In this document: positions 1 through 64,000 of the stretch, one piece after another
Numbering within the stretch: the first letter of the stretch is position 1
How the letters are laid out: the number at the start of each line of letters is the position of its first letter
Source of the DNA: a virus
IMG/VR virus record: IMGVR_UViG_3300035670_000034
Span: 72,199 to 136,198 of that record
Reading direction: 5' to 3' (one strand)
Length of the DNA: 64,000 nucleotides
The notes under the pieces: model-generated
Database searches by the model: none
The model's input: the letters and a program-made list of their open reading frames with translations, nothing else
What the model was told of the DNA's origin: nothing
Program-made: the position numbers and the translations under genes

Positions 1-360
1 TCGGAGCATGGGGCCACATACTCTACGAACATAGACTTGAGTGTGGTCACACAGAGAGGAGGCCCAGGGCGGCTTCTTCTGAAACCCTTGCTTGCGCTTG
101 GTGCTTTCGCTCACAAGCAAAAGAAATAGAAATAAGAGCGCTTGGCACACCCGCAAAGTCGGTAGATTTTGACGCTGCAGACAATGAAATAGATATTGCA
201 CGAATAAAAGCACAACTTGCGCACGTCCTTAGCGTGGCGCTTGAGCAGGTCGAAATATCCGTGGTTGACAAACTTGGCGAGCAAAAAATATCTGGCGCCG
301 TTGTGTTCCTGTCGGAGGGGAATGTACGTAAACTAATCGGCTAATGGGAAAGGGGACAAA

Positions 361-969
361 ATGAGCAAGCGCAAAGAGTTCACCGAAGAGCAAAAGCAGG
401 AGATAATCCGATATCGGAGGGAAGGAAAATCATGCGAACTTATCGCCTTCTTTTTGCATTGCGGAAAAGAACGGGTTCGTAGATTCTGCAAGGAAAACGA
501 CATTCCAGTCGGCCAACCATCACGACAAAATAGTCATTATCCATCAAAATCCGTAGCAGAAGCGCAGATAATCTACACGCCATATCCGGATTTCTCGCTT
601 GCCGCATGTCGAGGAGAAAGTATTCAAACGTTTTTTCCATCTGCGCGAATGGCAAATGGGAATAAATCGGAAAAATTAAATTACTCGAGAGTTGTTATTA
701 GGGCAAAAAAATTTTGTTCAGATTGTCCAGTGCAAGAAAAATGTCTTGATTATGCACTGCTTGCAGAGCCACATGGGATATGGGGTGGGACAACCGAAGA
801 GGAGCGCGAATACCTTCGTTTAAAACTAAACATTAAATGCGAACGTGATTCTGGCCTTTCTACACGAATGGTTCGTCGCCATCTGGGCACGCATACATTC
901 AAAATGAACAATTTGACCAAGTATGACTTGAATCCGATTGTTTCTTCGAGGCTTTCAACACGTGTCTAG
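361..969 (+). CDS. whiB: WhiB-family Fe-S transcription factor with N-terminal HTH
   Basis: AACRG...FFP...AKKFCSDCPVQEKCLDYAL...HGIWGGTTEEER (four Cys plus the G(I/V)WGG motif); N-terminal GKSCELIAFFLHCGKERVRR resembles an HTH. Confidence 0.9.
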   Translation: MSKRKEFTEEQKQEIIRYRREGKSCELIAFFLHCGKERVRRFCKENDIPVGQPSRQNSHYPSKSVAEAQIIYTPYPDFSLAACRGESIQTFFPSARMANGNKSEKLNYSRVVIRAKKFCSDCPVQEKCLDYALLAEPHGIWGGTTEEEREYLRLKLNIKCERDSGLSTRMVRRHLGTHTFKMNNLTKYDLNPIVSSRLSTRV

Positions 970-2680
970 CATTTCGCCACAACTACAGAATGTTCTTGAC
1001 CGCCTACAGGGCGTCGTGCGCATTTCTGGAGGGTTTCAGGCGAAGTGCCCATGTCGCAACGATGACGACAATCCATCGTTTTCAGTATCCGAAGGTGAGG
1101 GTGGTAAGGTCGTTGTTTACTGTCATGCAGGGCGATGCAACACCCAGCAGGCGTGCGAGGCGATGGGCATAAAAATGGCAGACCTTTATCCGCAGAAAGC
1201 AAAAAAAGAACTTGACTTTGTTGCCAAGTATCAATACCTTGACGCTGACGGAACTCTACTTTTTGAAAAGTTGCGCTACATAGATAGGTCGTCTGGGAAA
1301 AAGGAATTTCGTCAGCGCAAGCCAGATGGCAATGGTGGCTGGGAGTACAAACTTGGCGAAACTCCTCGGGTGCTTTACAACCTGCCAGCAGTTCTTAAAG
1401 CAAAACAGAATGGCGAACCAGTTTGGCTGGTCGAGGGGGAAAAAGATGCAGACACTCTCATCAAAATGGGTATATGTGCGACGACTATGCCCAATGGGGC
1501 TGGAACATGGTTGCCCATCCACACCGAAGCCCTCTCTGGTGCAGTTGTGGAAATTATCGCCGACAAAGACGAAGCAGGGCTCGAACACGCAAAGTCGGTT
1601 TATCAGGAGTTAATAGATTCCGGTTGCGACGTTCAGGTGTGGACGTGCACACATGGCAAGGACATGACCGAGCATGTTGGTGCTGGGGGTCAGATTGACG
1701 AATTGGAAACTGTAAATCTCGATGCGATTGTCATTCCTAAGCCAACCGAAAATAAGTTGCAATCGGACACGCACGAGGGTCGGGCGATGAATGAAATAAC
1801 CGACATGTTTTTGCGCGACGACATGTCGGAAAGTCAAAAATTACAGCGCGCACAACTTATTATTTCTCGCACGACTAGCACAAAAATAGTCGACACCGGA
1901 AGGCTTGTAACTTGGTCAGATTTCGTTGGTGAATCAGACGACGATTCATACGATTGGGTAATTCCTGGTTTATTGGAGCGCAACGAGAGGGTCATTATTG
2001 TTGCCGCAGAGGGTGTTGGCAAGACCATGCTTGCTCGCCAAGTGGCAATATGTGTTGGAATGGGAATACACCCATTTACATATCAACCAATAAAACCTCA
2101 AGTAACACTTTCTGTTGACCTTGAAAACCCGGAAAGAATCATTAGGCGCACATCACGCTCGATATATGGGGCAGCAAAATCAGTGTCTCGTAATCCAAGC
2201 CCGCAAGCACATTTGCTAATAAAGCCCCAGGGTCTTGACCTTTTGCGAGCAGAAGACAGGGCAGTGTTGGAAGAAATGCTGGAAAAGACCAGGCCATCAA
2301 TTCTGGTGATGGGTCCCCTGTACAAGGCATTTATAGACCCAGGCGGGAGAACCAGTGAGGCTGTAGCAATTGAAGTTGCCAGATACCTTGACACCATTAG
2401 GGATGTTTTCCAGTGCGCAATGTGGCTCGAACATCACGCACCGCTTGGAACATCGATGACAACCAGGGAACTTCGCCCATTTGGTTCTGCGGTTTGGTCT
2501 AGGTGGCCAGAATTTGGCGTATCACTTCAGCCCGACTCAACTGGAATGCCATTCCATTACGATGTGCGACACTTCAGGGGTGCTCGCGATGAGCGCCAAT
2601 GGCCAACTAGAATTAAGAGAGGCAAACGTTTCCCATTTGAGGTGGTCGAATGGCCATCCTCCATTAAGGCACCAACATGA
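938..2680 (+). CDS. DNA primase-helicase (Zn-binding + TOPRIM + RecA-like AAA_25 helicase)
   Basis: AKCPCRNDDDNPSFSV Zn motif; VWLVEGEKDAD TOPRIM; AAEGVGKT Walker A; LEHHAP and RPFGSAVW motifs; true start may be the GTG near 962. Confidence 0.88.
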   Translation: MFLRGFQHVSSISPQLQNVLDRLQGVVRISGGFQAKCPCRNDDDNPSFSVSEGEGGKVVVYCHAGRCNTQQACEAMGIKMADLYPQKAKKELDFVAKYQYLDADGTLLFEKLRYIDRSSGKKEFRQRKPDGNGGWEYKLGETPRVLYNLPAVLKAKQNGEPVWLVEGEKDADTLIKMGICATTMPNGAGTWLPIHTEALSGAVVEIIADKDEAGLEHAKSVYQELIDSGCDVQVWTCTHGKDMTEHVGAGGQIDELETVNLDAIVIPKPTENKLQSDTHEGRAMNEITDMFLRDDMSESQKLQRAQLIISRTTSTKIVDTGRLVTWSDFVGESDDDSYDWVIPGLLERNERVIIVAAEGVGKTMLARQVAICVGMGIHPFTYQPIKPQVTLSVDLENPERIIRRTSRSIYGAAKSVSRNPSPQAHLLIKPQGLDLLRAEDRAVLEEMLEKTRPSILVMGPLYKAFIDPGGRTSEAVAIEVARYLDTIRDVFQCAMWLEHHAPLGTSMTTRELRPFGSAVWSRWPEFGVSLQPDSTGMPFHYDVRHFRGARDERQWPTRIKRGKRFPFEVVEWPSSIKAPT

Positions 2681-3348
2681 GCAATACCCCAATGACAAAA
2701 GAGTTTCTCGCAGAAAGAGACACAAGAATTTTCAAGATGAAACAGGCTGGTGTCTCAATTTCAGAGATAGCCAAGCGATTTAATGTCTCCACAAAAGTTG
2801 TTTCAATGGCCATTTCGCGCCAATTGGAAAAATTAAATAAAGAAAACGTCCTTGTTTACCCAGAAGTCCTTCGAATGGAACTGGAGAGGCTTGACGCAAT
2901 GCAGGCAGCCCTATGGCCAATGACTCAGCACAGGAAGATAACACTGGATGACGGAACAGAAGTTGCCGTTGAGCCAGACATGAAAGCCGTAGACAAGGTT
3001 TTGGCGATAATAAACACAAGAACAAGGCTGCTGGGCATGGAGCAGACCAAGGTAAGCATTCATACGGACGCAGTCCCAGATGGTGGCGGCGCTCCAATTA
3101 GGGCCTCTCTTGCCGGTCAGTCTGGAAATATTGGGGAAATAGATTCCTTTGACCCGGAGTCTGAGGCCAAAAAATTGCTCGAACTTATGGCTATTTCCGG
3201 TGTTCTTCCAGAGGAAACTGTCACCAAAATGCTTGGACAAGCGCCTATTATCGATGCCGAGGTGATTGAAAATGACGAATCAGGAGCAGGACAATCAGGA
3301 ACAGGACAACTTGCAAGCGGCAGTGAGCAAGGTGGCGGAAACCCTTAA
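2677..3348 (+). CDS. HTH DNA-binding protein, terminase-small-subunit-like
   Basis: AGVSISEIAKRFNVSTKVV HTH followed by ELERLDAMQAALWP...DMKAVDKVLAII..RTRLLG, a pattern I associate with actinophage small terminase-like proteins. Confidence 0.5.
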   Translation: MSNTPMTKEFLAERDTRIFKMKQAGVSISEIAKRFNVSTKVVSMAISRQLEKLNKENVLVYPEVLRMELERLDAMQAALWPMTQHRKITLDDGTEVAVEPDMKAVDKVLAIINTRTRLLGMEQTKVSIHTDAVPDGGGAPIRASLAGQSGNIGEIDSFDPESEAKKLLELMAISGVLPEETVTKMLGQAPIIDAEVIENDESGAGQSGTGQLASGSEQGGGNP

Positions 3349-3604
3349 TCCAACGGTTTCAACAATCAGCAAAGACGACAGCGGCCCTGCGGATAAACAG
3401 GTTTTAATTCGAACAACCGAGTCAGAAAAAGAAAAGTGGAAGAACGCAGCGGCAAAAGAAGGGATTCCGCTTTCCCAATTTGTTAGAGACACGCTTAACC
3501 AAAGGGCAACCGAACTTCTTGATTGTTCTCACCCAATTGAGCATCGACGATGGTATCCATGGGCTGAGTTTTGTCTTAAATGCGACACTAGATTGAGGGG
3601 ATGA
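3266..3604 (+). CDS. ribbon-helix-helix protein with C-terminal Cys/His cluster
   Basis: VLIRTTESEKEKWKNAAAKEGIPLSQFVRDTLN; CSHP...FCLKC. Confidence 0.6.
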   Translation: MKMTNQEQDNQEQDNLQAAVSKVAETLNPTVSTISKDDSGPADKQVLIRTTESEKEKWKNAAAKEGIPLSQFVRDTLNQRATELLDCSHPIEHRRWYPWAEFCLKCDTRLRG

Positions 3605-4098
3605 AAATAGTTGAACTTGAACCATTCGAATATGAATGGGCTTCGCATGTTGGTACGCGTCGATACATAGAAAACTGGCCCAAAAAGGATGCTCCGTACT
3701 ACAAAAAAGAACTTATGGAAGACGATAGAACGGCTCAAGTCGCGGCAGCCGTATGCGAGTTGGCTGTTGCAAAAATAACAAATCGCTATTGGTCTGGCCA
3801 TGTATGGACTGCCAGTGAACACAACTACTACAAAAACAAGACTCAAGATGTTGGCAGAAATATAGAGGTTCGCCGTGTTCGCACCGGGGATTCTGCCGCT
3901 GTCAGAAAACGTGACATGGGCAAAGGGCTTGTTCTTTTTGTGGCGAAAGCAATAATGCCAGAATTACGACAAGTTGAGGTCTGGGGGTACATCGACTATG
4001 ACTACGCATGGGAAATTGGCGAGCCAGCGCCATATTCTCCGGAAGATACGAGACTCGTGCACCGCAGTCACCTCACTGTGCACTATGGTCATAACTGA
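3601..4098 (+). CDS. hypothetical protein
   Basis: ORF with ATGA overlap onto the previous gene; same operon strand. Confidence 0.6.
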   Translation: MKIVELEPFEYEWASHVGTRRYIENWPKKDAPYYKKELMEDDRTAQVAAAVCELAVAKITNRYWSGHVWTASEHNYYKNKTQDVGRNIEVRRVRTGDSAAVRKRDMGKGLVLFVAKAIMPELRQVEVWGYIDYDYAWEIGEPAPYSPEDTRLVHRSHLTVHYGHN

Positions 4099-4132
4099 TG
4101 TTGGATAAATCTAACCAGAAAGAGAGAACTTT

Positions 4133-4378
4133 ATGAATTTTATAGATAGCCATGAAGTATCGCTTGACGTTCTTGGTGACGGTAAAGATATTTGGACTTG
4201 CAAGTGGTCCGGTAGTGATAAGGTTCAGGTCTTCAGAGGTGACTTCATCAATAATCGCATCCTGTTCAATCACATGCTTACGCTTGATTGCGCTGCGACG
4301 ATGACGGTGGCAGAGTTCTGCGAGTGGGCTGAACAGTTGCTTTTGGGTCTAGTCAAACAGGAGTACAAAGAGATATGA
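4133..4378 (+). CDS. hypothetical protein
   Basis: GAGAG SD-like sequence upstream; overlaps next gene start. Confidence 0.55.
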   Translation: MNFIDSHEVSLDVLGDGKDIWTCKWSGSDKVQVFRGDFINNRILFNHMLTLDCAATMTVAEFCEWAEQLLLGLVKQEYKEI

Positions 4379-4818
4379 GATATGTCGAAAAAAGGGCGCC
4401 GCAGCACAATCATTTGCTAATCAATGCAAAAACTCCGTTTCCGCTTACGAACAAGCGGAGAATGAAAAAGTGGCTAAAAGGGCTCGTTCACGATATTGGG
4501 ATGTACAGAATCGCTGGACCCTTTGTTCACTACGTTGACAAGCCTGGCAATAAGGGTTTGACGGCTGTTGTAATGATTGAGACAAGCCACATCGCCCTGC
4601 ACATCTGGGATGAGCCGGTACCAGCACATATACAATTCGATATATACACCTGCAGTGGGCTTGATGTTGAATTGACTCTTTTGAAAATTGTTAGTGATTT
4701 CCAAATCACACAAATTGACTGGGTCTTCTATGACCGGGAAAAAGGCTTTAAGGAAGTCTCCAAGGGAAATTCAGTTGGCGACATTATGAAGGGCCGCAAC
4801 AAGCCTCCAGTAATTTAG
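4375..4818 (+). CDS. speD: pyruvoyl-dependent S-adenosylmethionine decarboxylase family proenzyme
   Basis: GLTAVVMIETSHIALHIWDE...QFDIYTCS; self-cleavage Ser in (E/T)SH and conserved DxYTC. Confidence 0.85.
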   Translation: MRYVEKRAPQHNHLLINAKTPFPLTNKRRMKKWLKGLVHDIGMYRIAGPFVHYVDKPGNKGLTAVVMIETSHIALHIWDEPVPAHIQFDIYTCSGLDVELTLLKIVSDFQITQIDWVFYDREKGFKEVSKGNSVGDIMKGRNKPPVI

Positions 4819-6785
4819 TCGCTAACTTTATTCAAAAGCGACAAAACCAACTGCGTTCCAAGGTCAGATTCTTCGTCAAGAGAAGCGCCGTCAACTGCAG
4901 TGTTCACAACGCTTCGCTTGGAGGCAATGAGTGAGTAAATCTCCTCATCTATCGTTCCAGCACAAAGCGCATAGGTGGCGGTAACTGAACCCTTTTGGCC
5001 CATTCGGTGAAGTCGCGAGTATGTTTGGTCAAGGTCGGCTGGTGTCCACGGCAATTCAACAAAGATGATGTCTTGGGCTGCCGTAAGGGTGTGTCCAGTC
5101 TTTGCAGCCTGAATTGAAATGGTTATCACTTGCGCTTTGGGGTCGCCCTGAAACTTTCGTTTGACGTCTTCGACTTCCTCAACACTCATTCCGCCTTGTA
5201 TTTTCAAACCACCAAAACGATTAGCAAGTTCATCAACGATGTCTCTGTGATGAGCGGCAATAACGACTTTGGCGCCACCTTCAGTTCGTTGCTGAACCCA
5301 CTCAATGACGCTCTCCATCTTTGCTTTGGCGGCCAAGCGCCGCAAAACCGACAGCCTGACCAAGTTCTGTGCGTGCTCTGCTTTTATCCTGGCTATTACT
5401 GCTGCAGACTTGGGATTTGTGCCTAGTTCTTTTGCTATTTCTTTTGCTCGCTCTACGAGATACAAAACAATGTCTTTTTCTGCCTTTGCATACTCCGCCA
5501 TCGCTGCGGTTGTTCCAACCAGGGTCATTTCCTGATGAAACACTGGAGGCAATTCAGTCAAAACCTGGTCTTTTGTGCGGCGTATGTAGCAAACGGAACG
5601 AAGTTTGTCGTTTAATTCCTCCAAATTGGACGAACCCTCAAGATGCCACTGCCCCCATTTGTCTTGAAACGCAGCGCAATAACGGCGGTAAAAACCCCAT
5701 ACCCCACCAAAATCCTTAATCTTGCCAAGTATGTCGAGTTGCGCCACATACTCTGCTGGTCGGTTGGTGACTGGTGTTCCAGTTAGGCAAAGAACAGGAG
5801 TTCCAGATGGAGAAGAGCCGACAATCTTTCTGGCTGACTTGGTGCGCTTGGCGGTCAAGGTCTTGCAGTAATGGCTCTCATCCAAAACATACGCATGATG
5901 TCCGATGAGGTGTGACTCCCAATATGAAATATTCGAATACCCAATCACCAAAACGTCGTAGTCGCCCTTTTGCGGAAATTCTTTTTGCCCTTTTCCGGCA
6001 AGCACCGTAGCCACTCGCCTAGCGGGTAGCCATTTGCCGTATTCGGCCTTCCAGTTAAGGACCAAGTTGGGTGGACACATTACTACCGCCGGGTAACAAC
6101 CAGCACCATCTGCATACAACGCCTCTAACGTGGCTATTGCTTGTAGGGTTTTACCAAGACCCATCTCGTCTGCAATGAAACAGCGCTTGGCGCGCTTGGC
6201 GTATGCAACTCCTGCCTTTTGGTACGGGAGCATGTTGTTTTCAAGGTTGGTATCGCCAATCTTTATTTCTGCTTCTGTGGCCCTGGATGCCTCATTGAGT
6301 TCCAGTAGTTGCGCATTGATTTGAGCAGCCATCATCGTGACATCGGCAGATACCGACTTGTTAAAGCGCTGCGCCCACTGGATGCTTTCGTTTATTGCGG
6401 TTAGCGGCGCACGCCACGCTCCGGTAGATTTATCCCAAGTGACAGAAGGTATCTGTTTAACCGACCTCACCATAACGGGGTCATACGGAAAGGATATGTA
6501 GATGTCACCGTCTTTCTCATAGACCCCAACATCTTGGGCACTTCGCCTGGTCGGAAGTGTAAATACAAGCACCTCATTGTCTATGTCAAAGCCATGCTTG
6601 GTCGCAAATGAGCGCGCCTGGGACACCTGGGCAACTGGACAGCGCCACAAGCGAGCAACTTTGTCCCACTTGCAATCCGGTATCCGCTTTACCTCGGCTA
6701 CCTGTTCTTGGTTGTATGGGAAATCCAAAGCAAGGGTGTCATTGTCCAAAAATAGCCGTGCCATCGGACTCAATTTTATCTCCAA
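4815..6785 (-). CDS. SNF2-family helicase with two N-terminal HARP-like domains
   Basis: LPYQKAG, ADEMGLGKTLQA, LDESH, LTGTPVTNRP, QTYSRLHRMGQ; duplicated FPY...VK.IP...WDK....WR.P N-terminal units. Confidence 0.9.
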   Translation of the reverse strand: MEIKLSPMARLFLDNDTLALDFPYNQEQVAEVKRIPDCKWDKVARLWRCPVAQVSQARSFATKHGFDIDNEVLVFTLPTRRSAQDVGVYEKDGDIYISFPYDPVMVRSVKQIPSVTWDKSTGAWRAPLTAINESIQWAQRFNKSVSADVTMMAAQINAQLLELNEASRATEAEIKIGDTNLENNMLPYQKAGVAYAKRAKRCFIADEMGLGKTLQAIATLEALYADGAGCYPAVVMCPPNLVLNWKAEYGKWLPARRVATVLAGKGQKEFPQKGDYDVLVIGYSNISYWESHLIGHHAYVLDESHYCKTLTAKRTKSARKIVGSSPSGTPVLCLTGTPVTNRPAEYVAQLDILGKIKDFGGVWGFYRRYCAAFQDKWGQWHLEGSSNLEELNDKLRSVCYIRRTKDQVLTELPPVFHQEMTLVGTTAAMAEYAKAEKDIVLYLVERAKEIAKELGTNPKSAAVIARIKAEHAQNLVRLSVLRRLAAKAKMESVIEWVQQRTEGGAKVVIAAHHRDIVDELANRFGGLKIQGGMSVEEVEDVKRKFQGDPKAQVITISIQAAKTGHTLTAAQDIIFVELPWTPADLDQTYSRLHRMGQKGSVTATYALCAGTIDEEIYSLIASKRSVVNTAVDGASLDEESDLGTQLVLSLLNKVSD

Positions 6786-6803
6786 TCCATGTAGTGTGTC
6801 GGG

Positions 6804-7259
6804 GTGGGAAAAAACTCGGCGTACGACATTCCTTCTTTACGTTCTACTTTTCTCAAAGACCTGGAATACGGAGAGCAGGGAGAAGCACTCGTATCATCGT
6901 TCCTAGAATGCATTTCTGAAGGCGATTTTGAGGTAAAAAGCGACAGATACAGGAATGGGCGAATGGCAGTAGAAACTGACCAAAACCCGAGGGCAGCCCT
7001 AGATGAACAAGGCAATCCTATCTGGGTAAAAAGCGGGATAAATCTAACCAAAGCGAAGTGGTGGGTATATATTTTTTCCCCTGATGGTGCTTTTATCGTC
7101 GTTTCAGTTGACAGGCTCAAAAAATACTTGCGAGCCAATAAACGCATATTCAATGAATCAACAAAAATCAATTTTGGTAAGCCAGACAATCCAGCAAAAG
7201 GATTCCTTTTGTATCCACAGCATGTTCAGGACCTGATGACCAATCCTGCGTTTGGATAA
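6804..7259 (+). CDS. hypothetical protein, possible PD-(D/E)xK nuclease fold
   Basis: GEQGE...DFEVKSDR resembles the D...ExK nuclease core. Confidence 0.45.
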   Translation: MGKNSAYDIPSLRSTFLKDLEYGEQGEALVSSFLECISEGDFEVKSDRYRNGRMAVETDQNPRAALDEQGNPIWVKSGINLTKAKWWVYIFSPDGAFIVVSVDRLKKYLRANKRIFNESTKINFGKPDNPAKGFLLYPQHVQDLMTNPAFG

Positions 7260-7482
7260 ATCTAACCAGAGTTTGGGAGTTCACAAATTGTGGTGTAGGT
7301 GCCCCCGCGCACACCGAGAGCGTCGAAAAAGTCCCGCACACTTTTGGTCTATGGGGTTGGCAAACGCCTGTTCGCTTACGGCAACGACGAACACTCGTTC
7401 GCACCCTCCAAATAGCGTCCCGATGAGCGCAAGAGCAACGCTGAACAACACCACGCCCAACCATAGCACAGGTCAAATACAC

Positions 7483-8597
7483 GTCCCGTTTGCCGAAGTG
7501 GTGCGCCACAAACCTGAGTGTGTCGCAGAAATAGTCGCACTCAACGCCATACACGCCCCGTTTGCCATATCAGTCGTGTATCGCAGTCGCAACACGCCGT
7601 TTCACTACGCCCCGTTAGGCGCATAGCATTGTGTGTTGTTACGCATACGCATACGAAGTTGCCCATCACCTAGCCCCGTAGCGCATAGCGTTTCGCATAG
7701 CGCAGCGCAGTCGCATACGCATACGCCCCGTATTCATTAGTCTTTTCGTGTGTGTCGCATACGCATTTCGTATCGCTTGTCGCATCTAGCCCCGTGAGCC
7801 ATAGCCATAGCAACACGCAGGCACACATACACGTCCCGTATGCGCCGTGCGCTGGTGTGTGTGAGCATACGCATAGCCAACCCATAGCCACTATGCCCCG
7901 TATGTCGCATACGCATTCAGATACACACGCCCCGTTGAGTTTTTCGCAGGCTTCACGGGTGACCTACGGGCATACCCTACCTATGACAACACCACACACC
8001 ACCACGCATCTAGTCCCGTAGGTAGTGATAGGTATTTGTAATCAGTAGTCACGCACCATAGCAAGCCCATACCCCTACCCCTATGTGTGTCGCATCTAGC
8101 CCCGTAAGCACTACACCATAGGGATACCCCCACACCACGCCTACCGTGTGTGGCTTCATCTAGCCCCGTGACGCATACAACCTTTCGTAAAGGACTTGAT
8201 ACTTAGCCGCCCCGTGTTTTCGCAAGGCTCACGGGTGGCTTACGGGTGCTTACACCTACCTACACCACTGCCTACACCACACACGCATCTAGCCCCGTAG
8301 GCACTTGACTACACGCCACCTGCCCATAACCACATTTGGTCGTTGCTGAACATAGGCCCCGTAGTCGCCTATCGCAGTCAAGCGATACGACATCTCGCTT
8401 ATGAGAGTGCTTCACTATGCCCCGTATGGCGTGTGAGAGACTGAACACGGCGCAAGAGCCGTGTGTCTACTTGCGCCCCGCACAACATAGTCGCAGAACA
8501 GCACTTGTAGACAAACGATAATCAGCCCCGTACAAAACACGGATTTTGAGGGTTTTTTCAGCGTTTTTAGTGCTGTACTCAGCGCACTCAGCCCCGT
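7483..8597 (+). repeat. non-coding array of G(C/T)CCCGT heptamers in a CA-rich matrix
   Basis: copies at 7483,7555,7609,7673,7725,7789,7833,7895,7929,8013,8099,8163,8209,8292,8356,8419,8525,8591 (plus GCCCCGC at 8475), all on + strand; imperfect ~90-bp direct repeat at ~7941-8030 and ~8217-8308. Confidence 0.85.
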
Positions 8598-8637
8598 GCC
8601 ATAATAAAAGAACCCGATTACACCAAAAAGGACTTGT

Positions 8638-11600
8638 GTGACGCAACTTGGCCCCGAAAACAAAGACATTTACGAAGTTGATGTAAAAGACGGCAACCGT
8701 CTAGGTCGTCGCTTGTCTCGGGGCTTGAGGTCACTATCCAGAAGTGTCGGAAACACGGCAAGGTCGGGACTCGTTGTGGAACCATTTGACCCAAACGCAT
8801 ACGACGGTGATGGTGACGGCATAATCCAAGACGGAACACAGTGGGAACGCCCCGCAGTGCTAAGAAGTCAGTCAATACCAAACGCAGACTTGCCCAAAAC
8901 ACCTGATGCCGGGACTGAAACAGAAACAGAAAAGACACAAAAAGAGACAAGAAAACTCGTTGACGCAGCAGAGCGAGCCGGGACTCGGATTTCGCCAGAA
9001 CGCTCACGGGTGACTACGGGTGGACTACGCAGTACGACAGTAACGCCGTTGCTTGACCCAGAGTGGCGAAGAACAGCAACGCCCCGAGAACTCGCTGAAA
9101 TAATCGTGCCAGACACGCTTGATGAAGCAGACGCACTAGCAGAACAGTTGGCAGTGCCCCGAAGTGCTTATGAAACCGAAGCAGACTACCAAAACGCACT
9201 AAAACTACTCAGAAGAACTCGGGACGCAGAAAGAGCCGCATCCAAGCGTCGTATGGAAGCACTTATCGCGATTTACGAAAAAAGACACCCCAAAACAACC
9301 AAAACAGGCTCGTTTGAGCGGGACCTAAGAGATGACCCTATTGAGTGGGACAAAAACCTCAAAAAAATCTTTGGCGACCAAAATGAGTGGGGCGAACAAC
9401 TCGGGGCAACAAACAAACGGAGCGTTGAGCGGGCTCAAATAGAGTTTTTGGTCGCTTACAGAACAGAACTGGAACGGGACCCAGTAACAAACAAAACACT
9501 ATTGGACATAATAAATGAAATAGAAAACGCCTATCGAAACGGAGTGAGGCTCACGCACGGGGCTTTTTGGAGAGACAGTACTCACATACCAATCAGTCCC
9601 GTTGAGTATGTGCTTGCTCGTTTGTTTATGGAACACTCAAACCACCCACAAGACCCGTTGTTCATAACCGGCATTCGGGACGTAGTAACGCCGTCGGGCG
9701 ACACCGACGCAGTTATCAGATGGGCGACTGAGTTCCTTGATGGATACCAAAGGTTCTACGAAGCACGAAAGGGGTCCCGTGCTCTTTCCAAGCAACAAAT
9801 AAAGAACAGAATAGAAGTAGCAATGAACTCTGGGTCAAGAGGAGGCTTTTTCGGGACCCTTTTTGGTAGGGCTATTCCAAACGAACAATACATACAAACA
9901 CACCAAATGGTGGAAAGCAACGACCCTCGGGACCTTGCGCTACTACGGGCACTGTTACAAAGAACGCTAGAACAAAACCCTGAGTTTTTGGAAGCAGTAA
10001 GGAAGTTTGGACACCCGCCTCTCTATGTCCCGCACCGCGCTTACCATTTCATTGCCCCGCCAAGAGAGTTCCAAGAAAAGTTTTTGCTTGTTCCAGAAAG
10101 CGAACTAACGCCATCTGAACTGCGGGACAAACTTATTTCAGGAAAAGAATACGAAAAAGGTTTGCTTGAAGCAATCCGCGCCCAAGAACTCGGAAAAGGA
10201 GATGTCACGTTCGGGGCAGGTGGACTACTTGGTGTACGGGCGGGACTTGGTGGACAGTATTCATTTCCTGATGGGCAAATAACACTTACCCCAATGCAAC
10301 TGAGAAACACAATACTCAACCGCCCCGAGGCTGATGAAAACATAATCAACATGACCGGGACACAAGGCGCATACACGCTTGTTGGAGAACCAGCAATTCT
10401 CATACACGAATTTGGCCATCACGTTGATTGGACTTTGCGCAACACCTTGTACGGGGCCTTGTGGGAGAGACGCAAGAGGGCTATTCGTGACTTTGCCAAC
10501 GACCCAAATAGAAATACAAGCCCCGACGTGTTCAAAGATTTTGTTCGTCAGCAGATAGTAGATTTTCGTGACGAACTAAAAGGCTTCACGGGCTTGGTAG
10601 ACCCCGATAACCCAAGCAAGTTGTCCGGGGCATCAGATAGACAAAACATTCATAGAAGTCGCTTGAAGTACTTAGGAGTGAACGTCCCCAGACAAGGCCC
10701 CGACGAAGTTCCTGTTGGTAGTCGTCTGTTTGACCCATCAACGCTAACCGACGAAGAACTAGATGACCAAATAAGGGAAATAGCGGGGCAACTAGATGAA
10801 ATTCACGGAATGGTCGACATGCTGACTGGTCGCCAGCAAATACGACGAATGAAAGAAAACGGCACGTGGCAACGTGGCATCCACCCATCAGAAGGAGACG
10901 TAGGCGATTACGCCATAAACAGCCCCGAACCTTATGTAACTACGCCATACGGAAATAGCAGTGCGATTGAGCGTTTTGCTGAAATAACAGCGTTTGTTTT
11001 GTCCCGCAACGGACAAAAACAGCCTGTTGCGGTGAATAACGCCGCCGTGCGTCTATGGGCTCGGATACTTGGCATAGATGTAGAACCACAAGATGTTGTT
11101 TCTCAGTCCCGTCGCAAAAGACTTCCTTCGGGTGGCTACTCAGACGAAATGGAAGACATAACAAACCGCATACTCTCAGACATAAAGATTGTTGCGCCAG
11201 ATGTTCAGAGGCAGCCAGACGGTCACCGCCCCGGTTTGCAATCATCAACGTCATCATCAGATTTTCGTTTTGACCCAGATGAACGAAGCATGTTGCAGTC
11301 CCGTAGCAACATAGGCTTGGACACAGACCAACGCCTGTACGCACAAGATGAGCCGATAGGCGTTATGGATTTCATGAATAGGCCCCGTGTCTACTCAATA
11401 GGCGACCATCATTTCTACGATAACGAAGTTCGCTATGGCTCGCAGATGAGTTTTGCGATGAGAAAGCGACTTGGAGAACAAGCGGGACGCAGATACATCA
11501 ACAGAAACAGACCCCATCACGGAGATATGGTGCGGGCGATTTCAGCAACGCAGTTTGGACTGTTTATTGACGACCTTCCAACTTACGACACAACTACATC

Positions 11601-21000: not shown

Positions 21001-21927
21001 TTATGCGCCCGCCATTGCCGACAGCCCCGCCCGCGACCGGCGAAGAAGGTGTGGCGCTGCGAAAGCCGTGATAGTCGCCAAGTGAAGTGGCACTATGTCC
21101 TCGTAACTGCCATAACCGCCAGCCATGACGATAACCGTACGGGCCCCGAGATTGAGGATGCGCTCTGCGACCATTGCTTCACGGCGCTCAACGACATCTG
21201 GCTCAATGAATGGGAATACATCCACACCAGCGTTGTAGAACACAATTGCGGGACCGATGGACGCAAGCCTGTTAAGCGCATCGCCAACACCGAGTAGGTA
21301 TCTGTCTGGGTCGTCACACAGAATGGCCTGGCTGTTGTAGTTGCTTTCGTAGCCGTCAAAGTCAGAGGTGGAAAGGTCTACCTGTTTGATTTCTGTACCA
21401 CCGATGTAGTCGTTGGTCCCGCCGCCGAAGTGGGCGTCAAGGTCAAGAATGGCGACTTGCTGCCCTGTAAGTTTCGCAGCGTACATAGCACCAATCGCTA
21501 GCGAGTTCACCGTACAGTAGCCACGACCCACATTCCGACGGGCGTGGTGAAGCCCACTAGAAAGTGAGCATGAATGGTCATAGCCAGCAAGAACATCATC
21601 CACAGCGCACAATACGCCTGCGGTTGAGTTCAGGACTGAGTGATACACGCCGTTATCCCAACTGAATGAGTTGCTCTCCGCCAACGCGCGGGGCCGTCCA
21701 GTCATCACTGCTTGTAAGTACTCAGCATCAACGCCGTCAGCAATAGATGACTGCGCCTTTGCCAGCGCACTAGGAATACTTGCTGGGTCTTTGACCCTCA
21801 CCCACTCGGACAAGCCAACTTCTGGCATTTGTAGCGAGCGAGCAATGTATCGGGATTTCTGGAATGTCTCAAACTGAGTGTCCGTCCCGCAATAATCTTC
21901 GTTCCAATAAACATTCATGTTAGTCAT
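21001..21927 (-). CDS. Zn-dependent histone-deacetylase-superfamily amidohydrolase (HDAC/AcuC/APAH-like)
   Basis: SGLHHA, GYCTVN, LDLDAHFGGGT, YNAGVD and AGGY catalytic motifs all intact. Confidence 0.88.
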   Translation of the reverse strand: MTNMNVYWNEDYCGTDTQFETFQKSRYIARSLQMPEVGLSEWVRVKDPASIPSALAKAQSSIADGVDAEYLQAVMTGRPRALAESNSFSWDNGVYHSVLNSTAGVLCAVDDVLAGYDHSCSLSSGLHHARRNVGRGYCTVNSLAIGAMYAAKLTGQQVAILDLDAHFGGGTNDYIGGTEIKQVDLSTSDFDGYESNYNSQAILCDDPDRYLLGVGDALNRLASIGPAIVFYNAGVDVFPFIEPDVVERREAMVAERILNLGARTVIVMAGGYGSYEDIVPLHLATITAFAAPHLLRRSRAGLSAMAGA

Positions 21928-22022
21928 AGTGATAACAATGATACGGCGCAAGAGGGGTAAAGCCAACCCCCACCAACGCCTCGGGGGGACATTTGGGCGT
22001 TGATGGGGGTGACTTTGTTGCC

Positions 22023-22121
22023 TTACTGCTTTCTAAAGCGAGTAAGAAGCACCGTGACTAGCACGGTTGCCACAATAAGCGAATACGAGACATACTCGCT
22101 AATGCGAATGGTCAAGTCCAC
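22023..22121 (-). CDS. 32-aa single-pass membrane peptide (not in ORF track)
   Basis: MDLTIRISEYVSYSLIVATVLVTVLLTRFRKQ; AAGAAAGGGG SD, downstream of the 22154 promoter copy. Confidence 0.55.
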   Translation of the reverse strand: MDLTIRISEYVSYSLIVATVLVTVLLTRFRKQ

Positions 22122-22243
22122 TTTGTTCCCCCTTTCTTAGTAGGTACGCTATCACCTTACAGGCAATAATGAGATACCGCAACTAGTTCCTTACGACCAG
22201 CCACAAGAAGTAAAAGAATATAAAGGCACCGAAGCCCACAATC

Positions 22244-22429
22244 TCATGCGTCAGCATTGCCGAGGGCCCCGTCTATGCGGGGTATCCACTGTCCGCCAAC
22301 ACGATAGAAGCCCATCAGTTCGGCGTAATCAGTATCATCATGAAACACGACTTCACGGCAATAGTCGCATATCTCAGACTGAGAATATATGCGCTCAACG
22401 GGGCAGGTACAGGTATTTTTGTCTGTCAT
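22244..22429 (-). CDS. small Cys-containing hypothetical protein
   Basis: CTCP...CDYC; follows the LysM gene. Confidence 0.55.
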   Translation of the reverse strand: MTDKNTCTCPVERIYSQSEICDYCREVVFHDDTDYAELMGFYRVGGQWIPRIDGALGNADA

Positions 22430-22439
22430 ATCGCCCCGC

Positions 22440-22772
22440 TCAGCAACTTTCCCAGACTTCGCCGTTGCGCAGTTCTAGGCGACAGTCGTTACTTGTTGGT
22501 AACCAGATTTGCCAACCAGCCTGAATGGTGGTCCCGTAGGTGTTCACCAGATTATCTGTGACTGCCTGAATGTTGCCGTCGCACTTGGCTTGGGCAATAG
22601 CCCAGAGTGTGTCACCATACTGAACCGTGTGTGGCTCAGGGTCGCAAGTGAACCTATCGGCGTTGGCTGATGCCAACCCGATTACGCCCACAAGCCCGAC
22701 GCAGGCAGCAACCCACGCCAAGGCGTGACGAACCTGCCTAGTCCGATAGTTGTGAATGTTGAGTTGTTTCAT
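22440..22772 (-). CDS. LysM-domain protein with N-terminal membrane anchor/signal
   Basis: hydrophobic ALAWVAACVGLVGVIGLASANA then HTVQYGDTLWAIA...IQAGWQIWLP; leaderless start. Confidence 0.8.
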   Translation of the reverse strand: MKQLNIHNYRTRQVRHALAWVAACVGLVGVIGLASANADRFTCDPEPHTVQYGDTLWAIAQAKCDGNIQAVTDNLVNTYGTTIQAGWQIWLPTSNDCRLELRNGEVWESC

Positions 22773-22841
22773 ACTCCCACCTTACAGGCAATAATGAGAT
22801 ACGCCGACCTCACCATTTGGTGGGTCGGCGCACCTCAGCCA

Positions 22842-23012
22842 CTAGCAAGCGAGGTCGGGGTCACCCTCGCAAGGCAAGCCCTTGGCAACGCTGTTACTGT
22901 CGCAGGCACACATGACGCAAGTAGGACCGTCATTTTCTGGCAAGATATGCCAGAGGTGACTGTCGTGTATGTCGTTGTGTAGCCCAACCATGTGGTTAGT
23001 GTCGTTGTTCAT
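22842..23012 (-). CDS. 56-aa Cys/His-rich protein (not in ORF track), leaderless
   Basis: MNNDTNHMVGLHNDIHDSHLWHILPENDGPTCVMCAC...; ATG 6 nt after the 23019 promoter. Confidence 0.65.
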   Translation of the reverse strand: MNNDTNHMVGLHNDIHDSHLWHILPENDGPTCVMCACDSNSVAKGLPCEGDPDLAC

Positions 23013-23173
23013 GCGACCACCTTACAGGCAATAATGCCATAAACCTACCTACACGGGCGACCGCCCCGATGCCTCGCCCAACGAACCCAAGCAAACATAA
23101 CTAACGCGGGGCCCCCAGGGGAAAGCGCTTTTTCTATACCTTACGGTGGCGGAAAGGCTTTGTGAACGCCCCG

Positions 23174-23359
23174 CTATTCGGTCAACTCGTCGTTGAGTTC
23201 CGCCGTCACGAGTGCCATGTGGCAGAAAAAGTACAGGAGTAGTGTACCGAACATCCACATGCCCAGCAGTGGTGGTGATGGCATGATTATCGCCCCCACC
23301 AACATCAGCAACAGGTGTGCTGTTACCAGCATCGCTAATAGTTTTGAGTATCTATCCAT
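23174..23359 (-). CDS. small two-TM membrane protein, leaderless
   Basis: two hydrophobic stretches; ATG 6 nt after the 23366 promoter. Confidence 0.7.
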   Translation of the reverse strand: MDRYSKLLAMLVTAHLLLMLVGAIIMPSPPLLGMWMFGTLLLYFFCHMALVTAELNDELTE

Positions 23360-23391
23360 GCTCTTACCTTACAGGCAATAATAGTATTGCG

Positions 23392-23670
23392 CTACAGCCA
23401 GAACCATGCGGTTTCTCGTGCGGTGCCGAAGGCCCCGTCGGTTTGCTCGCCAAGCCATTTATGCGCTTTGTCTTTGCACGAACTCCCCCTGAATACTTCC
23501 ACGGTTTGCGTGTTCGTCTGCAAGTTTGTAAGGGTTAGGCGACGAACCATGTCGGGGTACAGGGTTCCGTTCTGACGCAAGTCGCCACGCTCAATCTTTA
23601 CACTCCAATGTTCGGCTCGGGGCTCCGCCGCAAGTGCCAAGTTCACTATCTCGACTTTGTTGATGCTCAC
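23392..23670 (-). CDS. hypothetical protein
   Basis: GTGA-coupled to the upstream cassette gene. Confidence 0.5.
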   Translation of the reverse strand: MSINKVEIVNLALAAEPRAEHWSVKIERGDLRQNGTLYPDMVRRLTLTNLQTNTQTVEVFRGSSCKDKAHKWLGEQTDGAFGTARETAWFWL

Positions 23671-23843
23671 TTGTCCAGCACCCACTCGATTACTTCGGCT
23701 TGTTCGTCAGTGACATCGTCGGTGAGTGGGGCAGAGAAGTAGTCCTCCAACTGGCCAGTAGCCCACTCGTAGAACTGCTCCATTACCTGCTCAGCCTCTT
23801 CAGGGTTGAGCCCTTCCAGATTTACCTTTGGCATTTTGTTCAT
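23667..23843 (-). CDS. 58-aa acidic protein (not in ORF track), leaderless
   Basis: MNKMPKVNLEGLNPEEAEQVMEQFYEW...; ATG 6 nt after the 23850 promoter. Confidence 0.7.
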   Translation of the reverse strand: MNKMPKVNLEGLNPEEAEQVMEQFYEWATGQLEDYFSAPLTDDVTDEQAEVIEWVLDK

Positions 23844-23852
23844 ACCTCAACC

Positions 23853-24095
23853 TTACAGGCAATAATCGTCTTGTGCAACCAAGTCACTTATAGTGACGAT
23901 GCGACCACGCCACAGCGACTTCCACGGCGACCGCCCCGCTGACCGGAGGCCCTGGGCGTGTTCCCAACGACATTGTTCTTCCCAATAGCAGTCGTATTCC
24001 TCTTCAGACATTGCCTCCAAGTCGGCGTCAGTTGGGTCGTAGTAGCGGGGCCAGCGCTGCCACTTGTAAACGGGTTCAAGCAACTTCATCGTCAA
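23853..24095 (-). CDS. hypothetical protein
   Basis: ORF running through the next promoter copy. Confidence 0.4.
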   Translation of the reverse strand: MTMKLLEPVYKWQRWPRYYDPTDADLEAMSEEEYDCYWEEQCRWEHAQGLRSAGRSPWKSLWRGRIVTISDLVAQDDYCL

Positions 24096-24197
24096 TAAGC
24101 CTTTTGACTAGATAGCCAATCGCTGCACAAGACACCACGAGTATTGCGATGAACAGGTCCCATTCGCCCCAATGGGACCTCCAGTGCCCCGCCAGCA

Positions 24198-24737
24198 TTA
24201 CTGGGAGACGAACTTCTGGAAGTCAGAGATGACGTCTGCTATTGCGCCCTGAACATCATCCCCACTTTCGGTAATCTCCTCGCCAAACAACGGCAGTCCG
24301 TTGTCGCCATACTTGTAAGAGATTACGGTGTTGGTGCGCCGCCCCGAGATGTCAAACACCATTACCGAGAGAACTTCACCAACTGAAGGGTCTACTTCTT
24401 GCGTAAACGCCCTCTGTAAGTCGCCACGCCGAATCTCCTCATTTGGATTTTTGTTTTCCTTGATGTATGCCTCAACAATAATTCCCACCATTCGGGGCAC
24501 CCCATGTTCCATAAACGCTTGCTGAAGTTCATGGTGTAGTACGTCTGGGGCTGGGACTTCTTCACTTGGTGGAGTCATGGCGATAATGGTTATTGCGTCG
24601 TCAGTCTGCCAGATTAGGAATGGCGGTGCGTCCGCTGGCCCCGAGGAATCAGAACACATAATCAACTTGGCTCCCTTGGCGAAGGTTACGGCTGATTCGG
24701 CAAAACGCTTGAATTTCCGAGAGTTGCCTTTAGCCAT
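24198..24737 (-). CDS. hypothetical protein
   Basis: start at MAKGNSRK, overlapping the upstream gene end. Confidence 0.6.
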   Translation of the reverse strand: MAKGNSRKFKRFAESAVTFAKGAKLIMCSDSSGPADAPPFLIWQTDDAITIIAMTPPSEEVPAPDVLHHELQQAFMEHGVPRMVGIIVEAYIKENKNPNEEIRRGDLQRAFTQEVDPSVGEVLSVMVFDISGRRTNTVISYKYGDNGLPLFGEEITESGDDVQGAIADVISDFQKFVSQ

Positions 24738-24945
24738 TCTGCTGCGCCTTTGAGTAGCGATAGTTCTCATACAAGTCGTGAGCGTGGGCAAAGATGATTT
24801 CTTCGTACTTGTCGCTCTCATACACTTCTTCAGTATGGGGCAAGCGGGCGCTATCAACTAGTTCGTGAAGCGCCTTTTCGTACCAATACTCCACGACTTC
24901 GTCAGGTTGGTCGCACAGGGCGAACGTAATGGGGTTGTCATTCAT
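24730..24945 (-). CDS. acidic hypothetical protein, leaderless
   Basis: ATG 6 nt after the 24952 promoter. Confidence 0.7.
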   Translation of the reverse strand: MNDNPITFALCDQPDEVVEYWYEKALHELVDSARLPHTEEVYESDKYEEIIFAHAHDLYENYRYSKAQQNG

Positions 24946-25023
24946 AATCTGACCTTACAGGCAATAACTCATTATTCCAACTGTCCGGTTTATGCGGGGC
25001 CCGTCGTCGGGCCGTGTTGGCGC

Positions 25024-25302
25024 TCACACCGCCCTCAGTCGCTCGACGTACTCGCACTGGTCGTTTATGGGCGCATCAGTAAAGTCCTGAGCAGTCAGTT
25101 CTCGGTCTATGCGGCCAGTCAGGCAAGACAGGCACAGCATTCCCTCGCCAGCCCCGTGCTTGTCCCACAGTTCGTCGTGAACCATGTAATACTCGCCGTA
25201 CTCGGCGGTGTGGATACCGCAGTCGTGGCAGTCAAACGCCCCACTCCAATAGAAGTCATCATGCTCATCTAGGTAGGCATCTAGGTCAGCGTCGGTCATC
25301 AT
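25024..25302 (-). CDS. Zn-finger-like hypothetical protein
   Basis: CHDCG...YMVHDELW...GMLCLSCL...RELTAQDF. Confidence 0.65.
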   Translation of the reverse strand: MMTDADLDAYLDEHDDFYWSGAFDCHDCGIHTAEYGEYYMVHDELWDKHGAGEGMLCLSCLTGRIDRELTAQDFTDAPINDQCEYVERLRAV

Positions 25303-25439
25303 CACCCCTCTCCCTCGTGGAAAGGATACCAACCCCAACCGCCGTCGTTGCAGCAGTCGCATTCGTTGTCTGCGATTTCCCGATAGCAGGAGTCGCAGTA
25401 TCCAGGGTTGTATGGGTTGTTGCTCGGTGTGTTCTCCAT
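25302..25439 (-). CDS. 45-aa Cys-rich peptide, paralogue A (not in ORF track), leaderless
   Basis: MENTPSNNPYNPGYCDSCYREIADNECDCCNDGGWGWYPFHEGEG; ATG 6 nt after the 25446 promoter. Confidence 0.75.
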   Translation of the reverse strand: MENTPSNNPYNPGYCDSCYREIADNECDCCNDGGWGWYPFHEGEG

Positions 25440-25492
25440 GCCTACACCTTACAGGCAATAATGGTATAGTCCTACCGCACAACCGCACAAGG

Positions 25493-25523
25493 TTATCCAC
25501 AGGCTGTACACAGGTTATCCACA
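25493..25523 (+). promoter_or_regulatory. DnaA-box cluster 1
   Basis: TTATCCACA at 25493 and 25515 with degenerate CTGTACACA at 25504 (11-bp pitch). Confidence 0.65.
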
Positions 25524-25671
25524 GGCGCACCCCAGCCGCCGCCATGCGGCAGCCCCGTGGTCACGCCACGTGCGGAAACCAATAAATACAAAAAGCGGGA
25601 CAACCCCCAAAAAATGTGTTTCTCTATGTCTTACGGTGGCGGAAAGGCCTTGGGGCTAGGCCCCGTTTCGT

Positions 25672-25917
25672 CTATGAGACATAGAACCTGACGGCCTCTT
25701 TGGTGGTCAGCAGGTCTCGGTCGTAGCGGTGGTCATACCAAGCCCCGGAGAAGCGATAGAGAACGCTCGTCAGGGCCTTGTAGAGGATTTCTTCTTTCTC
25801 CTCTGGCCACTGCGTATCGTCTGCCTCGGCCCCGGCCGCCTCAAGGGTGGCCATAGCCTCGGTCAGTAGGAACTTCAGTTGTTCTACTCGTTCGGTCAGT
25901 TTCTGTGTCTCTTCCAT
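25672..25917 (-). CDS. hypothetical protein, leaderless
   Basis: ATG 6 nt after TAAGAT of the 25924 promoter. Confidence 0.7.
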   Translation of the reverse strand: MEETQKLTERVEQLKFLLTEAMATLEAAGAEADDTQWPEEKEEILYKALTSVLYRFSGAWYDHRYDRDLLTTKEAVRFYVS

Positions 25918-25990
25918 ACTGTCATCTTACAGGCAATAATGATGTACCACAACTGTAGCCTTATCCCATTATTGCCTGTAAGGTCTTGGT

Positions 25991-26128
25991 ATGACACCGA
26001 CCAACAATCCATACAACAGCGAGTATTGCGATGCCTGCGACACCTACCTCAAGGGTGACGAGTGCGCCTGCCACAATGACGGTGGCTGGGGCTGGTATCC
26101 ATTCCACAACGAAGAAACCGAGGACTAA
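25991..26128 (+). CDS. 45-aa Cys-rich peptide, paralogue B (not in ORF track), leaderless
   Basis: MTPTNNPYNSEYCDACDTYLKGDECACHNDGGWGWYPFHNEETED; ATG 6 nt after the + strand promoter at 25967-25984. Confidence 0.75.
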   Translation: MTPTNNPYNSEYCDACDTYLKGDECACHNDGGWGWYPFHNEETED

Positions 26129-26142
26129 GTTCCGGACAGGGG

Positions 26143-26255
26143 CTTGGTGAGCAGTAGTGAAAGCCCGAGGCATTGGGTGAAAGCCGACTGTCGCCTAGAT
26201 GCTCATCAGGCTGGGGGGTTGGGGCCGCATCATTGGATGCGACAACCTCAACCCC
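26143..26255. other. two adjacent stem-loops between convergent genes (terminator and/or structured RNA)
   Basis: 26143-26153 pairs with 26200-26210; 26215-26224 pairs with 26246-26255. Confidence 0.5.
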
Positions 26256-26273
26256 CACCTGCGGGACGTATCG

Positions 26274-26474
26274 CTAGAACAGTTTCTCTTGCTGTTCTCT
26301 AGTTTCTTTGGTGAAACAGAAGTCGTGGCGATAACGGTAATGCTCTTGCTCTACTGAGAACATGGTCTTGCCTTGTCTTATCCAGCAAGTGGCGAGCCGC
26401 ACGGTCGTCCCGCCCTTTGGGTCAATCTCGTACCCACACAGTTCACAAGTGTAAAGGGGTGGCACACCTACCAC
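26274..26474 (-). CDS. small Zn-finger-like protein
   Basis: CELCG...HDFC. Confidence 0.55.
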   Translation of the reverse strand: MVGVPPLYTCELCGYEIDPKGGTTVRLATCWIRQGKTMFSVEQEHYRYRHDFCFTKETREQQEKLF

Positions 26475-26695
26475 AGCAACTCAACTTTCTCCATTGTCTC
26501 ATCTGCGACTTCATCTTGATAAAACGGGTCAAACTCGCTTCCTCGTATTGAGTCGGCAACATCGGGGCGTCGCTCAGCGAGCATGTTGAAGAATACTTGA
26601 CCTGCTCGCATCGCCTTGTTGGGCGAAGTGCTTCTCAGGTGATGCTCAAAGTTGATGGCGAAGTCCAACAGGAACTGATTGAAGGAATCACTCAT
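26468..26695 (-). CDS. hypothetical protein
   Basis: MRAGQVFFNML...FDPFY; coupled ORF. Confidence 0.6.
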   Translation of the reverse strand: MSDSFNQFLLDFAINFEHHLRSTSPNKAMRAGQVFFNMLAERRPDVADSIRGSEFDPFYQDEVADETMEKVELLW

Positions 26696-26966
26696 TGAGG
26701 GCGTCTAAACGATGAAGAATGTGGGGTGTGCGCTCCCCCACCCAAGCACCTTGACAGTTGAACTCAATGTATTCAACCGCCTCGTCGTAGGACAGACCGT
26801 CCCGCGTCATCAACACGCTCACCATCTTGTCAAAGTCATAAACTGCCGTTTCTGGCTCGTTTATTCGTGTGGTGTAGCCGAGAAACGCGTCATCAAACCC
26901 ATCCATCAGAAGAAGGTTCATGTCAGCGTCTTTCAGCGCCCTGTCAATCGCGGGACGGGTCGGCAC
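26688..26966 (-). CDS. conserved phage hypothetical protein
   Basis: DGFDDAFLG...AVYDFDKMV...AVEYIEFNCQGAWVGERTP. Confidence 0.65.
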   Translation of the reverse strand: MPTRPAIDRALKDADMNLLLMDGFDDAFLGYTTRINEPETAVYDFDKMVSVLMTRDGLSYDEAVEYIEFNCQGAWVGERTPHILHRLDALNE

Positions 26967-27226
26967 TATTTCAGAACTTCTGCTGGCTTTACCGACAGCG
27001 TTTCGCACAGACGAAACAGCGTGTTGAGGTTTGGCGAGAAGTGGTTGTTCTCAATGCGGTTCACAGTCTTGCGGTCAATGCCAGACTTGTCGGCAAGTGC
27101 GTTCTGCGACATGCCCCGCTCGATACGAAGGTCTTTGAGTTTCTCGGCAACTCGTCGTTCCTTCTTTATGATTTCTGATTTCTTCATTTCTTCTCCTATG
27201 GGTGTGTGTATTGCTAGGTCAGTCAT
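26966..27226 (-). CDS. XRE/Cro-family HTH regulator
   Basis: LKDLRIERGMSQNALADKSGIDRKTVNRIENNHFSPNLNTLFRLCETL. Confidence 0.9.
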   Translation of the reverse strand: MTDLAIHTPIGEEMKKSEIIKKERRVAEKLKDLRIERGMSQNALADKSGIDRKTVNRIENNHFSPNLNTLFRLCETLSVKPAEVLK

Positions 27227-27336
27227 AGTACAGTCTCATTTCTTGCTTTGCAAGTCGTGTTATTGCTCCTTCATTATGAAGTAGTTTGCGACAACTACGA
27301 ACACGCCATAAGTGACTAGGAATACCGCAACATAGT

Positions 27337-27474
27337 TCATACGCCGTTCCACTTCCACTTGCGACAAGCCTGCTTGTCAGCCTGCTTGCGCTTGTCGGTG
27401 TGGGTCTGCGCTCTGGTGCGTGAGCCGTCAGCGAAGGCTTGACGGTCTGTCTCGTTCCACTTGCGTCGTTTCAT
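27337..27474 (-). CDS. 45-aa basic peptide (not in ORF track)
   Basis: MKRRKWNETDRQAFADGSRTRAQTHTDKRKQADKQACRKWKWNGV; GGGGG SD behind a structured leader from the 27546 promoter. Confidence 0.6.
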   Translation of the reverse strand: MKRRKWNETDRQAFADGSRTRAQTHTDKRKQADKQACRKWKWNGV

Positions 27475-27649
27475 AGAGTTCCCCCTGCCACCCCCCTATC
27501 AGGCAAGGGGGGTTGGCAGGATTAGTAGTTACGCCTGATACCTAAACCTTACAGGCAATAATGCGATAAGGCGACTTGGGCTGGGGTTGCCCCCGTGCTT
27601 GGGGCGACAGCCCCGAGGGGGCCGGCGACGGGGTTCGTGATAGGCTATT

Positions 27650-27925
27650 ATGACGATTATGAGTAATAACACCAATGACATGGATGATTTCCGGGACTGG
27701 CGCTTTGATGCGCCCAATCGCGAGCACATGCTTGAACGCAGAGTCAAGGAACTTGAAGACACTGTGTCTCGCTTGGAGAAGGAACTAAGCCGTATGAAGT
27801 CAAAAGACTTTGACGCCATTGCTTACAGAAATGAAAAGACAATTAGCGGGGCAGGCAACAAGACGATTGGTGCTTTGGCTGGCACCATTAGCATTCTTCC
27901 AGAATCACCGCACAAGGCTGACTAA
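27650..27925 (+). CDS. coiled-coil hypothetical protein
   Basis: LERRVKELEDTVSRLEKELSRM heptads. Confidence 0.5.
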   Translation: MTIMSNNTNDMDDFRDWRFDAPNREHMLERRVKELEDTVSRLEKELSRMKSKDFDAIAYRNEKTISGAGNKTIGALAGTISILPESPHKAD

Positions 27926-28113
27926 TGGCCGAAGAGAAGCCACAGCAGCCCCGCGAGACTGTCGTGCGGGTTACTTCGGATGACAAGAAGAAGCAAGTGC
28001 CTCGCTTTGTCGAGCCCCGCCCACGCGGGTCGTCTTGCTGCCCAGGCCGATAAAAGCATAGAACGGGGCCGCGCTGTGGCGGTCTGGGGGTTTCCCCCCA
28101 GACCCACGCTGCC

Positions 28114-28251
28114 CTATTGGGCGAGCGTGTCGGCTACCAGCCGCGCTACGTGAGCGCGTAGGCGTGCCGTCGCGTGCCAGCCGCGCTCTGCGACCGCCGC
28201 GTCAAGCGCGGCGAGCAGGGCGAGCGCGAGCGCTATGCGCTGCGACTTCAT
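28114..28251 (-). CDS. Ala/Leu-rich 45-aa peptide
   Basis: AAGGGGG SD; downstream of the 28335 promoter. Confidence 0.45.
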   Translation of the reverse strand: MKSQRIALALALLAALDAAVAERGWHATARLRAHVARLVADTLAQ

Positions 28252-28559
28252 GTCCCCCCTTGTCCCCCCCACCCCCCACCGCGTCGGGCGCTGCGGCGGG
28301 GGCGGGGGCTTGGTTGGTGATGCCCGACACCAACATCTTACAGGCAATAATGGTGTACCACAACTAGCCCCATTCGTGCGCGGGCGCACAAGCGCGGGCG
28401 CACACACGCGCACGCGGGGCCGCAGGCGCGTACGCGCATACGTGCGCGCGAACGCGGGACAAAGGGCAAAAAGTGTGTTTCTCTATGCCTCACGGTGGTG
28501 GAAAGCACCACGCGCCAGCCCCGTGCGAGCCGGCCTTGCCGTATGTGAGATTGCTAACT

Positions 28560-28751
28560 TTATGTAGGTATCTCGTCTGCGTATTCCAGCGCAATGTCCA
28601 ACTCATCACGATTGGTGACGGCCCCGTTCACGACGGCCCAAGCGAGTTGCTGTGCTTCTTGTTCGCTTCTCGCATACACAGTTGTCGTCAGACTGAAACA
28701 GACATGGAATGGCGCTCGAGCGGGGCCCCCCGCCGTGGGGTCACCGCTCAT
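28560..28751 (-). CDS. hypothetical protein
   Basis: ATGA-coupled to 28748-28999. Confidence 0.5.
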   Translation of the reverse strand: MSGDPTAGGPARAPFHVCFSLTTTVYARSEQEAQQLAWAVVNGAVTNRDELDIALEYADEIPT

Positions 28752-28999
28752 TTCGGCTGCCACCCTTGCGGAGTGCGGATGTGATGTAGTCGGCCTGCCC
28801 TGATGATGTCGTTGGTGATGCTGAGTAGTGCGCCCACCCACTCAACTTCGGTAAGGCCTTGCTCTGCAATGTAGTCATCCTGACGGCCTGCAGCGAAGTC
28901 TCCCCACAGGGCAGCGATGGCATCCTTGCCGACTGCGCCTATGCCGAGATAGTCGTCGGCCAGAACTGAGATGAGTGAGTTGTCGTGTGTCGTGGTCAT
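28748..28999 (-). CDS. hypothetical protein, leaderless
   Basis: ATG 6 nt after the 29006 promoter. Confidence 0.7.
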   Translation of the reverse strand: MTTTHDNSLISVLADDYLGIGAVGKDAIAALWGDFAAGRQDDYIAEQGLTEVEWVGALLSITNDIIRAGRLHHIRTPQGWQPK

Positions 29000-29035
29000 A
29001 CCCTTACCTTACAGGCAATAATGGATTAGTGCTAC

Positions 29036-29218
29036 TCAGGGCCGCTGGGGTGCGGCCGCCCCGCTGCGCGGGTGCTTAGCGCACCACCAGCACACTATGT
29101 TGTCGTGGTGGTCACTCCATGTTGGCAAGTAGTTGTCGTGCGCCACGGTCATTGCGTCGCCACAGTCAGGGCAGGGCTTACCCTCGTCGGAGTGCGTCAC
29201 TTGGCTAACTCTCGCCAA
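29036..29218 (-). CDS. small Zn-finger-like protein
   Basis: CPDCG...CWWC. Confidence 0.5.
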   Translation of the reverse strand: MARVSQVTHSDEGKPCPDCGDAMTVAHDNYLPTWSDHHDNIVCWWCAKHPRSGAAAPQRP

Positions 29219-29517
29219 AGACGGAACTCAAAGAGTCCTGCGATGGGGTTCGGGTATCCGACTATCTCATTGACCCAGCGTTCAGCGTCGGAGTGCTGAG
29301 TCTCACAGTTGCGGAATGACTTGCCATAAGTGCCAATAAGGGTGCGGTCACGCTTACCTCGCTGGATGTTGATGTGTATCTCGTCAGTCTCAGGGCTATG
29401 GAGAACTGCGAGTATCCATGTTGCCGAGTAACCGCCCCATAGGTCAGTTGTCTCAAACTCCACCGAGTAGGTGGCGATGTCTAGGGGTTCAAGTTGGTGT
29501 TCGGTGATTACTTCCAT
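29197..29517 (-). CDS. hypothetical protein, leaderless
   Basis: ATG at 29517 lies 6 nt after the 29524 promoter, which refines the ORF-track start. Confidence 0.7.
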   Translation of the reverse strand: MEVITEHQLEPLDIATYSVEFETTDLWGGYSATWILAVLHSPETDEIHINIQRGKRDRTLIGTYGKSFRNCETQHSDAERWVNEIVGYPNPIAGLFEFRLWRELAK

Positions 29518-29543
29518 GCTCATACCTTACAGGCAATAATGCC

Positions 29544-29705
29544 CTAAGCCAACTCTCCGCAGTGTCGGCATACAAACTGACTGTCGTTCTCCACACAGCC
29601 GTACCAGCCGTCATAGCGTGAGTCAGTCTGGGCATGGTCATCGCAACAGTAGGTGGCGATGTCTACGGTGTCTCCGTTGGTGTCGGTGATAATGACTATG
29701 TTCAT
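29544..29705 (-). CDS. 53-aa Cys-containing protein (not in ORF track), leaderless
   Basis: MNIVIITDTNGDTVDIATYCCDDHAQ...VCRHCGELA; ATG 6 nt after the 29712 promoter. Confidence 0.7.
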   Translation of the reverse strand: MNIVIITDTNGDTVDIATYCCDDHAQTDSRYDGWYGCVENDSQFVCRHCGELA

Positions 29706-29889
29706 GCCCCTACCTTACAGGCAATAATGGGATAGGGCAACTGCCGTGTCGCACCGCCCGCCGCAGGTGGCGGCGGCCCCGCCCTCGGCTCGAACGTACA
29801 AACAACAAACCCTGAAAACCGGGACTAGGCCAAAAAGTTGTTGTCTCTATCCTCTACGGTGGCGGAAAGGGCCAACGCGGGACCCCTCG

Positions 29890-30087
29890 TTAGATTTCCA
29901 CACACTCTTTCACGATTATTTCTAGGTTGTCTCTGCCCCATCTACCATCAGCGTCGTCGCCGTGCGCAAAGGTGTCACCCAAAGCGTCGCTCGCCAAGTC
30001 AAGGGCTATCATGCCACTCTCGTCGGGGGTCCCGTCCATTTCGTCTAGAAGTATGGTTACTTCCATGACCACTTTATGAAGTGCCAC
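29890..30087 (-). CDS. acidic hypothetical protein
   Basis: ORF in cassette operon. Confidence 0.55.
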   Translation of the reverse strand: MALHKVVMEVTILLDEMDGTPDESGMIALDLASDALGDTFAHGDDADGRWGRDNLEIIVKECVEI

Positions 30088-30096
30088 AACTCAACC

Positions 30097-30291
30097 TCAG
30101 ATACGCCGTGCCACACTTGACGGTGGGCAGTCTATGTATGGGTAATGAATAGGCTCGGTGTCCTCGCATAGGCAGAACCCGAAGATACCCACTTGCGTTT
30201 CGTGCGTGAGCGTGGCTAAGTCACCCCAACTCATCTGCTCGCCCCGCTCGTGGGCTTCACGCCAATAGGCAATAAACTCTTGTGGGGTCAT
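30097..30291 (-). CDS. hypothetical protein
   Basis: ATGA-coupled; FCLCED...YIDC. Confidence 0.55.
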   Translation of the reverse strand: MTPQEFIAYWREAHERGEQMSWGDLATLTHETQVGIFGFCLCEDTEPIHYPYIDCPPSSVARRI

Positions 30292-30425
30292 TTCTTCTCC
30301 TCAGCGTCGTCGCTCAGCATTTCGCTCAGCATTTCTTGGTTCTTTTCGTGGAGTTCTTGGGCTGGTCGCATTATTTCTCCAACCAACTCAAGCACAAGTT
30401 CGTGTATGGTCTTGCTTTCGCTCAT
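30288..30425 (-). CDS. 45-aa acidic peptide (not in ORF track), leaderless
   Basis: MSESKTIHELVLELVGEIMRPAQELHEKNQEMLSEMLSDDAEEKK; ATG 6 nt after the 30432 promoter. Confidence 0.65.
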   Translation of the reverse strand: MSESKTIHELVLELVGEIMRPAQELHEKNQEMLSEMLSDDAEEKK

Positions 30426-30427
30426 AC

Positions 30428-30811
30428 CTACACCTTACAGGCAATAATAGTATTAGACACTTTACCAGCATCTATCCATGTTTCGCCGTTAGAAGCCCAC
30501 AATCCGAACTGTCGCATGACTGCGAGACGCCCCGCATCTCCGAGTTCGTCGTTTAGCACGGCAAGGTCAGCGTTCACCTCATCAAGTTCTTCCTGAGTGC
30601 CTTCATCTTCCAATCGCCAACGGTTGAGTATCGCAAGTATGAACGCCTCGTATGCGCTCAACTTGTAGTAGCCCTCGCCGTCTGGCGCAATAGACAGAAC
30701 CAAACTCATAAACTCATCAAGCGTGGCATAGGTTGGCAATACCCCTGATACCGGGGCCCCACCGTCACCCCCTTGCGGAGTGGCGGTTGGGGTTGTAGTG
30801 GGGGCGGTCAT
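30428..30811 (-). CDS. hypothetical protein
   Basis: ATGA-coupled; its C-terminus reads through the next promoter. Confidence 0.55.
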   Translation of the reverse strand: MTAPTTTPTATPQGGDGGAPVSGVLPTYATLDEFMSLVLSIAPDGEGYYKLSAYEAFILAILNRWRLEDEGTQEELDEVNADLAVLNDELGDAGRLAVMRQFGLWASNGETWIDAGKVSNTIIACKV

Positions 30812-31170
30812 ACCGCCACCCCCACCGTGACCCTCGTATGTGGTTTCAGCGTGACAACTTGGTTCACAGCGTCGTTGGTAATGTCACCTGACGCAACCGC
30901 CTTGTCAAACTTCTTGGTATCCACTTTCAGGGCAGTCACCTTGTCAAAGGCGTTAGGTGCGACCATGCGGAGAGTGTCAAGGTCAAAGACCCTATTGTTC
31001 ACTTCCTCAATGGCGACCATGTGACCGTCGCTAGTGGCGTGTCGGGTAATGCCTGCTAGGGCAAAGTCTGCTTCCAGCGTCGCACGGTGCTTCGCTAGTG
31101 CTTCCTCAGCCTCTTTCAGGTTGTCGTAGGCTCGCTTGTAAGCGTCAGCCGTTTCGGTGAGTGTTGTCAT
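30808..31170 (-). CDS. hypothetical protein with N-terminal coiled coil, leaderless
   Basis: ATG 6 nt after the 31177 promoter. Confidence 0.7.
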   Translation of the reverse strand: MTTLTETADAYKRAYDNLKEAEEALAKHRATLEADFALAGITRHATSDGHMVAIEEVNNRVFDLDTLRMVAPNAFDKVTALKVDTKKFDKAVASGDITNDAVNQVVTLKPHTRVTVGVAV

Positions 31171-31248
31171 GCTATGACCTTACAGGCAATAATGGGATTA
31201 CGCAACCTACGCTGAGTGGTCGCCTGACCACAGAACTAGCGCACAAAG

Positions 31249-31268
31249 TTATCCACAGGCTATCCACA
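31249..31268 (+). promoter_or_regulatory. DnaA-box cluster 2
   Basis: TTATCCACA at 31249 and CTATCCACA at 31260 (11-bp pitch). Confidence 0.6.
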
Positions 31269-31353
31269 CCCGCCGTAGTCGGCTGCCCCGCTTCGCTGGG
31301 GCTGGGGTGTTGCGCCTGCTGCCGAAACCCGGGGCCGGTGGGTGCGCTTATCT

Positions 31354-31536
31354 CTATCCTCTACGGTGGTGGAAAGCGTACTTGATGCGGTAGTAAGCCG
31401 ACATAACTTTATCCCAAAGCGTCATTCTGTGGTCGTCTCCGCCCCGCATGATGGCATCAAGCAACCGCTTCATTTCGTCGTTGGTCATTTCTTCTATTGG
31501 TTTGATGTGTGGTTTATTCATAGTCCTATTACGCAC
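31354..31536 (-). CDS. hypothetical protein
   Basis: C-terminal AFHHRRG is encoded by repeat motif 2. Confidence 0.5.
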   Translation of the reverse strand: MRNRTMNKPHIKPIEEMTNDEMKRLLDAIMRGGDDHRMTLWDKVMSAYYRIKYAFHHRRG

Positions 31537-31834
31537 GACCTACCCCGAACTGTGACACTTCGGCGTAGATAAGTTCGTATGACTTTATCCGAAAGTCCTC
31601 GTTGTCGTGCTTCTTGCTCAGGTGTTCTAGTTCGGCTACGCCCTCGGCGTAGTAGAAGATTTCTGTGTCGGTCACCCCGAACTCGTCTGAGATTACGTCG
31701 CCGTTATCGTCGGCAAGTTCCTTGCCCAGCGAGATGTAGCGTGCGTGCGCCCCGTTGGTCGGGTCGTCGTTCCAGATAATCTCGCACTCAGCCCCAATGG
31801 CTACCTCAGTCATGCTGCGCCCCTCTTTCGCCAA
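31529..31834 (-). CDS. acidic hypothetical protein
   Basis: ORF in cassette operon. Confidence 0.55.
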   Translation of the reverse strand: MAKEGRSMTEVAIGAECEIIWNDDPTNGAHARYISLGKELADDNGDVISDEFGVTDTEIFYYAEGVAELEHLSKKHDNEDFRIKSYELIYAEVSQFGVGRA

Positions 31835-32319
31835 GTGGTCGGGTCAAGTGGGCATACTGCTGGCTCGCTAAACACCTTCTCGTAAAGGTCACGCCCTGCC
31901 TGCCAATCGGTTGCCCAATCGCCGTCTGAGCCAATGTCCACAATGTCGCCGTAGATGACTTTCGCACGAATGAGTATGGCGGTCACTACTGCGTCGTAGG
32001 GCTTCTGGGCGGTCTTACAGAAGTCAAATATTTCGTTCTCCTGAACCGTGCCACGCTTGTAGGCTCGCTGGTGGTCAGGTTGCTCAGGTGCGCCTTCCCA
32101 CGCAAATCCCTCGTAGGCTAAGCCGTCTTTCTCAGAGCCGTTGAGTGCGAAGTAGGACTCGGTGAACTCAGGTTCGCCGTCGCCCCACGCCCCACAGATT
32201 TCCAAGCCTTGCGCCTGAGCCTCGGCAATAATCGCCTTAGCGTCAAGGGCAAGCCTGCCATACTGCTCGGCAGTACCGACATTTCGCTTGTCTCGGGTGA
32301 AGTAATGTGTGTATCCCAT
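31810..32319 (-). CDS. conserved phage early protein (MGYTHY type), leaderless
   Basis: MGYTHY...FDFCKTAQKPYDAVV...SDG; ATG 6 nt after TAAGTT (32326). Confidence 0.75.
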   Translation of the reverse strand: MGYTHYFTRDKRNVGTAEQYGRLALDAKAIIAEAQAQGLEICGAWGDGEPEFTESYFALNGSEKDGLAYEGFAWEGAPEQPDHQRAYKRGTVQENEIFDFCKTAQKPYDAVVTAILIRAKVIYGDIVDIGSDGDWATDWQAGRDLYEKVFSEPAVCPLDPTTWRKRGAA

Positions 32320-32359
32320 ACTTAGAACTTACAGGCAATAATGATGTAAGCCAACTCGA

Positions 32360-32719
32360 TTACAGCGTGGCTTCGTGAGCGTCGTCTAGGCACTCAGCGC
32401 AAGTCCCGTCGCCGTTCATTACAGATGCGTCACGATGTATCGGGCATACTTCGTTGCCCTGTGCGTCTGCGTATTTCAACTGAATACTGACTACCTCATC
32501 GTCGGGGCAGGTGAACCGAATGTCCACGCTGAACCAACCCATAACAGTCCTCAGTAGGTTGTCATAATCTGATTGCGTCGCCTCTGTGTGAAAGGCTTGC
32601 CACTCGCTATCGGGCAGCCCCGCTCGTTCCATGATGCGCTTGATGCGCCCCAGAATGGCGAAAGCATTTCCATCTTCGCCCACCATAGGGATAACTATGT
32701 TTGGATACTTAGTTTTCAC
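32360..32719 (-). CDS. conserved phage hypothetical protein, leaderless GTG
   Basis: GEDGNAFAILG...SDYDNLL; GTG 6 nt after the 32726 promoter. Confidence 0.72.
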   Translation of the reverse strand: MKTKYPNIVIPMVGEDGNAFAILGRIKRIMERAGLPDSEWQAFHTEATQSDYDNLLRTVMGWFSVDIRFTCPDDEVVSIQLKYADAQGNEVCPIHRDASVMNGDGTCAECLDDAHEATL

Positions 32720-32756
32720 GCTTTGACCTTACAGGCAATAATGGTGTAACGCAACC

Positions 32757-33284
32757 TCAGCAGATTTGGAAACCACCACAGCCCTCTAAGAACTCGCAGA
32801 ACTCAGCGACATTTTCCGTTGAGAACGGATACTCAGCCTCAAAGCCAAGCCTAGAACCTTCGCCGTTACAGCCATTACACGAGCCGTGTGTGCGACCTGT
32901 AAGTATCTGTATTTCAGTAGGCAGTTCCTTAGTTGGCATTTCGTGTGCCACCCCCACCTCGTCGGTGCGGATACCTGTTCCGTCACACCAATCGCATTTC
33001 TCTCTGGGCAGGCTCGCCAAGTATTCGTTGTATTTGCGCTGATACTCAGCAGTAATGCCGTTATCCAAGTCGTAACGAAGTGCTTTGGCAAGTTCCAACG
33101 CCTTTTCAGCGTCTAGACCTGCGCCGTCGTTGCTATGCCAATACTCAGGGTCGCAACCGCTTGTGGCGATTTCGCCGTGTTGCGACAAGATGTAGTCGGC
33201 TAACGGTCTCCACCACCAGACATTATTGCGGAAGTAGTGACCTTTTTCAGTTGTCGGCTCTATGCCGTAGACATCCATTCCCAT
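32757..33284 (-). CDS. MG(M/L)D-type early protein with CxxCxGxG Zn repeats, leaderless
   Basis: FRNNVWWWRPL; CDWCDGTG...CNGCNGEG; ATG 6 nt after the 33291 promoter. Confidence 0.75.
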   Translation of the reverse strand: MGMDVYGIEPTTEKGHYFRNNVWWWRPLADYILSQHGEIATSGCDPEYWHSNDGAGLDAEKALELAKALRYDLDNGITAEYQRKYNEYLASLPREKCDWCDGTGIRTDEVGVAHEMPTKELPTEIQILTGRTHGSCNGCNGEGSRLGFEAEYPFSTENVAEFCEFLEGCGGFQIC

Positions 33285-33313
33285 AGCAGTACCTTACAGG
33301 CAATAATGCCTTA

Positions 33314-33553
33314 TCACAACTCCACGCCTTCGGCTATCGCCAAGAAGCCGGGGCCATTCATTTCGGGGTCTCTCGTAGGAAGAACTACCGTGCCGTCAGT
33401 CATCACGATTTGTATGACAGGCTCATTTATGTCATCCCAGCCCAAAGCCTCAAGTTCTAGGGGTTGAACAAGTCGCACCGAGCGCACCTTTTTGCCAACG
33501 ATGGCCCCGTAATACTCAAGTGCGCTTATCTCTGTTTCGGTAATCATTCGCAC
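33314..33553 (-). CDS. hypothetical protein
   Basis: RDPEMNGPGFL motif; coupled ORF. Confidence 0.6.
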   Translation of the reverse strand: MRMITETEISALEYYGAIVGKKVRSVRLVQPLELEALGWDDINEPVIQIVMTDGTVVLPTRDPEMNGPGFLAIAEGVEL

Positions 33554-33834
33554 TCCTCTTCGTATGGCTCGCCCTCAGCCTCAATCCAACAGTCAAGGTG
33601 GTGACCCTCTGCGATTGCGTGGGCTGGTGCTTGCGTCTTGCCTCGCCATGACACGCCCTCAGGCAGGTCAATCTGGCGGTCATAATCGCCCTCGTTACAC
33701 GCCTGAATAGCCTCAATACACGGCTCAATCATGCTCGTAGGCACAGGTGGGTAGTGATTATTCGTTAGGTGGATTGCGAGTGCTTGGCGCATACTCAGCG
33801 AGTGCGCCAACTCGTCTGCCATAAGCCTGCCCAT
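33544..33834 (-). CDS. hypothetical protein
   Basis: HLTNNHYPPVP...HHLDCW. Confidence 0.6.
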   Translation of the reverse strand: MGRLMADELAHSLSMRQALAIHLTNNHYPPVPTSMIEPCIEAIQACNEGDYDRQIDLPEGVSWRGKTQAPAHAIAEGHHLDCWIEAEGEPYEEECE

Positions 33835-33835
33835 T

Positions 33836-34069
33836 TCAGTTCACCTTCAGGAAGTTGAAGTTGGGCTTGACGATTGAGTTCACGGCTTTGCCGTATCCCT
33901 CTTCTTTGCCTGCCTTGCGGATAAGCCCCCACACAGCGTCGCTAACACCTGCGTAGATGTAGCGACCACCGTTGAGATACTGAACCGTGAGTGTGCGCTC
34001 ACGCTTCTCGTATCGGATTTCGGCAATCGCCGTTGAGTGCTTGGGTTTGATTGTGTTTCGCTTGAACAT
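33836..34069 (-). CDS. KTSC-domain protein, leaderless
   Basis: STAIAEIRYE...LTVQYLNGGRYIYAGVS...GKAVNSIVK; ATG 6 nt after the 34076 promoter. Confidence 0.8.
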   Translation of the reverse strand: MFKRNTIKPKHSTAIAEIRYEKRERTLTVQYLNGGRYIYAGVSDAVWGLIRKAGKEEGYGKAVNSIVKPNFNFLKVN

Positions 34070-34095
34070 ACTTAGACCTTACAGGCAATAATGAG

Positions 34096-34314
34096 TTATG
34101 CCAACTCGTTGTCTTTGCCAAACTGCAACATGGGCAGTTCCTCAATGACAGGCGAGTTCACACCGTAGAACACGGTAACCTCATCTACCTTATTGCCCTC
34201 AGCGTCATAGACATAGAGTGCGACAACAGAGAAGTCCACACTGCCGTCTTTGCGGAAGTAGGTCTTGACCTGCTTGGTGATTTTAGTTGCGTTGTGAATG
34301 TCAATGTTTGCCAT
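34096..34314 (-). CDS. hypothetical protein, leaderless
   Basis: ATG 6 nt after the 34321 promoter. Confidence 0.7.
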   Translation of the reverse strand: MANIDIHNATKITKQVKTYFRKDGSVDFSVVALYVYDAEGNKVDEVTVFYGVNSPVIEELPMLQFGKDNELA

Positions 34315-34357
34315 GCCACCACCTTACAGGCAATAATGGGATAACGCTACTTTGACA

Positions 34358-34380
34358 GTTATCCACAGCCTGTGGATAAC
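34358..34380. promoter_or_regulatory. DnaA-box cluster 3 (inverted pair)
   Basis: TTATCCACA 34359-34367 and TGTGGATAA 34371-34379. Confidence 0.65.
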
Positions 34381-34525
34381 TCCTGCGTGCCGCCGGCCCC
34401 GCAGTCGCATCACAGCCGCACCGCCAAGAAACCGGCTCGAGCCGGGACTCGTCGTGTGTTTCTCTATCCCCTACGGTGGTGGAAACGGTTGTCGGGTGGG
34501 GTTTCCCCCACCCGAACTTCACCGA

Positions 34526-34948
34526 TTACAGGTACTCGGATACCGAACGGAGAGTGTTTGCTGAAACATACTCATCATCTGAGAGTTCCAACATACGCAG
34601 GGCGTTGGTAATCGCTTCCTTGTCTTGTCGCCAGCGATAGTCCTCGTAGGTCTTGGGCTGTTCTGGCTGTTCTGGCACAAGTGACTTCGGAATAGAGACA
34701 GTCACTTGGAACTCTTTGGTGGTCTTGCGCCGACCACCGTAATAACGGTTTTCGTCTGCGCTTTCCAGAGTTGCCTTGCCAGACTTGACGAGTTTGAGAA
34801 TGGTGGCGGTGTACGCTTCCATTTCCTTGTCGTACTGAGCCTGCTTCTTGTCGTTGTTCTTGTAGTCGGCTTCCAACTCTTTCAGTTTTGCTTCCAGAGT
34901 GGTAATCAACTTGGCTTTCTTGATTTTCAGGTTGAGCGACCTAGCCAT
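34526..34948 (-). CDS. coiled-coil hypothetical protein
   Basis: AGAGG SD; TAATG-coupled to a leaderless uORF. Confidence 0.7.
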   Translation of the reverse strand: MARSLNLKIKKAKLITTLEAKLKELEADYKNNDKKQAQYDKEMEAYTATILKLVKSGKATLESADENRYYGGRRKTTKEFQVTVSIPKSLVPEQPEQPKTYEDYRWRQDKEAITNALRMLELSDDEYVSANTLRSVSEYL

Positions 34949-34977
34949 TATCGCTTACCTCTTGTGGTGGTGTTCAT
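34948..34977 (-). CDS. leaderless 9-aa uORF MNTTTRGKR
   Basis: ATG 6 nt after the 34984 promoter; stop overlaps the next ATG (TAATG). Confidence 0.5.
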   Translation of the reverse strand: MNTTTRGKR

Positions 34978-35110
34978 ACCTGAACCTTACAGGCAATAAT
35001 GCTTTATCGCAACTTTCGTCGTGGGACACAAGTGACGGCCCCGGTGGGTGCGCTTCGCCCACTCCACGCACTTCTCGTCGTGGAGTGGGCTAGGCGTTGG
35101 GGGGACTTGT

Positions 35111-35563
35111 TTAGTTGTCCCAGATTGCGAGTGCGCTATCTCGTAGCGCACCTTGCCCATCGTTCTGAACCATCAGTTCGGTGTTGGTCGGGTCGCCGTA
35201 GAAACGGAGTGCCGAACCGAAGTCGCCGTTCTTGCCAACTAGGCACAGCATAGCGACACGCCGACGCTCAGGGTGTTGCGAAGGCGCAACCGTCTCGTCG
35301 TCGTTCTCGTCGGTGGGCGCAGCCCAACCTGCCGTGTAGAACGCAAGTTCGTCGTTGTTGGAGAGCATATCCCCTGCCGTTGCCAGCAGTTGATAAATGT
35401 CGCTATCCACCAACTTCTCGTCGTGACGAATAACAGGATTACCGTTCTCGTCATAGGAGACAGGCGCAATCCACGCCTTGACCTTGGGACTTGGGGGTGT
35501 ATCGGGCGACAAGGCGACTGCCCCCAGCAGGTTCATCTTGTCGGTGAGTGTGAGTGTGTTCAT
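35111..35563 (-). CDS. hypothetical protein, leaderless
   Basis: GWAAP...APSQHPERRRV; ATG 6 nt after the 35570 promoter. Confidence 0.72.
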   Translation of the reverse strand: MNTLTLTDKMNLLGAVALSPDTPPSPKVKAWIAPVSYDENGNPVIRHDEKLVDSDIYQLLATAGDMLSNNDELAFYTAGWAAPTDENDDETVAPSQHPERRRVAMLCLVGKNGDFGSALRFYGDPTNTELMVQNDGQGALRDSALAIWDN

Positions 35564-35880
35564 ACCACGACCTTACAGGCAATAATGGTTTACGACAACC
35601 CTTGTGTGTGCGAAGCAGGATTGCCCACCCCCCTTGAGCCGTTGGCCCCGAAACTTTGAACTTTCTGGTTTGGGCTGCCATTTTTGCCTTCAACGCAACA
35701 ACCTGCTGTTTGTCACTGCCGCACGCGCGCGGCGGGGCCAATCGGTATATGGCTATGTCTTACGGTGGTGGATAGCACAGGGGGACGACTGTTTATTTCA
35801 GCAGCCTATTCAGCATCGGCAACGACATCTATTGCTAGAAGTAGCGGCGTCCCGCCCCAGCCATGTCATCTGCCCCTGTG

Positions 35881-36186
35881 CTACATCTCCACTTCGTAGA
35901 AGTGTGTAGGGTCTGGTGCTTTCTTGGTAATCAAGTACCCAATGCGATTGACGTAATGGTAGCCATCTACGATTACCGTGCCGTCCTCGCCATCTATGTA
36001 AGTCCAAACATAGTGGGTTGGTTCGCTTGCGTTAGAGGTGGTGACGACGAATAGAACTTCCTCGCCGTAGGTCTCAAACAACAAACCACCCAAGCCTGCG
36101 TCATCCGACAGGTGGTTCTCAATGGGCTGAAACTCTTTTTCCCAAGCCTCAAAGTCCATCTTCTTGATAGTTAGTTTTACGCTCAT
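35881..36186 (-). CDS. conserved phage hypothetical protein, leaderless
   Basis: LFETYGEE...VWTYIDG...GYHYVNRIGYLIT; ATG 6 nt after TAAGAT (36193). Confidence 0.75.
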   Translation of the reverse strand: MSVKLTIKKMDFEAWEKEFQPIENHLSDDAGLGGLLFETYGEEVLFVVTTSNASEPTHYVWTYIDGEDGTVIVDGYHYVNRIGYLITKKAPDPTHFYEVEM

Positions 36187-36212
36187 GGATAAATCTTACA
36201 GGCAATAATGAG

Positions 36213-36422
36213 TTATGCCGACCCAAGCCTTGCCATCAGGGTTGCATGCATATCGGAATCACGATTTACATCTTCTTGTGTGGTGATGTCTTCCCACTGC
36301 TCGGTCTCGTCATCCCAGATGGCCCCGTCTGGGAAACGTGCATCAAGAGAGTTGTGGTCAATATGGAAGACAGGCTGTCCGTTTTCCATCCAGCACTCAA
36401 CGATGAAGTAGTGCTTTTTCAT
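36213..36422 (-). CDS. hypothetical protein
   Basis: ATGA-coupled ORF. Confidence 0.6.
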   Translation of the reverse strand: MKKHYFIVECWMENGQPVFHIDHNSLDARFPDGAIWDDETEQWEDITTQEDVNRDSDMHATLMARLGSA

Positions 36423-36613
36423 TTCTTGCCACCCATGTAATGCTCAATGATGCGACGAAGCCCTGCTCCGTGTTCATACCACTCGCCGTGTGGGTCTGCG
36501 CCCTGTTCATACTCGGCTTTGAGTTCTGCTGGCAACTCGTCGGTGTTGATGATTATTGCTTCATCAACAGCGAAGTAGGTGTCAGTTCCTGGGTGTACGA
36601 CGATTAAGTTCAT
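36419..36613 (-). CDS. hypothetical protein, leaderless
   Basis: ATG 6 nt after the 36620 promoter. Confidence 0.7.
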   Translation of the reverse strand: MNLIVVHPGTDTYFAVDEAIIINTDELPAELKAEYEQGADPHGEWYEHGAGLRRIIEHYMGGKK

Positions 36614-36639
36614 GTTTGTACCTTACAGGCAATAATGCT

Positions 36640-36852
36640 CTATGCCAACTCTGCTTCTATGCGGAAGTTGGAAATGTCCATCGGAAGTAGGTCGTCGCTA
36701 ATAACGGCGTCCATCGCCTTGCTCTCGGCGTCGGCCCCGTCCTCGGCGAACACCGTGACGGTTGTGATGTGGTAGTCGGCAACGAAATGCACGTTCCAAC
36801 GAGTTAGGGTGTCAGTCATACTCACCATGAAGCCTGATAGGCGAAGTACCAC
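36640..36852 (-). CDS. hypothetical protein
   Basis: ORF in cassette operon; start probably near 36819. Confidence 0.5.
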   Translation of the reverse strand: MVLRLSGFMVSMTDTLTRWNVHFVADYHITTVTVFAEDGADAESKAMDAVISDDLLPMDISNFRIEAELA

Positions 36853-37301
36853 TCGCTGGGCATTGACACGGCTTTTTCAAGTATCTTGACCGTATCTTCA
36901 AGGTCGGAGAAGTAATACTCATCGTATTCGGTACTCCCGAAGAAGAACCCAGACTGTGTTGGCAGTAGTTCCTCGGCTCTACCCTGCTCGGCAAGAACTT
37001 CTTTGACCGTAGCCAACAGTTCTTCAAGTTTCTCACGAGACACATAGACTTCTCGGCAGTCATCTTCGCCATTGGCGCAGTTGTCCACGAACCATTGGTG
37101 TACGGCATTGACCTTGCGCCAATAACCGATTTTCATGTCAATGATGATGGTTCCGCCAAAAGTAGTGTCAAGGTACTGTGTGTCCTCGCCAATGGCTTCC
37201 TTCAACTTCTGGAAGTCGGCATTTTTCTTCTGCCATGTCGGCTCCTCAAAGTCGTTGCTGAACGTATATTTCTTTGCGTATAAGTATTGGTCTAATCCCA
37301 T
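36822..37301 (-). CDS. MGLD-type conserved early protein, leaderless
   Basis: MGLDQYLY...YWRKVNAVHQWFV...LLPTQSGFFFGSTEYDEYY...YQASW; ATG 6 nt after the 37308 promoter. Confidence 0.78.
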   Translation of the reverse strand: MGLDQYLYAKKYTFSNDFEEPTWQKKNADFQKLKEAIGEDTQYLDTTFGGTIIIDMKIGYWRKVNAVHQWFVDNCANGEDDCREVYVSREKLEELLATVKEVLAEQGRAEELLPTQSGFFFGSTEYDEYYFSDLEDTVKILEKAVSMPSEWYFAYQASW

Positions 37302-37467
37302 ACCTGCACCTTACAGGCAATAATGAAGTAAGACAACTTATTGCTCGCTCTCGTATGGCGGCACTTGCCAAGTTTCGGGGTTGTCCAGACAGGCCCCGCA
37401 GATGTCTTCGTCGTCGGTGTACTCTTCTGGCAACTTGTAGCCGCACCCTGCGGCGCAGTAGCGGGAC

Positions 37468-37752
37468 TCACTCATCGTCCCCACGCTCCTCAATGACGGC
37501 TCGGATTTCTTTAAGGCTGTCCCTGAAGTTCCTGCGCCATTCGTTCCACATGGCTTCGTCTTGCATCATGTGATTGGCGAGTTCTTCAAAGTCGCTCGGT
37601 GAGCGGTCTTTCCACCACTCAAGGTCGTCGGCATTGGGGGCGAGACGTGGATGTGTAGACGCAAGTCCAAGCATCTCACTGACTTCCTCCTTTAGGTCGG
37701 CCGGCATCATGCTGATGACGAACGCCGTCTCATAATGTGTTCTGTCGCTCAT
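37468..37752 (-). CDS. hypothetical protein
   Basis: ATG lies just downstream of a motif-2 copy. Confidence 0.6.
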   Translation of the reverse strand: MSDRTHYETAFVISMMPADLKEEVSEMLGLASTHPRLAPNADDLEWWKDRSPSDFEELANHMMQDEAMWNEWRRNFRDSLKEIRAVIEERGDDE

Positions 37753-37779
37753 GGCTATGTCCTACGGTGGTGGAAAGGG

Positions 37780-38154
37780 CTACTTGCCAGCAACCAGATA
37801 CTCGGTTGCCATTGTCCACAGATGCTCTGCTGAGTCATAGAAAGATTGCTCAACATCTTCAAGCCTCATTGACGGAATGATTCTGACAACAGGCAAAGAC
37901 TCAATGCCCTGCTCGTGGAATATGTTCCAACCGCCATCAGTAGCCCACACTTCAAGCCGTGCGTAAGACTGCTCGTCGTAGTAGTTGCGCCGAATGACGA
38001 CACGGATTTTGGTACGGAAGTGCTTGTGAATCCCACTAGGACCGAAAGCACGAATCTCGGTGTAATACCAAGACTGTTGGTGATTGCGGAATGTCACATC
38101 GTTGCCATCTTCGGTGACGGTGTGATACCCCATGTGATTTGTGGTTGTAATCAT
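37780..38154 (-). CDS. hypothetical protein, leaderless
   Basis: ATG 6 nt after the 38161 promoter. Confidence 0.7.
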   Translation of the reverse strand: MITTTNHMGYHTVTEDGNDVTFRNHQQSWYYTEIRAFGPSGIHKHFRTKIRVVIRRNYYDEQSYARLEVWATDGGWNIFHEQGIESLPVVRIIPSMRLEDVEQSFYDSAEHLWTMATEYLVAGK

Positions 38155-38181
38155 ACTTGGACCTTACAGGCAATAATCACT

Positions 38182-38379
38182 TTAGACAACCTCTTCGTAT
38201 GTATCAAAGCAGTCGTATGCCTCAAAGTATTCGGTTCGGTTGGCGAGCAGTCCCGAGATGCGAGCCAGCAGGGCTGCGATTATCTTGTCGGACTCCTTGT
38301 TCCAAGCATCTTGGCTGTCTGCGTGTTCGCAGTTTGGCACGGCGAATGCGATGCTGTAGGCGTGATTGTATTTAGTCAT
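38182..38379 (-). CDS. hypothetical protein
   Basis: ATGA-coupled. Confidence 0.6.
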   Translation of the reverse strand: MTKYNHAYSIAFAVPNCEHADSQDAWNKESDKIIAALLARISGLLANRTEYFEAYDCFDTYEEVV

Positions 38380-38669
38380 GTCAGGACCTCAACTTCAAGT
38401 GCTTTGTGGGATTGATTGCCATTCATGAACTCTTCGTTATAGCGGTCCCAGAACTCGGGGGCATCTTCATCTATGGGGTATGTGAAGTCACCGCCATAGT
38501 CCTTCACCCACTCGCCATTCTTGTGGACGTGCTGATACTTATCTTCAAGTGTCATCTTGTCCCATCCGTCTGGCAGGGTCTTTAGCGACCAATACTCGGC
38601 TCGGTCGCTTCTCCACAGGTTGTTTTCGCTCACCTCTTCGGTGATGAAGCGCAGCACTATTTCGCTCAC
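38376..38669 (-). CDS. acidic hypothetical protein
   Basis: GTGA-coupled. Confidence 0.6.
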   Translation of the reverse strand: MSEIVLRFITEEVSENNLWRSDRAEYWSLKTLPDGWDKMTLEDKYQHVHKNGEWVKDYGGDFTYPIDEDAPEFWDRYNEEFMNGNQSHKALEVEVLT

Positions 38670-38944
38670 TTCACAGCCTCGTTTGCCAGAAACTCACTTG
38701 TTAGACCCTCGATGGCTTCCTTGACGCCATCGGCGGTGAAGTGCCTGTAATCCTTAGCATCTTCTTCGCTCACCTCAACGGCGTCCCATGGTCTGTCCCA
38801 ATCAAGTAGTTCAATCTCAACGATTGGGGCGGTTGAGTACGCACCCTCGTCGCTGAAACTAATGGTCGGGTCGTCGTCGTCCTCGCACTCGTAAAGGTAC
38901 TGAACGTTGATTTCAACTGTCTGATGAATGATGTATTTCTTCAT
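38666..38944 (-). CDS. acidic hypothetical protein, leaderless
   Basis: ATG 6 nt after the 38951 promoter. Confidence 0.7.
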   Translation of the reverse strand: MKKYIIHQTVEINVQYLYECEDDDDPTISFSDEGAYSTAPIVEIELLDWDRPWDAVEVSEEDAKDYRHFTADGVKEAIEGLTSEFLANEAVK

Positions 38945-39134
38945 GCGTAGACCTTACAGGCAATAATGGTTTATGACAACGGCTGAACGTCGTGCCTCGT
39001 ACACCAACCGTCATAGCAGTCGTCGCATAGAAGCACATTTTCCTCATACACGCGTTTGCCATCTTCGGTGGCCCCGGTGGGGGCTAGATTCCAGTGTTCG
39101 CCTAGGTCAACTTCGCACCAGTGGCAGGTTCGGT

Positions 39135-39539
39135 TCATGACTTACCCTCCCATTTCAACCGCTCATCGCTTCCCTCTTCTGTCCAGAATGGGAACCCGAC
39201 GAACTCGTTAAAGATGCAGAAGTCGTCGTACTCGGTGCTTGGCTCTTCGCCCCACGATGTACCGCCAGTAATACGCAACTCACGATTGCCATCAAGTGTG
39301 ATGCCCGATACGTCACGATTGCCATCACAGCCGTACACAAGGTCTATTGCGTCAGAGATGCGTTCCTTGACACGGCGTTGTAGGTCATCAGACCATTCCT
39401 CGTCGGTAAAGCCGAAGAAACCGCAGTCCTCCATGCGACCCAAGTCAGTTTCGGTGATTACCAAGCGCTCAAGACGCTTACGGCAGTCTTCTATTGACTC
39501 CCGAATCTCAACGGTCGCAAGTATTAGGTCAGCACCCAT
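39135..39539 (-). CDS. hypothetical protein
   Basis: MGADLIL...ITGGTSWGEEPS. Confidence 0.65.
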   Translation of the reverse strand: MGADLILATVEIRESIEDCRKRLERLVITETDLGRMEDCGFFGFTDEEWSDDLQRRVKERISDAIDLVYGCDGNRDVSGITLDGNRELRITGGTSWGEEPSTEYDDFCIFNEFVGFPFWTEEGSDERLKWEGKS

Positions 39540-39540
39540 T

Positions 39541-39822
39541 TCAGATGACTTCCCCATCAACAGTGGTCGTGAGACCGTGAGTGTGTTCGGAATGCATCTG
39601 CTGGTACTCGGGATAGGTGTTCCCAATAATTTCGTGCGGGTTGGACTCTTCGTAGCACTCCAGATTCAAAGAACCATCGTCGTTGAACGATAGGACAACG
39701 TTGTAGATGGTGTCTTTAGTGCCGTTGGAGCGGACGATGTTCACTTCTGCGACGCAGGGAGCATCATCCCAGTCAATAAGCGGAATGTCTGCAATTGGGA
39801 TGTTTAGTTCGTGTTTCTTCAT
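39541..39822 (-). CDS. hypothetical protein, leaderless
   Basis: ATG 6 nt after TAAGTT (39829). Confidence 0.7.
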   Translation of the reverse strand: MKKHELNIPIADIPLIDWDDAPCVAEVNIVRSNGTKDTIYNVVLSFNDDGSLNLECYEESNPHEIIGNTYPEYQQMHSEHTHGLTTTVDGEVI

Positions 39823-39849
39823 ACCTGCAACTTACAGGCAATAATTAGT

Positions 39850-40053
39850 TTAAACAACCTCTTGGGTTTCGGCCGTCATCAGGTATAGGCGAATGTCCAG
39901 AAGAAGGTCGGTCATTTCAGACGAAGACACAAGGTCCCTACCCGAAATGTCGGCAATTGCCTTATCCACGAGTTTCAAGGCTTCGCCGATTTCCGGGACC
40001 CCGACACTTGTGCTATCCACTGCGGTGGTGGAAGACTCAACCATGGTATCCAT
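39850..40053 (-). CDS. hypothetical protein
   Basis: coupled ORF; contains an in-frame motif-2 copy. Confidence 0.55.
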   Translation of the reverse strand: MDTMVESSTTAVDSTSVGVPEIGEALKLVDKAIADISGRDLVSSSEMTDLLLDIRLYLMTAETQEVV

Positions 40054-40388
40054 TATACAAACTTACACAGTATGGCGTGAGTATCTTCGCCATTCCACTC
40101 GACATCAAAGCCCTCGTTGCGTAGTGCGGACACGATAATGTGCGCCCCGCCGTTGTCGTGATAAATGTATTGGTAATCATTGCGAGCATTGCCACTATCT
40201 CTGGCAAAGGCAAGGTAATTACCCTGGCCACCATACGTCCATGCAACAGGTGTGCCTGGTTTGTAGTTGGGTTCCATGTCGGCTGCTGCACATGTACGGC
40301 AACAATCCATGCGATTTAGTTGGGTATAGACCCCAAGTTTTGCCACTGCTCTCCATGCAGCATTCCAGCGTTGTCGCTGAGTTCTCAC
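40053..40388 (-). CDS. conserved hypothetical protein
   Basis: DCCRTCA...GFDVEWNG. Confidence 0.65.
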   Translation of the reverse strand: MRTQRQRWNAAWRAVAKLGVYTQLNRMDCCRTCAAADMEPNYKPGTPVAWTYGGQGNYLAFARDSGNARNDYQYIYHDNGGAHIIVSALRNEGFDVEWNGEDTHAILCKFV

Positions 40389-40663
40389 AGCAGTTCCTCC
40401 AAGGCACTATCCCAATCAGTGTCGTTTTCGCCAAGGGTATTGACGAAGTAGTACATCTTGCTGAACCTCATTGACTGCTTGTGAAAGAAGTTGTAAAGTT
40501 CTTGCGAACCCTCGCCGTACTTATCGCAAAGTTGGGCGAACTCCTCCAGAATGGCGTCCCTCTCCTCTTCGGGAAGGTTGTTGAAAGACTCAACCACTTC
40601 GCTCCAGACCTTCGCCTGATAAGCCTCGTGGAGGAGGTTGATGAATTCGGTGTCGTTTTCCAT
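40385..40663 (-). CDS. acidic hypothetical protein, leaderless
   Basis: ATG 7 nt after the 40671 promoter. Confidence 0.68.
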   Translation of the reverse strand: MENDTEFINLLHEAYQAKVWSEVVESFNNLPEEERDAILEEFAQLCDKYGEGSQELYNFFHKQSMRFSKMYYFVNTLGENDTDWDSALEELL

Positions 40664-40877
40664 GTGTTGCACCTTACAGGCAATAATTACTTATTCCAAC
40701 CCCCATGTGCGCATCCGCGCGCCATGGAAGACTCATCCTACAGGCATTAATGGGTTAACGCTCGCGAGCCCCGGATATACCAGACGTGCTGACCGTCACA
40801 GACATTGCAGGTTGTCAAACTACGTGGCTATCCACTACGGTGGTGGAAGACAGTTATAACCAATAAGGAGAAACCAC

Positions 40878-41273
40878 ATGAAACCACGGCTAGTTAGTAC
40901 GCCATCAACAGAAGGGGCGCTGCACACAATTGCATATGCCCGTAATAAAGATGGCCGAATTGACCTTGATGCATACAAGGGCCTAACTGGGACTATTGAA
41001 TCAAACAACCTAAAGATTGATGTAAAAATCAACAACGCTCGAGTTCGTTACGGGCATCTCGATTTGAATGTCAGTCCGATGTCCGGGGCTGGCGAGGTAT
41101 GGGTTGAGCGAAAGAATATTGAAATCAACAACGACCCTGCGGCCAAGGCCCCCGTGGCAAAGATGAAAACTCGCAAAATTGACGAATCAAAACCGGAAAA
41201 CGCGTTTCCGAAGAACGACATCAAGGAAATGATTCGGATGATGATTCAGGAAGAGCGCCAAAAGGCCGTCTAA
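40878..41273 (+). CDS. hypothetical protein
   Basis: strong AAGGAG SD; first rightward gene after the divergence point. Confidence 0.7.
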   Translation: MKPRLVSTPSTEGALHTIAYARNKDGRIDLDAYKGLTGTIESNNLKIDVKINNARVRYGHLDLNVSPMSGAGEVWVERKNIEINNDPAAKAPVAKMKTRKIDESKPENAFPKNDIKEMIRMMIQEERQKAV

Positions 41274-41491
41274 TAACGGCCCGGCCGCAAGTCTTCCCGA
41301 AGGTATACCACATCTCCGTCATCTTTGGATTCGATGGCGGAAGATGTGGGAACCTCATCTGTGTCTGCCTTCACAGGGGCCTCTTCTGATAATTCTTCAG
41401 AACTTTCTTCTTCCGCCGCCGGCTGCGGCTCAAAATGAATTCGCTCAAGTTTTTGGTTGGACCCGAGGGCCCCGTGATTGTTCCCGGCCAT
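41270..41491 (-). CDS. acidic hypothetical protein (uncertain)
   Basis: short acidic ORF convergent with 40878-41273. Confidence 0.35.
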   Translation of the reverse strand: MAGNNHGALGSNQKLERIHFEPQPAAEEESSEELSEEAPVKADTDEVPTSSAIESKDDGDVVYLREDLRPGRY

Positions 41492-41528
41492 GTTGTCTTA
41501 CCTCATTATTGCCTGTAACGTGTTTGCC

Positions 41529-41963
41529 ATGCTAAATCTAACAGATGACTACATAGACAGTTTACCTGCGGACACACGACGCATCCCTGATGTTGAGCGT
41601 GGCCTATACGTATTACAGACGTGGCAGAAGAATGGGGCCAGTGGCTCACCTGCTTCATGGCTCAAAAATTACATGATTCGCTCAGAGGGTTTGATGTGGA
41701 TAAATCAAAACATCATCCCAAAACTAGGCGTCGCCATCGTGGCCGAGGAAAAGACGGAAAAACGCAAGGACAAGTACGCCAAGTTGGAGAAACTTGCGCT
41801 GGATAACCTGTATCACGAATTCACGACCCAGCAACTCGCTGATGAGTCGGGGCTCGGCGCACAAACCATTAGCAAGTGGGCAAAGACCACTGGTTACTTC
41901 CGAGTAATAGGGCGTGGCAAGTGGGAAGCCCGCAATCCAAAAGATGACCGCAAAAACGCCTAG
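41529..41963 (+). CDS. hypothetical protein with C-terminal winged-HTH-like segment, leaderless
   Basis: ATG 7 nt after TAACGT (41516-41521); FTTQQLADESGLGAQTISKW. Confidence 0.7.
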   Translation: MLNLTDDYIDSLPADTRRIPDVERGLYVLQTWQKNGASGSPASWLKNYMIRSEGLMWINQNIIPKLGVAIVAEEKTEKRKDKYAKLEKLALDNLYHEFTTQQLADESGLGAQTISKWAKTTGYFRVIGRGKWEARNPKDDRKNA

Positions 41964-42000
41964 GGTTGTCTTAACTCATTATTGCCTGTAAGGTACAAGT

Positions 42001-42723
42001 ATGACAACTACAAACACCACCACCAAACTCCCCGAGTGCTGGCAAGCACTTGAGGATGTACTTACCAACAACATTGACCGAGTCATCTTGTTTGGTCCCC
42101 CAGGGACAGGCAAGACGTACGCAGGCATGAATTTCGGCAACGTGGGTAACGGCTCGTTCCGCATCACCTGCACCGAGGACATGACCAACCTGAACGTAGA
42201 CGGCGCTTTCATGCCGACTAGTGACGGCAAGGCTTTCAAGTGGTATGAGGGTTCTGCTCTTAAGGCATGGCAGGCAGGCGGTCGTCTCGTCGTGGACGAG
42301 ATTGACAAGGCTGGCTCCGACGTGTTCGCCACGCTACTGAACTTCCTTGACTCTCCTGAGTCTGCATCGTGGGAGCATCCTGAGAACGGACAGATTATCC
42401 GTCCCTCCAATGGATTCTCCGCAGTGATGACCACCAACGTTGAGGACATGGACGAATTGCCCGAAGCGTTGGCCGACCGATTCCCTGTTCGGATTCGCAT
42501 CAACCAGCCACATCCCAATGCACTGCGTCGTCTCTCACGAGACCTGCGTGAGGTTGCGGTTAACTACGCCGACGCTGGACGAGACCGAATTTCACTGCGA
42601 ACGTTCATGGCCTTTGACAATCTCCGAAACTCAATGGGCGACGAACGTGCCAGCAAGATTGTCTTTGGGCATCGTGCTGACGGAATCATGGATGCTCTCA
42701 GGGTTAATGCGGTGGCATCGTGA
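42001..42723 (+). CDS. MoxR/CbbQ/NorQ-like AAA+ ATPase, leaderless
   Basis: GPPGTGKT, VVDEIDKA, TTN, ALADRFP; ATG 6 nt after the 41977 promoter. Confidence 0.88.
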   Translation: MTTTNTTTKLPECWQALEDVLTNNIDRVILFGPPGTGKTYAGMNFGNVGNGSFRITCTEDMTNLNVDGAFMPTSDGKAFKWYEGSALKAWQAGGRLVVDEIDKAGSDVFATLLNFLDSPESASWEHPENGQIIRPSNGFSAVMTTNVEDMDELPEALADRFPVRIRINQPHPNALRRLSRDLREVAVNYADAGRDRISLRTFMAFDNLRNSMGDERASKIVFGHRADGIMDALRVNAVAS

Positions 42724-44273
42724 CCACAAAAACCACGATTGAACCACACGCACTAACACGGCGTGATAGACCGACACTGCGCTGGAGCGTTGAAGAAGTC
42801 ATCGCCAAGCGTGGATACGCCAAGACCGACATCATCGGGCGCAAGATATATGCGCCTGCTGGATTGTCGGAACTTGAGCGTGTCGTACGTGCGCACGAGT
42901 TGATGCATGCCAGAATCACACCTGCCGAAGAAATTGGTGATTGGATTAAACGTGGCGTTGCGTCAAAAGATTCAATCTATGCAGTTGAAGAAGTGCGTGT
43001 TAACTACGCAATTCAAAAGGCTGGCTTTGATTTAAACGAACTGACCGACGGCAACGAAGATGCTGACGGCGAACTTGCAGTAATCCAAAACAATTGGGAG
43101 GGTGCCGTTCGTTTTGCGGTCGCTACCGCTGGCACTGCTGGCGGTAAACGATTTCTCGTCGGCGTGCGTCGCCAATCAAAACATTGGGCGAATGCTCTTC
43201 AACGAATCCAAAAACATATTTGGAAACAAATTGAGGGTGCCGACACTGGTCGTATCGGCCGTAAGCGTGTAGTGAGGGAACCTTTGTTCTCAACCGAGGT
43301 ACATAAGTACATCGGGCTTGCACCTGCTGGCTTTGCGTGGACCGAGCGTTGGGCTGAGTACCTTGACCGACTTGGTGCGATGCAACCGCCTGAAAAGAAT
43401 CCGACCACGGCCAAGAAAACAAAGAAATCAAGCACCGAGGCCGAGGGTAAAGAAGATGAATCCGACAAGTCCGAGTCCGAGTCTGGCGACAAAACTGATT
43501 CTGAAGAATCAACAGAAATTGCCAATAAAGGTTCTGAGGATGACTTTGAAGAACGTATGCGTCGGATGAATCCGCTCTCATACAGCCGTGGTAGCGAAGA
43601 GTGGAGCAAACTCCTATGGGGCAAGACAAAATTGTCTCGTGTCTCAAAGGGTGCTCTTGGCAAGAAGCGCTATGCGATGCAATACGGTCGCAATCCACGA
43701 CGCATCGGGCGACTCTACACTGACCCACAACGTCGTGTGTTTGACCACGAGCGTCGTGCCAAGGGTGGAATTGTCCTGATTGACGGTTCTGGCTCTATGG
43801 CACTTGACCGTGATGACGTTCTCAAGATTCTGCAAGTGGCACCAGGTGCGACTGTCGCAATCTATTCCGACATGGATGAGGGTGAGGGCCGTTTGCCAAA
43901 CATCCACATTCTCGCAAAAGACGGAAAATGTGTTGAGGAAAAAGACATGCCAGATTTTGGCGCTGGCAACGGCGTTGACTTCCCTGCTCTTGATTGGGCG
44001 ATTAAGGAACGCAAGAAGAAGGAACCTGTCGTTTGGGTAACTGATGGCGGTGTGTGCGTTGCCAACAGCGGATTTAATCATTCGCTAGCGGTGCAGTGCA
44101 TCAATCACGCCAAGCGCCATAAAGTAATCTGCGTTGACCACGTTGATTCGGCAATCAAACAATTGCAGGCTCTGAACAACGGACAGACTGTCCGAGTCAA
44201 GTACCCTCAGTACTTCACTCAAGTCATCAACCACTTGGGCGGTATGGACGAAGAACAGGTAGTCAAGAAGTAA
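42720..44273 (+). CDS. vWA-domain protein with N-terminal HExxH metallopeptidase-like motif (MoxR partner)
   Basis: RAHELMHAR; acidic linker; VLIDGSGSM MIDAS; WVTDGG. Confidence 0.8.
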   Translation: MTTKTTIEPHALTRRDRPTLRWSVEEVIAKRGYAKTDIIGRKIYAPAGLSELERVVRAHELMHARITPAEEIGDWIKRGVASKDSIYAVEEVRVNYAIQKAGFDLNELTDGNEDADGELAVIQNNWEGAVRFAVATAGTAGGKRFLVGVRRQSKHWANALQRIQKHIWKQIEGADTGRIGRKRVVREPLFSTEVHKYIGLAPAGFAWTERWAEYLDRLGAMQPPEKNPTTAKKTKKSSTEAEGKEDESDKSESESGDKTDSEESTEIANKGSEDDFEERMRRMNPLSYSRGSEEWSKLLWGKTKLSRVSKGALGKKRYAMQYGRNPRRIGRLYTDPQRRVFDHERRAKGGIVLIDGSGSMALDRDDVLKILQVAPGATVAIYSDMDEGEGRLPNIHILAKDGKCVEEKDMPDFGAGNGVDFPALDWAIKERKKKEPVVWVTDGGVCVANSGFNHSLAVQCINHAKRHKVICVDHVDSAIKQLQALNNGQTVRVKYPQYFTQVINHLGGMDEEQVVKK

Positions 44274-44284
44274 TGAAGAAGTCA

Positions 44285-44322
44285 GCCAGCGCACGTTTAG
44301 GTTGGTGTTCACGTGCGCTGGC
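44285..44322 (+). terminator. 12-bp hairpin after the vWA gene
   Basis: GCCAGCGCACGT...ACGTGCGCTGGC; no clear U-tract. Confidence 0.5.
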
Positions 44323-44422
44323 ACCAAAAGACGGTGTCACCGGCAGTGACCCAAGCCAGCAAATATGCTGGCCATGCGTCCTAGCGCACTTCCCGCTGTC
44401 GGTGGCACTGTCTTGCAATTAC

Positions 44423-44652
44423 TAAACGAAAGGAAGACAATCATGAATGGCAAGACTCTTGCAGGAGAGAGACGCGGCCAGGCGGCTCAGCGCAGAAACG
44501 TCAATTTCGCGTTGACGATGTCGCAGTTCGAAGAACTTCAAGACATGGCCATGATGGCGGACATGCAGATATCCGAATACATCAGATACGCGATTTTCGG
44601 GGCCGCCGCTGCCAGGCGGCCGCGCAACCAGAGGAGCGCGCCGCAGCAATGA
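44423..44652 (+). CDS. ribbon-helix-helix (CopG-like) protein
   Basis: VNFALTMSQFEELQDMAMMADMQISEYIRYAIFG; GAAAGGAAG SD. Confidence 0.6.
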
Positions 44653-44736
44653 GAAGTTCTAAAAAGTTTTTTTTCTTCTGGTTCACCCAGTTGATGTCGC
44701 GCGTCATTTCACCATACGGTGGTGGAAAGCAACGTC

Positions 44737-44982
44737 CTAACTCCGGCGCATGAACGCGCGGTCCCACACCCGTAGGAAGTTGAATCCCAAAATCAAACTC
44801 GTACAATTAACCCAAGAAAGTTTCCATGAGATTGCATCGATTGACCAGAAGAGCCGCACCGCCAGGTAGAGGGCCAAAGAATAAACCAGGCTTGAGAACA
44901 CGAAGTTCAAGAAACCAGACAAGATTTGCTGTTTTGCCTGTTCCTGGAATTTCCGGAACTCCTCCATCTCCGGATGGCTCAC
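44737..44982 (-). CDS. small two-TM membrane protein
   Basis: two hydrophobic helices; ATGA-type overlap with the upstream gene. Confidence 0.6.
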   Translation of the reverse strand: MSHPEMEEFRKFQEQAKQQILSGFLNFVFSSLVYSLALYLAVRLFWSIDAISWKLSWVNCTSLILGFNFLRVWDRAFMRRS

Positions 44983-45359
44983 TGGGAAACCTGAGAATTT
45001 TTGCGAACAATCTGGTGAACGCGTTGGCGAGAAAGTTCAAACTCATCAGCAATAAAGCGAAGAGATTTTCCGCCGCGATGCAAGTCCAATATCTTGGAGT
45101 TTCTGTCGGAGTTCGTAGCCGGCCCTGGGCGCAGCGGGCCCCATTGCCAGTCGCGAATTTGCTCGAGTCGCTGAATCTTTTCCTGGCTCAATTGCCCCTT
45201 GCGGCGACGCTGTCGAAGATACCCAACCCAAGAACCCAGCGGAACGGGGTTGCCATCGACCTCCTCGATGTGATTGGCCGGGACTCGACAGTGGTCTTCC
45301 CGCGCGACGAAGTTATTAAGGGCTGTAATTGTTGTGTTAAAACGGGTAACGTTGTCCAT
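44979..45359 (-). CDS. helicase-associated (HA) domain + HTH protein
   Basis: HCRVP...LGSWVGYLRQRRRKGQLSQEKIQRLEQI..WQW; GKSLRFIADEFELSRQRVHQIV. Confidence 0.7.
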   Translation of the reverse strand: MDNVTRFNTTITALNNFVAREDHCRVPANHIEEVDGNPVPLGSWVGYLRQRRRKGQLSQEKIQRLEQIRDWQWGPLRPGPATNSDRNSKILDLHRGGKSLRFIADEFELSRQRVHQIVRKNSQVSQ

Positions 45360-45481
45360 GTCGAAGACAATAGCAAATGCATTTAAGCCTCAAGTTGATA
45401 TTTTGAAACTTTAATTAGAAATAGTTTTTGACAAACCTTTACGGTGGTGGAAAGCAACTCGTTGAGTGGTACTATCTAGGG

Positions 45482-45865
45482 ATGGAAGACCACGACGAAC
45501 AAGATTTGGCTAGATTTGTCGAAAGAGTCAGAGAAGATATGGAGTTTGGGGAAACAGATGGCGGCCCCAATCGAATCATTGCTTCATGCCAAGACGTCGA
45601 GTCGGACATATACCTGCTGATAATGGCCGTGCCGCGCGAGTCCCTGTCCGATGGCGTGGGCCCCGAGTTATTCCAGACACCAGATGAACATAAGTTTCTG
45701 GCCTGCCTAAACGAGGAAGTTCTTTGGGCAAAAGCAGATGAAATAAGTGAAGAAAATATTTTCTACACAAGCCAGGAAAAAAATGACCTGATGGCTGAAT
45801 TTATTGCGGACTTTTTGCCGCCGCTATTCGAGCGCGCTCGAGAAATGATTCCGCTAGATATTTAA
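45482..45865 (+). CDS. acidic hypothetical protein, probably leaderless
   Basis: TACTAT + 6 nt + ATG at 45482. Confidence 0.6.
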   Translation: MEDHDEQDLARFVERVREDMEFGETDGGPNRIIASCQDVESDIYLLIMAVPRESLSDGVGPELFQTPDEHKFLACLNEEVLWAKADEISEENIFYTSQEKNDLMAEFIADFLPPLFERAREMIPLDI

Positions 45866-46377
45866 GCGCCTTGGTGGTGGAAAGGTTGGGGACTGCCGCC
45901 AGAAGAACCCAACCACCGAAGAAACACACTTCGTGGCGGCAGCCCCGCTACGCGACCAAGGGGGAAAGGGGGGGAACACCCTGGCCACGCAATTATCGAA
46001 AGTACCACAGAGATTTGTTGTCCCAGTGTAACTTTTAAAAATTTTGTCGAAGTTGCATGTTTTGCCGCCGGGTGCTGCTAGCGTGAGCCCCGTTCCGCGT
46101 TTCGCGTTTCCTCCCTGGGGCAAGGGGCGCGGAACAACAAAATACTTCTGCGCAGGAAGACCAACCATCAAAAACAACACCCAAAACTGGGTGCCGGCGG
46201 AGCCTTGCCAAAAATCAAAAGTTTTAAGCAAAGGTTCCCCCGGACCCCCTCCAAAGTTCAACACTCTAAGAAGTGTTCAATTATGAAGGGCCGTAAAAAC
46301 AACAAAAGAAACTTCGGTTCATTTACGTCCTCTATCTCATACGGTGGTGGAAGACCGAGGTTGCTATAAATACAGAA

Positions 46378-46752
46378 ATGGTGTATCTTGAGGTGATGAT
46401 GACGACTAAGCGTTTCAGACTCACCAAGGCTGAGAAACAAGAAAAAGCCATCTCTGACCGGAAGAAAGAAGAACTCGTTTCTCCCGAAGATATTTTGGCC
46501 GTTTTTAACCACTGGGTCGAAACCCACAAGAAAGACGCGCGCCGCAAACCTGTCCTTGATGCAAAGCGCCGCAGATTGCTAGCCGTTGCCATCTACGACT
46601 ACAGCGTCGATGACTGCATGGCGGCCATAGACGGCTGTGCCAACTCCCACTTCCACATGGGACAGAACAAGCAGGGAAAGGTCTACAACTCCCTGGAACT
46701 GATATTCCGCTCTGCAGAGTACATCGAGCGATTTATTGGCTACAACGAATGA
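46378..46752 (+). CDS. phage replication-initiator-like C-terminal domain protein
   Basis: VFNHW...LDAKRRRLL...DCMAAIDG..NSHFHMG.N......NSLELIFR...IERF. Confidence 0.5.
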   Translation: MVYLEVMMTTKRFRLTKAEKQEKAISDRKKEELVSPEDILAVFNHWVETHKKDARRKPVLDAKRRRLLAVAIYDYSVDDCMAAIDGCANSHFHMGQNKQGKVYNSLELIFRSAEYIERFIGYNE

Positions 46753-46828
46753 GGACCGGGGCTATCGTGGTTGCCATGCTTGCTTTCTACGCAGCACTGG
46801 CGGTGGCGGATAGGAGAAAGGGCCGGCG

Positions 46829-47290
46829 ATGACAGAAGAAGAAATCGGCAAATTTATTAAAACCTTGTACTACACGTACGACCGGGTACTTGTCCCCAAG
46901 GAAGTCAAAGAGTTCAGCACGGCATGGAAGCCATACGTGGGCGAGTTTGACTATGAACTCGCCCAACAATTATTGCCCAACATTTGTATGGGTAAAGAAT
47001 TTCCCCCACGGCCATGGGAGGTTAGAGTTTTCCTCGTAAATTACACCAAACAAATTACCCCTGCTCCATCACCCCAAGAAGCGTGGGGACAGTACCAAGA
47101 GATAATGGCAGCAGTCACGAACGGGACTTCCGCAAACGTACGGATACATGATGCGTTGGTTGCGACCCTAAAGGCCATGGGGGGTATAGGGCTCAACAAC
47201 CAGTTCGACGCCAAGCGATTTGAAGAACTTTACAAGGATAAGGTTAACCAATGGATGAAGAACACGTACTGGATGGGCGATAAGCAATGA
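46829..47290 (+). CDS. helicase loader/inhibitor-like (G39P-like) protein
   Basis: AW...VGEFDYE......C.GKEFPPRPWEVR...PSPQEAW; adjacent to the initiator-like gene. Confidence 0.45.
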   Translation: MTEEEIGKFIKTLYYTYDRVLVPKEVKEFSTAWKPYVGEFDYELAQQLLPNICMGKEFPPRPWEVRVFLVNYTKQITPAPSPQEAWGQYQEIMAAVTNGTSANVRIHDALVATLKAMGGIGLNNQFDAKRFEELYKDKVNQWMKNTYWMGDKQ

Positions 47291-47408
47291 CAAAACGACA
47301 AAAAAATGAAAAGACTGACACGGGCGCAGCACTTCTCTCACTTTTTGCCCTTTTGGCAATAACCACGGGATTTGCGATTCTGTTCGTATTGACCTTCTAG
47401 TGATGTCC

Positions 47409-47570
47409 ATGAAGCGCAATGTCGGCAGACCCCCAAAGACCCCAACAGGGGAAAAGGTCGCCTTGACCCTCAAACTTCCTTCTGGGGTGAAGGCCAAGTT
47501 GATAGCCGATGCCGATGCGGTTGGTTTAACCTTGACCGACTACCTGATTGCCCTTATCCAGCGAGGCTGA
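47409..47570 (+). CDS. AT-hook-like + RHH small regulator (not in ORF track)
   Basis: MKRNVGRPPKTPTGEKVALTLKLPSGVKAKLIADADAVGLTLTDYLIALIQRG. Confidence 0.65.
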   Translation: MKRNVGRPPKTPTGEKVALTLKLPSGVKAKLIADADAVGLTLTDYLIALIQRG

Positions 47571-47571
47571 C

Positions 47572-47913
47572 ATGGCCGAGCCTCAAAGAGCCAAATACGA
47601 AGACCGCCTATACAACGTCGGCATACGAATATCAGGCAAACAAAAGAACCTCATTATTGACCATGCCAAATCAAAGGGTATTTCTGTATCCCAATTAATT
47701 GAGTACGCCGTTTGGGAGTTCATCAGAAACGACAAGGGAATCCCTTCCCCCGGCCCTTCTCAGTTCGCCAAGATAAACGAAGCCGATGAGATACGTGCCT
47801 ACCTGACGGGTGTGAACCTATTGCAACCCTGCGGACAGTTGACCTGCAAACAAGAAACTGTGATGTTTCAAGGCATGGAGTTCTGCGAAACCTGCAATCT
47901 GAGGATTGGTTAA
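47572..47913 (+). CDS. RHH protein with C-terminal Cys cluster
   Basis: VGIRISGKQKNLIIDHAKSKGISVSQLIEYAV; PCGQLTC...FCETC. Confidence 0.6.
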   Translation: MAEPQRAKYEDRLYNVGIRISGKQKNLIIDHAKSKGISVSQLIEYAVWEFIRNDKGIPSPGPSQFAKINEADEIRAYLTGVNLLQPCGQLTCKQETVMFQGMEFCETCNLRIG

Positions 47914-48227
47914 TCGCCCCACATTTGAGCCAAAGTCGGCCTTGTGGGTCTTAATCCTCTTTTTCTTTGTTCTGCTGCCAGTTGTCTTGAAGTCAGTCCT
48001 GCCCATACCCCATGCATGTCTGCGGGTGGAAATTGCAAGGCATAATCCAAGCAATACCTTTGCACCAAGCAAGCACGGCATATGGCTCTTGCCTGTGCTA
48101 TGTAGGTAATATCCTTATGTTCTTTGGGAAACATTAGTTTGGTCTTTCCCTTACAGTTAGCCATGTCCATCCACTTGTCGCCGTGTATATACGGTGCTGG
48201 AGTTACTTCTACCTTTTTCTTTGCCAT
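47910..48227 (-). CDS. whiB: WhiB-family transcription factor
   Basis: WMDMANCKG...MFP...ARAICRACLVQRYCLDYAL...GVWAGLT. Confidence 0.9.
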   Translation of the reverse strand: MAKKKVEVTPAPYIHGDKWMDMANCKGKTKLMFPKEHKDITYIAQARAICRACLVQRYCLDYALQFPPADMHGVWAGLTSRQLAAEQRKRGLRPTRPTLAQMWGD

Positions 48228-48242
48228 ATAAATTTATCCAAA

Positions 48243-48875
48243 TTAATATTTGGACTTGCTCTCTTTCCTGGTGTCTTGTATGTGCACATGGTACGGGCTC
48301 CCCGTATAAGGGTCAAACCGTGCTGCTGCTGCAAGGGCCTTTAGCGCCTGCTGTCTAGCCTTTTGAATATTCGGGCGCCCGCGAGCCGCCAAAGCATGCA
48401 AAGCCCCCATTGCGTATTGGGCTCCAGTTCCTATCGCATAGGTGCCATTGACATCCGAATACCACGAGTAATCCCCATCCACTGTGTACAGGGTTCCGTT
48501 TACTGCCACTATTACAGAACTGCCCATTTCAGCCATATGGGTCTTTAAGTCATTATCGGGCATTGCGTACCCCTGCTGTTCAAAGCACTCTCGTAGTGCA
48601 GGGATAAATTTGACCGTAAAGAAGTGGTCGAGTTTCTTCCCTTTTAAATTAGGCGGCGCTGTTGGTGGCTGGAATGCATGATGCAGGATGTTGATGGCCC
48701 GCACGTCCCCAGCCGCCCCTATCAAGTACCTGCCATTTGACTGGACCTTCCCAGTGCCCTCACGCATGGTAACCACCTGCGTCACGTAGCCGTGTTCGTC
48801 TACATCTGAAACCTGGGAGTCAGTGCAAATGAGAGCAAAGGTATCTCCCTGTATCCCAACAATTGTTGTCATCAC
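48243..48875 (-). CDS. Ntn-hydrolase / HslV-proteasome-beta-like peptidase
   Basis: (M)TTIVG N-terminal Thr, TDSQ, KV, GAAGD, AIGTGAQYAMGAL. Confidence 0.75.
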   Translation of the reverse strand: MMTTIVGIQGDTFALICTDSQVSDVDEHGYVTQVVTMREGTGKVQSNGRYLIGAAGDVRAINILHHAFQPPTAPPNLKGKKLDHFFTVKFIPALRECFEQQGYAMPDNDLKTHMAEMGSSVIVAVNGTLYTVDGDYSWYSDVNGTYAIGTGAQYAMGALHALAARGRPNIQKARQQALKALAAAARFDPYTGSPYHVHIQDTRKESKSKY

Positions 48876-49063
48876 TCCTGCCCGTTCAGTCTTTTTTCGT
48901 AAAACTCAATACCGGCAGGGGTCGCCTTGTATAACCACTCGCCGTTTTCATCTATGCCAACTATTTCTATGTATTTCTTGTCAACAAGTTCTTCCAAGGC
49001 TTCCTTGATGTGCTCCATGATTTGCTCATCATCCCCCCAGAACTCATCCCCAAGGGTGGACAT
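48872..49063 (-). CDS. small winged-helix-like protein
   Basis: EALEELVDKKYIEIVGIDENGEWLYKATPAG. Confidence 0.55.
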   Translation of the reverse strand: MSTLGDEFWGDDEQIMEHIKEALEELVDKKYIEIVGIDENGEWLYKATPAGIEFYEKRLNGQE

Positions 49064-50262
49064 CAGTCTTTATCTGCGGCGTACTCTTTGCCGCGCAGAA
49101 TTCCCCTACCCTCAAATATCCACATTGGTTCATAGTTGAACCATTCCCTACCAACACCAAATGGTTGATACTGAACGATTGCCAAACCCTGTTGCCAGTT
49201 TTCGCTTCCCTTGACAATGGGTCTACCAAAGTGGTCGCTACCAGAGTTCGTAGAGGGAACCACTCCATCAGTGCGGCACAAACAGCCAGGACTAGATGCC
49301 ATAACAGTACGCGGCCCGTTCGGGCTACGCCGTGTTCTATACAGGGTTTCAATTCTGTGTATGTGACCGTATATCAGAGACTGATGAGCATCGTTAAGGT
49401 ACTTTGCTGCAGTTGAGCCGTTGGAGTTAACTTTGTGGCCGTGAACGACCATCAAATTGCTATTGATGAAATAAGCATTTTCTGGATATCCAACCAGATA
49501 CTGAACGTCAAAGTCTTCCATTCGACAAAGGAATGGAACAGAGTTAACGGGGAACTTGTCCCTATCGGAGTACTTGTCCTTGCCCCTGGTGACTCCTGAG
49601 GTTGGAGATGCGAAGTTATCAAGATACTTATGAAGGCGGGCTTCATGGTTACCCTCAAGCCACACAATTTCGGCAAATGGGGCGGCGCGGCGCAATTCCC
49701 GGCACAATTCAGCAGCCCTATCAATGGCTGGCTGAACCATGTTCCTGAATGGCATACGGTTCAGATACTTGCCAAAGTCGGCAAAATCAAGATTGTCGCC
49801 GTTCATGATTATCTTTGAGGGCTTGATATCACGAATAACGGCCACGGCAACGGCCAAAGCCTTTTCGTCGTGAATTGGCTCTAGTTCTACCTTGTTGGGG
49901 TCAACTGATTTGTCGTAGTAACCGATTTGTATATCAGGCAGTATTACTGCCGTTTCCCACCCACCGGGGTCGACCTTTTTTGCCTTTGACTTTTGTCGTT
50001 TAATTTGTTCTTGTATCTGGGCTCGTTCCAGCAAGGAACCAGGGCCACCCTCAAACGTTGGGCTCAAGACGACCTGGTATGTCGTGGTCTGTTTCTCCGT
50101 CCCCTTTTCCTCATCATGCACCGACCTACCGGTAACGGCAACCTTTTTGATTGAGCCGATATCGTTTAGATTGAGTCCACTGGTATCCAGCATCTCCTTG
50201 ATTGCTTTCACAGTATTTTCTTTATGACTCTCTTTAACGAGGTCTTTTAGTTTTTTGTTCAT
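49063..50262 (-). CDS. calcineurin-like metallophosphoesterase
   Basis: LPDIQ, NGDNLD, EGNHE, VHGH, YGHIHR. Confidence 0.85.
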   Translation of the reverse strand: MNKKLKDLVKESHKENTVKAIKEMLDTSGLNLNDIGSIKKVAVTGRSVHDEEKGTEKQTTTYQVVLSPTFEGGPGSLLERAQIQEQIKRQKSKAKKVDPGGWETAVILPDIQIGYYDKSVDPNKVELEPIHDEKALAVAVAVIRDIKPSKIIMNGDNLDFADFGKYLNRMPFRNMVQPAIDRAAELCRELRRAAPFAEIVWLEGNHEARLHKYLDNFASPTSGVTRGKDKYSDRDKFPVNSVPFLCRMEDFDVQYLVGYPENAYFINSNLMVVHGHKVNSNGSTAAKYLNDAHQSLIYGHIHRIETLYRTRRSPNGPRTVMASSPGCLCRTDGVVPSTNSGSDHFGRPIVKGSENWQQGLAIVQYQPFGVGREWFNYEPMWIFEGRGILRGKEYAADKD

Positions 50263-50534
50263 TTATTGCCAGCCTTAAAAGAAGGGCAGGCTCTGCTGCC
50301 GTTAATGCACTCCCTACGAGCCTCGCCTAATTGAAACCGTGAAAGTTTCAACCCCTCCGAGGTAATGGCGTCGGTTATTGCTTTTATTGAAACTGAAGAA
50401 TGCATTACATCCGTAAATGCCTGCTTTGTTTCATCGTCCATATCTTGGTAGGCATTACAAACAGCACATCTATTGCGCAATTCGTTCTCTTTGAGACGTT
50501 TGAAAATTTCGCTGAGTTTGTCGTTGTTGTTCAT
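50259..50534 (-). CDS. hypothetical protein
   Basis: CAVC...ARRECING; ATGA-coupled. Confidence 0.6.
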   Translation of the reverse strand: MNNNDKLSEIFKRLKENELRNRCAVCNAYQDMDDETKQAFTDVMHSSVSIKAITDAITSEGLKLSRFQLGEARRECINGSRACPSFKAGNK

Positions 50535-50545
50535 GTGGCCCCCAT

Positions 50546-51034
50546 GTGATTGATGGTGCACACATAATAGACCATCTGTGCTACGCTGTGCTGCAATTCT
50601 CTATGCCAGACGAAAAAACAGAGAAACTAAAATTGGCCCTTCGTGACTCGCTTGGCAGCGCCGCGAGCGAGGAAGTTATACAAGGAATTCTTCAAACACT
50701 TGACAAACAGAAGGTGTTTCGTTACCACAACGAGAACGTGGTTAATTTGTTGTCCACCCCAGGAAGAGTTCTTTGCGCAATCATGGAGGACAATAGCATG
50801 ACCCTTCGGGCGCTTGCCGTTTACCTCGACATGAGCGAAACGATGATTGACAAGACGGTAAAACTGCTTGTTGAATCAGGGCTTATTACAAAGACAAAAG
50901 TGAATCGACAAAATTTTTACAAAGTCCACACTGAGGCGGTCATAAAACACCCTGATATACAGCACATACTTGGGGCCACGAGCATCAATAAAGAATTGCC
51001 AAAACGGCAGGTTGTTGATAACGACCTGTTTTGA
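50546..51034 (+). CDS. MarR/ArsR-like winged-HTH protein
   Basis: MTLRALAVYLDMSETMIDKTVKLLVESGLITKTKVNRQNFY. Confidence 0.7.
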   Translation: MIDGAHIIDHLCYAVLQFSMPDEKTEKLKLALRDSLGSAASEEVIQGILQTLDKQKVFRYHNENVVNLLSTPGRVLCAIMEDNSMTLRALAVYLDMSETMIDKTVKLLVESGLITKTKVNRQNFYKVHTEAVIKHPDIQHILGATSINKELPKRQVVDNDLF

Positions 51035-51404
51035 TAGGATGTTACCGATGGGTAATCAAATAATTAGACAGAGAGTTCAGCATGGTTCGCTGGGTTACCA
51101 GATTTTGAACTATGCCAGATTTAGGTCCAGACAAATGGATGGGACTTTTTCAATTCAGGAGTACCAAGAATTTAGGTACAACAGAGTAAAACCGTCCTAC
51201 GTGAGCAGGGCCATTAACAGCCTTGTGAAGAATAAGCATTTACAGAAATTGCCAAACAACAGGTACAAATTTACAGATACCGGAGTCTTGGACGAATTGG
51301 GTATTTTGTACAAAGACACACTATGGGTGAAGGTAAAAAGCAGCAAAAAGCGCTACAGCAAAGAGCGACAGGAAATAGAAGACATTCAGTCAGATGATTT
51401 CTGA
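50970..51404 (+). CDS. winged-HTH-like hypothetical protein
   Basis: PSYVSRAINSLVKNKHLQK. Confidence 0.5.
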   Translation: MGPRASIKNCQNGRLLITTCFDRMLPMGNQIIRQRVQHGSLGYQILNYARFRSRQMDGTFSIQEYQEFRYNRVKPSYVSRAINSLVKNKHLQKLPNNRYKFTDTGVLDELGILYKDTLWVKVKSSKKRYSKERQEIEDIQSDDF

Positions 51405-51724
51405 TTTAATTTGGACTCAAGCCAAGCGGCAAATACTTCGTCTGTTTTTGGCATGAACCACAACTGACATTCCTCAACTATTCTCGTATCGCCTATTACG
51501 GTCCAGCAGAGGTCTATCTGCTCTGATGCCGGACACGTGCCAGCATTGCAATCAAGGCCATACCTGCCAACAAAATGTTTAACCAAACACCCATACACAG
51601 GGTCTTTGCATTCGTCATCCCCCTTGTCAGGACAATGTATTTCCATTATCTCAAGTTCAGATTTCCAAATACGTAACCTAATAAAATGGCCATCATCATG
51701 CCACGTCATCGTTTGGTCAATCAT
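51386..51724 (-). CDS. Cys-rich hypothetical protein
   Basis: six Cys; ORF on the late-gene strand. Confidence 0.6.
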   Translation of the reverse strand: MIDQTMTWHDDGHFIRLRIWKSELEIMEIHCPDKGDDECKDPVYGCLVKHFVGRYGLDCNAGTCPASEQIDLCWTVIGDTRIVEECQLWFMPKTDEVFAAWLESKLNQKSSD

Positions 51725-51733
51725 GTGACCAGA

Positions 51734-51919
51734 CTAGTCCTTTTGGGTTTTACCTACAGGACCGTGTAAATCGTGGGTTCTCAATGGGTGCCCAATTGGC
51801 AAACGAGTTCTTTTCTTGCCAGCCTTTGTTCCAGAAACTGTTTCCATCTGTTTTGTCAGATAGTTAAACCTTGTTCTTTGCTGAGCGCCGCGACTTACTC
51901 TTTTATTCTTTTTACCCAT
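51734..51919 (-). CDS. small basic protein
   Basis: K/R-rich 61-aa ORF. Confidence 0.55.
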   Translation of the reverse strand: MGKKNKRVSRGAQQRTRFNYLTKQMETVSGTKAGKKRTRLPIGHPLRTHDLHGPVGKTQKD

Positions 51920-51936
51920 AGACAGACCTTATAAAT

Positions 51937-52197
51937 TTATTTCTTTTTGGCCGTCTTCTTTTTGCGATGGGCATCAGCATCGCCCATGTGTGCATCAAGT
52001 TTAGCATCAATAACAGCAAGGTCTTCGTCAAGGTATTCAATTTCCAAAGCAACTTCCTCGAGTTTTTCCATCACCATTCCATGGTCTCGGACGTTCTCTT
52101 CGCGGCTCTTTTTGACTTGATACACAACAGTCACAAAGCCAATCAATGCAACGACAATGATGCCGAATGTCTCGATGAGTGAGTTGGCAATATCCAT
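51937..52197 (-). CDS. single-TM coiled-coil membrane protein (lysis-cassette associated)
   Basis: FGIIVVALIGFVTVVY then a coiled coil; directly after the endolysin. Confidence 0.65.
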   Translation of the reverse strand: MDIANSLIETFGIIVVALIGFVTVVYQVKKSREENVRDHGMVMEKLEEVALEIEYLDEDLAVIDAKLDAHMGDADAHRKKKTAKKK

Positions 52198-53073
52198 TTA
52201 CATCCCCAAAAGTTCTTGTGCCTTCTTGCCGACTCTAGGGCCAGCAGGAAGTTTGTTGGCTGCCTTGAACTTCTTGACCGCTTCAGATGTCTTTGGGCCG
52301 AAGTCTCCGTCGCAATTTGCCTGGTAAAACCCCTTTTCCTTTAGTTTTTCTTGCAGGAGTCTTACTCTTTCTCCTTTTGCGCCTGGGGCTAGTTCCTCGT
52401 CCGCTTTTTCTGTTGCTGGTGCCGCTGGCTTTGGGGCTTGCGCCTTTGGCGCTTCGGCTTTTGGGGCTTCTGCTTTTGGCGTTTCTTTTCCAGGGACTGG
52501 TGGAGTAATTCCATTCTTTGCCATGTACTCAACTACCGCTGCTGGCGGATTGTCGCCTTCCGTGTAGCGCAGGTGCCATGGCTCCTCAGGGACAACTTCC
52601 CAACTGAATCCAAACTTGCGAACGTTGTTGACAAGCCATTGAAGTCTCTTTGGCTCTGCTGCAGTGTGCACGTCAACAGCCAAACCGCTGTTGTGCTGAG
52701 AGGTGCCAGGTGCAGCAAGGCTCGCCAACTTCGGCGACTTCTTGTACCACTTCACGCCTTGAAACGTTCTCGTTGAAGCGCCAGGAATTGGTTCCTTCTG
52801 ATAGCGCGTAAGAAACGCACTCAACTGGCTTGCAAACGTTCTGTAGGTATCACCAGCAGAAACTGGCTTAAGAAGGATTCCGTCTTTTTCCGCGGCTTCA
52901 CACATTGCTGCCCACGCTGCTGCTGCCAACCAGTGCAACTGTCCACAGGGCTTGCCGCCCTCGCCGCGCGCTGGCCTTAGAAGATGACCAGGAAGTTTTC
53001 CTGGCTCAGTACCCTTGAGGTCTGCTGGCTGCTTTACTGGAACAACAATATCCCAAATAACTTTACTCGGCAT
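52198..53073 (-). CDS. endolysin: M15/VanY-like D,D-peptidase + peptidoglycan-binding domain
   Basis: YRT...AAPGTSQHNSGLAVD...EPWHLRY; EAPK linker; VRLLQEKL...DGDFGPKT. Confidence 0.88.
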   Translation of the reverse strand: MPSKVIWDIVVPVKQPADLKGTEPGKLPGHLLRPARGEGGKPCGQLHWLAAAAWAAMCEAAEKDGILLKPVSAGDTYRTFASQLSAFLTRYQKEPIPGASTRTFQGVKWYKKSPKLASLAAPGTSQHNSGLAVDVHTAAEPKRLQWLVNNVRKFGFSWEVVPEEPWHLRYTEGDNPPAAVVEYMAKNGITPPVPGKETPKAEAPKAEAPKAQAPKPAAPATEKADEELAPGAKGERVRLLQEKLKEKGFYQANCDGDFGPKTSEAVKKFKAANKLPAGPRVGKKAQELLGM

Positions 53074-53075
53074 GG

Positions 53076-53336
53076 CTAAACTTCCTCTTTGGCTACTTTC
53101 TTTACTGATTTGTCTACTTGATTAAAAACTTGATTAATTTCTTCAACGCTGAGTTTGCCATCGTCGAGGAACGCTCTTGAGAGTCCTTCGATTACTGTGG
53201 CTACGCCAGCAATTCCAGCCATGAAAACGGCTTTCCAAAGCGGAACTCCAGCAATTGTTCCAGCGCCAATGACACCAAGACCACTTGCAGCAAACGTTGC
53301 GAGAATTCTTAAAAGGATGTTCTTAAGTTGTTCCAT
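53076..53336 (-). CDS. holin-like membrane protein
   Basis: two TMs and a charged C-tail, immediately upstream of the endolysin; TAATG-coupled to the preceding gene. Confidence 0.65.
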   Translation of the reverse strand: MEQLKNILLRILATFAASGLGVIGAGTIAGVPLWKAVFMAGIAGVATVIEGLSRAFLDDGKLSVEEINQVFNQVDKSVKKVAKEEV

Positions 53337-56032
53337 TAATCTTCCTTCTTCCACATCACCAAGTAGTAGTGGGCCGCAAAAGCAAGCAATGAAGCAATGA
53401 TTGCCACACTTCTTGTAAAGCCAGACAAGGTCACCCAGAGGATGATTGACGACGAGATGGTAAACCCAATCCCGGCCGTTTCGTAGCCAAACTTTTTGAG
53501 AAACTGTTTCATGCTGAACTTTCTTATTCCATTTACATATATCCACATGGAAATGGTGTCTAGCCATTCCCTGAGGTCGGTGGCTTCTATTTCACCAGCC
53601 TCTTCTTCTTCCTCTTCTTCCCGTCTAGCAGCATCATTGGGGTTTGAATTGGTAGAAGAACTGCCACCAATATTACCACTAGATGAAGCCATCATGGCTG
53701 TGGCAGCGGTTGCCTGAAGGGCAGCAACGGCTATTACTGACCTTCTGGTACCGACATCAATGGTAGAACCCAAAGCGACGTAGGTATCAAAGGCCCCAGC
53801 AAACACGTTGATTGCTTCTTCAAATGCACCCCTAATCTCCTGTGATGCTTCTTGAACTGCGGCAACAATTGCCAATCCTTCTTCTGTGCTCAATTCACCT
53901 TCATCAACAGCCGAAAAAATTTCCTCGGCCTGAGAAACGTCAATAGATGCAAGAACTGCTGGCTCTGACGCCAGCGACACGGCAACCGTCTCACTAACGC
54001 CAGACTCGATTACTAAAGCAACAACAGCAGCAATTTCCTCCTTGTCTTCTTCGGTTAATTCCTCAACGGATTTGTTTTCAACAATGTCATCAATTACAGA
54101 CTCAACTATTTCGGCTGCTTCTTCTTCCGATGCCTCGGCAATTGCGTCTGCAAGTTCTTCTGTCTCAATGGGCTCTTCTTGCGTTGTTTCATCTGATGGT
54201 TCTTGTATTTCGTCTTCGCTCTCTTGTGAAATTTCACCATTGTCTTGCTCAGTTTCTCCGCTTCCCTGCGGTTCGGTTGGTTCATCTGAATCTGGTGTAT
54301 CAGGCGTTGTAGTTTCAGTATCCTCCTTCGGGCTTGGAATACTTGTATTTGTAGTTTCTGTATCTGGTTCATCTTCCTCTATCTCTTCTGGTTCGGTGGT
54401 TGGGGTTGTTTCTTCTGGTGTTTCTTCTTCTGGTTCTGTTTCTTCTGGGATGGTGGTCTCAGGAACTATTGTGCCGATGGTCGTCGTCGTTGCATACACG
54501 GTCGTGGTGGTGGGCGCTACATACTCAGTGGTGGTTGTCGTCTGGGGCGGGGTGGCAATAGTCGTAGTTGTGGTAGTGGTCGTGGTAGTGGTCGTAGTGG
54601 TAGTTGTTGGCGCAACAGTCGTAGTGGTCGTTGTTGGCGCAACAGTCGTTGTTGGGGCCGCAGTAGTTGTAGGAGTTGGGTCAATTACCGTTACATCAAC
54701 AGTTGCGTATGGGCCATACACACAAGAACCCTGCCCTTCTCCAACACAGGCCGCACTTCCAGCACGGATTTTGAAACGCACCAGACCGTATCCGGTGGTT
54801 CCTGGAAATTGGAATGAACCGACTGTGTACGAAGTGTTTGTGGCATACGTCCAAACTCCCCAACCACCAGATTCAACGCCCTCATTTAAGTCAAACCACG
54901 TAATCGTGTATATGTGCGGTTCTAGATTGCTGGATGTTGGGGCATCCCAATCCAGAAATACGTTTCCATTTTCATTGGCAGTTCCAATCAAATTTTGAAC
55001 TTCATTATAAAAAGGCTGAATTGTTGTCGTGGTTGGCGGAACCGTGGTTGTAGTTGGTGGAACCGTAGTTGTCGGAACAGTCGTTGGAGGGGGGGCAGAA
55101 ATGGAAATTTCCATTGAGTCGCTATAAATTGGATTTGCATTTTGGGTCGGTTCATACTCGACTACATATCCACCAATTCCACCAGCCCAACCCTCTGCTG
55201 GAAGGTCATTCCAACAATTCCCGCCATTCCATTTTGTTACTGCGGCATCTTCATTTCCAGAGTTATTTGGTTCTCCGCCACACCATTTGGTATATTTCCC
55301 TTCAGCGGCAACCCCATTTGATAAGCCATTCCAAATCACCGTCCCCTGTTCTGGGTGCCCATCCTTGGGGTCCAAAACCCACACCCCCTCTGTTTCCCTG
55401 TCTGACAGGGCTATCCAAATGTTGTATGCATTTTGAATTTTAGTTAGTACAAAATTGTGTTCTTCATCAGACGTTATTGTTGCCAAGTAACCCGTAAGGC
55501 CATTTAATGTTCTGGTTCCAGCATTTGTTCGTGCTTGGATGTATGAAACAGAAGAGGGTACGTATTCATATAAGTGTCCAGTTCCCTCAAAATAAAAAGA
55601 ACCAGATATTTTTTCTTGAACAGAAACTGTCAGAGTAGTTGTTCCAGCAGTGTTGCCAGAATCAAAAGTCAAAGAATCAAGTGCCGCATTTACATTTGCC
55701 TGCGTTCCAGTAAATGACAGCGATGAAACACCAAGCCACGAGTTGTATCCAAACTCTCTTGTTAATCCATTTGTTGTGATTACCGAAAACTTTGCTGCAG
55801 TCCCACTAGACAGTGAAATGGAAACAAGAAGGTTTGCATTTTCCTCATAACCAGAGACATCAAAGTCATCGCTTAATTCAATGTTTGTTTGATTAATTTG
55901 AAGGCTCAGGCTCGAGGGAGCCGTTACATAATCCGCCTTTGCCATGCCTATTCCAATAAAAGTTGACAACGTCATTAGCGAGAATGAACTCACTACGGCA
56001 GCAACAATTTTGCCACGCTTCGCAATTTTCAA
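53336..56032 (-). CDS. secreted/membrane-anchored protein: C-type lectin + FN3-like + Thr-rich and acidic stalk + C-terminal TMs
   Basis: signal peptide ending AKA; YLATITSDEE..WIALSD..EG.W...EPNN..ED....WND; T-rich linkers; C-terminal hydrophobic helices. Confidence 0.75.
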   Translation of the reverse strand: MKIAKRGKIVAAVVSSFSLMTLSTFIGIGMAKADYVTAPSSLSLQINQTNIELSDDFDVSGYEENANLLVSISLSSGTAAKFSVITTNGLTREFGYNSWLGVSSLSFTGTQANVNAALDSLTFDSGNTAGTTTLTVSVQEKISGSFYFEGTGHLYEYVPSSVSYIQARTNAGTRTLNGLTGYLATITSDEEHNFVLTKIQNAYNIWIALSDRETEGVWVLDPKDGHPEQGTVIWNGLSNGVAAEGKYTKWCGGEPNNSGNEDAAVTKWNGGNCWNDLPAEGWAGGIGGYVVEYEPTQNANPIYSDSMEISISAPPPTTVPTTTVPPTTTTVPPTTTTIQPFYNEVQNLIGTANENGNVFLDWDAPTSSNLEPHIYTITWFDLNEGVESGGWGVWTYATNTSYTVGSFQFPGTTGYGLVRFKIRAGSAACVGEGQGSCVYGPYATVDVTVIDPTPTTTAAPTTTVAPTTTTTTVAPTTTTTTTTTTTTTTTTIATPPQTTTTTEYVAPTTTTVYATTTTIGTIVPETTIPEETEPEEETPEETTPTTEPEEIEEDEPDTETTNTSIPSPKEDTETTTPDTPDSDEPTEPQGSGETEQDNGEISQESEDEIQEPSDETTQEEPIETEELADAIAEASEEEAAEIVESVIDDIVENKSVEELTEEDKEEIAAVVALVIESGVSETVAVSLASEPAVLASIDVSQAEEIFSAVDEGELSTEEGLAIVAAVQEASQEIRGAFEEAINVFAGAFDTYVALGSTIDVGTRRSVIAVAALQATAATAMMASSSGNIGGSSSTNSNPNDAARREEEEEEEAGEIEATDLREWLDTISMWIYVNGIRKFSMKQFLKKFGYETAGIGFTISSSIILWVTLSGFTRSVAIIASLLAFAAHYYLVMWKKED

Positions 56033-56138
56033 TTTTTGCCTCCCTGGGGCAAAACAATTTTACAACATGCCTATTTCCACGAGGTCCACTACTGAGGTAT
56101 TATTGTTGTAACCACGCGCGTCTTTTTAGGAGTAATTC

Positions 56139-64000: not shown

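What the first reader, a model, noticed from the sequence alone, without database searches (positions are those of the whole stretch)
25302..26128. Duplicated and inverted promoter+peptide cassette
Seen: two unannotated 45-aa paralogues, MENTPSNNPYNPGYCDSC...ECDCCNDGGWGWYPFHEGEG (25302-25439, -) and MTPTNNPYNSEYCDAC...ECACHNDGGWGWYPFHNEETED (25991-26128, +). Each has its own copy of the repeated promoter 6 nt upstream. The + copy is the only inverted promoter in the leftward array and sits back-to-back with the 25924 promoter. Inference: direct evidence that promoter+gene units move as blocks. The conserved CxxC...CxC-NDGGWGWYPFH core suggests a metal-binding micro-protein under selection in both copies.
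Basis: seen in the sequence. Interest (0 to 1): 0.7.

Follow-up and report, generated by a model that had tools for sequence, protein, structure and literature searches.

The report
Inverted duplicate microprotein cassette in phage
An uncultured freshwater phage of actinobacteria carries two old, still-selected copies of a tiny cysteine-rich protein gene, each behind its own copy of the phage's repeated promoter, and one copy is flipped; comparison with relatives shows that genes in this array are reshuffled at the repeated promoter, much as already known for T4-type phages.

Summary
Two 45-aa ORFs (25302-25439 minus, 25991-26128 plus) are 63% identical. They are the only paralogous pair found among the array's promoter-headed genes. 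Each sits exactly 6 nt behind a TAAGGT hexamer of the repeated promoter (TTG/TAG-type -35, 17 bp, TAnnnT, 6 nt, ATG), a geometry that predicts leaderless mRNAs. The plus copy is the only inverted promoter inside the leftward array, and its -35 lies 3 bp from that of the neighbouring promoter.

It is not a mis-assembly, because an independent metagenome contig (L009) has the same layout. Both genes are under purifying selection (dN/dS about 0.1). Synonymous sites between the copies are saturated, so the duplication is old.

"Units move as blocks" is supported only indirectly. Two neighbouring cassettes are swapped between the window and L009, with junctions inside the promoter core. Relative L011 holds a different gene, inverted, in the same slot. 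The closest known parallel is PeSL-mediated shuffling in T4-type phages.

The peptide family is tiny. It has four invariant Cys, an invariant W-G-W, a strong net negative charge and a predicted beta-hairpin, but no Pfam, PHROG, PDB or fold match. Zinc binding and an early host-directed role are inferences. By sequence look-up, the scan has noted this pair only in this genome.

The parts
25302..25439 (-). Minus-strand paralogue, 45 aa, Cys4 acidic microprotein. Its stop codon overlaps the next gene's ATG by 1 nt.
25440..25474 (-). Promoter of the minus copy: -35 TAGGAC 25474-25469, 17-bp spacer holding the invariant core, -10 TAAGGT 25451-25446, 6 nt, then ATG at 25439.
25027..25302 (-). 92-aa CxxC...CxxC protein (phrog_6053, unknown function). 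It is translationally coupled to the minus copy and has a purine-rich SD-like run upstream.
25481..25671 (.). Conserved spacer upstream of the minus-copy promoter. It holds two TTATCCACA boxes (25493-25501, 25515-25523) and a second repeated element, TTTCCGCCACCGTAAG (25630-25645, minus strand).
25672..25917 (-). 81-aa gene of unknown function lying between the two paralogues. This slot holds unrelated genes in L010, L011 and L012.
25918..25952 (-). Promoter of the 81-aa gene: -35 TTGTGG 25952-25947, -10 TAAGAT 25929-25924, 6 nt, then ATG at 25917.
25956..25990 (+). Inverted promoter of the plus copy: -35 TAGCCT 25956-25961, -10 TAAGGT 25979-25984, 6 nt, then ATG at 25991.
25991..26128 (+). 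Plus-strand paralogue, 45 aa, monocistronic.
26129..26273 (.). Convergent intergenic region with a strong G+C-rich hairpin (main stem about 26214-26256) and no T-run. Probable two-way terminator between the plus copy and the 66-aa gene.
26274..26474 (-). 66-aa CxxC protein, last gene of the XRE-regulator operon. Its 3' end faces the inverted cassette.
22154..23041 (-). Two adjacent cassettes (22154-22810 and 22778-23041) whose order is reversed in relative L009. All three junctions fall in promoter cores.

Best explanation
Shown: the two ORFs are real, protein-coding paralogues of a very small phage-specific family, kept by purifying selection in the early-gene array of a 136-kb phage. Two WhiB genes point to an actinobacterial host. 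Inferred from geometry: each copy is transcribed by host RNA polymerase from its own copy of the array's housekeeping-type promoter (-35 hexamer, 17 bp, TAnnnT, 6 nt, ATG), so transcription should start at the A of the ATG and give a leaderless mRNA. The minus copy heads a two-gene unit, translationally coupled to a 92-aa CxxC protein. The plus copy is a self-contained one-gene unit ending at a strong hairpin. Origin: the plus copy lies inverted in a slot at the 3' end of the XRE-regulator operon, and another relative holds a different inverted array gene in that slot. Gene order in the array also changes between close relatives, with breakpoints inside the invariant promoter core. The likeliest mechanism is therefore recombination at the repeated promoter cores, which lets each leaderless gene be cut out, re-inserted or replaced without losing expression. 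The first inversion cannot come from recombination between direct repeats, so it needed an illegitimate or template-switch event. The duplication, or the import of a second copy from a relative, is old: synonymous sites are saturated. Product (inferred): a zinc-stabilised mini-protein with a CxxC-x8-CxC knuckle pair followed by an aromatic W-G-W-Y-P-F beta-hairpin and an acidic tail (net charge about -8 to -9). Made early in infection, it most likely binds a host protein, either as an inhibitor or as a nucleic-acid mimic. The two copies have diverged in sequence and in operon context, which suggests divided or shifted roles.
For: Paralogy: (E = 6e-19); the only such pair in the genome. Coding and selection. 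Thirteen family members keep T-P-x-N-N, C13, D14, C16, E24, C25, C27, N29, G31, W33-G34-W35 and H39. Both types are conserved as separate 90% clusters on several contigs. Promoter geometry: (6-nt spacing in nearly all copies). The -10 reading is backed by relatives whose hexamers vary as TAnnnT without AGG: TAGAAT, TAAACT, TATACT, TACACT, TAACCT. This agrees with the TANNNT -10 and the abundant leaderless transcripts described for mycobacteria (PMC3898074). No phage sigma-70 region 2 match was found, and a T7-type RNA polymerase search found nothing but was uninformative because its control genomes were also blank. Two WhiB genes. Layout conserved in L009. Cassette swap with junctions in the cores. 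Different inverted gene in the same slot of L011, and no inverted cassette in L010. The block 25672-26273 is 90-99% identical to L009, against 78% for the adjacent 66-aa gene. Hairpin: z = -4.4. AlphaFold model: mean pLDDT 75.6, with a beta-hairpin at residues 24-29 and 32-38.
Against: There are no transcript, protein, metal or binding data. The host is uncultured and unknown at genus level. The invariant 12-nt spacer is not explained by a plain housekeeping promoter and implies an extra, unidentified factor. The promoters of the two copies are not more alike than random promoter pairs, so co-duplication of promoter and gene is not demonstrated. A 45-aa tree cannot say whether the second copy arose in this genome or was imported. 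No recombinase or annealing protein was found with the integrase, resolvase, RecT, ERF and YqaJ models. No fold or family match supports zinc binding or any target. Only four related loci could be inspected.
Confidence: 0.6

Rival explanations
1. The second copy is not an in-genome duplicate. It is a cassette imported from a related phage, so the two genes are xenologues that happen to share one genome.
For: The plus copy is 82-83% identical in protein to the single copies of L010 and L011, against 55-61% for the minus copy. In L010 and L011 the single copy occupies the position of the minus copy, behind the DnaA-box spacer. The block carrying the plus copy is 90-99% identical to L009, while the flanking 66-aa gene is 78%, a mosaic pattern.
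Against: pS values rest on only about 24 synonymous sites and conflict. The plus copy is closer to L010 (0.49 against 0.71), while the minus copy is closer to L011 (0.48 against 0.76). The tree is unresolved. Faster change of one copy after an in-genome duplication fits equally well.
Confidence: 0.35
2. The repeated motif is mainly the binding site of a phage regulator, with an operator- or stoperator-like role. The two cassettes are then co-regulated targets rather than simple constitutive promoters.
For: The 12-nt spacer is nearly invariant within a genome but differs between lineages: CATTATTGCCTG here, CATTATGACCGC in L010, CATTAGTGCCG in L012. A polymerase alone does not need this. An XRE-family regulator is encoded just upstream.
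Against: This is compatible with promoter function rather than an alternative to it. No binding protein has been identified and no dyad symmetry is seen in the core. The -35 and -10 elements and their spacing are those of a working promoter.
Confidence: 0.3
3. The motif is a translation signal, either a start-associated sequence as in Cluster K mycobacteriophages or a Shine-Dalgarno element (AAGG), and not a promoter.
For: AAGG lies 7 nt before the ATG, which is a workable Shine-Dalgarno distance.
Against: Within the window some copies read TAAGAT or TAAGTT. Relatives use TAGAAT, TAAACT, TATACT, TACACT and TAACCT at the same place, which keeps TAnnnT and destroys AGG. A TTG-type hexamer sits exactly 17 bp upstream in 24 of 35 copies. 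The internal, coupled 92-aa gene has its own purine-rich run instead.
Confidence: 0.07
4. One or both ORFs are non-coding chance frames, or the inversion is an assembly artefact.
For: The ORFs are very short and have no database family.
Against: dN/dS is about 0.1 in three comparisons. Cys and Trp are invariant in 13 sequences. The same layout occurs in an independent sample.
Confidence: 0.03

Closest known systems
PeSL (promoter-early stem-loop) mobile regulatory cassettes of T4-type phages (Arbiol et al. 2010, PMC2839356; Comeau et al. 2014, PMC4122927)
   Same: Many copies of one strong early promoter flank small genes of unknown function in a plastic early region. Differences between close relatives have their junctions at the repeats, and the repeat supplies expression to whatever gene lands behind it.
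   Different: The host is an actinobacterium and the mRNAs are predicted to be leaderless. The repeat is a bare promoter, about 38 bp with a 16-nt invariant core, without a fixed linked stem-loop. Here we see a swap of neighbours and an inverted cassette, not only insertions and deletions. Mini-circles were not and could not be looked for.
Leaderless TANNNT promoters of actinobacteria (Cortes et al. 2013, PMC3898074)
   Same: A TAnnnT -10 hexamer sits 6 nt before an ATG or GTG, with no Shine-Dalgarno element.
   Different: Here a clear -35 hexamer and an invariant spacer accompany the -10, and one sequence is repeated about 35 times in 23 kb.
Stoperators of Cluster A mycobacteriophages and start-associated sequences of Cluster K
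   Same: A short asymmetric motif is repeated dozens of times in one orientation relative to transcription, close to gene starts.
   Different: Stoperators lie in transcribed DNA and block elongation when bound by the repressor. Start-associated sequences contain the ribosome-binding site. The motif here has promoter geometry and lacks a conserved ribosome-binding core.
Small zinc-ribbon or zinc-knuckle proteins (Pfam zinc_ribbon_2 and related)
   Same: The N-P-x-N-x-E-Y-C-D-x-C stretch resembles the second knuckle of common zinc ribbons. A weak profile hit (P0014, E = 1.4e-4) is to that motif.
   Different: The second ligand pair is CxC rather than CxxC. No Pfam zinc family scores below E = 0.1, and no structural match was found.
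DUF6600 (PF20245) of FecR-domain proteins, mostly from Acidobacteriota
   Same: The heptapeptide W-G-W-Y-P-F-H is the conserved core of this domain in most of the 90 bacterial genome stretches matched, chiefly Acidobacteriota.
   Different: Only seven residues are shared. The peptide does not score against PF20245, and the domain's function is unknown.

Membership tests
PeSL-type mobile regulatory cassettes | Many near-identical copies of a sigma-70-like early promoter in a region of small ORFan genes | tested here: met
   36 hits against 0.5 expected. About 34 small genes are headed by the promoter, and of the ten genes around the peptide pair that were scanned most have no named family. Promoter activity itself was not tested.
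PeSL-type mobile regulatory cassettes | A stem-loop terminator physically linked to each promoter copy | tested here: not met
   The alignment of all copies shows no conserved stem-loop next to the core. A separate element, TTTCCRCCACCGTAAG, occurs in only 11 spacers. The plus cassette has its own hairpin.
PeSL-type mobile regulatory cassettes | Rearrangements between close relatives with junctions at the repeats | tested here: met
   Window segments 22154-22810 and 22778-23041 are in opposite order in L009, and all three junctions fall in the cores.
PeSL-type mobile regulatory cassettes | Excised mini-circles | not testable with these tools
   This needs PCR or long reads on phage DNA.
Actinobacterial leaderless promoter | TANNNT -10 hexamer 6-7 nt before an ATG or GTG, with no Shine-Dalgarno element | tested here: met
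   The spacing is 6 nt in almost all copies, and the hexamer varies as TAnnnT in relatives.
Actinobacterial leaderless promoter | Transcript 5' end at the start codon | not testable with these tools
   No transcript data are available.
Cluster K start-associated sequence | The motif contains the ribosome-binding core just upstream of the start codon | tested here: not met
   The AGG is lost in many copies and in relatives, while TAnnnT is kept.
Integron-like cassette array | A site-specific recombinase encoded with the array | tested here: not met
   No match to Phage_integrase or Resolvase in the 136-kb record. The record is estimated 91% complete.
Zinc ribbon (Pfam families) | A score above the family threshold, or two CxxC knuckles | tested here: not met
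   The best Pfam hit is zf-U1, E = 0.15, at 12.3 bits against a 22-bit cut-off. The second ligand pair is CxC.
DUF6600 (PF20245) | A score above the family threshold | tested here: not met
   No hit at E of 1 or below for either peptide. An acidobacterial protein scores 74.9 bits.

The most novel reading that the evidence does not exclude
The invariant promoter core doubles as a dedicated exchange site. Because every early gene is a self-sufficient leaderless module, it could be excised, re-inserted, swapped or flipped at any other core without losing expression. That would make the array a promoter-based counterpart of an integron, driven by an unidentified phage protein that binds the conserved spacer. 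The two peptide genes, with their inverted cores, would then bound a segment (25464-25966) that can invert while leaving all three genes expressed. The peptide itself would be a new zinc-stabilised, strongly acidic inhibitor of a host defence or DNA-binding protein.
Probability: 0.12. Interest if true: 0.75.

Novelty: new variant of a known kind. Interest (0 to 1): 0.45.

Why it matters
If the reading holds, this phage group shows in actinobacterial viruses the same evolutionary device described for T4-type phages: a repeated promoter that serves as portable homology for shuffling small early genes. Here it takes a leaner form, in which leaderless genes need nothing but the promoter. That makes the array a natural test bed for how phages gain, lose and re-orient host-takeover genes. 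The peptide is a compact, strongly selected early protein with no known relatives. It is a reasonable candidate for a new inhibitor of a host function in freshwater actinobacteria, which are abundant but hard to study. In isolation the duplicated cassette is a modest finding; the promoter array as a whole is the more notable feature.

Tried and rejected
**Searches for relatives of the peptide**
- Phage GenBank collection, by DNA and by protein: no match.
- IMG/VR scans with the peptide alignment and with a degenerate G-G-W-G-W-Y-P-F-H pattern: nothing beyond the window's own record, which is withheld.
- Word-index protein search: found only the query's own cluster.
- Full profile search of 1.84 billion representatives: three more small relatives and one weak zinc-ribbon-motif hit.
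- ESM Atlas: unnamed viral clusters only.
- Pfam and PHROGs on both peptides, and a PDB profile search with the family alignment: nothing.
- Foldseek and VIA-align against the PDB on the AlphaFold model: nothing usable.
- Genome-collection scan for W-G-W-Y-P-F-H: 90 bacterial stretches, most of them large DUF6600/FecR proteins of Acidobacteriota. This is a seven-residue resemblance only.

**Other tests that gave nothing firm**
- Rfam on 24000-28000: nothing.
- The family tree of the peptides is unresolved apart from the minus-type clade.
- Promoter-pair similarity gave no sign that the two promoters are copies of each other.
- Searches of the phage genome for sigma-70 region 2, integrase, resolvase, RecT, ERF and YqaJ: all negative. 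The T7-type polymerase search also found nothing, but its control genomes were blank too, so it shows nothing either way.

**Tool problems**
The roughly 30 contigs that carry cluster members P0001-P0013 could therefore not be fetched to tabulate position and orientation.

**Rejected readings**
- Assembly artefact.
- Chance ORFs.
- A Shine-Dalgarno or start-associated-sequence role for the motif.
- An N4-like hairpin promoter read by the 3355-aa protein. The motif shows no hairpin, and that protein has no polymerase family match.

Full report
**What is there.** The window is the right-hand 64 kb of a 136,198-bp IMG/VR virus record, linear and estimated 91% complete. ORFs of 45 aa lie at 25302-25439 (minus) and 25991-26128 (plus). 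They align without gaps over 41 residues at 63% identity, E = 6e-19. I compared all promoter-headed genes with every ORF of 35 aa or more in the whole genome. This was the only paralogous pair, and there is no third copy.

**The repeated motif.** The core CATTATTGCCTGTAAG has 36 hits at up to 3 mismatches against 0.5 expected, all between 18840 and 41992. Aligned with flanks, the full unit is as follows:
- a TTG-type hexamer (24 of 35 copies; TAG in 6, TCG in 3);
- exactly 17 bp that include the invariant 12-mer CATTATTGCCTG;
- TAAGGT (sometimes TAAGAT or TAAGTT);
- six bases, then ATG or GTG.

This is the geometry of a housekeeping promoter whose transcript begins at the start codon. An alternative is that AAGG acts as a ribosome-binding site. 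That is excluded by relatives that carry TAGAAT, TAAACT, TATACT, TACACT or TAACCT at the same place. It also fits what is established for actinobacteria: a TANNNT -10 and a large leaderless transcriptome (PMC3898074). The phage encodes two WhiB-family proteins, a family that rang only in Corynebacterium among the control genomes, so an actinobacterial host is well supported. No sigma-70 region 2 was found; the T7-type polymerase search also found nothing, but its control genomes were blank too, so it shows nothing either way.

**The two cassettes.**
- *Minus copy.* Its promoter has -35 TAGGAC at 25474-25469 and -10 at 25451-25446. Its stop codon shares one base with the ATG of a 92-aa CxxC...CxxC protein (25027-25302; phrog_6053, unknown function). 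That gene is preceded by a purine-rich run, so the minus copy heads a coupled two-gene unit.
- *Plus copy.* Its promoter has -35 TAGCCT at 25956-25961 and -10 at 25979-25984. It is monocistronic and is followed by a 145-nt convergent spacer that folds strongly (z = -4.4). The main G+C-rich hairpin lies at about 26214-26256 and has no T-run.
- *Back-to-back arrangement.* The plus promoter's -35 hexamer is 3 bp from that of the minus-strand promoter of the 81-aa gene (25947-25952). The two start codons are 74 bp apart. The other plus-strand copies (41504, 41977) lie at the array's right edge, where rightward genes start. The 3-mismatch hit at 21703 is inside an ORF and probably chance. So 25967 is the only inverted promoter inside the leftward array.

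**Not an artefact, and coding.** A metagenome contig from another sample, L009, has the same order and orientation, including both paralogues and both back-to-back promoters, at about 82% overall identity. By the Nei-Gojobori method:
- the paralogues give pN 0.21 and pS 0.74 (saturated), so dN/dS is about 0.08;
- the plus copy, window against L009, gives dN/dS 0.14;
- the minus copy, window against L009, gives dN/dS 0.10.

Both types exist as separate 90% clusters on several contigs. Both genes are therefore translated and constrained, and the duplication is old.

**Do promoter and gene move as a block?** For this pair the sequence cannot show it. The flanks no longer align. In their variable positions the two promoters are no more alike than random pairs (rank 137 of 595). 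They do share the minority TAG-type -35, which would happen by chance about 3% of the time.

Mobility of cassettes is nevertheless shown by three other comparisons.
1. *A swap between the window and L009.* Window segments 22154-22810 and 22778-23041 occur in the opposite order in L009. Reading the promoter flanks, each -35 half stays with the 3' flank of the gene upstream of it. The six-base stretch and the gene downstream change partner. The crossovers were therefore inside the invariant core.
2. *The slot in other relatives.* In L011 the slot just after the 66-aa gene holds a different gene in inverted orientation, again with back-to-back promoters. That gene is the homologue of window 29544-29705. 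L010 has no inverted cassette there.
3. *A mosaic block.* The block 25672-26273 (81-aa gene, both promoters, plus copy, hairpin) is 90-99% identical to L009, against 78% for the adjacent 66-aa gene.

The closest described mechanism is PeSL-mediated shuffling in T4-type phages. There, recombination between repeated early promoter and stem-loop units deletes, inserts and replaces small genes (PMC2839356; PMC4122927). Recombination between direct repeats cannot invert a cassette, so the first inversion needed some other event. Once an inverted core exists, recombination between it and any minus-strand core would flip the intervening DNA, and every gene would keep a hybrid promoter. That last point is inference. 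No integrase, resolvase, RecT, ERF or YqaJ protein was detected.

**Origin of the second copy.** In L010 and L011 a single copy sits in line with the array, behind the same conserved spacer that precedes the window's minus copy: the second repeated element, then two DnaA-type boxes, then the promoter. Its protein, however, is closer to the window's plus copy (82-83% against 55-61%). Synonymous divergences are noisy, resting on about 24 sites, and they conflict. The tree resolves only the minus-type clade, which sits on a long stem. Two scenarios remain open:
- the copy left at the ancestral position evolved faster after an in-genome inverted duplication;
- a second copy was imported from a relative.

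**The protein.** A profile search of 1.84 billion representatives found only three more small relatives. Thirteen members keep T-P-x-N-N near the N-terminus, C13, D14, C16, E24, C25, C27, N29, G31, W33-G34-W35 and H39. Counting residues, net charge is about -8 to -9. AlphaFold with this small alignment gives a mean pLDDT of 75.6 and a beta-hairpin over residues 24-29 and 32-38. No Pfam, PHROG, PDB-sequence, Foldseek or VIA-align match was obtained.

Two short resemblances are leads only:
- the N-terminal knuckle looks like the second knuckle of common zinc ribbons (P0014);
- W-G-W-Y-P-F-H is the core of DUF6600 in large FecR-domain proteins, mostly of Acidobacteriota.

My best guess is a zinc-stabilised, acidic mini-protein made early in infection that binds a host protein through its aromatic hairpin. 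This is inference.

**Limits.** There are no expression or biochemical data, and the host genus is unknown.

**Earlier notes.** Earlier notes of this scan on the same genome describe the promoter array and the DnaA boxes. My own tests agree with them. By sequence, the peptide pair has been noted only in this genome.

Noticed in passing
window 23140-46353 (11 sites, e.g. 25630-25645); also L012 628, 2849, 5133, 8156; L010 about 1050-1075; L011 about 1160-1190: A second repeated element, TTTCCRCCACCGTAAG, usually followed by ATAGAGA. It has 11 copies against 0.03 expected, all on the minus strand, including three beyond the leftward array. It sits in longer spacers 100-200 nt upstream of a promoter and is conserved across lineages whose promoter spacer differs. 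Its function is unknown.
   Followed up: partly
window 25493-25501, 25515-25523, 31249, 34359/34371 (inverted pair), 14826, 41695: There are seven perfect TTATCCACA (DnaA-box consensus) sites against 0.38 expected. The pair just upstream of the minus-copy promoter is kept, as TGTGGATAA pairs, in L010 and L011. In L012 the same place holds a different 29-nt tandem repeat.
   Followed up: partly
window 22154-23041 against L009 511-1404: Two adjacent early cassettes are in swapped order between two phages that are 80-89% identical here. All junctions fall inside the promoter core.
   Followed up: yes
window promoters; L010, L011, L012: The promoter spacer is nearly invariant within a genome but lineage-specific: CATTATTGCCTG in the window and L009, CATTATGACCGC in L010, CATTATGACCAA in L011, CATTAGTGCCG in L012. 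This points to concerted change with an unidentified binding factor.
   Followed up: partly
window 26969-27226 (-): An 86-aa XRE-family helix-turn-helix regulator heads the operon (with the 106-, 75- and 66-aa genes) that ends at the convergent hairpin next to the inverted cassette. It is conserved in L012 and is a candidate binder of the promoter spacer.
   Followed up: no
window 601-813 (+) and 47982-48173 (-): Two WhiB-family genes are present (E = 1e-17 and 7e-14), which supports an actinobacterial host.
   Followed up: partly
L011 1309-1470; protein P0002: The public 53-aa form of the peptide starts at an ATG inside the promoter spacer (the ATGACC of the L011-type motif). This looks like a gene-caller artefact. 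The conserved start is eight codons downstream.
   Followed up: partly
L025-L104 (genome contigs): The heptapeptide W-G-W-Y-P-F-H is the conserved core of DUF6600 (PF20245) in 600-1000-aa FecR-domain proteins, mostly of Acidobacteriota.
   Followed up: partly
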